Below are positions 1 to 53,260 of a DNA stretch of 53,260 nucleotides, piece after piece. Source of the stretch: a virus (Duplodnaviria; Caudoviricetes). Position numbers and translations under genes: made by a program. Under the pieces are notes generated by a model. The model did no database searches. It worked only from the letters and a program-made list of their open reading frames with translations, and had not been told where the DNA came from. Every line of letters starts with the position of its first letter. Position 1 is the first letter of the stretch. The stretch covers positions 1 to 53,260 of IMG/VR virus record IMGVR_UViG_3300031983_000023. The stretch is one strand, 5' to 3'.

Positions 1-55
1 GCCCTGAGAATTATGTCCTCCTGGATCACGGCCGGCGGGATCACCGAAAACGCGT
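1..55. repeat. Terminal direct repeat (circular assembly overlap), copy 1
   Basis: Bases 1-55 are identical to 53206-53260, and a reading frame runs uninterrupted across the join. Confidence 0.97.
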
Positions 56-311
56 CCGGAAGGTCCACCTCGTGCTTTGCGTAGCCCACGGCCGGGGTGA
101 TGTTGAGCGTGTCCCCGGCGCCCTTGGTCACCACGCCCCCGGACACCAGGGCGGGAAGCGTCTGGCCCATGTCGGCCAGGATCTTTCCGACCAGGTTCCG
201 CAGGTAGTGGAAGTCCCTCCCCAGGTCCTGGCTGTAGTATCTGTCCCCCAGTGCCAGGGGAAGGTTCGGGGATCCCCCGTCGTACTCTTGGTTGTGGTGC
301 TTTATGGCCAT
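1..311 (-). CDS. Tail fibre / receptor-binding protein, N-terminal part (continues across the origin into 53249..51021; ~831 aa in total)
   Basis: ATG at 311 with GAGGAGGAG RBS. Reads MAIKHHNQEYDGGSPNLPLALGDRYYSQDLGRDF...PDAFSVIPPAVIQED, in frame with the 742-aa ORF. Follows the baseplate genes. Confidence 0.85.
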   Translation of the reverse strand, partial: MAIKHHNQEYDGGSPNLPLALGDRYYSQDLGRDFHYLRNLVGKILADMGQTLPALVSGGVVTKGAGDTLNITPAVGYAKHEVDLPDAFSVIPPAVIQEDIILR

Positions 312-321
312 GTGCTCCTCC

Positions 322-1635
322 TCATATCCTCACGTACTCTATGAATTGCCCGGCGACGTTCACGTAGCCCAGGATCACCCGAATGTAGGCGGGAACGACG
401 TCGGTCTCCAGCTCCTGGACCATGTTCTCCACCTCCTGGGCAGTAAGGGAATCGTTGTCCACGTCGATGTAGATGTTGCCGGCGATCTCCACCTCGTCCC
501 CGGCCCCTATCAGGGCTATACCGAGGTCGTCGTCTATCCCGTCCGCGCCGAGGGAAGCCCAGTAGTAGGCCGGCGGGGTGAGGCCGTCCCCGACCAGGAT
601 CCAGTCGTCCCCGGAGAACCCCTTGAGAATCTGCGCGTCCCCTCCCGCTATGGCGTCTATCTTCGGCTTCGCGTCCTCCTGCCACAGCCCCCGGCTCTTG
701 TGCCCCCTGACGGCGAAGCCAATCTTTTGCCTTTTTTCCCTCTCGGTCTCGTACCCCTTGAAGCCGGCCTGGAACATGAAGCCCAGCTCTTCCAGGGCCG
801 CCTCCTGCGCCCTGGCGGGGTCGTAGAGGTGCTGCAACTCCTTCGTCTCGCTTCCCCACGCCCCGATGAGCTCGTCCATTTTGCCGGTGAGTGCCAGGAG
901 GTCGGGCGACGGGTTGTCGCGGAAAATCTTCGGCACGTAGTCCACGAACGGCGCGGGCAGCCCGCTCTGCGGCTTGTAGGTCGAGGGAATGGGGGCTATG
1001 CCGATCCAGCCAGTCGTGGCCAAAAGCAGCTCGTCGACGTAGACCTTGAGCCCCTCCGTTATGTTGACACCCATGACGTCCCACTTTCCGAAATGGATGT
1101 TGTCGACCTCCGTCGGGGAGTTGGGGCTGTAGCTTCCCAGCAGTTGCCCGTTGACCCTCCATTCGAGCGAGCTCGATCCGGCCGCGCCTTTCTTGTAGTG
1201 GAGCTCCAGGTAGTGCTCGGCGTTCAGCGAAAACCCCGTGGCGTCGTCGACGCCGCCCGTGTTGGGATCGTAGTAGTTCCAGCCGACCGGCTCCCCCCCT
1301 GCCGGCCAGTTTATCCCGATCGTCTGGAGGATGCTTCCGCCGGAGCTTCTCAGCATGAGAATCGGCCAGCCGGCGGAGGTGCTGCAGTACAAGGAGGCGA
1401 GCAGCACTAAATGGAACCGGGCGTAGACCTCGAAGTAGGGGCCGTTGGGGAGAACTTTCAGGGCCAGGGCCCCCCACGAGCCCGCCCCCGCGACAATTTC
1501 GTACCCGAAGACGCCGCGGATCGCCGCTTCGGCCCGGAGGCGAAACTTTCCGTTGCCCGACTGCTGGACCGAGTCGAAATCCCAGGGGATAATGTCGGGG
1601 ATTCCTTCGCCGTCGGCCTTAAATATTTCTGCCAT
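322..1635 (-). CDS. Baseplate wedge / tail protein I-like, with N-terminal beta-rich (lectin-like) domain
   Basis: Lies downstream of baseplate J. C-terminal LYDPARAQEAALEELG...VVPAYIRV resembles P2 gpI-type proteins. Confidence 0.6.
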   Translation of the reverse strand: MAEIFKADGEGIPDIIPWDFDSVQQSGNGKFRLRAEAAIRGVFGYEIVAGAGSWGALALKVLPNGPYFEVYARFHLVLLASLYCSTSAGWPILMLRSSGGSILQTIGINWPAGGEPVGWNYYDPNTGGVDDATGFSLNAEHYLELHYKKGAAGSSSLEWRVNGQLLGSYSPNSPTEVDNIHFGKWDVMGVNITEGLKVYVDELLLATTGWIGIAPIPSTYKPQSGLPAPFVDYVPKIFRDNPSPDLLALTGKMDELIGAWGSETKELQHLYDPARAQEAALEELGFMFQAGFKGYETEREKRQKIGFAVRGHKSRGLWQEDAKPKIDAIAGGDAQILKGFSGDDWILVGDGLTPPAYYWASLGADGIDDDLGIALIGAGDEVEIAGNIYIDVDNDSLTAQEVENMVQELETDVVPAYIRVILGYVNVAGQFIEYVRI

Positions 1636-1641
1636 CGGTTT

Positions 1642-3399
1642 CTACGGTATCTCCGAAAGATTCAGGGTCCCCACGGCCGTGATCTCGTCCGCCGCCAGGA
1701 CTATCGGAAACGAGGGCGCGGTTATGGTGGTGTAGTCCACGCCGAACACGAAGACGTCTATATAGCCCAGGGCGTCGGATTCCTGCCTGTCCTTCCCGAA
1801 GTCGGCGCTGTCCAGGTTCGCCACCAGCCTTTCGACCTGGGTATAGTCGGCGGCGTCGAAGCTCGCCGAAAAAATCGAGTTGATCTTTTCCACGGCCCCC
1901 TCGATCCCCCCGCTTTCGTAGGCGGTCGCGATCTCGAACCCGGACTCGGAGAGGAACAGCTGCCAGGCGAGCTCGAAGTAGGGCTCCACGTTCGCGTAGG
2001 TGTACCCCTCCTTGACCTTCGCCGCGGAGGTGACGTTCACCGGCGTTATCGTGGCGGCGAGAAAGCGCGCGTCTATGGACTCCAGGATGCTCCTGTCTAT
2101 CAGGTACGCCTCGATCGCGGCCCTCAGGGCCGGGGACGGGTTGCCTCCCCCGGTGGCCACCCCGACGACCTTGCAGCTCAGGGGGCCGTACTCGTTGCGG
2201 GCCACGCTCACGAGGGAAACCCCCCCGTAGGCCAGGGCCAGCGCCTCCCCGTCCTCCGAGGTGACAAAGCGGTTCCTGGCCTTGAGCAGCAGGGGGGCCA
2301 GCCTCTTGGACACCTCCATGTTCTCCTCGTCGGCTCCGCCCGTCAACGCCGACGGGTTGGACACCCCGTCTATGTCGGAGTCGGTGCCGGCGTAGATATT
2401 CACCTGGCCCACCACGGAAACGTTGCTGTCGTCGCCGCCCCCGGTGGCGTAGGAGACGTACACGCTGAAAGCCTCCGGAATCTTGCCGTAGGTTCCGTTG
2501 CCGAACTGGAGAAGCGCCGAACCGTCGCTGAGAAATACCAGCTTGAAGTCCTTATCATTCGGCAGGGAGTCCACCCAGAAGTCGATTCTTGTCCACGCCT
2601 CGGAGTTGACCACCACGGCGATGGTGGCCTCCAGTATCCCCTTGTGCGCGAGCGCGAACTCCAGCCAGAGGGACTGGCCGTCGGAGTCGCCGGCCACGTA
2701 CTGGTCCACGGTCTCCTGCTGGTAGACGGTTTTCCGGAAGGAGAAGAGCGTTATCGTGTGCGTGCCCGTGCCCTGGGAGGTGATGTCTATGTAGGCCCCG
2801 GCGTAGGCGTACTCGAGGGATTCGGCGAAGCGGATCTCCGTCGCGCTCAGCCTTATCACCCAGTAGTCGGTCGCCAGCGCCAGGCCCCCGGGCAGGGTCC
2901 CGGAGCTCGTCAGTCTCACCAGCTCCCCGGTCAGGAAGTCCCTCGCCAGGTTCGTGAACTTGTCGCTCGCTATGTCCACGTCGGCCGCCGCCTCCGTGTC
3001 GGTCACCTCGCCGACCACCTCCTGGCTTCTTGCCTCGAACCTCTTGGCGGAAATTGCCAGGGAGCCCTGGGTTGTCGCGGCCAGGTCCCCCTGGGAAATC
3101 GTCACGGGAAAGGACACGCCGCGGTCGAGATAGAACAGTATCTCGCCGCTGGAGGGGGAGCGCCCGGCCGGGAAATAGTCCAGCAGGGCGACGAGGTCCG
3201 TGACCGCCCGGCGGGTGAAGGAGGTGCGCAGATAGGCGTTGTTCGCCCCGGCGTTGTTCCACATGGACAGCACGTCCCCGACTCCGGCGACGCACCGCTT
3301 CCACCAGGCCGGCTTGTCCTTCAGCAGCAAATCCGAGTTTATGTCGCCGAGTATGGAGTTGTAGGTCCTCGAGGTGTACTGGATCGGGTTTCCTGCCAT
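1642..3399 (-). CDS. Baseplate J/gp47-like wedge protein
   Basis: 585 aa. YTSRTYNSI start, LQFGNGTYGKIP, GGADEE and RFVTSED motifs typical of baseplate J/gp6. Confidence 0.85.
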   Translation of the reverse strand: MAGNPIQYTSRTYNSILGDINSDLLLKDKPAWWKRCVAGVGDVLSMWNNAGANNAYLRTSFTRRAVTDLVALLDYFPAGRSPSSGEILFYLDRGVSFPVTISQGDLAATTQGSLAISAKRFEARSQEVVGEVTDTEAAADVDIASDKFTNLARDFLTGELVRLTSSGTLPGGLALATDYWVIRLSATEIRFAESLEYAYAGAYIDITSQGTGTHTITLFSFRKTVYQQETVDQYVAGDSDGQSLWLEFALAHKGILEATIAVVVNSEAWTRIDFWVDSLPNDKDFKLVFLSDGSALLQFGNGTYGKIPEAFSVYVSYATGGGDDSNVSVVGQVNIYAGTDSDIDGVSNPSALTGGADEENMEVSKRLAPLLLKARNRFVTSEDGEALALAYGGVSLVSVARNEYGPLSCKVVGVATGGGNPSPALRAAIEAYLIDRSILESIDARFLAATITPVNVTSAAKVKEGYTYANVEPYFELAWQLFLSESGFEIATAYESGGIEGAVEKINSIFSASFDAADYTQVERLVANLDSADFGKDRQESDALGYIDVFVFGVDYTTITAPSFPIVLAADEITAVGTLNLSEIP

Positions 3400-3400
3400 T

Positions 3401-3811
3401 CTATCCTCCGGGGCGGAGCGTCCCCGCCCTTATGGTCCTGGCGTTCTTGTAGCTCGCGTAGGGGATGTACTGGAGCCTCACCTCGACCTCGCCCCTGGCG
3501 GGGGACTCCACGGATATGGTCGACTGGCTGGCGGCGGCCCTCCGGTCGCGGGTGCCGCTCGTGCCGTCCCCGACCTCCTGGTTTCTCCTCGAAATCCACT
3601 CCACCACGGCGAACCTGAGCTCTATCTGCATCGCCAGGCTCTCGGGAAAGTTTTCGTAGGATGGCACCCCCGCGCCGAAATCCCTGTGGTAGAGCATGCT
3701 CCTTTTCGGCTGCATGAGCCCCTGCAGCAGGTCGGAGTCTATCTCGAACAGCAGGTCCAGCTGCCCGTAGTAAAAAAAGGCGTCGATGTGCGAAAGCTGC
3801 CCGAACATCAC
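3401..3811 (-). CDS. gp25/GpW-like baseplate sheath initiator
   Basis: 136 aa between spike and J; YHRDFGAGV motif. Confidence 0.65.
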   Translation of the reverse strand: MMFGQLSHIDAFFYYGQLDLLFEIDSDLLQGLMQPKRSMLYHRDFGAGVPSYENFPESLAMQIELRFAVVEWISRRNQEVGDGTSGTRDRRAAASQSTISVESPARGEVEVRLQYIPYASYKNARTIRAGTLRPGG

Positions 3812-4392
3812 TCCCCCTTGATCTCTTCGCTCAGCAGCCCAGAGGGCTGGGACGTCGAGGTCTGCGGAATCCCGCTCACCCCTCCCCCGGTTGTCACCCC
3901 GAGGTGCACGTGCGCGTTGAGCCAGGTCACCAGGCTTGAGAGAAACGAGTCGAGGTCGCCGCCCCTGACAAAGGCCTGGGTACCCCCGGCTATCCTGAGA
4001 ACCTTGCCGTCCGCGTCGTAGACGATCCTCATGCTACCAACCGCGTCGGAGAAGATCACCCTCGTGCGCGGCCCTTCGTACCCCGGCACCTCGGACCCCT
4101 TCATTTCCGCCATCTTCCCTATGTACACGGCCCGTGCCGGGTCGCCCGCCATGAAGTAGACCTCCACGTACTCGCCCAGCTCCGGGGTCACCTGCCCGCC
4201 GCGGTGCCTCGGCCAGGCCCAGGGGCCCTCGTCCTCGCTCGAGTGGCCGAGCTCCGCTATCGCCACCAGAACCCTGCCCCTCCCGAGCGGGTCCTTGTTG
4301 TCCAGGACCTTGCCGGAGTAGTGCCGGAGGAACCTGGTTTCATTCCGCACTATCTCCTCTATGATGCCCAGCTCGGTGCGGGAAATGTCCAT
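3808..4392 (-). CDS. Baseplate central spike (gpV-like)
   Basis: True start MDISRTELG at 4392. OB-fold motif DPLGRGRVLV...PELGEYVEVYFMAGDPARAVYIG and C-terminal HVH apex motif. Confidence 0.85.
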   Translation of the reverse strand: MDISRTELGIIEEIVRNETRFLRHYSGKVLDNKDPLGRGRVLVAIAELGHSSEDEGPWAWPRHRGGQVTPELGEYVEVYFMAGDPARAVYIGKMAEMKGSEVPGYEGPRTRVIFSDAVGSMRIVYDADGKVLRIAGGTQAFVRGGDLDSFLSSLVTWLNAHVHLGVTTGGGVSGIPQTSTSQPSGLLSEEIKGE

Positions 4393-5633
4393 TAAAGCAG
4401 CCCCTCCCCGGTCGGCGTTATGGAGAACGCGTCGACGACCTGGATGCCCCCCGTGTAGCCCTCCGGCCCTATCTTGTGCGACACCCGCCGCATGTAAAAT
4501 TTCGTGTTGGCGTTCCCTATCTGGTCCGGGAACCCGTTGCCGAAGGTCGCCTCGTTGGAGATCGCGTGCAGTGGGCTGCCGAGCACCCGCAGGTTGACGG
4601 TGTATCCGAGCCCCTGCGGGGCGGTGTAGCTCTCGATTTCCACGAAGAACCTTTTCACCTTCTCGAAGCTCTCCACGGCGAGGTACTCCCGGACGAACCG
4701 CACCTTCTCCTCGAAGCCGCCCTCCAGGCCCCTCCTCTCCAGCTCCGCGCTTATCTTCTCCGGGGCCAGGCGCCAGCCCACGACCCGGTCGTCCTCCACC
4801 ACGTAGCGGATGAAGCGGGGCTGGCCGTCCACGAAGCTTATCCGGACGTTGTCGCCCAGCCCGCTCTCGCCGTTGTGGTTCACCCAGTCGTAGCTGATGA
4901 CGTTGCTCACGGTCCCCCCGTAGTCGAAGAAGTTGCCCGTTCCCGAGCCGCCCGTCACCCACCTGTTGAACGGGCTGGAAACGATAAGGCCGGGGTCCAC
5001 GAACATGGCCGCCAGGGAGCCGTCCGGCATGTAGCCGATCTTGAAGGACACCCTCATTTCCCTGCCGAGCCTGGCCAGAAACTTGAACGCGCTCTCCCAC
5101 CGCGGCAGCTCCCTCCCCCCGGAAAGCGGGTCGCTGGCCGCCGAGAAGCGGACGTCCCTCTTTACTATGCCGAGCTCGTCCATGACCTCCCTGATCACCC
5201 CGCCCTTGGAGCCGCCCCTGTAGACCTTCCTCTTCTCCTCGCCCCTCTGGTCCAGGGCGGTGAAGCTGCACTTGTAGGTCGTCACCCCCTTCTGGTCCCC
5301 CCCGCCGGCGGGGCTCGTCACGAAAACGAGCAGCCCGCGGCGCTCCAGGGTGCCGGTCATCTCGTCGACGTTGAACTCCCTGCCCAGCGCGCTCTCCAGG
5401 GATAAATCGCCCTTAACGTACCCCCAGGTTATGGACAGCCTCGCGCCGACCCGCAGGAGCCTCGAGTGCACGTTGTTGGGGTCCCTCAGCATCAAGGAGC
5501 CGGAGTCCAGCTTGTCGAGCTCCTCGACCACCTCCAGGGACATGACGTCCGCGCTCAGGGACTCCCCCAGGCCCAGGTCCGGGGATTCCACGGTGAAGAA
5601 CGAGGAGTCCTTGTTCGCCAGGCCCATGCTCAC
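4392..5633 (-). CDS. Baseplate hub (gpD/gp27-like)
   Basis: 413 aa, immediately upstream of the spike; ends ...FYMRRVSHKIGPEGYT. Confidence 0.7.
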   Translation of the reverse strand: MSMGLANKDSSFFTVESPDLGLGESLSADVMSLEVVEELDKLDSGSLMLRDPNNVHSRLLRVGARLSITWGYVKGDLSLESALGREFNVDEMTGTLERRGLLVFVTSPAGGGDQKGVTTYKCSFTALDQRGEEKRKVYRGGSKGGVIREVMDELGIVKRDVRFSAASDPLSGGRELPRWESAFKFLARLGREMRVSFKIGYMPDGSLAAMFVDPGLIVSSPFNRWVTGGSGTGNFFDYGGTVSNVISYDWVNHNGESGLGDNVRISFVDGQPRFIRYVVEDDRVVGWRLAPEKISAELERRGLEGGFEEKVRFVREYLAVESFEKVKRFFVEIESYTAPQGLGYTVNLRVLGSPLHAISNEATFGNGFPDQIGNANTKFYMRRVSHKIGPEGYTGGIQVVDAFSITPTGEGLL

Positions 5634-5902
5634 AGCGGTATCTCCAAAGTCTTGAGCTTCCCCAGGTCGAACCCCGCGTCGACTATCCTCTCCCTGTTGT
5701 GGTCGAATATCTTGTGGGCCATGGATTCGCCGCCCCGCCCGTAGACGTCGTCCTGGCTCGCTATTTCGTCAAGCCACTGCCTCCCGGCAAGGTCTATGGA
5801 AAACCACGCCCGCTGACCCTTCGGCTCGCGCATGTCCTTGACCGCCACCGATCGGCCGGCGCTGTTCGTGAAGCTCACGGTCTCGACGTCGATGTACCTC
5901 AA
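5630..5902 (-). CDS. Small baseplate protein (tail X / LysM-like)
   Basis: 90 aa, WLDEIA...YG...IFDHN...LEIP pattern; synteny. Confidence 0.55.
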   Translation of the reverse strand: MRYIDVETVSFTNSAGRSVAVKDMREPKGQRAWFSIDLAGRQWLDEIASQDDVYGRGGESMAHKIFDHNRERIVDAGFDLGKLKTLEIPL

Positions 5903-6495
5903 TAAGGCCTCCCCACGAACAGGCTCCTCGCCTGTGAATAGCCGGGAATGAACTGCCCGGCGAGCATGGCGAAGCGCCGGAACTCCTCCTCCGCCTTGTA
6001 GAGCGGGTGCGTCTCGTCAAGCAGGAGCTCTATGTCTATGTCGCTGTACTGCGGATAGCCGCGCTGGTTGACCCAGTGGCGGCGGTTGACCGCCTGGACC
6101 CTTGCCACCCAGTACACGAGCGGCACCTGGCTGCCGGTCCCCCAGTAGTACAGCACCTTCGGGGTGGGGGAGAACTGCCCCGTCCTTTTCAGCCTCCTGC
6201 CGAGCCTTCCGGAGGCCTGGTTTCTCAGGGCGAGGTACTGCTGGAGCAGCAGGATGTTTCCGATCGTGTTGTTCCGCTTGATCAGCGGAATGGTGAAGCT
6301 CACCTTCTGGTTGCCGCCCCCGGCCGGGTTGATCGGCGCGTAGTTGAGACCCGGGATCGGGGTCTCGGCCAGTATTATGTCCTTGGAGCTCGTTATGTCG
6401 CCGGGAACGAACGGCGAGGTTATGAGCTGCCTGTTGCTCAGGTCGTACAGGAACCACGGAATGTTGCCCTGGAAATCCGGAATCTGCAGGCCCAC
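5899..6495 (-). CDS. Tail tube initiator (gpU-like)
   Basis: 198 aa after the tape measure; PKVLYYWG motif typical of contractile tube initiators. Confidence 0.6.
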   Translation of the reverse strand: MGLQIPDFQGNIPWFLYDLSNRQLITSPFVPGDITSSKDIILAETPIPGLNYAPINPAGGGNQKVSFTIPLIKRNNTIGNILLLQQYLALRNQASGRLGRRLKRTGQFSPTPKVLYYWGTGSQVPLVYWVARVQAVNRRHWVNQRGYPQYSDIDIELLLDETHPLYKAEEEFRRFAMLAGQFIPGYSQARSLFVGRPY

Positions 6496-6496
6496 C

Positions 6497-7750
6497 TTAG
6501 CCCCCCGCCCTCACCATGTCGTCCATTATCTTTTCGCGGAGCCCCTGCGCCACGCCCTCCCCGAAAAGCCTGCCGGCGGCCTCCGCGCTCCCCTCCGTCA
6601 CGCTCACGGAAATGTTGTTCGTTACCTGGATCTTGGCGCCCCCGAAGGGAAGCTGCGTTCCCCTCGCCGCGAATATGGTGTCCTCCGGGTGCGTCTCCAC
6701 CACCTGGCCCCTCTTGGTGATGATCACGTCCCGCACGGTCTTTGGAGGGCCGAAGCCGAACTCCGCCCCCTTGAAGCCTTCCTTGTATGCCTCGAAGGTG
6801 CTCCTCAGCCAGCCCAGGAAGCCCCCGCCGCGGCTCTCGACCTCCTTCTTGAACTCCTCCTCGGCCTCCCTGCCCCACTCCGGGCGCTCCTCCCCCCGGA
6901 AAAGCCAGCCCCAGGTCTGCTGGAACCTCTCGGATTCGAGGCCCTCCCTTATCCTCTCGATCATGTCGGCGATCCACTCCAGGGCCGCCGCTATGCCTTC
7001 CAGGGTCTTGACCACGATCCTGCCGACGGTTCCGCCCAGCATCTCGAAAAAGTCCTCGTACCCCTTGAAATCCGTCCCGAATATCGCCGCGGCTATCCTC
7101 CGGAAGGCCTCCCCGATCTTTTCCAGCGGCTCCCCTATGCCGGCCAGGCCGTCTATGAACCCCCTGAGAAACGCCCCGCTAAGGCGGGTGACCATCTTGA
7201 CTATTTCGCCCACCGCCTCGGCAACCGGCCGCAGCAGCTCGCCTATAAAAATTGCGGCCAGGGACACCTTGAAAAGGAAAAGGTTCATGCGCCGCTCGAA
7301 CTCTCCCAGGTCCCCGAATATCGCGGCGCCCACCTGCCTGGCGATTTTCAGGAACTGCCGTATTATGGTCATTCCGGCGCGGAACACCCCGACGAGAATA
7401 TGGCCCCACCTCGTGAAGGCCGTGCGGTGTTCCCGCACCCAGTCGAGCATCCTCTGGAGCAGCGGCATTATCTCGCGCCTCAGCGGGAAGAGCAGGTTCT
7501 TGAGGAATATTCCCTTGGCTATGCCGAAGGCCTGCCCGACTTCGGGCATTCCCCGCAGGACGTTCCGGACGGCCAGGAACCCCGCCGCCAGGGCCCCCAC
7601 CTTCGCGAGCACCTTGCCCATGCCGGCGCTCACCCCCTGGGCTATCTTCTTGGCGCTGGTCTGCATGGAGTCCATGCCCCTGGTCACCTTCCGCATGCCG
7701 TTCTGGAAGGGCTTCTCGTCGAACGTGAACGTTACGTCTCTTTCAGGCAT
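6497..7750 (-). CDS. Tape measure protein (short, 417 aa)
   Basis: Helical, amphipathic, Ala/Gly-rich; lies after the chaperones and before the baseplate genes. Confidence 0.7.
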   Translation of the reverse strand: MPERDVTFTFDEKPFQNGMRKVTRGMDSMQTSAKKIAQGVSAGMGKVLAKVGALAAGFLAVRNVLRGMPEVGQAFGIAKGIFLKNLLFPLRREIMPLLQRMLDWVREHRTAFTRWGHILVGVFRAGMTIIRQFLKIARQVGAAIFGDLGEFERRMNLFLFKVSLAAIFIGELLRPVAEAVGEIVKMVTRLSGAFLRGFIDGLAGIGEPLEKIGEAFRRIAAAIFGTDFKGYEDFFEMLGGTVGRIVVKTLEGIAAALEWIADMIERIREGLESERFQQTWGWLFRGEERPEWGREAEEEFKKEVESRGGGFLGWLRSTFEAYKEGFKGAEFGFGPPKTVRDVIITKRGQVVETHPEDTIFAARGTQLPFGGAKIQVTNNISVSVTEGSAEAAGRLFGEGVAQGLREKIMDDMVRAGG

Positions 7751-7982
7751 TGCCTTTCGCCTTCCTTAGCAAGCTCTCCGCCTCGCGGACCACGGTTTCG
7801 TAGTCGGGCCACGGGCACCGCTCCAGGTATTCCGGACCGATCGCGCCCCACGTCGCCTGCGCCACGGCCATGGCCTCCCTGAGCAGCACCCCGCGGCTGA
7901 AGTCCAGGTATCGGATGCTTTGGAAAAGCCAGTGCTCTCCCGGATCCCTGGCTAAACGGAGGGGAGAGCGGAGGCGAAAAAA
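7743..7982 (-). CDS. Tail assembly chaperone C-terminal extension (predicted -1 frameshift product)
   Basis: Open -1 frame after slippery T TTT TTC at 7982-7976, ending over the tape measure start. Confidence 0.6.
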   Translation of the reverse strand, partial: FFRLRSPLRLARDPGEHWLFQSIRYLDFSRGVLLREAMAVAQATWGAIGPEYLERCPWPDYETVVREAESLLRKAKGNA

Positions 7983-8782
7983 TTGGAGGTGTTGACCTCC
8001 GCCTCCCACTTCTTGCCGCAGGAGGGGCACGTTTTCGGGATGGTGTCCTTCATGCCGTACCGCTCCATTTCCCGGCCGATTCCTCCGAGGCCGCCGGGGC
8101 CGACCTTCATTTTCTCGAAAGTGAACATGCCGTACTCCCCCCGCCATTTCGTGGACACCTCCTCGCCGTTCACCTTCCTGGTCGCCTCGATGTAGATCGC
8201 GAACTGCCTCCGCATCCGGTCGGACGCGCCGTATTTCCCGTAGGAGCTCATGGCGTGTCCGAGGGTGGGCCAGCTCATTTCTATCTCGCTGGCGCTGTAC
8301 ACGGCCTCGCCCGAGGACTTGTCCTTCATGGTGACCGGCTTCGCCAGGGAGACGGAAAAGGCCTCTTCCCGCTTCCCGTCCATGTAGGCCACTCCGATGT
8401 CGGATATCTGGTCCCTCGAGTCGCTGTCCTCGGACCTATATTCGGCAACCTGCCTTTTGCCGCACCTCGGACAGTCGTACACCCCCTCTATGCCCTCGTC
8501 GGCGTCTATCAGGAGCATGGCCCGGATCGCCAGGAGCTCCGCGCTCCTGATCGGGATGTGCTTCACCATGGCCCGGGCCTGGTCGCCCTCCATGCCGTCG
8601 CCCCCCTCCTCGCGAAGGAACTCCACGCACCCGCGGAGAAACTCGTGGATCGCCTGGAAGTAGTTGCCCTCGTCGAGGGCGCGCCGCGTGTCGGCCAGCG
8701 TCCCGGCGTCGGGAACCACCAGGTCGACCTCGCCGTAGGCCTTCCCCCCGCTGAAGACCGGAATGGGAATCCTTACGGTCAC
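7952..8782 (-). CDS. Tail assembly chaperone with two CxxC pairs
   Basis: GTG start overlaps the tube stop (GTGA). CPRC and CPSC motifs; lies between tube and tape measure. Confidence 0.7.
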   Translation of the reverse strand: MTVRIPIPVFSGGKAYGEVDLVVPDAGTLADTRRALDEGNYFQAIHEFLRGCVEFLREEGGDGMEGDQARAMVKHIPIRSAELLAIRAMLLIDADEGIEGVYDCPRCGKRQVAEYRSEDSDSRDQISDIGVAYMDGKREEAFSVSLAKPVTMKDKSSGEAVYSASEIEMSWPTLGHAMSSYGKYGASDRMRRQFAIYIEATRKVNGEEVSTKWRGEYGMFTFEKMKVGPGGLGGIGREMERYGMKDTIPKTCPSCGKKWEAEVNTSNFFASALPSV

Positions 8783-9201
8783 GTCGCCGGCCCCACGTTC
8801 TTGACGTCCCAGGGCACGAGCCGGACCGTCACCTGCGCGTACACCGGATTTTGCGCGTCGTAGGCCGGCTTGCTCTTTGCGCTGAGCTCGCAGCGCGGCA
8901 TGATGTCCCTGTCGAACTCCGCCCCGTGGGAGTCTGTGCGGATCACCGTCACGTCGTGCAGCTCCCTCCTGGTGAACCAATCCTCCAGGGCCTGTCTCGT
9001 CACGCTGCCCCTGGAAAGCTTGTAGGTCGCTTCCACGGTCGGGATGGTGATCACCCCGTTCGTGATCTTCCGGACCTTGCCGAACTCCGGAACCTCCAGC
9101 TCCCCCTGTTCCATCGGAACCTCTGCGAAGTTGACGAGCCCCTGGAGCTCCTCCCCGTCCACGAGCAGACGGACCTTTTCGCCCATGTCTCCCTTCTGCA
9201 T
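8779..9201 (-). CDS. Tail tube protein
   Basis: 140 aa directly after the sheath gene. Confidence 0.75.
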   Translation of the reverse strand: MQKGDMGEKVRLLVDGEELQGLVNFAEVPMEQGELEVPEFGKVRKITNGVITIPTVEATYKLSRGSVTRQALEDWFTRRELHDVTVIRTDSHGAEFDRDIMPRCELSAKSKPAYDAQNPVYAQVTVRLVPWDVKNVGPAT

Positions 9202-9213
9202 TTTCGCCTCCCG

Positions 9214-11031
9214 CTATCTCAGAAGAATGCCGACCCTCAGGCGTATCGTCCCCGCCGGGGTCGGGAAAGTGAAGTACACGTCTATGTACCGCTCGCCCGC
9301 GTTGATCGTGGCCTGGGTGTTGTTGGTCTCGTTCGCCACGACCTCGTAGTGCGCCTCTTCGGGCGCCGGGTTTCCCTCCTCGTCGAAGCCCTGCCCGAAG
9401 GTCTCCCCCGTGCGGGCCGAGCCGGTGTTCCCGTTTTCCCAGAGGTTGTGCATGAACCTCTGCAGGGCCGAGCCGTCCTCCCTGATCCTCTCTATGCTGT
9501 TGGGCGTGTTCTCGGAGATCTGGAGGCTGTCGGTTCCGCTGATCTTGATGTACTCCCTCATTAGCGGGCCGTTGGCGAACTGGTAGGCCTGGTCCTGGGA
9601 CGGCGTGAAAAAGTTTCTCGCCACCACGCCGATCCCGGCGAGCTCCTGGATCACGTTCACGCCGTGGCGCGCGAGGTCGGTCCTGTCCCCGTCGTCCAGG
9701 AACTGCTCCCCCACGACGCTGTTGGCCCCGTAGATCGGGGTACTTCTCAGGCTCGGGATGAAGTGTATGCCGAGCTGTGCTATGACGCGGACCCACAGGC
9801 CGGCTATGTGGCCCACGCACGGGACCGCGCGGTCCGGCGCGATCGGGCTCACGGTGAACGGGTCCGAGACCCCGAGCCAGTTCGCCATTATCACGCCGAG
9901 CACGTCGTCGGACCTCTGAAAGGATGCCCCTATGGTCAACAGCTGCGCCTTGGACTGGTCGCTCTGGACGTTGTACAGCCACTTCGGGTTGTCCCAGCGG
10001 CCCTTGCAGTAGGTCTCCCCGGCCTTCTGCACCGCCTCCAGGGTCGTGTCCGCGTTGGCGACGATCCGCACGGGAAGGTTGTCGAGCCTGGTGAGGGTCC
10101 TGGCCCAGTGCGCGGCGGTCGTCGGCGCGGTGCCGTCGTCCCCGCTGGCGAGGTAGGCCACCGTCGACACCTCGACCGGGATCGTTTCCTCGGGCGAGTT
10201 CGTGCTCGAGAGGTCGGAGGTCTTGAGGAACCTGTTGCTGGCGTGCACGTTCTGGACGTAGAAGTCGGACACCCCCGGCTCCATCGTGCACCACACCAGG
10301 CCCAGTTCGGACTCCACCTCCGTCACTATGCCCGTCGCGCTCTTGCGGAACGTCCTGAGCCTGAACCCGAGGACGAGAACCGGGTCGTCGACGACGCCGG
10401 CCTCTGCCCCCCAGACCGCGTCCGTCCACGTGACGTAGCCCGTCGCCTCGTCGATCGCGGTGATCTTGTGGTACTCGTCGTAGGCCGTGCCGTTGAAGTG
10501 CACCACGTCCCCGACCTTTATTCCGGCCACCGAGTCGACCTTCGCCGTGTACGCGCCGGCGGACACAGCCTCGGCCAGCTCGGTCGCGAACCTGGAGCCG
10601 TTCGTCACCATGTAGCCGGTCCTGTTTCCGCTCACCCCGTACTCGAGCTCCTCCTGGTAGGCGGCCTCGAGCTTGAGCGTCGGCTGCGGGGAGCTCCCCT
10701 GGTCATCCAGGCTCACGGTCGCGACCGCCGCGTCTATGGCCCCGGAGTCGAGGCCCACGTGGGACACGATGTACAGGGTCGCCGCCGCCCCGGCCAGGTT
10801 CTGGAAGAACCCGTTCACGGCGTCCCAGCCGTAGAAGGCCGAAATCGCGTGGTCGCCGAAAATGGCTATCGCGTCGGCCGGGTCCCGGACCGCGAACGCC
10901 TTGTCGAACTTCCGCTCGAACCGCCCTATGATGGCCGCTATCTGGAAGTCGGCCGGCAGCACGGCGCGTCCCCGCTTGGGCGGAAGGTTCTCCCCCCTCA
11001 CCCCGAGTATTTTTATGTTAGCCGGTGACAC
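9214..11031 (-). CDS. Tail sheath protein
   Basis: 605 aa. Sheath C-terminal features: PCVGHIAGLW, GVNVI, YEVVANETNNT...YIDVYFTFPTPAGTIRL. Confidence 0.9.
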   Translation of the reverse strand: MSPANIKILGVRGENLPPKRGRAVLPADFQIAAIIGRFERKFDKAFAVRDPADAIAIFGDHAISAFYGWDAVNGFFQNLAGAAATLYIVSHVGLDSGAIDAAVATVSLDDQGSSPQPTLKLEAAYQEELEYGVSGNRTGYMVTNGSRFATELAEAVSAGAYTAKVDSVAGIKVGDVVHFNGTAYDEYHKITAIDEATGYVTWTDAVWGAEAGVVDDPVLVLGFRLRTFRKSATGIVTEVESELGLVWCTMEPGVSDFYVQNVHASNRFLKTSDLSSTNSPEETIPVEVSTVAYLASGDDGTAPTTAAHWARTLTRLDNLPVRIVANADTTLEAVQKAGETYCKGRWDNPKWLYNVQSDQSKAQLLTIGASFQRSDDVLGVIMANWLGVSDPFTVSPIAPDRAVPCVGHIAGLWVRVIAQLGIHFIPSLRSTPIYGANSVVGEQFLDDGDRTDLARHGVNVIQELAGIGVVARNFFTPSQDQAYQFANGPLMREYIKISGTDSLQISENTPNSIERIREDGSALQRFMHNLWENGNTGSARTGETFGQGFDEEGNPAPEEAHYEVVANETNNTQATINAGERYIDVYFTFPTPAGTIRLRVGILLR

Positions 11032-11032
11032 T

Positions 11033-11311
11033 TTACACCTCCCTGACCGTGAACAGTTTGCGCACGGGGCTCTCCGCGAAGTCCCTGTGCTTGACCACTC
11101 GCTCCGGCACCTCCGCGGTCCCGTTGGGGCCGAAGAAGTACACGTCGCGCCCTATGTGCAGCTCGAAGCTCCTGTTGTGCCGGAACACGAGCAGGTACCT
11201 GCCCCCCTTCCTGGGGGCCGGCTTCCGCTCCTGGGCCGGTCTTTTTAGCTCGTTCTTATCGTTGCCCCGAGGGTCGTCTGCGTCGCTTTCGAAAGTTTTC
11301 TTGGAGTCCAT
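11033..11311 (-). CDS. Small hypothetical virion-module protein
   Basis: 92-aa ORF with GGAGGAG RBS just upstream of the sheath. Confidence 0.55.
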   Translation of the reverse strand: MDSKKTFESDADDPRGNDKNELKRPAQERKPAPRKGGRYLLVFRHNRSFELHIGRDVYFFGPNGTAEVPERVVKHRDFAESPVRKLFTVREV

Positions 11312-12435
11312 ATCTCCTCCTTGGCCTCCACGTCCACGTAGTACTGGACGCGGTAGATTTCCTCCGCCCCCTCCACCGGCTCCGGCTCCACGGGGGCGTC
11401 GTCGTACAATATATCATGGGGGCGCCCGTTGATGTACACCACGTTCCATGACAGCGCCCGCCTTATTGCCCTGGACATTTTGGCGACGAGCTCGTGGTGC
11501 CTGGCCACGGCGTCGATGGCCACGCGCCAGGAGCTTATCTTGCCCTCCGCCGCGAACGTGAACTCGGAGCCGTCCCAGTGCAGCAGCCTCTCGGTCCTTG
11601 TGTCGCCCCTAAGCACCGGCACGGGGGCCAGGCCCCAAAGCACCACCCCGGGAAGGAGAATCTCGGTCTCCCACCTCCCGAAGCTCACGGGCAGCAGAAG
11701 CGTCACGTCCGCCGCGGAGTAGGAGTTGAGCAGCGCGGGGCCGTCGAACAGGTGCCCCAGCCCGAAGCTCCCGCTTCCCTCCCGCTCCAGGTTGTGCGTC
11801 TCGGAGTTGCCCCCCCCGCTTACCTTCACCACGGCGTACCGCTCCACGAATCCGGGCGAGTCCAGGTCGACGGTCTTGTCGCCGGCGGAGCCGGAAAAGG
11901 TTCCCGAGGCCACGGCCACGCCCTCGCCGTACAGCTCCTGCAGGGCGAGCTCCAGGGAGACTTTCAGCCCCTCGAAAATGTCCCTGGGGGCCTCCGCCTT
12001 GTAGGCCACGGCGTTGGACAGCACCACCCAGTCGGAGTCGCCGTGCAGCGCCGTCAGCCTGATCCTCTCGGCCGTGGAGATCCCGGAGATGTCCAGGGTC
12101 GCATCGCTCAGGGTCCCCCAGACCGGCAGCCAGAACGCCTTGCCCGCCCCGAGGTCCAGCTTGTACTCGAAGTCGCCCACGGCCCGGAACGGCCCCCTGC
12201 CCTTCCGGAAGGACTTCATGCTCACCGCCAGGCGGTCGTAGCTGGACAGGTCCTTCGCCTGGGAGAACACCCTCTCGGCGTACTCCCCGGAGCTTCCGGC
12301 CGGAAACCCGACCAGCACGGACTTGGAAAGGTCGAGGGCGGCCACCAGGTCCTTGCTCTCCACGTCGGCAACCGTCACGCTGCCGGAGGTCGCCAGGGCC
12401 GTGCTGTCGTCGAAGGGCTCGATTCTCTCGTTCAT
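11245..12435 (-). CDS. Tail terminator/completion-like protein
   Basis: Start MNERIEPF at 12435 overlaps the previous stop; position before the sheath. Confidence 0.5.
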   Translation of the reverse strand: MNERIEPFDDSTALATSGSVTVADVESKDLVAALDLSKSVLVGFPAGSSGEYAERVFSQAKDLSSYDRLAVSMKSFRKGRGPFRAVGDFEYKLDLGAGKAFWLPVWGTLSDATLDISGISTAERIRLTALHGDSDWVVLSNAVAYKAEAPRDIFEGLKVSLELALQELYGEGVAVASGTFSGSAGDKTVDLDSPGFVERYAVVKVSGGGNSETHNLEREGSGSFGLGHLFDGPALLNSYSAADVTLLLPVSFGRWETEILLPGVVLWGLAPVPVLRGDTRTERLLHWDGSEFTFAAEGKISSWRVAIDAVARHHELVAKMSRAIRRALSWNVVYINGRPHDILYDDAPVEPEPVEGAEEIYRVQYYVDVEAKEEIWTPRKLSKATQTTLGATIRTS

Positions 12436-13052
12436 AGCAAGTCGTCCCAGTCGTCCCAGCCGGGGGCCCTCCGGGACACCCGGTCTATAAGGTCCTCCCT
12501 CGAGGTGTTGATGTATTTGACGATCGCTCTCTTGACCTCGCTCGCCGACGGCTCCATGTTGCGAATCCACAGCATCATGCTCCTGTACGCGTTGGCGAAG
12601 GCGGCTCTCGGCGGAATCCTGATGAGCTTCCCTCCCCTCATCCGTATCACGGTCCCGTACTCGTGCACGATGAACAGGTGCCGCAGCTGCAGCTCGGATT
12701 CGTGGTGCTTCGCGCGGCTCTGCGCCACCCGGTAGCCTCGGCCCTTGAGCTTGCGGATGCGCATCATGTTGATGTAGGACTTCCGCTCCAGGTCTCCCAG
12801 CGCGAAAAGCGGCGTCGACGGCTTCGGCAGGCCCCTCCTGGACTTCCTCTTCACGGTCGCGGGCTTGAGCCTCCTGAGCCCCAGGGTGTCGCTCCGGATC
12901 CCCTTCCGGAACGTTTCTATCAGGTTCACGGCGGCGTTTTTCGCCTGCGTGTCGGCTATGGGGATGATCATTTTGGGGAGCCTCCTGATCCTGGAGCGCT
13001 TCGCTTCGTAGTGGTCTGAGAACTCGAACCTGAAAAGCGGCTTAGCCATCAC
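12432..13052 (-). CDS. Neck / virion morphogenesis protein
   Basis: Basic protein with LKPATVKRK, HEYGT and IPPRAAF motifs typical of gpS/HK97-gp10-like proteins. Confidence 0.7.
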   Translation of the reverse strand: MMAKPLFRFEFSDHYEAKRSRIRRLPKMIIPIADTQAKNAAVNLIETFRKGIRSDTLGLRRLKPATVKRKSRRGLPKPSTPLFALGDLERKSYINMMRIRKLKGRGYRVAQSRAKHHESELQLRHLFIVHEYGTVIRMRGGKLIRIPPRAAFANAYRSMMLWIRNMEPSASEVKRAIVKYINTSREDLIDRVSRRAPGWDDWDDLL

Positions 13053-13474
13053 TTCCTCACCAGGCCGAACGTCCAGTACAGGTGCGTGTCGGCGAACTGC
13101 GAGGCCCGGGACTTCTGGCCTATGCTGTACACGTGCCCGTCGACCTCGGCCGTGGCCCTCCGCAGGTCTATGTCCTCGAAGGCTATCCCCCCCTGCGTCC
13201 AGGAGAGCGCCGGGGTCCAGACGGCCACGTCGGCCTCCTCGAACAGGCCGGCCTTTTGCAGGCGGTACATGTCCGGGGCGTACTCTACGGGGAAGGCCTT
13301 TATCGTCTTGTCGGTCGACCCGGACTCCCCCTTGATGGAGCCCAGCCTGCCCCTGGACACCTGGGCCTCCTCCCGGAGGTGGAACAGCACGTCGTCGCCG
13401 TACTCGTCGCAGTGCGCCTTGGCGTCTATCAGCGCGCAGTCCCTCTCGAACTTCACCCCCGTGCTCGGCGCCAT
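13049..13474 (-). CDS. Head closure (stopper) protein
   Basis: Start MAPSTGVKFE at 13474; beta-rich 141 aa after the adaptor. Confidence 0.55.
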   Translation of the reverse strand: MAPSTGVKFERDCALIDAKAHCDEYGDDVLFHLREEAQVSRGRLGSIKGESGSTDKTIKAFPVEYAPDMYRLQKAGLFEEADVAVWTPALSWTQGGIAFEDIDLRRATAEVDGHVYSIGQKSRASQFADTHLYWTFGLVRK

Positions 13475-14403
13475 CAGTCGGTCCCCCCGCTGGTCATGTG
13501 CGTCTTGAGGAGGCTCAGGGCGGAGCGGGCCAGCTCGTTCCGGATGTGCGTGAACTTTCCCCGCTTGCCGTACTGCCTGCCGAAGCTCGCCACGCTCAGC
13601 GCGCCGCCCCCGGTCCTGTTGGCCACGATGCCCAGCGCGGACTCCGCGACGAGCATCTTTATCGCCTCGTGTACGCCCTCCGGGATTGCCGTATTCTCGT
13701 ATCCGGCGGTATAGGTCACCTTTATGTTGCGGGAGCCCCTGGGGAACATGGGCGCCGTGAAGTTCTGGTTGACGTTGATCTTGGCCTTGAGCATCCCCTC
13801 CTCGGCCAGCACCTCGATGGACTGGAGGCTCGGCATGTACTCGCCGCCGCCCATCACGTACTCGACGGAGGTCAGCGCCAGGATGGGCCTGCGGTTCAGG
13901 ATCAGCAGCTCCTTGCCGGTGCCGCTCTTGTACTCGGCGTAGGTTTTCACGCCCCGGAAACTCAGGCGGCACTTTTGCTCGACCCATGGCACCACGAAGC
14001 GGTCCCTCCGGTTGATCAGCCACTTGTCGCTCAGCACCGCGGGCGTTATGCCGTACTCCTCGAGCAGCTCCCGGACGTCCTGCGCCGAGGGCATGGAGGC
14101 GGCCTCCTCCTCCCACTCCGGGACCACCTCGAGGTAGTACGTCCTTCCCGGCGTCTCCTGGGTCACGAGATAGGCCTTGATCCGCCAGGTCCCGATCGGG
14201 TCCAGCGCGCCGGCGGCGAACGTGTACTTCACCTTCTTGAGGGTTGGGGGGCTGACTATCGTCGGGGTCACGACGGTTTCCGCCCCCGCCGGATCCTTGA
14301 CGTGCAGCTTCACGTTGCCCGCTTCCCCGGCGAGGTCGATTCCCGTGTCCAGGGTGAGCTCGTACTCCTGGCCCTTCGCAACCACGCCGTCGGTGTCAGC
14401 CAT
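13474..14403 (-). CDS. Head-tail adaptor with N-terminal Ig-like domain
   Basis: C-terminal FPRGSRNIKVTYTAGY..IPEGVHEAIKML adaptor motif. Confidence 0.75.
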   Translation of the reverse strand: MADTDGVVAKGQEYELTLDTGIDLAGEAGNVKLHVKDPAGAETVVTPTIVSPPTLKKVKYTFAAGALDPIGTWRIKAYLVTQETPGRTYYLEVVPEWEEEAASMPSAQDVRELLEEYGITPAVLSDKWLINRRDRFVVPWVEQKCRLSFRGVKTYAEYKSGTGKELLILNRRPILALTSVEYVMGGGEYMPSLQSIEVLAEEGMLKAKINVNQNFTAPMFPRGSRNIKVTYTAGYENTAIPEGVHEAIKMLVAESALGIVANRTGGGALSVASFGRQYGKRGKFTHIRNELARSALSLLKTHMTSGGTD

Positions 14404-14412
14404 CTGCTCCTC

Positions 14413-15057
14413 CTATGCTATCTTTGAGTCGCCGCTTCCGGACACCTTCATTATCGTATCGCCGGTTCCCGACTCCCTGAACGCCACGGTGAGCGTCGCG
14501 GGGGAGGGGCCGAGGGCCACCGCGTTGTCCACGTCGTAGACCCTGAACTCGTACTCCTTGCCGGACAGGGCGTTCGCGGGGTCGACGGAGACCTGGAACT
14601 CCGACCACTGGTCTGTCGTCGTGCCGTCGCCGACGGTGAACGCGGCCGCCCCCTCCTTTTCTGTCCCGCCGTTGGGGGCCCCCGCGACGTAGACTGTGCC
14701 GTTGACCGGGACGCAGATCGCTTCGCCCGGTTCGAGCGGGTTGCCTTCGACGAGATCGGTCAAGCCGTGGACAAGCTGCCCCGTGCCGCCGAGCGCGGCC
14801 CACGCGCCGGAGTCCGTCTTGTTCCGCCACTCGAGCCGGCAGTTCGTGTTTGCTATTTCCCCGGCCGTGACGGCCTCGAGGGCGATCGCGACGACGAAAT
14901 GACTTGCCTTGTTCCAGCCGGTGACCGGGGTGTTTACCGTGTTGCCGAGGTTTCTTATGGCGTTATCGATGTTGCCCGAGGCATAGGCGGGCGGCGCGTC
15001 GGCGAACCACTGCAGGTGAACGTGAGAGAATGGGCCTTTCAGTCTGAGCTTTCCCAC
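14413..15057 (-). CDS. Hypothetical virion protein (beta-rich)
   Basis: 214-aa ORF in the head-neck module. Confidence 0.5.
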   Translation of the reverse strand: MGKLRLKGPFSHVHLQWFADAPPAYASGNIDNAIRNLGNTVNTPVTGWNKASHFVVAIALEAVTAGEIANTNCRLEWRNKTDSGAWAALGGTGQLVHGLTDLVEGNPLEPGEAICVPVNGTVYVAGAPNGGTEKEGAAAFTVGDGTTTDQWSEFQVSVDPANALSGKEYEFRVYDVDNAVALGPSPATLTVAFRESGTGDTIMKVSGSGDSKIA

Positions 15058-15078
15058 AGCTGCACCGTTCGTCGCCTC

Positions 15079-15498
15079 CTATGGCGTGTACCAGACCGTG
15101 ATGAATCCGCGGTTGAACGGGGTGGCATCGAAATCAGTACTGTCGAAAAACCCCGGACTGAATCGTATGATCATTATAACCATTGCCTGCGTCTGGAACG
15201 TCGCCCCTACGGCATCGGCAGCCGAGGCGTAAGGCAGGTAGTAAATGTTGAAGCTAAAGTCGTTGATGATTCCCACCTGGACCACTCGAATGTCGGCCCA
15301 CGTCAGCCCGTGGGCGATCTGTACCATCTGGGTGGCGTCCATGTCCCAGTTGCCGATCTCGATCACCTTGGGCACGACAACGGCGGGAACGGGGGCGTTC
15401 AGCTCCAGCTGCCTGATCCTTTCGCCGAGCCTCCCTTGCTGCGTCCCCGGGCCGAGGTTGTTTAAAGCCCTCGCTGCGCGTATGTCGAGTGTGTCCAT
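15079..15498 (-). CDS. Putative head decoration/fibre protein
   Basis: N-terminus paralogous to the neighbouring 138-aa protein; C-terminal domain shared with the tail fibre. Confidence 0.55.
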   Translation of the reverse strand: MDTLDIRAARALNNLGPGTQQGRLGERIRQLELNAPVPAVVVPKVIEIGNWDMDATQMVQIAHGLTWADIRVVQVGIINDFSFNIYYLPYASAADAVGATFQTQAMVIMIIRFSPGFFDSTDFDATPFNRGFITVWYTP

Positions 15499-15513
15499 TT
15501 AAAACCCCCGCCG

Positions 15514-15930
15514 TCAGACTCTTCGCGCTATGACTGTCACCAGTCCCCGGTCAGCCGCGCCGTTCGTCACGAGGTTGATGTACTGCCCCTCTGTGAAGGA
15601 GCTGTAGTCGTCGTCGATCGACACGGTCCTCGCGATCGCCATGTCCGCCGCCATGACCACGGCGCTGCTTATGGCGTCCGTCTCCTTCCGGGCCGTCACG
15701 GTTCCGCCCGCGCTCGTCGCCCTGGCCTGGGCGAACACGTCCAGCACCTCCAGGTCGAACGGGCACCGTATCGCGTCGAGCCCCCCGGTCAGGTCGGACG
15801 CCACCTCGTAGGCCAGCTCGACCAGGGCGTGCTCCTCGAGGTCCCTGATCCTGTCGCCGAGCGCTACGTTCTGGTCTCCCGGGCTGAGGTTGTTGACTAT
15901 CTTTGCCTCGCCCTCACTGAGCTTTTTCAC
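15514..15930 (-). CDS. Putative head decoration protein
   Basis: 138 aa, downstream of the capsid gene; NNLSPG..LGDRIRDLE anchor motif. Confidence 0.55.
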   Translation of the reverse strand: MKKLSEGEAKIVNNLSPGDQNVALGDRIRDLEEHALVELAYEVASDLTGGLDAIRCPFDLEVLDVFAQARATSAGGTVTARKETDAISSAVVMAADMAIARTVSIDDDYSSFTEGQYINLVTNGAADRGLVTVIARRV

Positions 15931-16535
15931 TTCTCTTCCTCCTCCCCCTCAGGGCCCCACGTCGGGCGGAACCCCGCCTCGACCAGGGCATCGGCCACCT
16001 GTCGGTCCTCCGTCTCCACCCTGCCGTCCACGACGTCGAGCTTCACTTTCTTGTTGCCGGCCTTGACTGTGAACTTACCGTTGATCGGGTTGGCCTGCGT
16101 GTCGTCCGGGTGGACGAGCTCGAAAACGCGGGCGTCGGGCGAGTCGGCTGGCTCCTTCTCGGGCTCCTTCTCGGGCTCTTTTTCCTTCCCCTCGTCGTCG
16201 GGAGGGGCCGCTTTCGCCTTGTCCTTCCCCTCCGGCACGAACCGGGACTCGTCCTTGAGCCCCTTCGACACCAGGAACCTGATAAAGTCCCTCGCCGCGT
16301 TGAGGGGCATCTTCGAGGGGAGCCTGAAGGCGCCGTCCTTGAGTTCCAGCTGCTCGGCCTTCCCGTCCGGTCCGGCAAAGGCTATGTTGCTCTTGCCCTC
16401 CTGGGGCACGTGGTCGCAGCGGACCTGGAACACGTACCTGCCCTTGACCTTCGCCGCCGGCTTCTCCTCGGCTTTCTTGGCCTCCGGCTTCTTGTCCGGA
16501 AGCCCCATTTCCTTGCTTGTCAGAACCTTCGCCAT
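15927..16535 (-). CDS. Hypothetical protein (Lys/Glu/Pro-rich linkers)
   Basis: 202 aa, GAGGAGGGAG RBS, follows the capsid gene. Confidence 0.6.
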   Translation of the reverse strand: MAKVLTSKEMGLPDKKPEAKKAEEKPAAKVKGRYVFQVRCDHVPQEGKSNIAFAGPDGKAEQLELKDGAFRLPSKMPLNAARDFIRFLVSKGLKDESRFVPEGKDKAKAAPPDDEGKEKEPEKEPEKEPADSPDARVFELVHPDDTQANPINGKFTVKAGNKKVKLDVVDGRVETEDRQVADALVEAGFRPTWGPEGEEEEK

Positions 16536-16564
16536 GTCTCCCTCCTCGTTCGCTTCGTGAATAT

Positions 16565-16592
16565 GCGGGCCGCCCCGGAAGGGGAAGCCCGC
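16565..16592. terminator. GC-rich hairpin after the major capsid gene (terminator or mRNA stabiliser)
   Basis: GCGGGC..CCCC-GGAA-GGGG..GCCCGC; the U-tract is weak on the coding strand. Confidence 0.45.
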
Positions 16593-16605
16593 TTTCTTGT
16601 TTCCG

Positions 16606-17994
16606 CTACGCCACCCGCAGGCCGCGGTGTATGGTGCTGGTCGCCTCGAAGGCGGGGCACAGCGCCGCGTAGCTCTTGATCATGAACGGGAGGAAGTCGT
16701 CGGTCCTGGCCAGCTCCTCGATGGTCACCAGTCCCCCGAAGCGGCTGCCCGCGCTGTTGGTGTACGGCAGCTTCCCCATGCCCTGGTACTTGTCGAGATC
16801 CCAGAGCATGACGATCTCGGGCGGAACGCCCGCGGTGTAGTTCAGCGGGAGGTCGCTTTGCAGGTGCGTGGGCACCGAAGCAGACGCCACTGTCGGGTCC
16901 GAGGTGAACTGATGGTTCAGCGTGGGGCCGGTGATCGTCCCGGCGCCGTCGTACTGGAACCCGCTGAGCACGTGCCGGAGCTTCCCCGCGCCCGTCCCGC
17001 CATCGGCGAGCTTGGCGCAGTATATCTTGTAGAACATCGCCCCGGGATACGCCGTCCAGCTGATGGTGATCGTGTCCTCCGTGGTGATGACTATGTTGAC
17101 TTCCGCGCTGGCGATCTGCTCCCCGTCCCAGGTCACTGGCGCGACCTGGAAGTAGTACGTGCCCGCCCCCATGCCGCTGCCCGCGCCGGCAGAAGCCGTC
17201 CCGACGACGGTCATCTGGCCCGTGGGCCTCGCGGCGCCGCTCTCGATGATCGGAATGTCGCGGTAGGCGTTGAGCCTCCACCCGCCGTTGATCTCGACGA
17301 CGGTCAGCCCGGAGCCTATCAGCCCCTGGTTCAACCTCACGTTGGTGAGGAGGGAGCTGAACTTGGACAGCATCCGCGGGCTCATGACGAAGCAGCGGTC
17401 GTGCTGCTGCGCCTGGCGCTCGTTGCCCCGGTCGATCATCTCGTCCAGGTCGCTCAGGTCGGTGGGCACCACCCCGCCGATCGCCTCGTTGATCCTGTTG
17501 GTTGCGGCCCATCGGTCTACCCCGCCGTAGGCGTACTGGTCGGCCAGCTCGTTGCCGTACAGCATGTAGATGATCAGGTCGTACACGTGGGCCAGGAGGT
17601 GGTTTTCCATCTCCGCAGCCGCCGCGTCGATGTACCTCGCGCTGGCGTCCTGCAGGAAGTTCGTCACGGCGCCCTTGCGCCGGATGATCTTCATCTGCAC
17701 GCTCTGCCTCGCGTAGGTCGCGTTGCGCGTCGGAGTCACGGCCGCCTCGCCCATGGCCCCGCCAGCCGCCGGCAGCGTCATCAACTGGTTGTACTCGTGC
17801 AGCTTCTGCGGGTCGAACTCCGGCTGTATGATCGCCATTTCCGGGGCGAGCCTCACCACGGTGTTTGTGATGATCTCCTCCAGCTTCTCACGGATCAGGG
17901 CCTCGCCCGTGCCGGTGCTCGAATCGAGGGCCTTCCGGATGAGAGACTTTCGGACCTCCCCGAGGCGCTTGTATTCGTCTGCTCTTTTTAGCAT
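16606..17994 (-). CDS. Major capsid protein (HK97 fold) with inserted Ig/FN3-like domain
   Basis: 462 aa after the scaffold. KALDSSTGTGEALIREKLE start, RCFVMSPRM and YRDIPIIES motifs. Confidence 0.88.
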   Translation of the reverse strand: MLKRADEYKRLGEVRKSLIRKALDSSTGTGEALIREKLEEIITNTVVRLAPEMAIIQPEFDPQKLHEYNQLMTLPAAGGAMGEAAVTPTRNATYARQSVQMKIIRRKGAVTNFLQDASARYIDAAAAEMENHLLAHVYDLIIYMLYGNELADQYAYGGVDRWAATNRINEAIGGVVPTDLSDLDEMIDRGNERQAQQHDRCFVMSPRMLSKFSSLLTNVRLNQGLIGSGLTVVEINGGWRLNAYRDIPIIESGAARPTGQMTVVGTASAGAGSGMGAGTYYFQVAPVTWDGEQIASAEVNIVITTEDTITISWTAYPGAMFYKIYCAKLADGGTGAGKLRHVLSGFQYDGAGTITGPTLNHQFTSDPTVASASVPTHLQSDLPLNYTAGVPPEIVMLWDLDKYQGMGKLPYTNSAGSRFGGLVTIEELARTDDFLPFMIKSYAALCPAFEATSTIHRGLRVA

Positions 17995-18027
17995 GTCTTT
18001 CTCCTTGCCTCTGGTTTTGCCCGCGCC

Positions 18028-18888
18028 TTACACGCGGCCCGTGAAGATGCCGCCCTGGCCCATGGCCTCGCCGAGGCTCTTCCGAACCTGTTCCTGGCGC
18101 TTCGTGTTCTGCAGGCCGGAGTCCTTCGACTCCTCCTGTCCCTTCTCTCCGCCGGCCCCGAGCAGGTCCTTGAGGACCCGCAGCGTTTCCTGCGTGGATT
18201 CCACGGGCCCGGTTCCGCTGTTCACCAGCGTCTTGCCTTTCCCGTTTCCGCCCTGGATTCCTTCCAGGGACTTCTTGACCACCTCGTCGGTGATTCCGAA
18301 CGCCTCGTCGTAGGCACTGACTTTCATCTCCATGACGCGGATCGACTCCGCCTGCTGGGAGATGACCTTCGCCAGGCCGGTCACGGCCTTGGCTATGGTC
18401 CTCATGGCCTTGTTCTCGTCGCTCTTCGAGGCCCACCTCAGAACGCCCGCCTCCACGAGGCTCTTGGCGGCGTCCACTGCCTTCTCGATCTCGTCGAGGC
18501 TTTCCTCGTTGATCGTGGTCTGGTCCTCGATCCTCTTCTCCGCGTCGTCGGACGCGGTGGAGCCGTCCTCCTGCTTGGAGACCGCGACTTCTTCCTCTTC
18601 CTCTCCGGGAAGCTCCACTTCCGCCGGCTCCTCTTCCTCCGCGCCTTCCACGTTGAGCGCGGCCATCAGCGCGGCCTTTTCCGCCTCCGACAGGTCGGTG
18701 ATGAGCTCCATGATCTTGTCGAGCGATTTGGTTACGGTCTTGGATGCCTTCTTGGATGCCTTCACTTCCTCCTCCTCGTCCTCGTCCTTCGCCGGGGTGC
18801 CTGCCGCCTCGCCCTCGCCCAGCTGCTCCAGCTGGTCCACGAGCGAGCCGATGTTCGCTATGAGCGTTTTTGCCTCAGCTGGCAACAT
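18028..18888 (-). CDS. Capsid scaffolding protein
   Basis: Highly acidic, coiled-coil; between protease and capsid. Confidence 0.7.
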   Translation of the reverse strand: MLPAEAKTLIANIGSLVDQLEQLGEGEAAGTPAKDEDEEEEVKASKKASKTVTKSLDKIMELITDLSEAEKAALMAALNVEGAEEEEPAEVELPGEEEEEVAVSKQEDGSTASDDAEKRIEDQTTINEESLDEIEKAVDAAKSLVEAGVLRWASKSDENKAMRTIAKAVTGLAKVISQQAESIRVMEMKVSAYDEAFGITDEVVKKSLEGIQGGNGKGKTLVNSGTGPVESTQETLRVLKDLLGAGGEKGQEESKDSGLQNTKRQEQVRKSLGEAMGQGGIFTGRV

Positions 18889-19852
18889 GCTCTACCCCCT
18901 TGAACAGTAGTAGTAGCTCGTCCATGCTCTTGTAGATGGCGCTCATCACGTGAGACGCGTCTGCCGAACCGTTCCGAGCGTTTAAGGCCCTGGCGACGCC
19001 GGGGCCGGGCTCCTCCCCCTCGAAGATGGGGGCCGCGCCCAACACAAGCGGGACCATGAGGGACTTGAACTCGTCGAACAATACGCCGAGCAGTTCTCCC
19101 TTGTCCCCTTCCCCGGAGTTCATGACCTCGCGGATCATTTCCTCCAGGGCGTCCTGAACTTGGTACCGTCTGCGGAAGTAGGAGTCCTTGATCTCCCCCT
19201 CTTCGAGCCGGTTCCTGATCTTGCTGTGAATCGTCCCCTCCAGCGGCAGCTCCTCGCCCAGGGCCTTGTAGACGGCGTTCGCCACGGAGTCGGTGTAGGC
19301 CGGCCGGGGGGTCAGGATCACCCCGTCCAGGAACACCTTGTCCATGACCCGCTGGCCCTCGCGCGACACGAGGATTATGCTCTCCGGCGGGCAGTCCCCC
19401 TCCACGCTGAAGCCCTTCTGCCTGGGATAGCGGTACGGCGGCAGCCCCTTGACCTGGCGCCACTCCTTGCTCGCTATCTCGCGGGCCCTCTGATCCACCG
19501 GATCGTGCTCGTCGTACAGCCGGAACTCGGTGTGCCAGTCCCCGTTTTCCAGTATATCCCCCGCCACCAAGATGCCTATGTCCCCGGAAGCCGCTATGCC
19601 GTGGAGATCCGGGTAGAGCAGCACGTCGCCCCTGTTGGCCTGCTCCATAAAGAAGTCGATGGCCTTCTGCGTCATGCGCTCCCCGTGGGAATCCCACCTG
19701 GGGCCGGAGGTCACGCCCCCGAGGTACTTTCGCTTCACTCCGGAGGAGTCGGCCTTTTCGACCGCGTGTCCGCCGGAGTCGAAGTTGTAGGGGTGAAAGT
19801 GGAAGTGGACCCGGAGGCCCTCGGCCTGCCGGACCGTTGAAAGGTCTGTCAT
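18875..19852 (-). CDS. Prohead protease
   Basis: DSHGERMT, conserved His, GFSVEG (catalytic Ser) and GVILTPRPAY motifs of HK97-type maturation proteases. Confidence 0.8.
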   Translation of the reverse strand: MTDLSTVRQAEGLRVHFHFHPYNFDSGGHAVEKADSSGVKRKYLGGVTSGPRWDSHGERMTQKAIDFFMEQANRGDVLLYPDLHGIAASGDIGILVAGDILENGDWHTEFRLYDEHDPVDQRAREIASKEWRQVKGLPPYRYPRQKGFSVEGDCPPESIILVSREGQRVMDKVFLDGVILTPRPAYTDSVANAVYKALGEELPLEGTIHSKIRNRLEEGEIKDSYFRRRYQVQDALEEMIREVMNSGEGDKGELLGVLFDEFKSLMVPLVLGAAPIFEGEEPGPGVARALNARNGSADASHVMSAIYKSMDELLLLFKGVEHVAS

Positions 19853-19867
19853 TCAGTCCTCGATAAA

Positions 19868-19896
19868 AGTGTAGGGCCTGGCGTGCTTCCCGTCAA
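19868..19896 (-). promoter_or_regulatory. Sigma70-like promoter for the protease-scaffold-capsid operon
   Basis: TTGACG-N17-TACACT on the minus strand. Confidence 0.6.
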
Positions 19897-19910
19897 GCCC
19901 GTTTTTGCCG

Positions 19911-20732
19911 TCAATCGCCCGGCCGCTGATACCATCTCGGCGGGGCCTCCTCGGGCTTCCTCGGCATGGAGATGATCACGTCGAAGTCGCAGTGGCAGTT
20001 GATCACCTCCCCGGCGTCCGCCTCCGGGTCGTGCGGGTACATTATCCGCACCCCGTTGCCGAGAACGAACGGCTCCTCGAGCTCCGCCTCCTGGCCGTCG
20101 ATCGCCATGTGGTGCTCCCTGGGCGTCTTGCTCAGGCTCCTGTTGTGCTTCCATCGCTTGAGGAACCATGCCTTCTCGTTTTTCTTTCGGAGGGCCTTGA
20201 CGTACTCCCACTTGATGTTGTCCGCCGCGGAGCGCACCTCCGTGACGGCTATGTCGTGGACGTTCGCCGGGATGCCATAGCTGGGGTCCCGCTTCGTGTA
20301 GTTCCAGAAGGTCTTGGTGATCCTTCCCTCGAACTGCTCCACCAGCTCCGGGTTGATCCTTCCGGCCGCCACGCCCCTGCGCGTGATGAAAGACTGCTTG
20401 CCGGTCTTGTCGAACTCCTGGAGCGTGTCGCGGAGGTTCGCGGTCAGGGAGTCCCTCAGCTCGTCGGTGAGCCTCTTGCCTCGCTCCGCCGCCTTCCGGA
20501 TGAACACGCTCCGCTTCGGCAGGGCTTCCGAAATGTCGGGCAGCACGAACCGCTTCTGCACCCCCTTGGGAAACCTGCGGACGGCCCTCTCGTAATGGTC
20601 CTTGCTTATCCTCGCCGTGGCCCTCGCTATGTTGCCGGAGTTGACGTCTATGATCTGGCGCATCAAGTCCTGGAGCGCCCCGCCGGTGTAGCCGTACTTG
20701 CGCCTCAGCCTGTCGAGGTAGAACTTCGCCAT
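19911..20732 (-). CDS. Head morphogenesis protein (SPP1 gp7 / Mu F-like)
   Basis: IAVTEVRSA, PREHHMAIDGQ and YPHDP...EVINCHC motifs. Confidence 0.8.
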   Translation of the reverse strand: MAKFYLDRLRRKYGYTGGALQDLMRQIIDVNSGNIARATARISKDHYERAVRRFPKGVQKRFVLPDISEALPKRSVFIRKAAERGKRLTDELRDSLTANLRDTLQEFDKTGKQSFITRRGVAAGRINPELVEQFEGRITKTFWNYTKRDPSYGIPANVHDIAVTEVRSAADNIKWEYVKALRKKNEKAWFLKRWKHNRSLSKTPREHHMAIDGQEAELEEPFVLGNGVRIMYPHDPEADAGEVINCHCDFDVIISMPRKPEEAPPRWYQRPGD

Positions 20733-20947
20733 CAGGCACTCCTGATGATGCCGTACACCTTGGCCTCGACCTCCTGGCGGATGATCCTTCTCGCCCTAGC
20801 CATCGCCAGGGGGTTGGCCGCCACTTCCGGATAGGTTCGGACGAACAATAGCACTGCCCCGCGGAACAGGGTCCCCGCCTCGTCGGCCTTCGCCTTCTCG
20901 CGGAGCTTCCGGGTGTTGACTTTCGTCTTTTCCCGACGCCCCCTCAT
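20732..20947 (-). CDS. Hypothetical protein
   Basis: 71 aa, coupled to both neighbours. Confidence 0.5.
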   Translation of the reverse strand: MRGRREKTKVNTRKLREKAKADEAGTLFRGAVLLFVRTYPEVAANPLAMARARRIIRQEVEAKVYGIIRSA

Positions 20948-21801
20948 TTATTCTGCCACTTTTTCATGGCCCGCTGGAACGCCTCGTCGGAAGGAAAGTT
21001 TTCCCTCTCCGGCTTCTTGGGCGGCGCGCCCCTGCCCGTCGCCCCTCTTCCTTCCGGGCCCGATCCGTCCGGAACCCCGCGCGTCCCGATCTTTCCCTTC
21101 GCAGTCTTGGACAGCGCCACCCTGCAGACCATCCCGGCCTGGGCCTTGGTCAGGCCCTTGACGTCCGCCATGTACTTCTCGCAGCCGACGTTGGCGTCCT
21201 TGAACGTGCCGTCCTTGTTGAAGTAGTCGGCCCTCTTGTAGTCCTTGTCCTTCGGCTTCCCGACGGCCAGGTCCTCGGCCTTCTTCTTGATCTTGGTTTT
21301 TCCGGCCACGCCCTCGGCCGCCTTTTTCTTGTCCTTCACGATCCCGGAGGATCCGCCGGCGGACTTCGCGAGCCTGGAAATCTCGTGGGAGTGGCCCGCG
21401 GCCTCCCTGACCGCGTAGGCCGCGATCTCGTGCTCGTGCGGCTGGGCCCCTCCGCCCAGGGACATGAGAATCGTCGAGGTCGTCCTGCCGTTGCCCTCCG
21501 CGTCCACCTCGAACGGGTGGGCGTGCTGCACCTCCGTGGAGGTGATCGCCTTTGCCACCCTGCCGTCGGTGATCTCCATGGCATGGTAGGCCTCGAAGAG
21601 TTCCTTGACCTTCCCCGCGCCCTTCTTGACTGCCACCACGAGCTCCGCCTTCTTGGCCTCCCGCCACTGGCTGAAGCAGGCGGCCAGCTTCTTGTCCTGG
21701 GACCAGTCCGGCTTCGTGTCGCTAATCTCGCTCATGCACCGGCCGACAAAATCGTTCTGCTTCTCGCCCGCCGCCGGCGTGCACTTTTTTTCGACCTTCA
21801 T
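20944..21801 (-). CDS. Hypothetical head-module protein with His-rich segment
   Basis: N-terminal P..GE...DF..RCM motif, HAH/HEH/HSH triplet, basic C-terminus. Confidence 0.6.
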   Translation of the reverse strand: MKVEKKCTPAAGEKQNDFVGRCMSEISDTKPDWSQDKKLAACFSQWREAKKAELVVAVKKGAGKVKELFEAYHAMEITDGRVAKAITSTEVQHAHPFEVDAEGNGRTTSTILMSLGGGAQPHEHEIAAYAVREAAGHSHEISRLAKSAGGSSGIVKDKKKAAEGVAGKTKIKKKAEDLAVGKPKDKDYKRADYFNKDGTFKDANVGCEKYMADVKGLTKAQAGMVCRVALSKTAKGKIGTRGVPDGSGPEGRGATGRGAPPKKPERENFPSDEAFQRAMKKWQNK

Positions 21802-21818
21802 TACCCCCTCCTGTCCTA

Positions 21819-22031
21819 CTACTTTTCCCGCCCCTCGAACAGGGCGGACGCTTCCGCCATCACCTGGTCCAGCGACCAGCCCTCCTTGACGGCCCTGTCC
21901 AGCAGGTCCAGGGCCCGCTCCTCGGCGACCTTGTAGAAGGCCACCAGGTCCAGCTCCAGGCTGGCTTTGAGCTTCTCGGCCTCCGTCCTGGTTATCGCCC
22001 TGTCGCCGATCTCCCGCACTGTCTTGATCAC
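21819..22031 (-). CDS. Hypothetical protein
   Basis: 70 aa after the portal. Confidence 0.55.
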   Translation of the reverse strand: MIKTVREIGDRAITRTEAEKLKASLELDLVAFYKVAEERALDLLDRAVKEGWSLDQVMAEASALFEGREK

Positions 22032-22034
22032 TGC

Positions 22035-23576
22035 TTAGCGCCGCCTCGAGCCCTGGGTGAAGATGGGCTCCTCCTCCGTCCCCGCCGGCGCCTGCGGCTG
22101 CTGCGCCTCCCCCGGCCTGTCGTACTTCTCGTCCGGGAAGGGGTCCTCGCCGAGGAAGTCGGTCCTAATCTGGTTGACGCCGTACAGCCCGCTCCTGGCC
22201 CGCTCCGAGTTGAGCTTGATCTCCTCGAACTCCGACAGCCCGCTCTTGTACTGCATCCTGTAGCCGGTGCCGAATCGGAAGGGGATTATCTCGTAGTTGA
22301 AGAAGTCCTCGTGCAGCTTCATGACGGGGAAGATCCCGCGGCTCCGGTCGATCCTCTCCTCGCTCTCGGAGGTCGCCCTTCCGGAGGTGTCGGCGGAGCC
22401 GGTGAGGTTCATCTCCAGGTTGCTCATGTTGAACACCAGGGCGATGTCCTCTTTTATCTGCTGCTGCCTCCCGGTGTAGTAGGGGAACGTGTCGGACTTG
22501 GTCAGGTTGACCACCTTCGGCTCGGTGCTCCCGAGCCCGCTCAGCACCTTGACGGCGCCCTTGCGGACCTCGTTCACCAGGGTCTCGATGCGCTTCTGCT
22601 CTTTCTCGTCCAGGGGGACGTCGAGGTTCTGGTCCAGGTCCCCGAACGGCGCCTTCTCGGAGAAGATCACCAGGAGCTCCGGGGGCTTGGTGCCGTCGGC
22701 CTGCTCGGCGCTCAAGCGGTCGAACATCATGGACTCCGCCAGCTTGTTGATCAGGGCGTCCAGCGGGACGAACCCGTAGTCCTGCGCGGAGGACGGGATG
22801 TAGGTTATGTAGGTGAGCTCGTCGGGGCCGTATATCTGCACCTCCTGGGCGGCCGGGACCACCTGGGCGTACAGCTCCGCGCTCCCGACGTACCGGCCCT
22901 TCATGGGAACCACGGTGCCGCCGGGGAGCATGTAGAAGTTCTCGAGCCTCTTGTCCCTGGCCTCCTTGTAGACGGAGACCGAGCCCTGGACGAGCAGGTC
23001 GAACACCGACTTTTTCTGGAAGGTTCCGAAATTGTCCCTCTGGTTGGGCTGCTGCAGCCAGTCCTCTATTTCCGTGGATCTGTCCTCGTGGCGCTCCTTG
23101 ATCCGCCTCTTCCAGCGGTACAGGGCGGAGTTGAAGTTCGAGAGGTCGGGGAGGAGCTCGGGGAGCTGCATGATCAGCTGCCGCATGAACAGCGCCCTGG
23201 TGACCATCGCCCTGCGGTCCGCCACGCCTTCGTACTCCTTGGCGATTTCCTTCCAGTCCTTCATGGCCGCGGCGACCCTATCCTCGACCTTGCTCTCCGG
23301 GACCACGGTCCACTCCAGCGCCGCTATGCGGTTCATCCTGGACGTCACGATTCCCATGACCGCGGAGCAGCTCTGGAATATCTGGACCCTCTCCATGGGG
23401 TCGAGGCTGAACACGGGCCGCTGGTAGGTGCCCGTTATGATCTGCCCTTCCTTCCACCTCCCCGTCACCCTCATGAGTTCCGAGATGTGGTAGACCGAAA
23501 GGCCCCTGTGCCCTGGCTTCCTCCGGAGGGAGGAGACGATCTGCTCCGCCGTGACGGCCATGTATGCCATGCTCAC
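22035..23576 (-). CDS. Portal protein
   Basis: 513 aa. QPNQRDN, YGFVPLDAL, IALVFNMS and GLYGVNQIR portal motifs. Confidence 0.88.
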   Translation of the reverse strand: MSMAYMAVTAEQIVSSLRRKPGHRGLSVYHISELMRVTGRWKEGQIITGTYQRPVFSLDPMERVQIFQSCSAVMGIVTSRMNRIAALEWTVVPESKVEDRVAAAMKDWKEIAKEYEGVADRRAMVTRALFMRQLIMQLPELLPDLSNFNSALYRWKRRIKERHEDRSTEIEDWLQQPNQRDNFGTFQKKSVFDLLVQGSVSVYKEARDKRLENFYMLPGGTVVPMKGRYVGSAELYAQVVPAAQEVQIYGPDELTYITYIPSSAQDYGFVPLDALINKLAESMMFDRLSAEQADGTKPPELLVIFSEKAPFGDLDQNLDVPLDEKEQKRIETLVNEVRKGAVKVLSGLGSTEPKVVNLTKSDTFPYYTGRQQQIKEDIALVFNMSNLEMNLTGSADTSGRATSESEERIDRSRGIFPVMKLHEDFFNYEIIPFRFGTGYRMQYKSGLSEFEEIKLNSERARSGLYGVNQIRTDFLGEDPFPDEKYDRPGEAQQPQAPAGTEEEPIFTQGSRRR

Positions 23577-23591
23577 CCCCGTTTGCTTTGG

Positions 23592-23620
23592 ATTATACTA
23601 CCCGCACGTCCGGGCCGCAA
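23592..23620 (-). promoter_or_regulatory. Promoter upstream of the portal
   Basis: TTGCGG-N17-TATAAT. Confidence 0.55.
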
Positions 23621-23627
23621 GCCCGGG

Positions 23628-24092
23628 TCAGGGTTTCAGGAGCCTGTCCGCCGTCCACCTCTCGAACGTGTCGAACACCGCGTCGACCCATTCGCCCTTG
23701 AATCGGTAGCCCCGCTCGTCTATGTAGATGAACGCCACCGGCTTGATGCAGGTTACTCTGTCCACCTCTATGCCGTTCACCTGCAAGTACTTTCTGACGG
23801 CCCCCATGCCCTCCGACGTGCCGCACCTCACCGAGTGCACCACCACCTCGAACACGGTCCGCAGGGTTCTCACCGCCTCCGCCACGTCCTCGACCGGCGG
23901 GTCCGGAATCCGATCCGTCCCCTGCCAGCCGGACGTGTAGCTGTGGATCACCCCGTCGAAGTCCAGGGCGACGACCCTCCTTGTTTTCTTTGTGCCGGAA
24001 GGAACCATGCCGAACCTGTACCCGCACTCGCAGAGCAGCTCCGGCGAGTCCCCCGCCAGCCTCAGCGCCTTGTCGCACTTCGGGCATTTCAT
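23628..24092 (-). CDS. HAD-superfamily phosphatase with N-terminal Zn ribbon
   Basis: VVALDFDGVIHSY (motif I) and KP...YIDER (motifs III/IV). Confidence 0.8.
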   Translation of the reverse strand: MKCPKCDKALRLAGDSPELLCECGYRFGMVPSGTKKTRRVVALDFDGVIHSYTSGWQGTDRIPDPPVEDVAEAVRTLRTVFEVVVHSVRCGTSEGMGAVRKYLQVNGIEVDRVTCIKPVAFIYIDERGYRFKGEWVDAVFDTFERWTADRLLKP

Positions 24093-24134
24093 CCTGCGCC
24101 CCTTCCCTCTACGTCGTTTCGCTTCCCCTCTCCT

Positions 24135-24566
24135 TTACGTCGGCTCCCCTCCCCTCTCGTAGTAAGGCTTTGGCCGGCCCTCGTTTCTCGCCACGCCGGC
24201 GTCGGCCCAGAACAGCGCCTCCTCCAGCTTCCGCAGGGCCACGGATTTCTCCCGGCCGGGCGGCACCTCGTCGTCTATCACCCCCGCCATCTGCCTGACC
24301 GACATCCGCAGCCTCGCTATGCTTATGCCCTGGCTCTCGCCGATGGCATGCGTGTCGAACCTCTTGAGAATCTCCTCCCTGCGATCCCGCGGATCGAGTG
24401 TGCTCCCCTTGCCAACCCGCAGTGGATCCATCGCCTCCGCGCTCGGCGGCCCCGGCCTCGGCCTCGCCGTCTCCGGTTTCGACAAGTTCTCCGACTCCAC
24501 GTTGTCACCGCCTTTCTGCATCCGGCTCTTTCCGAACCGTAGTCCTGCTTCTCTGTCTTTGTCCAT
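24135..24566 (-). CDS. Acb2/Tad1-like hairpin protein (putative anti-defence nucleotide sponge)
   Basis: GAGGAGGAAGGA RBS. C-terminal RFDTH...PPGREKSVALRKLEEALFWADAGVARN. Confidence 0.65.
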   Translation of the reverse strand: MDKDREAGLRFGKSRMQKGGDNVESENLSKPETARPRPGPPSAEAMDPLRVGKGSTLDPRDRREEILKRFDTHAIGESQGISIARLRMSVRQMAGVIDDEVPPGREKSVALRKLEEALFWADAGVARNEGRPKPYYERGGEPT

Positions 24567-24580
24567 TCCTTCCTCCTCAC

Positions 24581-25177
24581 CTATTCGTTCTGAATGTCCC
24601 GCATGTTCGCCAGGCTTATTTCCGTCGCTCCGCGCGCCCGGCGCAGCCGCCCCAGTCCCTTTGATTCCAGCTGCCTGATTCTGTTGCCGGTTACGTTGTA
24701 TATCTGCCCTATCTCGTCCAGCGTCTTTTGCTCCCCCTCCAGGCCGAACCGCAGCTTGATTATTTCCGCCTCTCGCGGAGGAAGCGTGTCGAGCACGGCC
24801 ATCAACTCCTCGCCGACCTGTCCCCGGCTCGCGGCGATTTCCGTCCCCCACAGCCGCAGCCTTTCCCTGGGAGCTTCTATCTGCGAAAAAGGGATTTCCA
24901 GCACGGCCCTCGTTTCCTTGAACCCGTACAACTCATCGGGAAAAAGGTCCTCCTTGAGCATCTTGAAATGGTCGCCCAGTCTGACCGCCTGCAGGCAGTA
25001 TGCCTCGTCCTTTTTCCTGGCCTTCCGTTTCAGGTTCAGCAGCTTTCCTATGGCAACCTGATTCCCCACCCCCGGGTTGGCCTCCACGAATTGGCTGACC
25101 GAACTGTAGCGGTCGAAAATGCAGTGCCACAAAACGTTGTTCCTTAGCCTCGCCTCCAGCCTGATCGGCTTAATCAT
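24581..25177 (-). CDS. Sigma-70 region 4 domain protein with N-terminal HTH (putative late regulator)
   Basis: LDTLPPREAEIIKLRFGL...TLDEIGQIYNVTGNRIRQLESKGLGRLR. Confidence 0.85.
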   Translation of the reverse strand: MIKPIRLEARLRNNVLWHCIFDRYSSVSQFVEANPGVGNQVAIGKLLNLKRKARKKDEAYCLQAVRLGDHFKMLKEDLFPDELYGFKETRAVLEIPFSQIEAPRERLRLWGTEIAASRGQVGEELMAVLDTLPPREAEIIKLRFGLEGEQKTLDEIGQIYNVTGNRIRQLESKGLGRLRRARGATEISLANMRDIQNE

Positions 25178-25189
25178 ATCGCTCTCCTC

Positions 25190-26761
25190 TCACCTCGCCA
25201 TCGCCAGGATACGCCTGGCGACGAGCATGTATGCTATGGCGTGCAGGTAGTGGTCCGGGTCGTCGCCGGCCCAGACGTACTTGCCCCGCCTCTCGTCGTA
25301 GACCCTGGTCAGCGCCCCGAGGTGCTCCCGCAGCTCCGGCATTTCCTCCGCCTCCCTGGGCAGCACGAGCTCCCCGGTGAGCAGGGCCTCCTTGACCGCG
25401 TCGATCGTCTGCGTCCTCTCCACGGTTATGATCTTGTGCGCCCCGTCCACTATGTCCCGCTTGACTTCGCCGTAGAAGCAGTAGAATCCGCCCCGGAAAC
25501 TCCTGGCGAACTTCTTGGACAGCCGCCCCTCCGGGAGGGCGTCGATCACCCCGGCGACGCACCTGTACTGCCTGTACAGCCCGGCCAGCTCGGAGAAGTC
25601 CTCCACCTCCCCGGAGCCGAAGGAGCGCAGGAGCCTCACCACCAACCTGGAACCCTGGACTTCCCCGATCGCCACGTACATGGCGTTGCCCACGTCGCAG
25701 CCCAGCAGGCACCTGCCCTTCCCCGGGCCCATGGTGTGATCCCCGACCTCCCCTGCATCCAGGGAAATCTTTGCCCCGGAGGCCTCGTAGGGCAGCCCGA
25801 GGTCGCCGTTGTAGAACCTCTGCATAACGCTGTCGTTGACCAGGCCCTTCTCGAACCTCTCGAGCAGCTCGGCGACTCGCACTTTCGTGCTGAACATCTT
25901 CGAGATGTGGTACCCCGAGCCTACGCCCCGCTCGTTCGTCCTGACCCAAGCCCCCTCCGCGTACCTGTCCAGCTCCTTGCCGCACTCGCAGATCACCCGT
26001 ATGTCCCTGCTCCCCTCGCGATCCCACCTCTTGTCGATCACCGCGTAGTCCCCAGTATCGAGCCTCTGGACCACGTGCTTGAAGAAATCCGGATACACCC
26101 AGCGGCCGCACGCCTGGCACTTAATGTTCCACTGCTTCCGGTCGCTCGCCCTGTACAGCGCAGCCATGCCGTGGCCCGAGACGGAGGGCTGCCCGACCCT
26201 CGTCTCCGTCTTGTCCTCCGCCGCGCTCAGCCTCTCCACGGCCATGTTGAGGTTGCCCTGGTCGCACTCGTCCAGCTCGTCCACCACCAGGTCGTCCGCG
26301 GGGTACTCGGTGAAAACGCTCGTGGTGTTTGATCCGGCGAAGGCTATGCTCCCTATCCCGAGATGCTTGAGGTACATGCTCTCCGACTGCTTGGTTGTCA
26401 TCATCCTGGAGGCCCGGAGTACTTCCTTATAATAGGCAGTGAACTCTATCGTCCGGTCGACTCGATTCTTGACGAAGCGGCTCGCGAGCTGGAAGGTGGG
26501 CATAACGTAAAAAACCGCCCTCCCGTCTATGGCCGGGGTGATTGCCTTCATGCCGAGCAGCCATTCCGACGCCCCATTTTGCGTCGCCTTCTGGAGCACC
26601 ACCAGCGGGCTGTCGTCCGTGTAGAGCGCCTTGAGATACACCCTGCCCCGGAAGTCAAGCCTCTTATCCCTGTGAGTCCGGTGGTGCCGCAAGACAGCCC
26701 TCACCCGCCGGTTCGACTTTGCGAGCCCCTCGTCAATCCTTGCCTTTTCTCCGACGAGCAT
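25190..26761 (-). CDS. terL: Terminase large subunit (lambda GpA-like)
   Basis: KATQNGASE Walker A variant, VVDELD Walker B, CQAC/CEC Zn motif, LGCDVG and DHYLHA nuclease motifs. Confidence 0.9.
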   Translation of the reverse strand: MLVGEKARIDEGLAKSNRRVRAVLRHHRTHRDKRLDFRGRVYLKALYTDDSPLVVLQKATQNGASEWLLGMKAITPAIDGRAVFYVMPTFQLASRFVKNRVDRTIEFTAYYKEVLRASRMMTTKQSESMYLKHLGIGSIAFAGSNTTSVFTEYPADDLVVDELDECDQGNLNMAVERLSAAEDKTETRVGQPSVSGHGMAALYRASDRKQWNIKCQACGRWVYPDFFKHVVQRLDTGDYAVIDKRWDREGSRDIRVICECGKELDRYAEGAWVRTNERGVGSGYHISKMFSTKVRVAELLERFEKGLVNDSVMQRFYNGDLGLPYEASGAKISLDAGEVGDHTMGPGKGRCLLGCDVGNAMYVAIGEVQGSRLVVRLLRSFGSGEVEDFSELAGLYRQYRCVAGVIDALPEGRLSKKFARSFRGGFYCFYGEVKRDIVDGAHKIITVERTQTIDAVKEALLTGELVLPREAEEMPELREHLGALTRVYDERRGKYVWAGDDPDHYLHAIAYMLVARRILAMAR

Positions 26762-27194
26762 TCGCCTCCCCCGCCTTCGTCTTGGGTTTCCGCAGGGCTT
26801 CCGGTTCGATGAAAAACTGGGATAGCAGCTCCCCGTACCACTCCTCGTCCTCTGCAGATAGCTCCATGTCATAGCTCAGGTTGACCAGCCGTCCTTCCAC
26901 GCTCACGTTCAGCTGAGGCAGCCCGTCGAGATAGTTCATGAAAAGGCGCTGCGCCGCCACGTTTCCCTTGATCACTTCCTGAAACATCGACCGGATGAAC
27001 ATTTCTTTTCGCTTCACCAGGACGGTGTGCATTCTCTTGCCCTTGCCGACTTCTATCTCCTGGGAGCCGTCCAGGTACTCCCGGATCATGTCGGTATAAG
27101 TCCGCCCCTTCTTTGGCCTTCCCGCGGGATTGCCGCTTGTACCAGGCGGCCAGGGCCGGCCCCTGGGTTTCCCTTCCTCTGGTATGTTCTCCAT
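26733..27194 (-). CDS. terS: Terminase small subunit
   Basis: GRPWPPGTSGNPAGRPKK N-terminus; directly upstream of TerL. Confidence 0.8.
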   Translation of the reverse strand: MENIPEEGKPRGRPWPPGTSGNPAGRPKKGRTYTDMIREYLDGSQEIEVGKGKRMHTVLVKRKEMFIRSMFQEVIKGNVAAQRLFMNYLDGLPQLNVSVEGRLVNLSYDMELSAEDEEWYGELLSQFFIEPEALRKPKTKAGEANARRRKGKD

Positions 27195-27276
27195 TTTTCC
27201 CCTCTTGCTATTCTCCCGCTGTTTTACAACGGCGGTTTAAACGGTGACGGTTTTCGCTTTCGCAGGTTCGCCGCCA

Positions 27277-28007
27277 ACCTCCGCTCCCACCGGCTGGGCT
27301 TCTCTCCGGCCGTGGCCCGCTCCCGTGGTCTGGGCTTCTCACTCGCCGGTGGCCCGCTCACCCACACTGGGTTTCTCCACTACCCTGGCCCGCTCTGCTC
27401 AAGTGGACTTCTCCGTCGCGGTGGCACGCTCTCTCGACCTGGGTTTCTCGGGGAAGATGGCCCGCTCCGGTGGTGTGGGTTTCTCCCAGGACATGGCCCG
27501 CTCGGTCCGGGTGGATTTCTCTGGAGAGGTGGCCCGCTCCATCCGCATGGGCTTCTCGCCTACAGTGGCCCGCTTCCCGTCCGTGGGTTTCTCGCTCTTT
27601 TTGGCTCGCTCTATCACAATGGATTTCTCATGGTGCCTGGCCCGCTCATCGAGCCTGGATTTCTCCCGGGCGATGGCCCGCTCTTGCAAGCTGGGTTTCT
27701 CCTCTGCCTTGGCCCGCTCTCCAGCCGTGGGCTTCTTGGACTTCCTGGCCCGCTCGCTCCTGGTGGGCTTCTCCCTGTTCTTGGCCCGCTCTGAGCATTT
27801 GGGTTTCTCGTTGGTCATGGCCCGCTCGACCGGCCTGGGTTTCTCGCGGTTCGTGGCTCGCTCCCCCCGTTTGGGTTTCTTAAGTTCGATGGCCCGCTCC
27901 AGTCGTCTGGGTTTCTCCACGATCGTGGCCCGCTCCCCCTCAATGATTTTCTCTTGGAAAGTGGCTCGCTCCCCGCCTGTGGGTTTCTTGCCGGAGGTGG
28001 CTCTTCC
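27277..28007 (-). ncRNA. TIGR-type dual-repeat guide-RNA array (20 units of 36 nt)
   Basis: Minus-strand units GAGCGGGCCA-N8-GAGAAACCCA-N8 with a strict 36-nt period (one 37-nt unit) and 40 different spacers, directly downstream of a Nop-domain gene. Confidence 0.9.
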
Positions 28008-28824
28008 TCCACTCGCTATGTTTGTGCCCCAGATACTCCTCGTCGTAGAGGGGCCGTATGGGCAAGCCCTCCAGTGCCCGCCATATGACGTACAGGTCCT
28101 TGATGAACATTTTCACCATGTAGCGCCTGGCCGCGTTGTGCTGGTGTCCCGCCTTTGGCCGCTTCGGATCAGTCGGGTTCTTGCTCTCCTCGCCCCAATC
28201 CTCCGACTCAAGACGGTGCTTCACGTTGTCATAGTAAACTCTATACGGGCTGCCATGCACGAGAAACTGCTTGCCGAGCACGCCCAGCAGCTTGGATTTC
28301 AGGAAGGCGTTGTATGGGCGCACAAAGCCCTTCGTTTTTTTGTCGCCGCGGATCAGGGTATCGGTCGCGACCAGTACCCTTTTCCCCTTTATCTTTTTCC
28401 AGACCTTCCCGCGCACAAGGCCTGGATTCATACCGGCGAACTGCCAGCCTTTGGAGACGTTCTCGAACTTGTGTATGTCGAACTCTGTAACGATCACGGC
28501 AGCCAGCATCTCGCCGACTCCCTTCACGTCCCTAAGATAGCTAATCCAGAGCGGGTGCTTGTGGATTAGAGGGACGATCGCCTTTATCATGGCGAGCTCA
28601 AATTTCAGTTTATCGTCCCTCCGCTCCATGAGTACCATGAGCAAAGCGGCGTCGCGGTCCGGCCTCCCCTTTTTGGCCTCTCCATTTTTCGTCAAGCCAA
28701 GTCGGCCGTCCAAGGCTATACGCTCGTCTTGAGCGTCATAATAAGCCCGCGTGAAGATGCGGATCGACTCCATCATCTCCGGGGTAAACCTTTCATCCGG
28801 GTCCGGACAACATACCGTTTTCAT
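27940..28824 (-). CDS. tasA: Nop-domain / IS110-C-terminal-like protein (TasA-type, no nuclease domain)
   Basis: Coiled coil, then HPLWISYLRDVKGVGEMLAAVIVTEFDIHKFENVSKGWQFAGM, YNAFLKSKL, PYRVYYD, HQHNAARRYMVKMF..DLY. No RuvC (DEDD) or HNH N-terminus. Confidence 0.85.
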   Translation of the reverse strand: MKTVCCPDPDERFTPEMMESIRIFTRAYYDAQDERIALDGRLGLTKNGEAKKGRPDRDAALLMVLMERRDDKLKFELAMIKAIVPLIHKHPLWISYLRDVKGVGEMLAAVIVTEFDIHKFENVSKGWQFAGMNPGLVRGKVWKKIKGKRVLVATDTLIRGDKKTKGFVRPYNAFLKSKLLGVLGKQFLVHGSPYRVYYDNVKHRLESEDWGEESKNPTDPKRPKAGHQHNAARRYMVKMFIKDLYVIWRALEGLPIRPLYDEEYLGHKHSEWRKSHLRQETHRRGASHFPRENH

Positions 28825-29531
28825 GCCGATACCCCCACTTTCTTGAGAATGTCGGCAATCAGAGCGTAGACCTCCTGGAGGAGCTTGATCGTTTGGTCAT
28901 CGTACTCGATGGCTCCCTGGGCCTTCGCCGCGTTGATGAATCCTCTGAGAAGCATCGTCGGCGCATTCCACCCCCCTGCTGTTCTTGCAAAATGTTCCTG
29001 GTCGCTGTCGGCTTTTTTGCCATCAAGATGCTTGGCAAGCGGAGCAACAGCGGCAGATACCGCTATCCTCGTCCCGTTCTGGGTGACGATGGATCTCCCC
29101 TCCACCAGTTTCCGGACACGCTCCACGTCCATGTCCAGGGCCTTGGCGATTATAGGCCAGGGCACGCGGTCCCTCCGCATGCCGAGGGCAAAATGCACCT
29201 TGTCCTTCGGGGTGAGCTGCAGCGCCCCCGAGTTTGCGGAATGCGCCGCGTCAATCCGCATCGCGACCTCGTTCGCATACTCCCGAAGGATAACCACGGT
29301 TTCGGCCTTGTCGCCCTGCACTCTGAGCAGCGCTTTCGCCCTGTGGAAACCGTCAATGATCCGCAGACTTTTCGAGTCCACTACAATCGGGGTGTTGAAA
29401 CTACGCCCCGACAGCAGGATTTCCTCCAGCTTGTGAACGTTGGTTGAATCTAGCTTTCCGGCTTCGTGCCTCGGCCAGATTCTCCAGTCCTGGACCAGTT
29501 CCAGAACTTTGACCTTTTTTTTTGTGTCCAT
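28821..29531 (-). CDS. ParB/Srx-like domain protein coupled to TasA
   Basis: Start MDTKKK with GGAGGTG RBS; PIVVD...IIDGFHRAKA ParB-N motif; stop overlaps the tasA start (ATGA). Confidence 0.85.
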   Translation of the reverse strand: MDTKKKVKVLELVQDWRIWPRHEAGKLDSTNVHKLEEILLSGRSFNTPIVVDSKSLRIIDGFHRAKALLRVQGDKAETVVILREYANEVAMRIDAAHSANSGALQLTPKDKVHFALGMRRDRVPWPIIAKALDMDVERVRKLVEGRSIVTQNGTRIAVSAAVAPLAKHLDGKKADSDQEHFARTAGGWNAPTMLLRGFINAAKAQGAIEYDDQTIKLLQEVYALIADILKKVGVSA

Positions 29532-29617
29532 TAGACACCTCCATACGGAACAATTTTTGTATCTCCCACACGGGAGACCCCTTACCGGCCAACGGCCGGT
29601 GGTTTTAAACCTTTTCA

Positions 29618-29646
29618 AATATATCTCTGTTCTATTACGTAGGCAA
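29618..29646 (-). promoter_or_regulatory. Promoter of the ParB-TasA-array cassette
   Basis: TTGCCT-N17-TATATT in an AT-rich gap; two hairpins in the leader. Confidence 0.6.
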
Positions 29647-29648
29647 CG

Positions 29649-30215
29649 CTATGGTTTTTGCAGCACCCCCAATCGCCTGGCTGCACGGAACAGCTCCCAG
29701 ATGCTTTCCGGTTCCTGGATCCCCGTCCGGAAGTGCATCCTTCCGCAGGCCCGGCAAAAGACCAGCAGGCAGTAGAAGCATCTGTAGGCTCTTCGCAGCG
29801 GGATCCTCCGCTTGCACTCCGCGCAGTCCACCTCCCCCGGACACTCGAGCAGTTCCCTCTCCTGGTCCGCTATCGTCCTGAGCAGGCTGTCCCTCTCAGC
29901 CGGGGTCTTTGGTATGCGGTGGATATTCACGCGTACCCCAGGTAGCCGTCGTAGAGGCAAAAGATTTCCCTGGACGAGCTGGGAGTCTCCCCCTGCCTCC
30001 ACAGCGGGGGGGGCGACGGTCTTTGTCTTTCGCCTGATGTAGCCCAGCTCCTCGAGGGTCTTGAGGCAGTTGGCCACGGTCGCCCTTGAAACGCTGGTCT
30101 TTTCGGCGATGTAGAAGCTCGTCGCCCTGGTTTTCATGGGCTTCAGATCCCTCACGGCCGAGTACAGAAAATTATACACTTTCCGGTCGTTCAGGCTCAG
30201 CTCTTCTTTTCCCAT
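29649..30215 (-). CDS. Winged-HTH protein with C-terminal Cys-rich Zn finger
   Basis: IAEKTSVSRATVANCLKTLEELGYI; CAEC..CFYC..CRAC. Confidence 0.65.
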   Translation of the reverse strand: MGKEELSLNDRKVYNFLYSAVRDLKPMKTRATSFYIAEKTSVSRATVANCLKTLEELGYIRRKTKTVAPPAVEAGGDSQLVQGNLLPLRRLPGVRVNIHRIPKTPAERDSLLRTIADQERELLECPGEVDCAECKRRIPLRRAYRCFYCLLVFCRACGRMHFRTGIQEPESIWELFRAARRLGVLQKP

Positions 30216-30472
30216 TACCAGTGCCTCGCGATCCCGTAGTGCTTCGCCCTGCACCTCTCGCTCCCGCAAAGTGCCGCGCCGCAGACTTTGACGGAGTAGC
30301 CGGCGAGGCCTCTGCGCCGCATCGACTCCCAGACGCACTCCCGCGTCGCCTGCCGCTCGCAGATCCGGCACAGTACCCCGTAGTGCTCCTTGCAGAACTT
30401 CTGGCCCTTCTCCACGGGAGCCCCGCACCTGCCGGCATATACCCGATCGTAGCCGCAAGTCCTCTTTTTCAT
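30215..30472 (-). CDS. Small Cys-rich hypothetical protein
   Basis: 85 aa with multiple Cys/His; coupled to neighbours. Confidence 0.55.
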   Translation of the reverse strand: MKKRTCGYDRVYAGRCGAPVEKGQKFCKEHYGVLCRICERQATRECVWESMRRRGLAGYSVKVCGAALCGSERCRAKHYGIARHW

Positions 30473-30834
30473 GGCGGGTCCTTCCCCAGCTCATGGTATG
30501 CCATCGTCCAGTCCATAAAGCCCCTCTGCCTGCAGACCGCATTCAGCCACTTGGTGATCGCCTCCTGGCTCCCCCCGGGCCACGGATCGGAGCACATGTA
30601 CCAGTCCAGCAGCGCCCGCAGCGGCACCTCTTCCACCGCCTTGTCGGTCGCGCTTTTCTTCCTGCCCTTCTTGAACCTTTCCGTGTTCGTGCAGTTCCCC
30701 CAGTGCGGGGTCCCGTCCGCCTCCACGGGCATCTGCTTTCCGGCCGCCGTCCTCACGAAGTATAGCATCTTCCCGCAGGCCTCGCAGGGCCTTCCGGGCT
30801 TGCCCACCGGCACGCTGTATTTTGTTTCGTTCAT
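30469..30834 (-). CDS. Hypothetical protein (Zn-ribbon)
   Basis: CEACG...GKQMPV...HWGNC, a common phage motif. Confidence 0.6.
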   Translation of the reverse strand: MNETKYSVPVGKPGRPCEACGKMLYFVRTAAGKQMPVEADGTPHWGNCTNTERFKKGRKKSATDKAVEEVPLRALLDWYMCSDPWPGGSQEAITKWLNAVCRQRGFMDWTMAYHELGKDPP

Positions 30835-30835
30835 T

Positions 30836-31171
30836 CTATCTGTCCCGGTCGGTGTATCGGGTCGTGCCGCCCGACCCGGTGTAGTTCGTGGTGAACATGT
30901 TGCACCCGCAGCGGAAGCACTCGGCGGTCCTGTCCCCCAGGTACTGGCCGCAGTCGCAGCAGAACCAGCCGGGCTTTCTGAACGCGAAAATCAGCAGGCC
31001 GATGTCGAGGGCCAGGAAGAAGAATCCGGCCACCCTCGCGTCGCCCGTTACGGGCGAGGGGAGCCTGGTGCCGGGAATGGCCCCGACCAGGCACAGCACG
31101 TAGGGCAGCGTCAGCAGGATGATGACCGCCGCCACTATCAGTCTGACTTTTCCTACAGTGTAGTACCTCAT
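30836..31171 (-). CDS. Membrane protein with C-terminal Zn ribbon
   Basis: Two hydrophobic segments plus CDC..CFRC. Confidence 0.6.
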   Translation of the reverse strand: MRYYTVGKVRLIVAAVIILLTLPYVLCLVGAIPGTRLPSPVTGDARVAGFFFLALDIGLLIFAFRKPGWFCCDCGQYLGDRTAECFRCGCNMFTTNYTGSGGTTRYTDRDR

Positions 31172-31174
31172 TTC

Positions 31175-31663
31175 CTATTCCTCCTCTCTCAAAGCTTTGT
31201 GTGTCGTCGTAGACCGCTCGATCACCTCATCATAGTCAAGCATCACTGCCGGCCTGGTATATTCCGGATTCCCGTCAACTGTCCTGCCCGACTGCGGCTC
31301 CCAGAAATGCCCATCGACATAGACCCAGGCATGCAGTCCTCCGTAGCACATCCCAACACACATCTTTCCCTTGATCCCTACGTCCCGACAGATTAAATAC
31401 ATGACCAGAATGCAGTAGTCCTCGCAATCGCCCGAACGCCACACGTACGTTTGCGCCGGCGACTGCCAATACTCATCTGCCGGATAGTGGATGCTATCGG
31501 ATACGTAGCGGATCTCCTGAGATACCCAGGTCATGGCATCCTGGATCGTCTGAATCCCAAGATTCGGGATCTCCTCAAAATCCCAGATAGGCTCTATCTT
31601 GCATCCGTTCAAACACGTCACCATGAAAATAATTGCCCACAGACTTACTCTGTTATAATTCAT
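31175..31663 (-). CDS. Transglutaminase-like Cys peptidase (BTLCP-like) lipoprotein
   Basis: Signal peptide ending LNG-C; YWQSPAQT..GDCEDYC, HAWV and WEPQ motifs. Confidence 0.8.
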   Translation of the reverse strand: MNYNRVSLWAIIFMVTCLNGCKIEPIWDFEEIPNLGIQTIQDAMTWVSQEIRYVSDSIHYPADEYWQSPAQTYVWRSGDCEDYCILVMYLICRDVGIKGKMCVGMCYGGLHAWVYVDGHFWEPQSGRTVDGNPEYTRPAVMLDYDEVIERSTTTHKALREEE

Positions 31664-32238
31664 TTGCTTTTCTCTCCTCTCGTAATTTTTTTGATGCTTT
31701 TGTCCAGCCTGTCGCAGTACGCCTCCGCGAGGCTCAGGCTGTTGCCCATCACGTCGTAGGCCAGGCGCTTCGCCTCCTCTATGGTTTCCGCTACGGCTTC
31801 TCGGGTTCGGGCCTTGGCCTTCTCGCAGTCCCGCTGCACGTCGAGCAGCTGGCTGCCGATGGCCTCTATTTCTATCCGCAGCAGCTCCGCCTCGACCCCG
31901 GCTTTTTTCAACGCCTTCCTCGCGTCCAGGTACGCCGGGATCCAGGGCCTTTCGTCGTCGGGGTGAGCGGGACGGCCCACCTCGCCGAGCCATCTCATCC
32001 TTTCCCAGAGTCGCTCGATCTCCGCCTTCGCTTTCTCGGTGGGAAACTGTCCGGGCTCCGCCTCCCAGTAGAGTACGCTGCCCAGGTCTTTTGCCACCTT
32101 GTCGCAGCACGCCGGGCAGAGAAATCCTGCCGGTGACATCATGTGCAGGTTTTGCCACACCTGGTCGGAAACCTGATACACGGTTGAGTAGCCTTTCCCG
32201 CATCGGTCGCACTTCTCTCCGTCGTGTTTCTCGCTCAT
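31660..32238 (-). CDS. Hypothetical protein (Zn finger + coiled coil)
   Basis: 192 aa, GAGGAGAGG RBS. Confidence 0.55.
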   Translation of the reverse strand: MSEKHDGEKCDRCGKGYSTVYQVSDQVWQNLHMMSPAGFLCPACCDKVAKDLGSVLYWEAEPGQFPTEKAKAEIERLWERMRWLGEVGRPAHPDDERPWIPAYLDARKALKKAGVEAELLRIEIEAIGSQLLDVQRDCEKAKARTREAVAETIEEAKRLAYDVMGNSLSLAEAYCDRLDKSIKKITRGEKSK

Positions 32239-32258
32239 TAGCCTCTCCTCTCGAACGC

Positions 32259-32498
32259 TCAGCGGCCGTCCGTCAGCCTGCCGTAGTCGTCCATGATTTT
32301 TTGCTTGGCAAGCGCCTCGCCCACGGCGTCAACAATCATCTGCTTTAGGCTGGACGCCTCGACATCGATCCGCCCCCCGGTTTCTTTGTCGAACACCCGC
32401 ACGTGATCCACCGCCGGATTGGACAGGGCCTTCTCTAATACACCCAGGTCAAAATCCTGCACCTCGCCCCTTTCCCCGCTTTTATACACTTCCTGCAT
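32259..32498 (-). CDS. Hypothetical protein
   Basis: 79 aa, coupled to the upstream gene. Confidence 0.5.
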   Translation of the reverse strand: MQEVYKSGERGEVQDFDLGVLEKALSNPAVDHVRVFDKETGGRIDVEASSLKQMIVDAVGEALAKQKIMDDYGRLTDGR

Positions 32499-33096
32499 TC
32501 GCTTCTCCTTCCTCTCTTCTTGTCTCTTTCAGCAGCCACGCCACGGCGTCGCTGTTGGTCCTCAAGCCCTCGCGCATCCTCACCGCCTCGATGCGCTCCT
32601 TTGCCGTCCTGGACACGGCCAGGGACACGCTGTCCCCGCCCTCCCCGGATCTCGAGGCCAGGGCCTCCCAGTCGAACCCCACCATTTCCCTGAAATGCGC
32701 CAGCTCGGCATCGGTATACGGCATGGTCTCCGCCAGGTCCCCCAGGTCGAACTCCTGCAGCATGGCCTCCACCGTCTCCGACAGGGACAGGTAGTCGGTC
32801 GGGAAGTTCGTCTCGTTCGTCTCCACGGCCAGGCGCTTTGCGGCCGCGTTGGAAATCGGCCCGGTGTCGAAGCACAGGGCCTCTTTCACCCCCAGGGCCT
32901 CCAGGGCATCCAGGCGGTGGTTGCCGTTGATCACTTCCCAGCGGCAGCACCCGCTCGACGGGCGGACGATCAGGTTGATCAGCTGGCCGTTTCTCCTCAT
33001 GTTGGCCTCCAGGGCAGCCTGCATTTCCGGATCGTCCCTCTTGTAGTTCCACGGGGCTTTGTCCAGCACGTGCACCTCCAAGGTCCTCCAGCCCAT
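32482..33096 (-). CDS. ParB/Srx-like protein (paralogue B)
   Basis: WNYK...NGQLINLIVR...EVINGNHRL. Confidence 0.8.
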   Translation of the reverse strand: MGWRTLEVHVLDKAPWNYKRDDPEMQAALEANMRRNGQLINLIVRPSSGCCRWEVINGNHRLDALEALGVKEALCFDTGPISNAAAKRLAVETNETNFPTDYLSLSETVEAMLQEFDLGDLAETMPYTDAELAHFREMVGFDWEALASRSGEGGDSVSLAVSRTAKERIEAVRMREGLRTNSDAVAWLLKETRREEGEANAGSV

Positions 33097-33127
33097 CACT
33101 CGCCCCCACGGCCGTGCCAAAATGCGG

Positions 33128-33952
33128 TCACCATCCAGCCTCTTGTAATTGCCGAGCCGCAATTATATATGGCCCGCCCCAATCTCTTCTAAGTTGTCGC
33201 CATTCCGGAGACGTTGTACCGGTTCTGTTTCTCCAGAGCATCGCCATGGGCATGAATCCAAGATTCAGTGTTTTCTGAAGTCGGATTGCTGCACCCTCCA
33301 GTGTGTCTTTTGGATATCCGATCAAAACAAAACAGCGAAGAGCATGCGAGGCAACCGTAAACCCAGCTTCAAACAGCATTTCTCCCGCCCGAACCAAAGG
33401 TTTATAATCATCGGGCGCGTCGTAGGCGAAAAATATTTGCTTTGGTTTTAATCCGCGCAAGAGCTCAGCGTGCCAATCTTTCAACCTGGCAGCTTCCAGG
33501 CCCCCAGTAAATTGAGCCTGCTCTGGCTGTCTTCTGAGCATTTGAAACACAGCTTTAACGTGCTCGTCCGAACATGCCAGCAGATTGTCATCGAGCACAT
33601 TCCAACCATCCCGGATCGGCAGCTCCCGCACATTTCCCTCCCGCCGCCAGACAGAACAAAACCAGCAGCGATTTGGGCATCCTCGAGAAGTGATTACATA
33701 TCCCTGCTTTAAATACATTCCTGGCTCAAAATCACCGCTGGCCATGCCGGTTGCAGGTCCTCCGATTTTCACTGGCGCTATTTTCTTCCAAGCCTGGGCT
33801 AGTCTCTCCGCCAGCGGGAGATCCCAGGTAAAAGCTACCGAAATATGCACTTCGTCGATATCATCAGGCACAAACAAATCCGGCTCGCCTATAAAAGAAT
33901 ATGCATCGATGGGCGTCGCCCTGGTTCGGCGTGGGAATACTCGAATTATCAC
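33128..33952 (-). CDS. Radical SAM protein
   Basis: TSRGCPNRCWFC (CxxxCxxC) and LDDNLLA motifs; visibly lower GC than flanks. Confidence 0.85.
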   Translation of the reverse strand: MIIRVFPRRTRATPIDAYSFIGEPDLFVPDDIDEVHISVAFTWDLPLAERLAQAWKKIAPVKIGGPATGMASGDFEPGMYLKQGYVITSRGCPNRCWFCSVWRREGNVRELPIRDGWNVLDDNLLACSDEHVKAVFQMLRRQPEQAQFTGGLEAARLKDWHAELLRGLKPKQIFFAYDAPDDYKPLVRAGEMLFEAGFTVASHALRCFVLIGYPKDTLEGAAIRLQKTLNLGFMPMAMLWRNRTGTTSPEWRQLRRDWGGPYIIAARQLQEAGW

Positions 33953-34533
33953 CGTTCCCCCGCCAGGAGCTCCAGGGCGCCGGACGCCTTCCGCAGGTTC
34001 CGCTCCAGCGCAAACTCGACCAGCTCCTCGTACACCTCCCTGGTCACGCTGACGGAAGTCGCAAGGCTCTCCCCCCAGGCGTCCCCGAACTGCGTCCAGT
34101 CGAACTCGAGCAGCGAGGCGTAGTCCCCGATCTCCTCCACGGTGAAGGGCATCGTCCCGGACAGGTCCTCCGTCCCGAACTCGCCGGCGGCCTCGGCCAC
34201 CACCTCCGCGAGCCGGACCTGGTCCGGCCGGAACCGGGTCTCGTTGGTTTCCACGGACACCCTCATGGCCTCCTCATCGCTCACCTTCCCGAGGTTCACG
34301 CAAACGGCAATCTCCATTCCGGCGGCTGCCATGGCGGGGAGCCGGTGGTTTCCGTTCACCGCCTCGTAGCGGTCCCCCGGCTTCTCCCTGACTATCAGAT
34401 TTTCGACCTGACCATTTCTCCGGAGATTCCGCTCGAGCTGGCCCTGCAGGAATAGGTCCTCCTTGCGATAGTTCCATGACGCCATGTCGATCGACACCAG
34501 CGGGATCTCCGTCAATCTCACGATATTTCTCAT
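33949..34533 (-). CDS. ParB/Srx-like protein (paralogue A)
   Basis: WNYR...NGQVENLIVR...EAVNGNHRL. Confidence 0.8.
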   Translation of the reverse strand: MRNIVRLTEIPLVSIDMASWNYRKEDLFLQGQLERNLRRNGQVENLIVREKPGDRYEAVNGNHRLPAMAAAGMEIAVCVNLGKVSDEEAMRVSVETNETRFRPDQVRLAEVVAEAAGEFGTEDLSGTMPFTVEEIGDYASLLEFDWTQFGDAWGESLATSVSVTREVYEELVEFALERNLRKASGALELLAGER

Positions 34534-35135
34534 TCTCTCCTCCCGATTATTTCCCTCAGCCTTTCCGCCGCCCCCTCCCCGAAGTCGGTTTTCCCGGCGG
34601 CTATCATCTCCGCCGCCTTGAGCATCAGCCAGGCGTCGGCCACGTCCACGGAGGGGAACATCCTCCCATACTTCGCCCGGACCGCCGCCAGGTAGTCCCT
34701 CGTCCTCGTCTTTCTCACGTGCCGGAAGGCCTTGCCCATGGTCGCCGCCTTCCACGTGTTCTGTGCCAGCTCCACGAACGGGACCCCGCGCCTCCACAGG
34801 AGGTAGCGTATCGCCCCGCCGATCTCCCCCTGGGTCACCAGGTAGTTGCCCTTCGCCCCGTAGGCGTACTGCTCCACCACGGCGAAGCGCTTCTCCGGGT
34901 CGAGCCTGGAGATCTCCCCTCCCACGGCCGCCAGGATTTGCTGCACGGCCCTCCACTTTCCGGTCGAGCTCCCGGAAGCCACGGTCTGGTAGTACTCGAC
35001 CCCACGTATCCGGGTCACGATGCCGGTCGATCTCAGTGACGGGTCTATGGAGATCGCCTCCATAAAAAGCGGGGCGGGATTGTCCGCCCCTGCTTCCGCA
35101 AAGGGCGCCTCCATGACTTCCTCGCCCCACTCCAT
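34530..35135 (-). CDS. RuvC-like Holliday junction resolvase
   Basis: ISIDPSLRSTG, VVEQY, WKAATMG and DVADA catalytic motifs. Confidence 0.8.
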   Translation of the reverse strand: MEWGEEVMEAPFAEAGADNPAPLFMEAISIDPSLRSTGIVTRIRGVEYYQTVASGSSTGKWRAVQQILAAVGGEISRLDPEKRFAVVEQYAYGAKGNYLVTQGEIGGAIRYLLWRRGVPFVELAQNTWKAATMGKAFRHVRKTRTRDYLAAVRAKYGRMFPSVDVADAWLMLKAAEMIAAGKTDFGEGAAERLREIIGRRE

Positions 35136-35136
35136 G

Positions 35137-36618
35137 TTACTCTTCCTTCTCCCTCTTGGGGATCCGCACATCGAACTCCCCGGCCATCTTCTCGAGCACC
35201 TTCCACCGCTCCGTCTCCGCGGCCCTTCTGCCGAAAGACACTTCGCTCTCCTCGACTTCCAGGGCGGCCACGAGCAGGCACCTCACGATGAACGGCTTGA
35301 GCTCCTCCTCCGGAAGCCCCCGGATTTGCCTCAGCCCGGTCTCCGTCCAGCCCTCCCGGTAGTATTCGCCCTCTTTTTTCGGAGGCCTCTCCCATCCGTA
35401 CAGCCCGCATAGGTCCTTGCGGTAATTGTCCCACAGCCTGTCGAAGAACTGCAGCGCCAGGATCCTCTCGACCCCGTGGGTCAGGCCCGCCCTGGCCTTC
35501 TCCGCCGCCGCGTCGATGAGCTCCTTCCGGAAACCCTTCTCCCTGCTCACCAGCTTCCTCGTTTTCTTGGCCTTTTCCTTCTCCTCTTTTGTCGTGGCCG
35601 TCCCGGACCTCGCTCCTCTAATGATGCCCCAGGTCAAGCGCCCCCTGCGGGCGCCCTCCGTCACCAGGCACCGGACGGCGCCTTCGTCCTTTTTTTTGCA
35701 CTCGGTCCACTGGTAGACGTCAAGCACCCCTTCCGGCGTCTTTCCGGTGTGCCAACCCTCCGAGACCATTTTGTACTCCTCACCCTCGAGCTTCCGCTGT
35801 TGGGCCTCCACGAGGGCGTCCAGCTTCCCGTTGTAGCAGGCCGGGTCCGTGCAGAGGTCGTCCTTCCCGACGTCCGGAAAAAGCGCGGGCTGCGCCCCGG
35901 ACCTCTTGAGGCACTCGGCGCAGGTCCCCGCCTCCGGAACCAGCCCCGCGTCGTCCCTCTTGAACGGAGCGTCCCCCAGCCTGGTCAGCACGCTCTGGGC
36001 GATCATGTCCCGTAGTTCCTTCGCCGAGTACTCGCCGCCCCATCTCGTGTGATCCTTCATCTGTTTTAGGCAGGCGATCTGGTCCTCCGGCTGGAGCCCG
36101 CACAGCGCCAGGGCGTGCCCGATGTTCATCCCGCCGGCAGCGAATGTTTCCCTTGCCTCCGGCTCCAGGTCCAGCAGCCTGACCCTTCTCTGCACGTGCG
36201 AGACGGAGCAGCCGATCTCCCTCGCCGTCTCCTCCGCGTCCATGAGCTGCATGAGCTCCATAATTGCCACGGCCTCGTCCAGCGGATGGAGGTCCTCCCT
36301 CTGCACGTTCTCCACGATGCTCGCCGCCCTCGCCTCGTCGTCGCTCATTTGCATCACCGAGCAGGGCAGGTCCTTGAGCCCCACGATCTTGGCGGCCATG
36401 AACCGCCGGGCCCCGACCACTATCTCCCAGTCCTCCCCGTCGGGCCTCACCACGATGGGCTGCAGCACCCTGCCTACCGCCCTTATCGACGCGGCCAGAT
36501 CCTCGAGCTTCTCCGGGCTGGCCCCTATCGTCCTCCTGTTGTTCCTGGCCGGGTGCAAGCGCTTTATCGGCAGCATCCTCACGTCCGGGCCCTCTTTCGT
36601 CAATCCTTTTTCTTTCAT
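35137..36618 (-). CDS. ParB/RepB/Spo0J family protein
   Basis: LQPIVVRP..EIVVGARRFMAA, VENVQREDLHPLDEA, HTH, and a Cys-rich domain. Confidence 0.9.
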   Translation of the reverse strand: MKEKGLTKEGPDVRMLPIKRLHPARNNRRTIGASPEKLEDLAASIRAVGRVLQPIVVRPDGEDWEIVVGARRFMAAKIVGLKDLPCSVMQMSDDEARAASIVENVQREDLHPLDEAVAIMELMQLMDAEETAREIGCSVSHVQRRVRLLDLEPEARETFAAGGMNIGHALALCGLQPEDQIACLKQMKDHTRWGGEYSAKELRDMIAQSVLTRLGDAPFKRDDAGLVPEAGTCAECLKRSGAQPALFPDVGKDDLCTDPACYNGKLDALVEAQQRKLEGEEYKMVSEGWHTGKTPEGVLDVYQWTECKKKDEGAVRCLVTEGARRGRLTWGIIRGARSGTATTKEEKEKAKKTRKLVSREKGFRKELIDAAAEKARAGLTHGVERILALQFFDRLWDNYRKDLCGLYGWERPPKKEGEYYREGWTETGLRQIRGLPEEELKPFIVRCLLVAALEVEESEVSFGRRAAETERWKVLEKMAGEFDVRIPKREKEE

Positions 36619-36630
36619 GCTCTCCTCCTG

Positions 36631-37104
36631 CTAAAATGGTATGTCGTCATCGAAGTCGTCCGCCCCCGGAGTTCCCACTGCCCCCGGAGCCCCTTCGCCG
36701 TTCTTGAAGGCGTCCTTCCCCGGAGGGGCCTGCTGCTCCTCCTGTCCGCCTTCCCGCTTTCCCTGGCCTCCGCCGTTCTGCTTCGACCCGAGGTCCAGCT
36801 CGTCGACCCTGATCTCGACCTTGCTCCTGGGCTGGCCGTCCTGCTCCCAGCGGTTCTGCGTCAGCCTCCCCTGGACGGTCACCTTCTTTCCCTTGGTCAG
36901 GTACGGCGAAACCCCCTCGGCCCTCCTGCCGAACATCACGCAGTTGAAAAAGTGCACCGTCTGGTCGTAGCCCTCCCCGTCCTGGGCCTTCCTGTACTCG
37001 TTCCACGCGATCGAAAAAGTGGCTATTGCCGTCCCCTTGGCCGAGTACTTCACCTCCGCGTCGCGGGTGAGGTTCCCGCAGATCGCAACCGTGTTTACCG
37101 CCAT
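36631..37104 (-). CDS. ssb: Single-stranded DNA-binding protein
   Basis: GNLTRDAEVKY...KGKKVTVQGRL; C-terminal DDDIPF. Confidence 0.95.
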   Translation of the reverse strand: MAVNTVAICGNLTRDAEVKYSAKGTAIATFSIAWNEYRKAQDGEGYDQTVHFFNCVMFGRRAEGVSPYLTKGKKVTVQGRLTQNRWEQDGQPRSKVEIRVDELDLGSKQNGGGQGKREGGQEEQQAPPGKDAFKNGEGAPGAVGTPGADDFDDDIPF

Positions 37105-37160
37105 GGCTCTCTCCTCTCTTCCCTAAAACCGCGGGGGGCATTCGGGCCCCCCTGCTCCAG

Positions 37161-37463
37161 TCAAACGGCCTCCTCCGCCTGCTTCCCCTCGCCGTCCCCC
37201 TTCAGGCCTTCCTCCACGCAGTTGGGGCAGTGGATCTCCTGGTCTTCCGGGACGAACACGCCGTGGCATATCACGCAGCGCCGCGTCCCGTCCTCCAGCT
37301 CCAGCTGCAGCCCCTCAAGCTCCACCCGCACCGGCTCGTTCAGAAGGTCGAAAAGGGTCCCCACCAGGTCGCGGTCGGCCCGCGCCTCTATGGTCACCTC
37401 GACGACCTTTCCCTTGGCAACCTTCGGCCTCAGGGCCTTGAGCTCCCCCTCGAACTGTATCAT
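37161..37463 (-). CDS. Hypothetical protein with C-terminal Zn ribbon
   Basis: Start MIQFEGEL at 37463, GAGGAGGG RBS. Confidence 0.55.
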   Translation of the reverse strand: MIQFEGELKALRPKVAKGKVVEVTIEARADRDLVGTLFDLLNEPVRVELEGLQLELEDGTRRCVICHGVFVPEDQEIHCPNCVEEGLKGDGEGKQAEEAV

Positions 37464-38023
37464 GTTTCCCTCCTCGCGGCCCGAAGGCCGCATGATTTCA
37501 TGTGCATGGGAAGCACCGCCTGGCACTCCGGGCAGTACCTCGCCATCCTTCTCTCCCCCAAGGACGGGCAAAAGAACAGGTGCCCCCCGGAGCACCCGCA
37601 GGACTCGCAGAATTTTTTCCGCCTCTTGCCCCTTTCGCTGCTCGGGCCCTTTCTTGCGTCCAGGGAGGACGGGTATATCATCCCGCAGGACGTGCATCTC
37701 TCCGGGTTGCCGCCACCCACGAACCACTCCCTGTGAAGGGAGCGGTGGCAGTACGGGCAGTGCGGGAAGCAGCTGCAGGCCGGCTCGAAGTAGTGGAACT
37801 TGGCGAAGCGGTTCTCCGCGTCCGTCTGCTTCCATTCCTTCCCGCACAGCGGGCACGGCCCCCCTTCCTTCTCCTTTCTCTTGATATCGACCAGCTCCTC
37901 GGAAACGCCGACCGCCCGGTCCGCCTCCATCTCCGTCTCGATCAGGTCCTCTATGTCCTCCCTGGAAATGAACTTTTTCTGGAGGAACTTTAGCATGACG
38001 TCCCTACCAGTCTGCACGGCCAT
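37460..38023 (-). CDS. Cys-rich protein downstream of the initiator (possible loader/accessory)
   Basis: Multiple CxxC motifs. Confidence 0.5.
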   Translation of the reverse strand: MAVQTGRDVMLKFLQKKFISREDIEDLIETEMEADRAVGVSEELVDIKRKEKEGGPCPLCGKEWKQTDAENRFAKFHYFEPACSCFPHCPYCHRSLHREWFVGGGNPERCTSCGMIYPSSLDARKGPSSERGKRRKKFCESCGCSGGHLFFCPSLGERRMARYCPECQAVLPMHMKSCGLRAARRET

Positions 38024-38825
38024 GTATCTCCTCTCTCCTCATGTACTCCAGCATCCCGCCCAGGCAGCCGTGGAAAACGCCGTACTCGTAGCCCGCGTCG
38101 GCGGCGAAGTCCTGGGTCTTTCTGTGGTCCCCGTCGAAGAACACCTCCATGGCGACCCGGAGATACCTGTCGTCCCCGTGAACCCTCGCCAGGTCCTTCT
38201 TGAGAAGGCCGGTTTCCTTCGCCCCCCAGCCCGGGCTTTTCGTGTCCTTGAAGTGAGCCCGGAACAGCTCAAAGAAGTGATCTGTACAGTGTCTGAATCC
38301 CGGAATCATTCCCTTCTTTTCGGCCCCGGCCGAAGGTCGGGAACTCTTGTTAGATGGTTCTAGTTCATTGGGTATAGTTTGTGTCAAGCCAGTAGACGGG
38401 GGGAGGGGTGTTGGTTGGACTACCCCCCCCTCGGCAGGTAGACTATCCTCCCCCTTGCTATTATACCGGCCCGTCCTTGAAGCCTTGTAAACGAAGTAAA
38501 AATTGCTCGTGGTGGCTCCGTCGGCTTTGATCCTTTTCTGTTTGTCGATCCAGCCGGTACAGACAAGTATCTGGGTCGCGTCGATGACAGCCTGCCTTGA
38601 ATACCTCGCGAGCCTCGCCAGCCTGGCTATGCTCGGAAAGGCTCCCCTGCCATGCTTGTCGGAGTGCCTGGCTATGGCCCAGTACACTGCCAGCTCCCGC
38701 CTGCCCAGCCGCTTGTCATCCTGCAGCTCGTCGGGAAGAATGGTGAAGTGGAAATCCGAACCCAGCCCGTCACCCTTTCGCGGCGACTCGTCCTCCTTTT
38801 TGACGGTTTTCTTTTCCTCGATCAT
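38004..38825 (-). CDS. Replication initiator, HTH domain (lambda O / HTH_36-like)
   Basis: FTILPDEL..ELAVYWAIARHSD..AFPSIARLARLA..SRQAVIDA..L...GWI, followed by a low-complexity linker. Confidence 0.8.
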   Translation of the reverse strand: MIEEKKTVKKEDESPRKGDGLGSDFHFTILPDELQDDKRLGRRELAVYWAIARHSDKHGRGAFPSIARLARLARYSRQAVIDATQILVCTGWIDKQKRIKADGATTSNFYFVYKASRTGRYNSKGEDSLPAEGGVVQPTPLPPSTGLTQTIPNELEPSNKSSRPSAGAEKKGMIPGFRHCTDHFFELFRAHFKDTKSPGWGAKETGLLKKDLARVHGDDRYLRVAMEVFFDGDHRKTQDFAADAGYEYGVFHGCLGGMLEYMRREEIHGRADW

Positions 38826-38842
38826 GCTCTCCTCCTGTGCGC

Positions 38843-38910
38843 AAAAAAGGGAACCCCCCCGCGGCCCGGAAACCTGCTACGGAATTGAGCGCGGCGGGAT
38901 GAGTTCCCTT
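38843..38910 (-). terminator. Bidirectional terminator/attenuator in the initiator leader
   Basis: AAGGGAAC...GTTCCCTT stem flanked by T-tracts on both strands. Confidence 0.6.
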
Positions 38911-38952
38911 ACTTTTTTTGTTTGTTTTTCCGTAGCATTACAGCACATCATA

Positions 38953-39579
38953 TCACAGATCGGAAATCGGGACAACCGCCCATAGATATCCCGGCCTGGG
39001 AAGCATCCCTGCCAGTGCCGTCTCCGGGTCCACCACCAGCTCGAAGTGCAGGTGCGGCCCCGTGGCGACTCCCGTGGATCCCACCAGGCCGATCGGCTCA
39101 CCCGCCTCCACCCAGTCGCCTTCGCGGACGAACGTCTCGGACAGGTGGCCGTACAGCGAGGCCCGCAGCAGCACGCCGTCGTGTTCGATCGTTATGTAGC
39201 CGCCGAACGTCGGGTGCCCGCGGTAGTATCCGTCCGGAGGCGGCCAGTGCTCGGCGACCTTCCCGGCGAGGGTCGCCATGACCGGCTCCCCCTCCTCGCC
39301 CGCCAGGTCCGTGCCCTTGTGCAGGTCTTCCGTTCCGCCGCCCATGGGGTCCATGCGGTAGCCGCAGCCGGAGCTCACTCTGTAGCCGGCCAGCGGCGGG
39401 AAGAGAACCACGGCCTCCTCCTCGATCGCGACTTTTTTCCTTATGAAGTCCTGCAGCCCGGAGATCTCCCGCTCCTGGCGCTCTATGGTTTTCGCCTCCC
39501 TGCCGTGGAACCAAAACACGGCCCCCAGGCAGGCCACCAGCATCACGGCCAGCACCATCGCACAGGTTTCGTTTTTCAT
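38953..39579 (-). CDS. M23 family metallopeptidase with N-terminal membrane anchor
   Basis: HKGTD (HxxxD), LYGHL and TGPHLHFE motifs. Confidence 0.9.
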   Translation of the reverse strand: MKNETCAMVLAVMLVACLGAVFWFHGREAKTIERQEREISGLQDFIRKKVAIEEEAVVLFPPLAGYRVSSGCGYRMDPMGGGTEDLHKGTDLAGEEGEPVMATLAGKVAEHWPPPDGYYRGHPTFGGYITIEHDGVLLRASLYGHLSETFVREGDWVEAGEPIGLVGSTGVATGPHLHFELVVDPETALAGMLPRPGYLWAVVPISDL

Positions 39580-39594
39580 GCTTGCCCCCTTCAC

Positions 39595-39623
39595 AAAAAA
39601 TGCCGGGGGTTTCATCCCCCGGT
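39595..39623 (-). terminator. Intrinsic terminator after the ATPase gene
   Basis: CCGGGGG-ATGAAA-CCCCCGG then CATTTTTT on the minus strand. Confidence 0.7.
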
Positions 39624-39629
39624 AAGATT

Positions 39630-41003
39630 TTACAGCTCCGTCTGAAGGCGGTCTATCCTCTCCGCCTTCGTTTCCACGTGCTCGAACTTGCTCACCACCG
39701 AGCCGGCCCGCATCACGATGCAGTCCTCCCCGGGCCTCTCCCCTACGTGCTCGACGAGAATCTGGTAGCCGAACTTCTGGGACAGGTCCCGGACCACGGC
39801 GTAGCTCTCGTCGTCCAGCATGCTCCCCTCGCGGATGAACATGATCCGGAAGTCGGGCCGCAGCTCCATGCCTATGCGGGCGCTGATCCGCAGCTTCTCG
39901 GCGTCGGACTTCTGGCTGAACGGGATGTCGTCTATCAGGAGCCCCAGGTCGTCGCTGAACTCCGCGTTCTTGAACGGGAGCTCGGACTCCTCGATCATCC
40001 TGGCGCACTCGGTCCGGAGGGCCCCTATCTTCTTGGTCAGCTTCTCGCTCTCCAGGACCTTGCTCTTCTGCTCCTCCAGGGCCTCGGAGTACTCCTTGTA
40101 CTTCTGCGCCTTCTCGTTCTGGCGCCCCGCGTCGTCTATCATGGCGTCGAGCTGCTCCGTGGGCCTCCGCTTCTCCGGAATCGGGAGGGCTTTCAGCTCC
40201 TCCTCCAGCTTCCCGAAAGTTTCCGTGAACTCCTCAAGCTCTTTTTCCAGGGCGGCGATCCTTCTTCGCACTTCCTTCGCGTCCTCGTTTACGTCGGACT
40301 TGTCGCGGGTCTTGTCGTCTATCTTCCGCTGCCTCCTGTCCTGCTCGGAGTTGAACTCCTCCACCTCCCTGCGCTCGCTGTTAATCGCTGTTATGTCGGT
40401 GAAATCGGCCGGTTCACAGACGAGCCTCTGCGCGGATCCCTGGGCCCGCTTGAGCTCACGGTTAACCAGGGTCCGCTCCTGGAACAGGTCGACCGCCTTC
40501 GCCTCCACCTTCGCGGTGTCGATCCCCGCCAGGCTTTTCACCACCTCGACCTGCTCCTTCGGATTCTTGCGGGCGAACGCCAACGGGTCCATGGTGAGCT
40601 CGCTCACCAGGTTGTCGAGGAACTCCTGCCCGAGCTTCTCGCCCTTCGTGTCCTGTATCACCAGGGAGCCCCCGGTCTCGATGGAACCGTCCTCCCGCGT
40701 TATCTTGGTGATGGACCGCTTGACCTCGATCTCCCTCTCGGCGCTGCCGATCAGGGCCTTCATAAGGGCCTTGTTCTCGCCCTTCTTGATGACCGCCCAG
40801 GCGTGCTTTCCCCCGAAGTGCTTCCGGCCTATCAGGGCGCCGAACAGCCCGTCCACGACCGTGGTCTTGGCCGCCCCGTTTTCCCCGTTAATCTCCACGA
40901 ACTTCTTGTTCCGGAAGTCCACCTCCACGATCTCCACGTTGCGGAGGTTCTGGATTTTCAGGGCGAGGACGTGGTACCTTTTCTCCTCTTGCTTCTTTGC
41001 CAT
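39630..41003 (-). CDS. SbcC/SMC-like coiled-coil ATPase
   Basis: GENGAAKTT Walker A, long coiled coil, SDAEK signature-like motif, IREGSMLD. Confidence 0.85.
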   Translation of the reverse strand: MAKKQEEKRYHVLALKIQNLRNVEIVEVDFRNKKFVEINGENGAAKTTVVDGLFGALIGRKHFGGKHAWAVIKKGENKALMKALIGSAEREIEVKRSITKITREDGSIETGGSLVIQDTKGEKLGQEFLDNLVSELTMDPLAFARKNPKEQVEVVKSLAGIDTAKVEAKAVDLFQERTLVNRELKRAQGSAQRLVCEPADFTDITAINSERREVEEFNSEQDRRQRKIDDKTRDKSDVNEDAKEVRRRIAALEKELEEFTETFGKLEEELKALPIPEKRRPTEQLDAMIDDAGRQNEKAQKYKEYSEALEEQKSKVLESEKLTKKIGALRTECARMIEESELPFKNAEFSDDLGLLIDDIPFSQKSDAEKLRISARIGMELRPDFRIMFIREGSMLDDESYAVVRDLSQKFGYQILVEHVGERPGEDCIVMRAGSVVSKFEHVETKAERIDRLQTEL

Positions 41004-41025
41004 GTTGCTCTCCTCTCTTCTTTGC

Positions 41026-41301
41026 TCAGCCCCCGGCCTTCGCCGGAGTGGGGGAGATGACGAGCTCCCCCTTCTCGTTCATGTGTTCGTACACCTTGTC
41101 GCCTATTTCGAGGCCGTTGTAGACCAGGAATGTGGCAGGGACCGATACCTTCGCTCCCTCCTTTCCGGACCTCTGGATGGTGTACGGCTTTCCGCCCCTC
41201 AGCGGAATTGGCCTGGCTCTTTCTTTTTCCATTTCATCCTCCGGTGTACCCATTACGGTTCTATACAATTCTCGGTCCATGCCGTCCACTTTGTCGTTCA
41301 T
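41026..41301 (-). CDS. AbrB/MazE-like DNA-binding protein
   Basis: VSVPATF...GLEIGDKV...GELVISP swapped-hairpin pattern. Confidence 0.6.
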   Translation of the reverse strand: MNDKVDGMDRELYRTVMGTPEDEMEKERARPIPLRGGKPYTIQRSGKEGAKVSVPATFLVYNGLEIGDKVYEHMNEKGELVISPTPAKAGG

Positions 41302-41501
41302 GTCACCCTCCTGTTTATCGACTTGTAGTAGACCTCGTTCAGCTTAATCGACTGCTGCATCCTGAGATCCTGCCCCCTCGCCCTCCAGCGCCGAACGGAG
41401 GCAAGGAACTGCCGCTCCCACGAGCTCAGCAGCTCCTCGCTCTCGCTGGCGATCCTGATTCTCTCGTCCCAGGACCTCCGGGTCTCCTCGCTGAGCGGCA
41501 T
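41298..41501 (-). CDS. Hypothetical protein
   Basis: LSSWERQFLASV motif common in small phage proteins; coupled to neighbours. Confidence 0.55.
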   Translation of the reverse strand: MPLSEETRRSWDERIRIASESEELLSSWERQFLASVRRWRARGQDLRMQQSIKLNEVYYKSINRRVT

Positions 41502-42397
41502 CAGAACTCCGACAGCTGCACGTCCTCGAGGTAGGGATTGCCGCCGGTAAAGGCGCATTCCTTCGCCACGGGACAGTAGCCGCCCTTGCACTTGGCCCCG
41601 TCCCAGCACTCCTTGTCGGTGCACATGGGAGGCATGCCCCCGGCGGTAGCCTCTTCCGGGGTTAGCTCCTCTTTGTCCACGTGAAGCGACCGTTTGACGA
41701 GGTGCTCGAGCAGCTCCTTTCTCTTGCGGTCGAAGTACCCGTTCACCTTCTCGTCGTCCATGAACGGGACGTCCAGGTAATAGGTCTTTTGGTCCACCCC
41801 CCTGGTGCGGGCGATCTGCAAGCCCCCGTCCCTTACCACGACGAAGCACTTCATTCTCTTGACCTCGAGCCCCGCCTTCTCGGCGTACATCCGGTAGCGG
41901 TTCATCTGGAGCTCCAGGTCCTTGAGGTCTGCCCGGTCGGGATCCCTGCTGTACACGGCGTCCTTGCCCTTGCCCTCCTTGATGATTCCCAGGGCCTTGA
42001 CCACCGCATAGGAGCCCCAGGTCTTGTAGTCGATGAGCGTGCCGTCCTCCTCGAGCATGTCCAGGGTCCCGGCGACGTCCTCGTCCGGGAACGCCCTCTC
42101 GGCCTCGTCCAGCGCCCCGGCGTGGTTTGCCAGGAGCACGTGCGCCGAGGAGCCGACCACCAGAAAGGCTCCGCCGTCCGGGTCCTCTGCGTAGTCGACC
42201 AGCATCCGGAGGTAGTTCTCCCTCGTCCCCCGGAGCAGCTGCGTGACGTGCAGCTTGGAGCCCGGCTTCTCCTCGAGCTTCCTCTCCCCGGCCACGGTCC
42301 GCAGGTACGCCCCCGGATACTTGAACGAGAGCGCCCCCCCCATGGCGTCCTTGACAGGGATCAGCTCCCCGCCAACCTTGAAGTGTGTTAATGGCAT
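41501..42397 (-). CDS. Cas4-like PD-(D/E)XK exonuclease
   Basis: GTLD...LIDYKT, LQMNRY, C-terminal Cys cluster. Confidence 0.8.
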   Translation of the reverse strand: MPLTHFKVGGELIPVKDAMGGALSFKYPGAYLRTVAGERKLEEKPGSKLHVTQLLRGTRENYLRMLVDYAEDPDGGAFLVVGSSAHVLLANHAGALDEAERAFPDEDVAGTLDMLEEDGTLIDYKTWGSYAVVKALGIIKEGKGKDAVYSRDPDRADLKDLELQMNRYRMYAEKAGLEVKRMKCFVVVRDGGLQIARTRGVDQKTYYLDVPFMDDEKVNGYFDRKRKELLEHLVKRSLHVDKEELTPEEATAGGMPPMCTDKECWDGAKCKGGYCPVAKECAFTGGNPYLEDVQLSEF

Positions 42398-42566
42398 CTT
42401 CCAGCCCTCCTCTATATTTTTTTGCGGCGCCAGGGCCCCCTCGAGCCTGACACGGCCTCCAGAGCCGCTTTCTGCCTTTGTCGCATGTCCTCCATTTCAA
42501 AAAATGCCTCGTCCCAGTTCATCGCCCTCCAGGGCATCAGGTCCGGCTCGGTCACGACGTATATCT

Positions 42567-42842
42567 TCATCGCGGGCCCCCGTACTTTTCGATGGGCACC
42601 CAGATCGAGCGCGGCCGGCGCACGAAAAACGCCCATTCCTTCCGCCACATGTCGAAGGCCACTCTCTCGAACTGCTTCGGGGCGCCGAGCGTCCAGCCGT
42701 CGTTTCGCAAGAAAATAATGTCGGAGACGATGTTGTACTCGTATCTCGCGCGCTTGCTGCCGACGCCCAGTCCCTCCGCGTCCACTATAACCCGCATGGG
42801 CCAAAATCCCGGCTTCAATACCGGCATGTCCTTTGCGTCCAT
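42567..42842 (-). CDS. Hypothetical protein
   Basis: 91 aa with GAGAGGAGAGC RBS. Confidence 0.55.
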   Translation of the reverse strand: MDAKDMPVLKPGFWPMRVIVDAEGLGVGSKRARYEYNIVSDIIFLRNDGWTLGAPKQFERVAFDMWRKEWAFFVRRPRSIWVPIEKYGGPR

Positions 42843-43049
42843 TTGCTTGCTCTCCTCTCGTTCAGGACCAGGTCGTGAGCACGCCCTTTTCCACGGCCTC
42901 GCCCATGGCTTTGACCAGGGCGAGCGTTTCTATCGCCCTGTTGAAAATATCCTTCTCCCCGCCATCCAGCCTGAAATAAAATGCCATCTTTTTACATATC
43001 TGGAAAATCACCGCACCTCTGCCCCCTTCTATCATGTACTTGACCAGGA

Positions 43050-44132
43050 TCATACCTTGAGCTCCTCTTGCTTTTCCTCCGCCGGTTTCTCCAGAAGCTT
43101 CTTGTCCTCCCCGGCGAAAACCTTGCGGACGAGCTTCTCCGCCTTCCCCTGCAGGTCCTCCCGCCTGGGGACCGCCGGCGGCTTCGCCCCGACCAGCTTG
43201 TAGGCTCTTTCTATTATCCAGCCTATGTGCGGGTGGGCTTCTATCAAGGGCTCCCATCCCTGGCGGTGCGCGGCGGGTTCCCCCTCGGATCCCCCCATGT
43301 GGCAGCCGGTACACAGCCTGATGCGGTTGCGCGGGTCGGTGTTGGACCCCCCGGCCTCGTGCGTGACCACGTGGGCGAGCTGCCCCTCGCCAACCTCGAG
43401 GTGGACGAAACAGGCCTCGCAGTAGTTCACCCGCTCCGTATAGTCCCTGATGGTCTTGTACGCCGCGGGGTCGATCTTCTGCCTTCCCCTCCACCAGGCC
43501 CACTCCCGCCAGTACTTCCGTATCGCTATCGAGGAGTCGAAGCTGATCCCGGTCATGGGCGACAGCTCCCCGAAAATGCCCCCCACCATCTTGCTGAACT
43601 CGGTAGTGTCCATGCTGTGCGACCGCTTGGGGACGAGCGCGAACAAAATCCTGTGCTTGTGCTCCATCCACACGTTCCAGGCGGTCAGGTCGCCGGCCTC
43701 CCAGGAAACTACGCGGTGCACGTGGAAATCGGACGGCCCGATAATCTGCGTCGTTTCGCCGTTGCCGAGCCTGTCCGCCGTGTATAGGTGAGAGTGCTTT
43801 TCCTTTTCCTCTGTCATAGTTTCCCGCTGCAGCTTCGACCGGACTCTCGGCGCGTACCGGAGCAGGATCCCCTCGTGGTACTCCTCCTCGAACCCGAAGG
43901 CGCCCTCCTGCTCGTAGGCGTATATCCGCACCAGCGCCCAATAGAGCCGGTTTTGCCCGGAGGTCCGCCGTGGCTTCCAGAAACCGAAATTCCCCTCCAT
44001 GACGGGATTGCCCCTTCTCCGTATCTCGTTAAACAGGGCCTTCGCCTCCTTGCTGCTGTCGGGCCGCACCTTGAACATTATCACGTCCCTCTTGCCGCTT
44101 TTCAGCGGATCGAGCAGTAGCGACGTCACCAT
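43050..44132 (-). CDS. NinB-like + HNH fusion protein
   Basis: RTSGQNRLYWALV and SHSMDTTEFS (NinB-like); CEAC...AHV...N..RLCTGCH (HNH). Confidence 0.65.
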   Translation of the reverse strand: MVTSLLLDPLKSGKRDVIMFKVRPDSSKEAKALFNEIRRRGNPVMEGNFGFWKPRRTSGQNRLYWALVRIYAYEQEGAFGFEEEYHEGILLRYAPRVRSKLQRETMTEEKEKHSHLYTADRLGNGETTQIIGPSDFHVHRVVSWEAGDLTAWNVWMEHKHRILFALVPKRSHSMDTTEFSKMVGGIFGELSPMTGISFDSSIAIRKYWREWAWWRGRQKIDPAAYKTIRDYTERVNYCEACFVHLEVGEGQLAHVVTHEAGGSNTDPRNRIRLCTGCHMGGSEGEPAAHRQGWEPLIEAHPHIGWIIERAYKLVGAKPPAVPRREDLQGKAEKLVRKVFAGEDKKLLEKPAEEKQEELKV

Positions 44133-44887
44133 CACTTCACCGCCTTTTCCAGGTCCTTGAGCCGACCCTCCAGCTTCCCCGGATCGTCCATGTCCTTGAT
44201 GCAGTCGTTCCACAGCTCGTTGGCCTCCTCCTGGGACACGATCTTGTCCGCGATCATTTGCTTGATCCTGGCGAATATCTCGTTACCCAGGCCCCTGATG
44301 CGGCTCTCCTTGTCCTCCCCGGGCGTCTTGTCCGCGGCGCCGGACCTGCCGGCGAACCTTTCTTTCCGCTCGCCCTTCTTTTCCTGGAAGCTCCCGAACA
44401 GCTCCTTGATCATAATGTTGATGAACGGTATCCCCACCATCCCCTCCAGGCCCCTCTTGAGGCCCCTGGTCACGGATATGCTCAGGGCGTCGTGGAACTT
44501 CCTTTCCGTGCTTCCCCCCTTCTGCTTCTTGCTCTTCGCCTCCACCTCGCTGGTGGAGCACCCTCCGGACTCCGTTATGTAGTGCTCGGGCTTCTCCCAC
44601 TCCCAGACCCTCACGTCGGAGGCTATGTTGACCACTTCCCCGGTCGTCACGTACTCGTGCCTCACCACTTCGTAGCCGAATCGCCCGACCTTGACGGCCT
44701 TGAGCGAGAAGTTGCGGGTAATCTCCACGTTGCCCTTGATTATGCAGAAGTCCACGTTGTGCTCGTCCTGCCTGAAGTCGAGGACCGGATTCCGGTCCAC
44801 CACCCGCAGCAGCTTCTCGTACAGCTCGATTTCCTGGACGGACAGGATGTCCGCCCTGTCCCTTACGGTAAGCTCGTTTTCTCCCAT
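44132..44887 (-). CDS. Hypothetical recombination-module protein (possible annealase)
   Basis: 251 aa, first gene after a promoter; SVTRGLKRGL helix reminiscent of Rad52/Sak/ERF-type proteins. Confidence 0.45.
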   Translation of the reverse strand: MGENELTVRDRADILSVQEIELYEKLLRVVDRNPVLDFRQDEHNVDFCIIKGNVEITRNFSLKAVKVGRFGYEVVRHEYVTTGEVVNIASDVRVWEWEKPEHYITESGGCSTSEVEAKSKKQKGGSTERKFHDALSISVTRGLKRGLEGMVGIPFINIMIKELFGSFQEKKGERKERFAGRSGAADKTPGEDKESRIRGLGNEIFARIKQMIADKIVSQEEANELWNDCIKDMDDPGKLEGRLKDLEKAVK

Positions 44888-44916
44888 GCTCTCCTCCTCG
44901 AAAGAAAAATCCCCTT

Positions 44917-44945
44917 ATTATACACTATTTTTTTGTCCTTAGCAA
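44917..44945 (-). promoter_or_regulatory. Promoter of the recombination/replication operon
   Basis: TTGCTA-N17-TATAAT. Confidence 0.7.
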
Positions 44946-44949
44946 GGCC

Positions 44950-44978
44950 TTGACAGGAAAACCCTCGGCGGATACTAT
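44950..44978 (+). promoter_or_regulatory. Divergent plus-strand promoter
   Basis: TTGACA-N17-TACTAT, near consensus. Confidence 0.7.
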
Positions 44979-45003
44979 TGCCGCATCGAGGGCTCTCCTC
45001 TCG

Positions 45004-45061
45004 AAAAAAAGGGATCTCGACCGCACCCTTCCCAGTCTGCGGCGAGACCCCTTCTATTTTT
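45004..45061. terminator. Bidirectional terminator after the DUF932 gene
   Basis: AAGGG-TCTCG-CCGCA / TGCGG-CGAGA-CCCTT stem with T-tracts on both strands. Confidence 0.7.
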
Positions 45062-46095
45062 CAGTCCACCAGCTCGGCCCATTCCTTCGCGTCCCCGGTC
45101 AGAACCTTGAACCCGATCTTCTCCAGGTCGTACTGCCGGTTGCGGTCCTCGAGGCCCTTCGCCATGGCCGTGATGCTCTGGCCCAGACCGTAGCGGGAGA
45201 AATCCTTGTCCCTTGCCATGCCCGCGATCAGTTCCTCGCCGGCCTTCTCCGAAAGGTCGTACTTTTTCCCCACCCTCTCGACCGTCTTTACGGGGTCCTC
45301 GATCTCATCCCCCTTCGCCCTCCGCATCTTGTTCACGGTCTGCTGGAAACCGGCGTCGGTGATCGCGAAGGACACCACGTCGCGGGTCCGCAGGCGGAAG
45401 CTCTCCAGCTCGGCCCTGATGGTGTCGTCCCTGTAGATGTTGTAGTCCTCCTCCAGCTCGCCGACCTTCCGGCCGACGTGCACCTTCCGGAGGACGCTCG
45501 CCCCGATGGCGCCGTTCTCGCACCACAGCCGCCAGATCAGCTCCTCCACCTCGTAGGAGCCCGCGCCTACCTCGCTGTTGCGGAACGTCAGCCCGGCCTG
45601 AACCACGTCCCCCACGGACACCTGCTCCTGCACCTTCGGAAAGACCACCTGCAGGTACATGCGGGTGTCGGTCAGCGTCGAGCTCACGACTTTCACCTCG
45701 TGCTCCTGGAGCGCCGGCAGGATCGCCCGCATCATCAGCCCGTTGTCGAGCGGCTTGAACTTGTCGCTCACCACCGCCCTGGCCGTCCCCTCCAGGGTCC
45801 GCACCAGCCTTCTCTCGTCCGGCCTCTTCCGCAGCAAGGCGTTGACGTTCAGCGCCCGGAGCTCCTCGACAGAGCCGATCCTGTCATAGTAGGCCCTGGG
45901 GATCTTGAGGTACTCGGCCAGCTGCCCGTGGGCGTACTGGTTGAGCGGATAATCCCCCTCCCCGTCGATTGCCAGCGTCCTGTTGTCGCCGACCATCCTC
46001 ATGCGACTGCCGGGCACGAGGAAATCGTCCTTCTGTTCCTCGAGCCTCTCCACCTCCGCCGCCAGGGCGGATATGCTCCCGAAGTTCCCGTTCAT
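45061..46095 (-). CDS. DUF932 domain protein
   Basis: RAVVSDKFKPLDN and GLTFRNSEVGAGS...RLWCENGAI motifs. Confidence 0.8.
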   Translation of the reverse strand: MNGNFGSISALAAEVERLEEQKDDFLVPGSRMRMVGDNRTLAIDGEGDYPLNQYAHGQLAEYLKIPRAYYDRIGSVEELRALNVNALLRKRPDERRLVRTLEGTARAVVSDKFKPLDNGLMMRAILPALQEHEVKVVSSTLTDTRMYLQVVFPKVQEQVSVGDVVQAGLTFRNSEVGAGSYEVEELIWRLWCENGAIGASVLRKVHVGRKVGELEEDYNIYRDDTIRAELESFRLRTRDVVSFAITDAGFQQTVNKMRRAKGDEIEDPVKTVERVGKKYDLSEKAGEELIAGMARDKDFSRYGLGQSITAMAKGLEDRNRQYDLEKIGFKVLTGDAKEWAELVD

Positions 46096-46195
46096 TTTGA
46101 GAACCCTCCTCTGTATATGGTATATTTCGGCGCAACGCGCCTATTTCGAGGGCGGGAATCGAGCCCGCCAGGGCCTCTTGGCCCCGCTTCCTGCC

Positions 46196-46247
46196 AAAAA
46201 AAGGGAGTCCGCTCAGGGGAAGCCTGGGGGCTTCCCTGAGCGATCCC
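46196..46247 (-). terminator. Intrinsic terminator upstream of DUF932
   Basis: GGGA.CGCTCAGGGAAGCC / GGCTTCCCCTGAGCG..TCCC followed by T7 on the minus strand. Confidence 0.7.
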
Positions 46248-46877
46248 TGAAAAACCCGGTATAGTTTGACCTTTACTGCCCTGAAAATGGCTCCTGGACC
46301 CCTTCACGTTCGTGTTTTTATCCGGTCATGAGGTCGGTTCGGATCCACACCGTGATGTCGGTGTATTTCTGCCCGCACTGGCCGCAGGCCCGGTTTTCCT
46401 CTTCCTTCTCCAGCTTTTCTATGTCGGACGTCGAGCCGTAGAGTCCGCTGACCATCATTTTCGCGTCCTCCGGGTACATTTCCAACGCCCGCGTCAGATC
46501 CCTCACGGTTCTGATCATGACTTCTCCTCGCCGCCAGTTCCCTGGCAGCCGGCGCAGGTCCTCGGATACCCCGGCGGGTCCGGCGCCTCTTCGTCCCCGT
46601 CCGGTATCATGTCGTACATTATCTCGCCGCATTCCTGGCAGAGCGTCCCCTCAAACACCATGTCCGCAATCTCCCCCATCTTCGCCTCTCTCGTCCATGC
46701 TTTCGTAGATTTCCAGAAGGTCCTGAATGTCCGCCAGGGCCAACCGCAGCCCCTTCTCGCAGCCCCCCAGCCCGAAGTCCTTCCCGAACAGCTCGTCGGC
46801 CCTCGCCGCCGTCAGCCGGACAAGCTCGGCCTGCCCGGAGACGGCGGTTGCGAGGTCCCTCAGCCTTTCCCGCGTTC

Positions 46878-47249
46878 TCACCTCACCTGCTCCGCTATGC
46901 ACTCGGCGGCGAACAGGGAGACGGACTTGTCGGCCTTCTTGGCTGCCTTCCGCAGGAGCCCCAGGTCCACGGGGTCGATCGCCACGGAAATCTTGGCCTT
47001 GGCGATCTTCGGTTTCGCCTTCGCGGCTTTCGGCTCCGCCTTCTTTGCCTTCGCCTTGGGCTTCGCCTTCGGGTTTTCCTTCGGCGTCCTCAGCGTTCCG
47101 TCCTCCAGGATGTCGAAAGCGCCCTTGATCACCTCCGGCAGCCCCTCGGCCGGATTCTTTACTGTCCCGATCGCTCCCAGCTCGTCGCGGGCCGAAATCG
47201 ATCCCTTGAAACCGCGAACCTCCGCACTCTTCTCTTTGACACTTTCCAT
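46878..47249 (-). CDS. Lys/Ala-rich protein with C-terminal ribbon-helix-helix-like segment
   Basis: KAKPKAKAKKAEPKAAKAKPK, then ISVAIDP..LLRKAAKKADKSVSLFAAECI. Confidence 0.55.
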   Translation of the reverse strand: MESVKEKSAEVRGFKGSISARDELGAIGTVKNPAEGLPEVIKGAFDILEDGTLRTPKENPKAKPKAKAKKAEPKAAKAKPKIAKAKISVAIDPVDLGLLRKAAKKADKSVSLFAAECIAEQVR

Positions 47250-47340
47250 AGTAGTGCCCTCCTCTAAAATTGGGTTGAGCGGAGGGGGAGGAACCGTCCT
47301 CCCCCCGGCGGGGATTCTCCGCCGCCTCCCTTGCCCCATT

Positions 47341-47562
47341 TTACCAGCCCCACTTGAACATCTTGAGCTCGAAGGTTTTCCTGTCTTTCCGCCTCTTTTC
47401 GACCAGCTCCCGGCTCTCGCAGTTTAAGTCCGTTTTTTCCCGCCGATGCTTCCTCTCCTCCTCGCTGTGCGGCACCTCGTAGGCTCGGCACTGGCCCTGC
47501 CAGCACTGGCCGCAGCCCTCGCAGACGGAATCCGGCACGTTTCTGAGCTTGTGTTGAATCAT
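47341..47562 (-). CDS. Small Cys-rich hypothetical protein
   Basis: 73 aa, GGAGGAGG RBS. Confidence 0.55.
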   Translation of the reverse strand: MIQHKLRNVPDSVCEGCGQCWQGQCRAYEVPHSEEERKHRREKTDLNCESRELVEKRRKDRKTFELKMFKWGW

Positions 47563-47582
47563 CTTGTCCTCCTCCCAGCAGC

Positions 47583-48116
47583 CTACTTCGCCAGGTTCTC
47601 CCGGAGGAACTTGACCTCCTCGTCGGTCAGCGCAACTCCGGCTGCGGCCTTCGCAGTCACGACCTCGGCCATGGAGAACTCCTTGAGCGTATTCCTGATG
47701 ATGCTTTCCATAAAATCGAACTGGTCAGTTCCCGAAAGTGCCGCGGGCGGCTCCCGCACCACCACGAATGCTCTTGCCATCCTCTCGCGGAACTCGGCCG
47801 CAGCCTTCTGGAAGGCCATGTTCACGGTGAGCGCCTCGTCCACCTTGTCCCGGAGCACCTTGATCTCCAGCTCCAGCTCCCCGACTTGCTTTCCCTTTTC
47901 CATCGCCTTCTCCACGTCCGTTTCGTGGAAGATCGGGAAATCGTCCTTGATGTTCTGCACCATCAATTCCACCTCGTCCTCGTTGAATTGTTCGTGGAAG
48001 TACGTGTCGCCCGCCCCCAGCTTCTCGATCGCCAGCATCTCCAGGGCTTTGTCCCAGTCCTCGAGCTCCATTTTCGCCAGCGCCTTTGTCAGATCCTCGT
48101 GATGTTTTTTTACCAT
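47583..48116 (-). CDS. Hypothetical early protein
   Basis: Start MVKKHHED at 48116 with GAGAGGAG RBS; the longer ORF call overlaps the tRNA. Confidence 0.65.
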   Translation of the reverse strand: MVKKHHEDLTKALAKMELEDWDKALEMLAIEKLGAGDTYFHEQFNEDEVELMVQNIKDDFPIFHETDVEKAMEKGKQVGELELEIKVLRDKVDEALTVNMAFQKAAAEFRERMARAFVVVREPPAALSGTDQFDFMESIIRNTLKEFSMAEVVTAKAAAGVALTDEEVKFLRENLAK

Positions 48117-48157
48117 GTCGGTCTCCTCTCGCGTTTTACGCCCGCCGGCGGATTTTC

Positions 48158-48230
48158 TGGAGAAGGCGGGAATCGAACCCGCCGCAGTCTGCTTGCAAAG
48201 CAATCTCGCCACCTTGGAACATGCTCCCCC
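48158..48230 (-). tRNA. tRNA-Ala(TGC), atypical D-arm, CCA not encoded
   Basis: Acceptor GGGGGAG/CTTCTCC with G3:U70 and A73; anticodon loop TT-TGC-AA; T-arm GCGGG-TTCGATT-CCCGC. Confidence 0.8.
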
Positions 48231-48419
48231 AGTGTTTCCCTTCCCATGCCTCCCGAACTCGGCCCTCTCCTTTCCCGGGCCCCGTCCGGCGTTCTCGGCT
48301 TCCCCTTCCTCTTTCCCCCCGGCTCCTGATACAAGGTTTCCTCCCGCATGGTCTCAGCCTTTCGGCGTTCCCTGTATCCCTTCCCCGGTGCTTGTCAAAT
48401 ATCCTCTAATAACTATACC

Positions 48420-48449
48420 ATAATAGGGGAAAAATATCCTATCTGTCAA
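48420..48449 (-). promoter_or_regulatory. Early promoter
   Basis: TTGACA-N18-TATTAT in an AT-rich gap; AGGATATTT occurs twice nearby (possible operator). Confidence 0.6.
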
Positions 48450-48541
48450 CCGCATGGGGGTGAAAAAAGTGTGATTTTTTGCCTTTTTTTTCGAAAAATG
48501 ACTTAACGAATGGATGGTCGATTCGCCGCAGTTTCGGCCGC

Positions 48542-49081
48542 TCAGCGGAAGGCCAGGGCCCCCAAGACAATGCCCAGCACGAAGGCGGCCGGGATCCCCA
48601 GCTTCGCCACCAGGCCGAGGATCCGGCTACGGCTCTCCGCCGTCTCCGCTGCCATCTTGAAGGGCTTCACGGTACTCTCGAAACTCTCGGAGAGCTCGCT
48701 CACTTTCTGCTCTGATTTCGCCAGCAAGGACGAGAGCTCTGCCGCCTGCTGCTCCGCCCTCTTTGATCTCCCGACTGAGCTCTCGAGCTCTTGCCTCAGC
48801 CCGGATAGCTCGCTCCTCAGCCCCGCGAGCTCGGTCCGCAGTTCGCTCGCGCGCCTCTCGCTCCTCTCGAAGCTGCCCTGCCAGGCCAGCAGCTCTTTCT
48901 CCAGCGTCGCGGATTTCCTCGTCAAGGAGATCAATCTCAGTTCTATGCTGTTCAGCCGCTCGTTCTCCGTCAGCGAGAAGATCGGCGATGGCAGCAGAAG
49001 CAAAATGCCGCATGCCAAAATAGAAAATGGCCGCCCCAAATAATAGACCAATCGCGAAAGCCAACAAGATCCATTTAGCAC
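48542..49081 (-). CDS. Spanin-like coiled-coil protein B (N-terminal hydrophobic segment and C-terminal TM)
   Basis: Overlaps protein A in another frame; heptad coiled coil; hydrophobic C-terminus. Confidence 0.55.
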   Translation of the reverse strand: MLNGSCWLSRLVYYLGRPFSILACGILLLLPSPIFSLTENERLNSIELRLISLTRKSATLEKELLAWQGSFERSERRASELRTELAGLRSELSGLRQELESSVGRSKRAEQQAAELSSLLAKSEQKVSELSESFESTVKPFKMAAETAESRSRILGLVAKLGIPAAFVLGIVLGALAFR

Positions 49082-49085
49082 GCAT
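48627..49085 (-). CDS. Inner-membrane spanin-like protein A
   Basis: N-terminal TM (WILLAFAIGLLFGAAIFYFG) then coiled coil; end of the lysis module. Confidence 0.65.
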   Translation of the reverse strand: MRAKWILLAFAIGLLFGAAIFYFGMRHFASAAIADLLADGERAAEQHRTEIDLLDEEIRDAGERAAGLAGQLREEREARERTADRARGAEERAIRAEARARELSREIKEGGAAGGRALVLAGEIRAESERALREFREYREALQDGSGDGGEP

Positions 49086-49778
49086 TTATCCTTCCACCCA
49101 CATTCTTCCGCTTAAAACATTATAAATACTTGATAAATTGATATTCAAATAACGCGCAATCTCATTTGCGCTCATACCTTGATTTCCAAGAGTTCTTATT
49201 TCCTGTGCCTTTTCTATACTCAATTTGATACCTTTGCGATTTCGATTATTTTCTATAGGCAAAGCCCATCGACAATTAGCCGGCTCATAATTACCATTAT
49301 TATAGATTCGGTCTATTCCGTGTTTAGAACTAGGTAGACTTCCCATATCCCGATAGAAAGCTGTAAATGAATTTTTCCATTCCTCGCAAACAGTAATACC
49401 GCGGCCCCCATAGTACCGATACATGTTGTTTTTAGGATTATTGCATCTTTGGCGCATGCCCTTCCAGGTCTTATATACCCTGGTGCCTACCATTTCATGT
49501 TGCTCTGATTTGATTCGCAATCTACCAGATACCCCCGGATCGCCATATTTCCGCCAACGGAAATAATGCATGTCGCACATTCCGCGCCTCGCGCCTTCCC
49601 GTTCGCATCCAGCCACGATACATATTTTTCTGTCTTTCTTTCTTTCATAATATTTTTTCAATCTATTTGGTTTCCCTGGGTTACCATGGCTCAGCCATCG
49701 GCGATAGTGCATACCACACATCCCGCGACATCTAATCTTTTTCTCACATCCAATCACGCTACATACTTTTTCCATCAT
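49086..49778 (-). CDS. HNH homing-endonuclease-like protein
   Basis: Two C..GC....RGMC.MHY repeats, WKGMRQRC.NP...YGGRGITVCEEW, IDRIYNNGNYEPANCRWA, C-terminal HTH; AT-rich. Confidence 0.85.
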   Translation of the reverse strand: MMEKVCSVIGCEKKIRCRGMCGMHYRRWLSHGNPGKPNRLKKYYERKKDRKICIVAGCEREGARRGMCDMHYFRWRKYGDPGVSGRLRIKSEQHEMVGTRVYKTWKGMRQRCNNPKNNMYRYYGGRGITVCEEWKNSFTAFYRDMGSLPSSKHGIDRIYNNGNYEPANCRWALPIENNRNRKGIKLSIEKAQEIRTLGNQGMSANEIARYLNINLSSIYNVLSGRMWVEG

Positions 49779-49909
49779 TTGTTTTCCTTTACAGCTTTTT
49801 CGATGAGCTGATTAAGCAAAACATTCATGGATACATCTTTTTCTACTGCAAGATGCCGTAGTTTTTTGTGGACATCATCCGGCACATTCCGAATCATTAT
49901 AGTTTTCAT
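49775..49909 (-). CDS. Arc/ribbon-helix-helix repressor (44 aa)
   Basis: MKTIMIRNVPDDVHKKLRHLAVEKDVSMNVLL. Confidence 0.8.
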   Translation of the reverse strand: MKTIMIRNVPDDVHKKLRHLAVEKDVSMNVLLNQLIEKAVKENK

Positions 49910-49915
49910 GCTGAC

Positions 49916-49944
49916 AGTATAATTAAAGCTTACTATGCTGTCAA
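49916..49944 (-). promoter_or_regulatory. Promoter of the RHH-HNH cassette (leaderless)
   Basis: TTGACA-N17-TATACT, 6 nt before the ATG; TGACAG/CTGTCA inverted repeat. Confidence 0.75.
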
Positions 49945-49956
49945 GTATCCTTTTCC

Positions 49957-50166
49957 TCAGCCTCCCCCGTTCTCGTACCTCTTCTGGATCCCCTTCACGC
50001 CGATGCCGACGGCCGCAAGGGCGGTGCCCGATATCACGGCCTGGGCCATCGAGCAGGCCAGGCCCCCGATCGCCACGGCCGCGCCCAGGCAAAAACACGC
50101 GAAGGCCAGCAGCCTGACCATGCTCAGGTTGCCCTTGTCGTCCCGAAAAAATCCGTCTCGGTTCAT
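49957..50166 (-). CDS. Holin-like protein (2 TM)
   Basis: FFRDDKGNLSMVRLL start, two hydrophobic helices, basic tail; coupled to the endolysin. Confidence 0.7.
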   Translation of the reverse strand: MNRDGFFRDDKGNLSMVRLLAFACFCLGAAVAIGGLACSMAQAVISGTALAAVGIGVKGIQKRYENGGG

Positions 50167-50699
50167 TCCAGCATCCTCCCCACCTTCCTCTTGAACTCTG
50201 TGAACTCCTCCGGGTGCGCGACGTACCACGGCGGGCAGTCCTTTTTCACTATGTTGTTGTGCATCAGGATGTCTTTCTCCGGGTCCAGGCCGAACTCTGC
50301 ACACCAGATCGCGCACAGCCCCATGGCGTACCGGACGGTTTTCTCGCGGAACCACCCCCTCCAGTCGGGATGGCAGAGCTCTATTCCCAGCACGTAGTGA
50401 TTCGGGTATCTCTCGCCGAAGCGGAACACCTTGTAGGCGGTGTACTCGAACCCGCCCTTGCCGACGTGGAAGGCCACCTCGTCGGACGGCACGGCGAGCA
50501 CTATGTCCCGGTCGTCTACGATCGCATGCGCGGAGCCGTACTTTTTCAGGCCTTTGAGGGTCTCGAAGTAGTCCCGGTTGAACATGGCGTCCGTTCTCGG
50601 ATTCGCAACCCAGTGGATGGCTATGGCCTCCGGACTGAACAGGGCCTTTCGCCCGGGCCGCGAGAACTTGTTCGGAGTCAGGTATTTTTCTATGATCAT
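50163..50699 (-). CDS. Endolysin, N-acetylmuramoyl-L-alanine amidase (Amidase_2)
   Basis: IAIHWVAN, SAHAIVD, AFHVG, LGIELC, H...KDCP motifs. Confidence 0.92.
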   Translation of the reverse strand: MIIEKYLTPNKFSRPGRKALFSPEAIAIHWVANPRTDAMFNRDYFETLKGLKKYGSAHAIVDDRDIVLAVPSDEVAFHVGKGGFEYTAYKVFRFGERYPNHYVLGIELCHPDWRGWFREKTVRYAMGLCAIWCAEFGLDPEKDILMHNNIVKKDCPPWYVAHPEEFTEFKRKVGRMLE

Positions 50700-50712
50700 C
50701 GCCTGCCGCCTC

Positions 50713-51015
50713 TCAAAGAAAAATTATCAGCAGCGCCCCCGCCGCCATGAATATCGTCGAGATGATGCCCACGGTGAGCATGAGCTCGCCCCTGGTGACG
50801 GAGCGCGCCTGGGCTTTCCACAGCTGTCGTATGTCCTCGAGTACCCCGCCGCCGTTGCCCATGACGCCCTTGAGCCACTCCATGGTCCCGTATGTCTTGA
50901 CCAGCAGCTCGCGGTCGGAGAGCTTCTGCGCCTCCTTGTTGGCCTCCTCGAGGAACTCCTTGATCGACAGTTCCCGTGTCTCTTCCGGTTTCGTCCGGCC
51001 GTCTTTTTTTCTCAT
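50713..51015 (-). CDS. Membrane protein with C-terminal TM (holin/XhlA-like)
   Basis: 100 aa directly upstream of the endolysin. Confidence 0.55.
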   Translation of the reverse strand: MRKKDGRTKPEETRELSIKEFLEEANKEAQKLSDRELLVKTYGTMEWLKGVMGNGGGVLEDIRQLWKAQARSVTRGELMLTVGIISTIFMAAGALLIIFL

Positions 51016-51020
51016 GCCTG

Positions 51021-53249
51021 CTACGGGATTATCGTCCCGTTGTTTACCAGCGAGCCGTTCACCGTCAGGGTATGGCCGTTCTTGTCCAGCGTCGTGCCGG
51101 CGTCCAGCGTAAAGTCGTTGACCGACCAGTCGTCCTGCATCTCCACCCAGGTGTTGTTTACCTGCAGGTGCACGTCGGGGTCCTCCGTGTTGGCGGCGGA
51201 GGTGATCAGCTGCGGATCGCCCGATCCGGTGGCGCCGTCGAAAATCCACACGCCGCCGTTCACCGTGTCGATCGTGGTGTGCGCGGATGCCACCAGGGTG
51301 ACGTCCGCCCGGACGCGCAGTTCTCCGGCCCCCTGGTTCCCGTCGCAGACGATTGTCAGGCCGTAGGTCGAGACTCCCGCGATGTCTCCCTTGCAGATAA
51401 TCTCTCCGTTGATCTGGACGGTTAGTTGTCCTGTGCCGGAGTTGCCGTACATTGAGTTGACACCAGCCAGGTCGAAGGTAAGGGTTGCTCCTTTTGCCAC
51501 CCGGAAAAATCCTTCGGACGATGTAGCAACCGTTAACAGCTTGCCGAACGTGCAGGTCGCCGGAACCAGAATGCAGTTTTTGGTTCCGAACTCAAGATCC
51601 ACCTGGACGGTCGCGTCCTCCATGTCGCTGTCCGACCACAGGGGGACGAATCGCGGGATCGTGATGGCGGCGAGGCTTCCGCGGAGCCGGATTATTGGCG
51701 GAGTTCCGCCTTTTATAGTGCCGCCGGTCTTGATCCATCCGCCGGCGTAGGTGTCCATAGTCACTCCTCCGGAGTCAAGAATCCCCCCGTCCTGCCGGAA
51801 GCCGTAGTTCGTGCTGTTGAACTGGATGTACACTTCGTGAGCCATGTCGGCGGGGATGTGGGCTATTTCCGCGCTGTTTTGAGACGGCGTGTGCCCCTCC
51901 ACCCAGTCGGCCGCAGTAAACCAGACCTTGTTTGCCCCCGTTTCGATAGACAGCAGAACGGGCATCTGCTTCGTCAAATATGCAAGAAAGCCCCTGTTTT
52001 TGAACGTTGAATTGTAATCGGTAGTATCGAATGTCCCTGCGCCCAGCCTTTCGATAGTCACTTCGGACCACTCGAAGTCGGTGTCCTCAGTGTAAATCCA
52101 CAGCTCGAAGTCGGTCGACCCGAAGGGAATCATGTGCTTCACGGCGTCTATGTCGTCATGGTTGATCATTCCGCCAAGGGGCGTGAATCCGTCCGGGGAC
52201 CCCTCCACGACAAGGCTCACGGAGGGGTCGGCGTCCATGTCCCAGGTGGAAAGCTTTTGCATCTTCTTGACCAGACCGTCCTGCCCGGCCATTTTCGAGC
52301 GCAGGTAGACGGTAATGGACCCGGTGTTGATATGGGAGAAATGATAAACGCATCGGTGGGTCGGATTGCCGGAAGAGTACCAGCCGTTCTTGGCCGCGTC
52401 CCAGGTCGGCGGGAGGATGCTCATGTAAAAGGCGGGGGAGCCGGAGTCGTCCCGCACGTAGACGTAGCCGTGCATGACGTTGGAACCGGCCAGGGTGTAG
52501 CCCCCCACGGTGAACTCGAACATATCCTCGTCCGGGGATGCGAAAGCGGGGGCGTTGAGTATCGCGCCGTCCGCTTCGACCGAGCCGGCCAGCTTTTTCC
52601 CGTAAAGATCGTCGTTTCGCCCGGTTTTCGCGATTGACTCCCTTTCGGACGTCAGCTCGTTCAAGCCCTTGAAGGCGTTCCTGACCACCTGGTGTAGTTT
52701 TTCGGTGGTGATGCTGGCGTTCAGGTAATGCCGCGTCAGCACGGAGCTGTTCGCGACGCCGGAAAGGTCGATCAGGAGGTTGAGTATCCGCTGGACCGCG
52801 TACCTCACCGTCGAGGTAGCGGTCAGCCCGGCCGCCGCGCCGCCGGTCGGCGCGTGGGTGATCGCCTGGCCGAGGGGCATCAGGTCCCCGTCCGCCTCGT
52901 CGGCCCCCGCGCCCCAGTCGATCATGTAGCCCTTGAGGTTCAGCGTTGGGTTGGCCTGCGTGATGGTGAAGGCCCCCCCGGGCGTCCCGGTGAAGGTGGC
53001 GAGCAGCACGTCGTAGGCGGTGTTGGCCGTCGGATTCACGATGATGGAGAAGCCCGCGGACTGCTCGTAGTAGTAGGAGCCGGCCTTCTTGGCCCTGGCC
53101 CTCGAGTCCCCGTCCACCTCGGCGTAGCGCAGCTTGACGTAGTTCACCGTCGAGCCGTCCAGGGTCGCGCCCGAAACCGCCATGTTCGTCTGCTGCGTGC
53201 TCTCGGCCCTGAGAATTATGTCCTCCTGGATCACGGCCGGCGGGATCAC
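51021..53249 (-). CDS. Tail fibre / receptor-binding protein, main part (starts at 311 across the origin)
   Basis: Gly/Thr-rich mosaic, ITTEKL spacer, C-terminal beta-helix-like region. Confidence 0.8.
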   Translation of the reverse strand: MIPPAVIQEDIILRAESTQQTNMAVSGATLDGSTVNYVKLRYAEVDGDSRARAKKAGSYYYEQSAGFSIIVNPTANTAYDVLLATFTGTPGGAFTITQANPTLNLKGYMIDWGAGADEADGDLMPLGQAITHAPTGGAAAGLTATSTVRYAVQRILNLLIDLSGVANSSVLTRHYLNASITTEKLHQVVRNAFKGLNELTSERESIAKTGRNDDLYGKKLAGSVEADGAILNAPAFASPDEDMFEFTVGGYTLAGSNVMHGYVYVRDDSGSPAFYMSILPPTWDAAKNGWYSSGNPTHRCVYHFSHINTGSITVYLRSKMAGQDGLVKKMQKLSTWDMDADPSVSLVVEGSPDGFTPLGGMINHDDIDAVKHMIPFGSTDFELWIYTEDTDFEWSEVTIERLGAGTFDTTDYNSTFKNRGFLAYLTKQMPVLLSIETGANKVWFTAADWVEGHTPSQNSAEIAHIPADMAHEVYIQFNSTNYGFRQDGGILDSGGVTMDTYAGGWIKTGGTIKGGTPPIIRLRGSLAAITIPRFVPLWSDSDMEDATVQVDLEFGTKNCILVPATCTFGKLLTVATSSEGFFRVAKGATLTFDLAGVNSMYGNSGTGQLTVQINGEIICKGDIAGVSTYGLTIVCDGNQGAGELRVRADVTLVASAHTTIDTVNGGVWIFDGATGSGDPQLITSAANTEDPDVHLQVNNTWVEMQDDWSVNDFTLDAGTTLDKNGHTLTVNGSLVNNGTIIP

Positions 53250-53260
53250 CGAAAACGCGT
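53206..53260. repeat. Terminal direct repeat (circular assembly overlap), copy 2
   Basis: Exact 55-nt match to bases 1-55. Confidence 0.97.

Follow-up and report, generated by a model that had tools for sequence, protein, structure and literature searches.

A phage-borne tasParB-tasA-TIGR operon and the occurrence of its ParB-like family in VIPR loci

The window, a stretch of 53,260 bp whose record is classified as complete and viral, its direct repeats being terminal, carries a phage-borne tasParB-tasA-TIGR operon of an already published kind, in which a gene for a ParB-fold protein, a gene for a nuclease-less TasA and a TIGR array all lie on the minus strand (Table 1). The association itself is not new: the pairing was named tasParB-tasA by Faure et al. 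in 2025, who left its function open in the passages on these loci (PMC12045711), in agreement with the initial annotation, according to which ParB-associated TasA loci had been noted but had no established function. New here is that, to judge from the sequences of viral loci, one ParB-like family occurs alongside both TasA and Vipr, two RNA-guided DNA binders of phages that have no nuclease and are unrelated to each other. TasParB is most likely an accessory effector of RNA-guided silencing, and the explanation that best covers the whole, rated somewhat more probable than its opposite, is an operon in which TasParB would serve as a dedicated accessory or effector of TasA in silencing foreign DNA.

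Table 1. Coordinates of the operon features in the window
Feature	Coordinates	Strand	Size	Description
tasParB	28821..29531	-	236 aa	ParB/Srx-fold protein
tasA	27940..28824	-	294 aa	Nuclease-less Nop-domain TIGR-associated protein
TIGR array	27287..28007	-	20 units	Period 36 nt (one unit 37 nt)
Promoter-like site	29618..29646	-		TTGCCT-17-TATATT, within the gap of 117 nt that precedes tasParB

The 3' end of tasParB is joined to the start of tasA by the annotated ATGA overlap at 28824-28821, and the two genes form a conserved, translationally coupled pair. The initial annotation made its reading depend on conserved co-occurrence of the two genes among homologues, and such co-occurrence was found: of 67 non-redundant TasA groups that are informative, 46 have TasParB directly upstream, and where TasA is at least 48% identical to that of the window the count rises to 37 of 39. 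The pairing is thus near-obligate within one large TasA clade. The remaining 21 of the 67 groups have no upstream TasParB, and TasA can therefore work without it. Across loci the two genes mostly overlap or abut each other, and the array may lie upstream of, between or downstream of them. The TasA tree comprises 32 rows (35 of 100 loci passed a 200-aa core filter, and three duplicates were dropped); the ParB tree was derived by a quick search and has long branches. Co-folding of TasParB with TasA, which had been proposed as a check, weakly supports a predicted contact. The score is 0.40 (runs 0.53, 0.00 and 0.40) versus 0.00 for the best control. In calibration of the tool, 58 of 80 solved complexes reached the mark, as did 2 of 110 mismatched pairs; only 7 of the 80 solved complexes, yet both mismatches, did so at 0.60 or below. 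One run of the three thus scored 0.00; agreement between runs is at least 0% of contacts, the partner pLDDT is at least 79 and no interface is given.

Eight neighbour proteins of the pair gave four weak matches across 99 loci, and the flanking genes are otherwise not conserved. A packaging-linked role, suggested by the abutment of the array on a DUF5681 gene and the large terminase, was rejected because these neighbours are not conserved. The 236-aa form of TasParB starts at the ATG at 29531 behind GGAGG. The promoter scan found one site against 0.9 from shuffles, which is chance level and carries no statistical weight, and short palindromes lie between this site and the tasParB start codon. 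No clear intrinsic terminator was seen 3' of the array.

The Tas protein had been annotated as lacking a nuclease domain, and the analysis bears this out. The first helix of the AF2 model (pLDDT 87.9) begins at residue 15, a profile built from 24 relatives covers only residues 105-297 of TasH, and Pfam returned neither HNH nor RuvC but only a sub-threshold match to Transposase_20 (E 0.0019). The same profile matches TasH (E 1e-24) and TasR 9mty (1.6e-21) in the PDB; in Foldseek the best matches of the model are TasH 9w04 (E 2.7e-10, TMq 0.64) and TasR 9mty, and all of the top ten are TasH or TasR. Residues Y260 and H269 are invariant in the 24 sequences. The processing dyad of dual-repeat systems is given as Y289 and H296 of SpTasH in the methods of a preprint (10.64898/2026.09.09.750476); Y260 aligns with the TasH Tyr, and the TasH His column is H267 here and Lys in the family consensus, the invariant H269 sitting two residues past it. 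The first array units encode the last ~22 residues of TasA, a stretch with no conserved counterpart in homologues, which end near ...EEYLGKKHSA.

Each unit of the array consists of an edge repeat GAGCGGGCCA, an 8-nt spacer A, a loop repeat GAGAAACCCA and an 8-nt spacer B. The repeats are 10 nt long, the first edge repeat has a degenerate 5' end, a terminal GAGCGG stub is present, and TRF reports periods of 36 and 72. This layout fits the description of TIGR arrays and tasParB loci given in PMC12045711. Compared by description, the loci of Faure et al. share with the window a parB-like gene operonised with a solo-Nop tasA, adjoining dual-repeat arrays with 10-nt repeats, a viral setting and diverse flanks, and no essential difference was found; the array of the window starts within the 3' end of tasA, and here the whole 53-kb phage genome is available.

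By homology, the array would be transcribed with or behind tasParB and tasA and cut into 36-nt tigRNAs, and a TasA dimer, guided by the pair of 8-nt spacers that each tigRNA carries, would bind matching DNA on both strands and leave it uncut. Nuclease-less TasA is described as binding 36-nt tigRNAs (PMC12045711), and another TasA, acting alone, is described as repressing transcription in a guide-dependent and reversible manner (bioRxiv 10.64898/2026.09.09.750476). Outside the array, the genome of the phage holds no perfect dual-spacer match. A seeming excess there of near matches with two mismatches (26 versus 11.4 ± 3.4 from 20 letter shuffles) vanished against non-cognate spacer pairings, which are the better null and put 18 cognate matches against 14.6, a difference expected by chance; with one mismatch there are 2 cognate matches versus 0.42. 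When 548 distinct units, including those of other arrays, were scanned against 948,751 bases, the expected geometry gave three matches and the control geometry two, against a chance expectation of 0.73 for either, and all of these matches were AT-rich; the window itself is matched by none of the 548 units.

TasParB is built as a ParB/Srx N-domain fold followed by an HTH-type region, the structural arrangement of ParB clamps according to AF2 and Foldseek. The fold core begins right at the N-terminus and is preceded by no leader peptide, the N-domain carries the motifs DWRIWPR, IIDGFHR and SANSG..LTPKD (residues 56-67 read LRIIDGFHRAKA), and an HTH-like helical region at residues ~108-145 precedes a C-terminal helical region. 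Invariant positions in the family alignment (A2) are D15, D28, G61, H63, R64 and G73. The AF2 model (pLDDT 94.3) has as its best structural matches 5k5d, 6sdk, 8qa9, 7bm8 and 7nfu: the ParB-N of pNOB8 (5k5d, 9.1e-8), the CDP-bound ParB of B. subtilis (6sdk, 6.5e-7), KorB (8qa9) and Noc, and all four ParB-type matches have a probability of 1.00 over 146-247 columns. The highest query TM-score among the matches listed, 0.48, belongs to the KorB-KorA co-complex 8qa9, and Srx and serine-kinase structures appear lower down. The initial annotation had recognised a ParB-N motif, IIDGFHR, in the upstream gene; the motif is present and the ParB-N fold is recovered, but Pfam ParB_N is not reached, being touched by only 2 of 38 family members (best E 0.029), so that the ParB identity of TasParB rests on fold and not on Pfam. 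A PDB sequence search with the family profile found no ParB, hhalign of TasParB to two ParB-like proteins of the window gave probabilities of 15.6% and <1%, and PHROG 1033 ('ParB-like') matches at 3.1e-6. A tblastn search of 50,697 phage records with TasParB and a Vipr-linked relative returned nothing, and that collection therefore offers no cultured model phage.

Under the preferred explanation the conserved pocket of TasParB (P20 R21, D60 G61 H63 R64, N99) and its HTH region would act on DNA found by TasA, and its more divergent C-terminal part may serve dimerisation or partner contact. The net effect would be that foreign DNA is silenced more strongly or for longer, be it that of a competing phage, a satellite or a plasmid, or host genes. 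In this scheme the ParB-like part might act as a spreading NTP-gated clamp, as a protein that bridges or condenses DNA, or as an enzyme. A more specific reading, close to the RNA-programmed clamp loader proposed in the initial annotation, takes TasParB as a CTP/NTP-gated DNA clamp, with the TasA-tigRNA complex replacing parS as loading site and the clamp sliding and spreading to silence or tether the flanking kilobases. It is considered doubtful, although much of what it draws on is present: the pair is coupled, no ParA is encoded, and the leaderless fold aligns, over both the N-domain and the following helices, with CTP- or CDP-bound ParB, Noc and KorB. KorB is a sliding clamp which a DNA-bound partner captures for long-range repression, and the KorB-KorA complex has the top TM-score among the matches listed. 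The family, moreover, varies little or not at all in the GxxR of Box II and in the Asn of Box III, and a published AF3 model, in the methods of PMC12045711, has TasParB dimerising via its C-terminus.

The motifs, however, depart from those of CTPase ParBs. The arginine pair of GERRxRA in Box II and ENxxR in Box III are the CTP-binding and hydrolysis motifs, and this combination is not found in TasParB. Its Box II is GFHR rather than GERR, with G61, H63 and R64 invariant in the family, and its Box III keeps only the Asn (SANSGA versus VENVQR in the canonical ParB of the window), the Glu and Arg being replaced, in a comparison that is indicative only at an hhalign probability of <1%. Motifs of the DGxHR type are typical of non-CTPase members of the ParB/Srx fold, in line with the Srx and serine-kinase structures lower in the Foldseek list. 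CTP clamp activity of TasParB is therefore graded as possible on its sequence. TasParB resembles the CTPase clamps ParB/Spo0J, Noc and KorB in the fold of its N-domain and in the helical DNA-binding region behind it; unlike them it has GFHR and an Asn-only Box III, does not reach Pfam ParB_N, and comes with no ParA and no known parS.

Proteins like TasParB are encoded in 69 viral loci, 19 of which have a Tas protein within 3 kb (17 close and two, L133 and L151, divergent), and another 41 a homologue of Vipr (PDB 36pp, E 2.6e-25), the gene beside vipr being a full-length TasParB relative in these 41. The family thus goes with two binders that are both nuclease-free but unrelated to each other, and adjoins one or the other in 60 of the 69 loci. 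Same-strand GGYNN arrays are found in 28 of the 41 Vipr loci versus none of 18 Tas-only loci. In the Tas branch and in the Vipr branch alike, the pocket residues of TasParB show conservation of 85% or more, whereas residues 181-236 diverge. This link concerns relatives of TasParB and not the locus of the window, in which neither a Vipr match (E up to 1) nor five or more GGYNN units in a row were found. That Vipr is a hidden Tas was rejected (hhalign of A3 against A1, probability 0.06%), as was a ParB-like nature of the SUSP1-type Vap1, a different protein of 146 aa.

VIPR systems consist of vipr, a vap accessory and GGYNN vrRNA arrays, as described in three preprints (10.64898/2026.04.26.720920, 10.64898/2026.04.26.720927, 10.64898/2026.10.15.759431). 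Like TasA, they are phage-encoded, nuclease-free RNA-guided DNA binders used to silence competitors; they differ in that the effector is the RAMP-like Vipr and not a Nop protein, and in their guide grammar. In the one VIPR system studied genetically, the system's own non-homologous accessory, this SUSP1-type Vap1, is needed for function (10.64898/2026.10.15.759431), and the accessories of types II, VI and VII are predicted DNA-binding proteins (10.64898/2026.04.26.720920). The word 'ParB' does not occur in the main text of the three preprints, whose supplements may already label a Vap as ParB-like. By analogy, the association with Vipr fits a role of TasParB downstream of RNA-guided DNA binding. 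A bolder and rather improbable reading carries this further: TasParB and the ParB-like Vaps could form one family of interchangeable nucleotide-gated clamps, recruited by TasA or Vipr via branch-specific C-termini, with a 16-18-nt RNA-specified site replacing parS and seeding spreading or bridging for the regional silencing of a rival genome.

TasParB might instead be an enzyme of the ParB/Srx type, a nuclease or NTPase supplied in trans, so that TasA would find the site and TasParB nick or degrade it as a split RNA-guided nuclease. This is unlikely. The D-G-x-H-R motif and the invariant acidic and basic pocket are kept in the Tas and Vipr branches, and the reference list of PMC12045711 includes a paper on the multiple enzymatic activities of the ParB/Srx protein Osa; the best structural matches, however, are HTH-bearing DNA-binding ParBs and not nucleases, and the PADLOC families gave no match for TasA or TasParB. 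Some VIPR types do have predicted nuclease accessories, but predicted nucleases or helicases are confined to types III-V in the typing of 10.64898/2026.04.26.720920.

The phage encodes a further ParB, canonical and of 493 aa, at 35137-36618 on the minus strand (ParB_N 1.6e-19, HTH_ParB 6.2e-14). A variant put forward in the initial annotation, in which guides would tether the phage genome to host DNA for segregation, is weakened because this separate ParB is present. The accompanying observation that neither a ParA nor an integrase is encoded holds in the complete 53,260-bp record, where PF00589, PF00239, PF13614 and PF01656 gave no matches; PF13614 and PF01656 are those for the cognate ParA ATPase of a ParABS partition system. 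Thus all four elements of the original observation are present in the sequence and it is confirmed as a whole, and its clamp-loader interpretation is supported in part: the coupled pair, the ParB fold and the missing ParA stand, the motifs depart from those of CTPase ParBs, and tethering is weakened. Neither need TasParB act at TasA targets at all, since it might repress its own operon through the HTH, or be a phage-genome maintenance protein sharing the tasA transcript. The HTH-like region, the short palindromes upstream of tasParB and the TasA groups that lack TasParB would suit such a role, which is nonetheless improbable: a family found beside RNA-guided binders in 60 of 69 loci is hard to explain as a chance neighbourhood, the flanks are otherwise unconserved, and the phage already has its canonical ParB.

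Least probable is that TasParB serves the array and not the target, in guide processing, array expansion or spacer turnover. TIGR arrays are described as having no known adaptation machinery (PMC12045711; 10.64898/2026.09.09.750476), their position relative to the two genes shifts, and their spacers are highly diverse, none of the 18 parsed units of the window recurring among 620 units of 75 other loci. In TasA clades without ParB, however, the arrays still have these edge and loop repeats, an invariant Tyr and His of TasA may correspond to the pair put forward for self-processing in dual-repeat systems, and VIPR arrays are wholly different in structure yet have the accessory family in common.

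TasA can also be set beside the naturally nuclease-free CRISPR effectors. Type IV and Cas12m, which silence, and Cas12k resemble TasA in RNA-guided binding without cleavage and in their location on mobile elements, a comparison drawn in PMC12045711 and in the 2026 TasA preprint; their fold is unrelated to that of TasA, as is its dual-spacer recognition of both strands. The passages of these two sources on the subject describe no ParB-like partner for such effectors. Among the matches listed, the name 'tasParB' was met only in PMC12045711; two TIGR-Tas preprints of 2026 do not use 'ParB' in their main text, nor does a 2025 preprint surveying the ParB fold contain 'Tas' or 'RNA-guided'.

Nuclease-free TasA is the commonest form of Tas, and tasParB is the only recurrent partner gene reported for it. 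This partner keeps a conserved ParB/Srx pocket, and in VIPR loci the accessory gene is a relative of it. The question is thereby narrowed to the contribution of a ParB-like protein once DNA is bound under RNA guidance, and TasA and Vipr provide two independent systems in which its role can be tested. If TasParB does spread from sites chosen by RNA, the pair would represent a programmable counterpart, occurring in nature, of silencing by parS-ParB, and would provide a compact tool of ~530 aa of protein and a 36-nt guide.

The viral record, which measures 53,260 bp, bears direct terminal repeats and is rated complete, carries on its minus strand, in succession, a tasParB ORF, a tasA ORF and a tandem array. 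The ATGA overlap of the two ORFs (28824-28821) is present as initially noted. An alternative TTG start is possible and would give a 265-aa reading of tasParB; the alignments of its homologues begin at the ATG. The array exhibits a period of 36 nt over 20 units in register, each composed of GAGCGGGCCA + 8 nt + GAGAAACCCA + 8 nt (one unit being 1 base longer), with a first repeat that is degenerate 5' and a truncated GAGCGG stub at the other end. The same layout is described for TIGR arrays in the available text of PMC12045711, so that the edge repeat corresponds to GAGCGGGCCA and the loop repeat to GAGAAACCCA. The array starts inside the 3' end of tasA, and since the homologues stop near ...EEYLGKKHSA, the final ~22 residues of the window TasA are array-encoded and unconserved. 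In several homologues, the called ORF crosses an upstream array instead, which yields N-terminal ERA..EKP peptide repeats.

Features of the tasParB-tasA locus and of other genes in the window
Feature	Position	Strand	Details
tasParB ORF, 236 aa	29531-28821	-	ATG start preceded by GGAGG
tasA ORF, 294 aa	28824-27940	-	tasA ATG and tasParB TGA overlap as ATGA
Array start within tasA 3' end	27940-28007	-	~65 nt ahead of the tasA stop codon
Protein upstream of the operon	29649-30200	-	IclR/MarR-type HTH and RING-like zinc finger
Protein on the far side of the terminase genes adjoining the array	24581-25177	-	sigma-70 region 4 (1.5e-17)
Canonical ParB, 493 aa, long C-terminal extension	35137-36618	-	ParB_N 1.6e-19, HTH_ParB 6.2e-14
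Two further ParB-like paralogues flanking a radical SAM gene	32482-35130	-	motifs INGNHR and VNGNHR

A word-indexed search retrieved 184 TasA relatives, usually 235-265 aa in length. A profile of 24 relatives matches, within the Nop part alone, the solved TasH (E 1e-24) and TasR (9mty; 1.6e-21), and the top ten PDB matches of the AF2 model (pLDDT 87.9) are exclusively TasH and TasR chains, followed by IS621. This homology, together with a first helix that begins at residue 15 of the model and the lack of any detected nuclease family in the ORF, identifies the protein as TasA, a Tas protein without a nuclease domain as claimed at the outset. Residues Y260 and H269 are invariant in the family alignment; the Tyr of the SpTasH Tyr/His processing dyad, named in the methods of 10.64898/2026.09.09.750476, falls opposite Y260, and the His position is 2 residues off in the family consensus, which leaves the dyad putative in this protein. 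Nuclease-less TasA proteins bind 36-nt tigRNAs, according to the available text of PMC12045711, and one of them represses transcription in a reversible, guide-dependent manner, according to that of 10.64898/2026.09.09.750476. The window guides gave no matches beyond chance in the phage genome or the fetched loci, and the 18 units parsed from the window array are all absent from the 620 units of 75 other loci. Both repeats are conserved, with at most 2 substitutions, across 75 loci of TasParB-bearing and ParB-less clades (for example L003, L077-L084 and L093), and spacers are common to near-identical contigs only.

Co-occurrence of the two genes was measured in 99 loci with TasA relatives, namely 4 viral, 15 from genomes or MAGs and 80 metagenomic, the last being the best of 278 confirmed ones. 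With the window, these form 82 groups at 97% TasA identity, 67 of them informative besides the window. TasParB lies directly upstream on the same strand in 46 of the 67 (and downstream in an additional one, L002): 37 of the 39 with TasA identity of at least 48%, and 9 of the 28 below 48%. One of the two exceptions in the upper range may be a false miss, as its array heads to the contig edge (L016). The two genes mostly overlap or abut, and no conserved flanking genes were found around the TasA loci. In a TasA tree of 32 rows, from which a length filter excluded 65 loci, the ParB-linked TasA proteins, including that of the window, form one clade (support 100/99), and a second, small ParB-linked clade (100/100) is nested among ParB-less TasA. 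Faure et al. (PMC12045711) named tasParB and, in the text available, described conserved operons, diverse flanks and arrays of 10-nt repeats, presented a model of a 2:2 complex and did not settle what tasParB does. The conserved pairing and diverse flanks agree with those loci, and the window locus belongs to this published kind. The observation of a nuclease-less TasA coupled to a ParB-like gene, and the conservation of that pairing, are confirmed.

Pfam ParB_N touches only 2 of 38 TasParB family members (best E 0.029), and the family profile found no ParB among PDB sequences; PHROG 1033, 'ParB-like partition protein', matches at 3.1e-6. The ParB identity, previously read from IIDGFHR, rests on the fold: the AF2 model (pLDDT 94.3, pTM 0.86) finds the pNOB8 ParB-N domain, B. 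subtilis ParB with CDP, KorB, C. crescentus ParB and Noc as best structural matches (probability 1.00 for all of them, over 146-247 columns), with sulfiredoxin and serine kinases far below. Residues D15, D28, G61, H63, R64 and G73 are invariant in the family alignment, which shows the motifs DWNLWPR, R-I-V-D-G-F-H-R and N-x3-G-L-x-L-S-P-K-D ahead of an HTH-like stretch. In canonical ParBs, the Box II and Box III residues bind and hydrolyze CTP. An alignment to the canonical ParB of the same phage, indicative only at an hhalign probability of <1%, places IIDGFHRAKA opposite IVVGARRFMA and SANSGALQLTPKD opposite VENVQREDLHPLD; Box II would thus keep GxxR, with His replacing the first Arg, and Box III would keep the Asn alone.

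These features bear on the mechanism initially proposed, whereby the TasA-guide complex would load a TasParB clamp that then spreads. The ParB fold is consistent with such a model, as is the absence of ParA; family searches of the complete 53,260-bp genome detected no integrase, resolvase or ParA, as first stated for ParA and integrase. The CTPase ParBs (ParB, KorB and Noc), however, share the fold of TasParB and differ from it in the Box II/III motifs, and the proposal is plausible but unproven and, in our estimate, unlikely. Its segregation or tethering variant loses ground, since the phage already encodes a separate canonical ParB. In two related loci (L006, 2826-3275; L008, 2740-3189), the TIGR array is closely followed by a gene with weak radical SAM homology (E 1.3e-5, 26% identity).

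A single co-fold of TasA residues 10-272 with TasParB, using a separate alignment for each, gave a median score of 0.40 (runs 0.53, 0.00 and 0.40) against 0.00 for the best control, in a range (up to 0.60) where, by the tool's calibration, false passes outnumber true ones except for pairings that were likely beforehand. Contact agreement between runs was at least 0% and partner pLDDT at least 79. Contact is likely beforehand because the operon is conserved, and the co-fold, in which one run scored 0.00, offers weak support for it, no more than a hint.

The reverse search, from TasParB, produced a new result, namely that its relatives accompany Vipr in viral loci. The family is large (596 cluster representatives at E <=1e-30), and tblastn with TasParB and with a Vipr-linked relative found no member of it in 50,697 phage records, hence in no cultured phage. 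Viral contigs scanned with the TasParB alignment yielded 69 loci, 19 with a Tas protein within 3 kb (17 close relatives and 2 divergent Nop proteins, in L133 and L151). In 41 there is instead a same-strand neighbor of ~190-210 aa, usually directly upstream, which belongs to phrog_4652 and whose profile matches PDB 36pp, 'SUSP1 Vipr protein', over nearly its full length (E 2.6e-25). Same-strand GGYNN pentanucleotide arrays surround both genes in 28 of these 41 loci, as opposed to 0 of 18 Tas-only loci, and one was read directly in L141; these are VIPR loci. The available text of 10.64898/2026.04.26.720920 reports that RAMP-like Vipr with GGY/NN guide RNAs silences competing elements, and that each published VIPR locus includes a 'vipr-accessory protein' (vap). 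The genetically studied SUSP1-type Vap1 (146 aa) is a different protein, not ParB-like; on a satellite lysogen, loss of this Vap1 and loss of vipr each produce a 10^4 plaquing defect, according to 10.64898/2026.10.15.759431, which shows no more than that an accessory can be indispensable in such systems. The term 'ParB' is absent from the main text of three VIPR preprints (10.64898/2026.04.26.720920, 10.64898/2026.04.26.720927 and 10.64898/2026.10.15.759431), whose supplements may say more. Vipr homologues also occur, annotated merely as hypothetical, in the cultured Pseudomonas phage LESphi2 (L171, 2492-3564), adjoining CI and Cro genes and a 163-aa protein not ParB-like by eye, and in Escherichia phage HY02 (L172, 2510-3540).

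A quick tree splits the ParB-like family into two halves (SH-aLRT 93), one with 27 Tas partners and 3 members without a partner seen, the other with 36 Vipr partners, 2 long-branched members with Tas and 6 for which no partner was seen; this clustering was equalled in 0 of 200 label shuffles. Conserved at >=85% in both halves (TasParB numbering) are L12, D15, P20, R21, G42, R57, D60, G61, H63, R64, N99, G103, D110, A129, G187 and L221, and residues 181-236 share a consensus at only 20-38% of positions. In L133 (870-4087), a divergent Tas-like protein (TasH 1.9e-11) lies ~630 nt upstream of a set of vipr, ParB-like gene and GGYNN array, and in L151 (2980-4850) 180 nt separate a ParB-like gene, placed by the tree in the Vipr half, from a downstream gene for a divergent Tas-like protein of 328 aa (TasR 6.8e-13).

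The present work adds to the published tasParB-tasA loci a measured co-occurrence, an analysis of motifs and a connection of TasParB with the VIPR accessory gene. The TasParB family, with its ParB fold and conserved pocket, is kept beside two RNA-guided binders, TasA and Vipr, that are unrelated to each other and distort DNA very differently; TasParB is therefore best read, by a modest preference, as a general downstream accessory of RNA-guided binders rather than one that senses a particular DNA geometry, and its diverging C-terminus would be a natural candidate for partner contact or dimerization.

Follow-up and report, generated by a model that had tools for sequence, protein, structure and literature searches.

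The window, by which we mean the whole 53,260-nucleotide stretch of DNA analysed here (IMG/VR virus record IMGVR_UViG_3300031983_000023, assigned to the Caudoviricetes), carries a dual-repeat TIGR array on its minus strand, at about positions 27277 to 28003, with a tasA-like gene (27940–28824, minus strand) lying upstream of the array on the same strand. A preliminary description of this DNA had identified a TIGR array, an identity which we uphold on the strength of the dual repeats, the 36-nt units and the adjoining Tas gene. It was also right in taking the end at 27997 as the one proximal to Tas; its coordinates for the array (27287–27997) give the correct place, although they draw the extent slightly too narrowly.

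The array and the adjoining tasA-like gene

The array comprises 20 units of 36 nt each and has truncated edge repeats at both ends. Read along the minus strand, each unit runs from an edge repeat (GAGCGGGCCA) through an 8-nt spacer A and a loop repeat (GAGAAACCCA) to an 8-nt spacer B, which makes 40 spacers in all, set off by 10-nt repeats of two kinds in alternation. The sequence GAGCCA precedes spacer 1, while spacer 40 is followed by GAGCGG and then by unrelated sequence. TRF detected a 36/72-nt period at the array, a lag-36 scan revealed one array only in the whole 53-kb window and no Rfam family matched the array.

The variable part of the spacer is 8 nt long in 39 of the 40 cases and 9 nt long in the other (unit 19), with all four bases present in each of the eight spacer columns. 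The base that follows these eight variable nucleotides (hereafter position 9) is G in 36 spacers and A in the remaining four, and is itself followed by AG in all 40. Given that G makes up 0.35 of the bases in the spacers, the binomial tail for at least 36 of 40 is 6.7e-13. At the other end of the repeat, CCA is found in 38 of the 39 complete repeats and TCA in the last. Thus, the spacer layout set out in the preliminary description (eight variable nucleotides, then G or A in these proportions, then AG) is confirmed, save for the single 9-nt spacer; its remarks that box D is AG rather than UG and that the ninth position is constrained are sound; and each of the 20 joins of spacer A to the reverse complement of spacer B that it listed was reproduced exactly by parsing the window.

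In the repeats described by Faure et al., box D is a UG at the start and box C a CCA at the end (PMC12045711, section 8); box D is AG in the repeats of the window, in contrast to UG in TasR. The layout can be illustrated with the edge-repeat variant GAGCGAGCCA (27962–27971, minus strand), in which base 1 is position 9, bases 2–3 are box D (AG), bases 4–7 are the interior (with a C...G pair within it) and bases 8–10 are box C (CCA); this variant differs from the edge repeat of SpTIGR at position 9 alone. The first copy of the loop repeat, AAGAAACCCA (27980–27989, minus strand), is one of the four repeats with A at position 9. The edge interior in the window is CGGG (C...G pair) and the loop interior is AAAC, which is A-rich.

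The tasA-like gene, recognised by homology and fold, encodes a protein of 294 amino acids (P0001). Its AlphaFold model (pLDDT 90.7, built with 26 homologues) consists of two long coiled-coil helices and a Nop/IS110-type RNA-binding domain, the helices (residues 15–42 and 59–88) being the sole elements predicted ahead of the Nop domain. Neither Pfam nor the predicted model revealed an HNH or RuvC domain in P0001, and Transposase_20 was the only Pfam family returned, below threshold. Among PDB sequences searched with phmmer, P0001 matched TasR (9mty, 8.9e-11) and TasH (21kl/9w03, 1.2e-10), with alignments confined to the C-terminal halves of these proteins. The ten best PDB matches found by Foldseek were all chains of TasH or TasR (E 3.3e-10 to 3.8e-8), followed in the list by the IS621 recombinase (8wt9, 6.6e-4). 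As two helices and no nuclease domain stand before the Nop domain, P0001 is, going by sequence and model, a nuclease-less Tas protein of the TasA type.

We found 184 homologues of P0001 at E ≤ 0.001, many of them around 235 amino acids long and ending near a Tyr/His loop. This C-terminal loop (28018–28047, minus strand) contains a candidate tigRNA-processing dyad (Y260; H267, H269), proposed from alignment to SpTasH: in the phmmer alignment, Y260 is matched with Y289 of SpTasH and H267 with H296, residues described as catalytic in the processing of precursor RNA (PMC13421893, section 15). Y260 and H269 are invariant in all 26 aligned members of the family. Tas proteins that lack the Tyr/His loop are described from stem-loop systems (10.64898/2026.09.09.750476, section 10).

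The stop codon of the tasA open reading frame falls inside the second unit of the array. The last 58 nt of the gene (27940–27997) overlap about 1.5 units and the last 19 or so residues of P0001 are encoded by repeat and spacer sequence; pLDDT is 60–70 over the C-terminal 40 residues. Arrays overlapping the 3′ end of tas have already been reported (10.64898/2026.09.09.750476, section 5).

The neighbouring genes are of phage type: the array lies directly upstream of the genes for a DUF5681 protein and the large terminase, which share its strand with those for the portal and an Acb2/Tad1-like protein. Just downstream of the co-directional terminase gene, an overlapping pair of open reading frames (24135–24851 and 24581–25177, both minus strand) encodes an Acb2/Tad1 hairpin domain (E 5.6e-11) and a sigma-70 region 4 (E 1.5e-17), one each. 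The Acb2/Tad1 hairpin domain has the fold of the sponges by which phages soak up nucleotides used in defence signalling. The next gene begins about 80 nt beyond the array. No terminator-like site was found on the minus strand downstream of the array, and the 111 nt past it fold no better than shuffled sequences (z −0.59), so that transcription may read through into the packaging genes. The window array differs here from the typical arrays of Faure et al. in having no terminator-like hairpin, although a rho-independent terminator after the array is described as typical, rather than defining, of TIGR loci (PMC12045711).

Position 9 among related loci

We collected 80 viral, 15 genome and 17 metagenome loci with Tas homologues and parsed their arrays with our own scripts. 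Dozens of unrelated contigs, of viral, genomic or metagenomic origin, have similar arrays with different spacers beside a Tas homologue, and no spacer was common to the window and any related locus. The homologues on genome contigs came from metagenome-assembled genomes of many phyla and gave no pointer to a host.

Base 2 of box D is able to pair with base 1 of box C in 1,115 of 1,170 repeat copies from 65 loci. The same holds for all 89 repeat types, counting only those with at least four occurrences within a locus (G-C 75, A-T 7, G-T 5, T-A 2), and this covariation fixes the register of the repeat. In one related locus (L032, 2357–2989), the loop repeat GAT.AACACA has T in box D and A in box C, a double change that preserves the pair. 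Edge interiors likewise retain a terminal pair, which is C...G in CGAG, CGGG, CGTG and CGCG as against T...A in TGTA and TGAA. Position 9, on the other hand, is G, A, T or C among the relatives while the sequence that follows it (AGCGAGCCA) stays constant, and hence has no partner inside the repeat. T is fixed at position 9 in both repeats of another relative (L034, 3735–4133; TAG...CCA, 11/11 and 9/11).

We placed these states on a Tas tree of 76 rows (quick IQ-TREE run, supported by SH-aLRT only), leaving eight duplicate loci out of the counts. In a clade of 34 rows (support 100), position 9 is free in 12 and partly A in 10, while 12 have no parsed array. In a second clade, which has 38 rows (support 86), position 9 is fixed, as G in 18, A in 5 and T in 1. 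The window falls within a starred 14-row clade, with G in nine rows, partly G in two and no array parsed in three. The G label requires 12 changes on the tree, a count as low as which was reached in none of 500 shuffles (mean 17.3). SpTasH forms a long branch, the placement of which is unsure. In the clade with a free position 9, Transposase_20 was the only Pfam family matched (10 ORFs).

At 27 loci, both repeats are fixed at position 9, with 28 further loci not qualifying for this comparison; the fixed base is identical in edge and loop repeats at 26 of them (G 19, A 6, T 1). Across 31 loci of the G type, position 9 is G in 664 of 725 cases, A in 43, T in 12 and C in 6, so that even the rule of a purine at this position is not strict. 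The minor bases look like ordinary transition-biased drift and by themselves provide no evidence of selection. Guide length is probably a clade trait in this Tas family, either 9+9 or, where G, A or T is fixed, 8+8, and this clade pattern may already be visible in Faure et al. (fig. S4/S5A) or in TIGRSafari.

Three further observations were made on the relatives. Three loci (L067, L068 and L072) have Tas proteins nearly identical to that of a fourth (L069; branches of about 0.005), yet share with it only four of 31–36 spacers, which points to fast spacer turnover. Several relatives (L023, L016, L041 and L001) include two or three arrays, both upstream and downstream of tas; in the window, the array is downstream only. 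The tblastn matches to Tas cross one to five stop codons in L045, L047, L006, L011 and others, in part because the match extends into the arrays.

Searches for targets

From the constrained ninth position, the preliminary description had derived, as one of two options, a GC core in targets, on the assumption that a target is spelled by spacer A and the reverse complement of spacer B. In pairing A with B across the loop repeat, which is A-rich, it was in line with the published edge/loop rule; the core itself gained no support from our searches.

After masking the array, we searched the window with the 20 cognate A/B pairs and, for comparison, with the 380 non-cognate ones. Allowing gaps of 0–2 and up to two mismatches, the enrichment of cognate over shuffled pairs that had been suggested as a sign of targets was absent inside the phage (8 matches against 8.58 expected), and with up to one mismatch there was 1 match against 0.37 expected. 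The best self match, for unit 4 at 13446–13463, agrees in 15 of 16 letters, with its mismatch at position 1 of spacer B; it has a 2-bp gap of CA, where AC would be predicted, and lies inside an open reading frame at 13049–14116 (minus strand). This match is within chance.

For four of the 20 guides, a viral collection was scanned, collapsing matches with like flanks and taking gaps of 3–4 as an internal control. Among the matches listed for these guides, the independent ones numbered at least 80, 51, 15, 79 and 57 at gaps of 0, 1, 2, 3 and 4, respectively. There was thus no excess at functional spacing, gap 0 being level with gap 3 among the matches listed, and GC was the centre of none of the 15 independent gap-2 matches listed. 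Among the matches listed, how often two joined 8-mers match by chance varies strongly with the gap modulo 3, and so with codon phase, an effect for which any target search with split guides must allow.

About 31 of the gap-0 matches of unit 11 fall within one conserved gene of AT-rich viral contigs (L102, L103, L105 and about 28 more), where their flanks are almost the same. Considering that the window has a GC content of 62% and these contigs are AT-rich, we have taken these contiguous 16-mer matches as one family by descent and as a chance match. No natural target of the array guides was found in the window or, for the four guides searched, in the viral collection. Xu et al. note in their discussion that short spacers lead to many false target matches (10.64898/2026.09.09.750476), and the outcome of the search for a GC core is of the same kind, leaving the core unsupported.

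Codon-phase coherence between spacer A and the reverse complement of spacer B gave z values of +1.0, +1.8 and −2.0 at gaps of 0, 1 and 2 in the window, and of +0.7, +1.5 and −1.4 in the group with a fixed position 9 (27 loci, 247 units); the positive control, in which position 9 is free, gave no signal at its expected gap (−0.17) and so failed. No shift stood out for overlap or palindromy between spacers A and B in 26 tests (largest |z| 2.5), and this absence of overlap agrees with Faure et al. (PMC12045711, section 7).

Interpretation and comparison with known systems

The locus is a phage-borne dual-repeat TIGR array with its tasA-like gene, in which, most probably, position 9 belongs to the repeat, the guides are 8+8 and no GC core is demanded of the target. 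Going by its relatives, the array would be transcribed together with the tasA-like gene directly upstream of it on the minus strand. A TasA dimer would bind the loop repeat and two edge halves at their C and D boxes; the G of box D (AG) would pair with the leading C of box C (CCA), the motifs being carried on the two protomers. By homology with SpTasH, the precursor would be processed in a register set by cuts inside each edge repeat, made by TasA through its C-terminal Tyr/His loop. In the resulting 36-nt tigRNA, the two 8-nt spacers would pair with opposite strands of a single DNA site of about 16 bp, a step proposed by analogy, as no natural target was found. Since TasA has no nuclease domain, the expected outcome is DNA binding and blocking of transcription instead of cutting. 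The G at position 9 would serve as a third nucleotide of box D, contacted by the protein and kept alike in both repeats to suit a symmetric dimer.

Such a role for position 9 has a precedent in the behaviour of the box motifs, which, according to Faure et al. (PMC12045711, section 8), diverge between loci yet are alike in edge and loop repeats, a symmetric dimer binding both; the sharing of one position-9 base by edge and loop repeats is this same behaviour. However, a concerted position 9 fits a palindromic target core (GC, AT or TA) equally well. For target prediction and tool design with these effectors, it matters whether the guide is read over 16 or 18 letters and whether the centre is constrained.

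One alternative, which we think rather unlikely, is that position 9 is a guide base, that the guides are 9+9 and that a palindromic GC (in the clades of the A and T types, AT or TA) is needed at the centre of each target. The 36-nt unit and the spacing of box C and box D are as in arrays with 9-nt spacers (PMC12045711, section 8), position 9 sits at the place of a guide base in TasR and is free in the sister clade, and agreement of edge and loop repeats at 26 of 27 loci is what a palindromic core would need. Set against this, the closest characterised system is described with spacers of 8 nt and had 16 positions tested (10.64898/2026.08.11.744272, sections 7–8), while TasR is least sensitive at the spacer edges, where it tolerates mismatches, and accepts gaps of 1–2 bp between sites (PMC12045711, section 7). 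Among the viral matches listed for four guides, gap 2 was the rarest gap and never had a GC centre; the near-perfect self match of unit 4 has CA where AC is predicted; and a fixed core would make the usable target space 16-fold smaller for no evident gain. Each of these counterarguments is weak or indirect. Were this reading true, a hidden internal motif would exist in a system described as motif-free.

It is unlikely, too, that the ninth base is read on the DNA in such a way that the palindromic centre is specific to each clade: GC here, AT in the type of CGphi29, TA in one relative and none where position 9 is free. This would amount to a motif inside the target that switches between clades, in a family reported to need none beside it, and would echo the core dinucleotide of IS110.

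A neutral account, on which position 9 has no function, being a once-free base made uniform by duplication of units and read neither by protein nor by target, seems to us quite improbable. It would explain why the fixed base differs by clade (G, A or T) while the rest of the repeat is unchanged, and it accords with the transition-biased drift in arrays of the G type (A 43 versus T+C 18 of 725) and with a minor-allele share at position 9 in the window (10%) similar to that of the interior columns of the repeat. Yet duplication cannot bring edge and loop repeats into agreement, as they differ in sequence, and they share the same base at 26 of 27 loci in at least three states; furthermore, the clustering of the state on the Tas tree (12 changes against 17.3, 0/500) argues against neutrality. 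That the repeat is a coding tandem repeat with a 12-codon period, or an array of binding sites for the packaging genes, can be dismissed as highly improbable: long open reading frames do cross the region on both strands (e.g. 27244–28569, plus strand; 27399–27920, minus strand) and the DUF5681 and terminase genes lie directly downstream of the array, but ten conserved and eight fully variable positions, with four bases in every variable column, are unlike a protein repeat, arrays of this type accompany Tas homologues in dozens of unrelated contigs with other spacers, and the repeats match an array shown to yield tigRNAs (PMC12045711, section 5).

The analogy with the IS110 core dinucleotide was drawn in the preliminary description. 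The IS110/IS621 bridge-RNA recombinases distantly share the fold of the RNA-binding domain and have a two-part guide, but the window protein has no DEDD RuvC-like catalytic domain and, where they have a single bridge RNA with a donor/target double loop, the window presents a 20-unit array. An IS110-family bridge-RNA element was ruled out on these grounds (no RuvC-like domain, an array of 20 units and only a distant IS621 fold at 6.6e-4). No sign of a mobile-element boundary was seen at the locus, nor anything pointing toward recombination at a core.

TaTIGR-TasR, from a Thermoproteota archaeon (9MTY), has a dual-repeat array, a 36-nt tigRNA, CCA as box C, a pair between the G of box D and the C of box C, an extra pair in the edge repeat and an A-rich loop (PMC12045711, section 8), all features with counterparts in the locus or model described here, and its Nop domain is homologous to that of P0001 (8.9e-11). 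It differs from the window in its UG box D, in having all nine spacer positions variable (an 18-nt guide) and in its active RuvC domain. FpTasA, PlTasA and MbTasA resemble P0001 in being solo coiled-coil and Nop proteins that accompany a guide array, and MbTasA is described as binding DNA and repressing transcription in a guide-dependent manner (10.64898/2026.09.09.750476, section 12). PlTasA works with stem-loop arrays (PMC12045711, section 9), whereas the TasA of the window retains the Tyr/His loop.

The nearest characterised relative is SpTIGR-TasH of Salicola phage CGphi29 (NC_020844), the TasH system studied in most depth, in which 8 variable nt separate the repeats AAGCGAGCCA and AAGACAACCA. 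Like the window locus, it is phage-borne and lies amid structural and packaging genes; its unit is 36 nt long, with an A-rich loop repeat; and its spelling consists of 8 variable nt, a fixed purine and AG, with CCA at the end of the repeat. Its edge repeat differs from GAGCGGGCCA at two places, position 9 and one interior base. The Nop domain of SpTasH is homologous to that of P0001 (1.2e-10), with the Tyr/His loop aligned, and the two proteins are about 27% identical over the part that they share. The two systems differ in that position 9 is A (0.9) in SpTIGR and G (0.9) in the window, and in that SpTasH has an N-terminal HNH nuclease and cuts DNA, while P0001 is predicted to consist of coiled coil and Nop domain only.

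Published work on guide length supports the comparison. The variable part is given as 18 nt in two systems and 16 nt in SpTIGR by Faure et al. (PMC12045711, section 6). Guan et al. describe an ‘8 nt Spacer A’ that base-pairs with DNA and tested mismatches MM1–MM16 (10.64898/2026.08.11.744272, sections 7–8). In the passage on the SpTasH target, the flanking duplex is described from nucleotide 17 onwards (PMC13421893, section 21), and the residue numbers given there suggest a contiguous target of 16 bp. The guides of 8+8 with unread bases that the preliminary description offered as its second option fit SpTIGR and would apply to the window by analogy with it; the spacer layout that it presented as a variant grammar is not new, SpTIGR being spelled alike with A for G. 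Judged by its sequence, the ‘variant’ of the window has the spelling already known from SpTIGR, G replacing A. The locus changes little otherwise; it adds to the known phage-borne TIGR-TasA systems one from a virus of marine sediment, with 20 guides.
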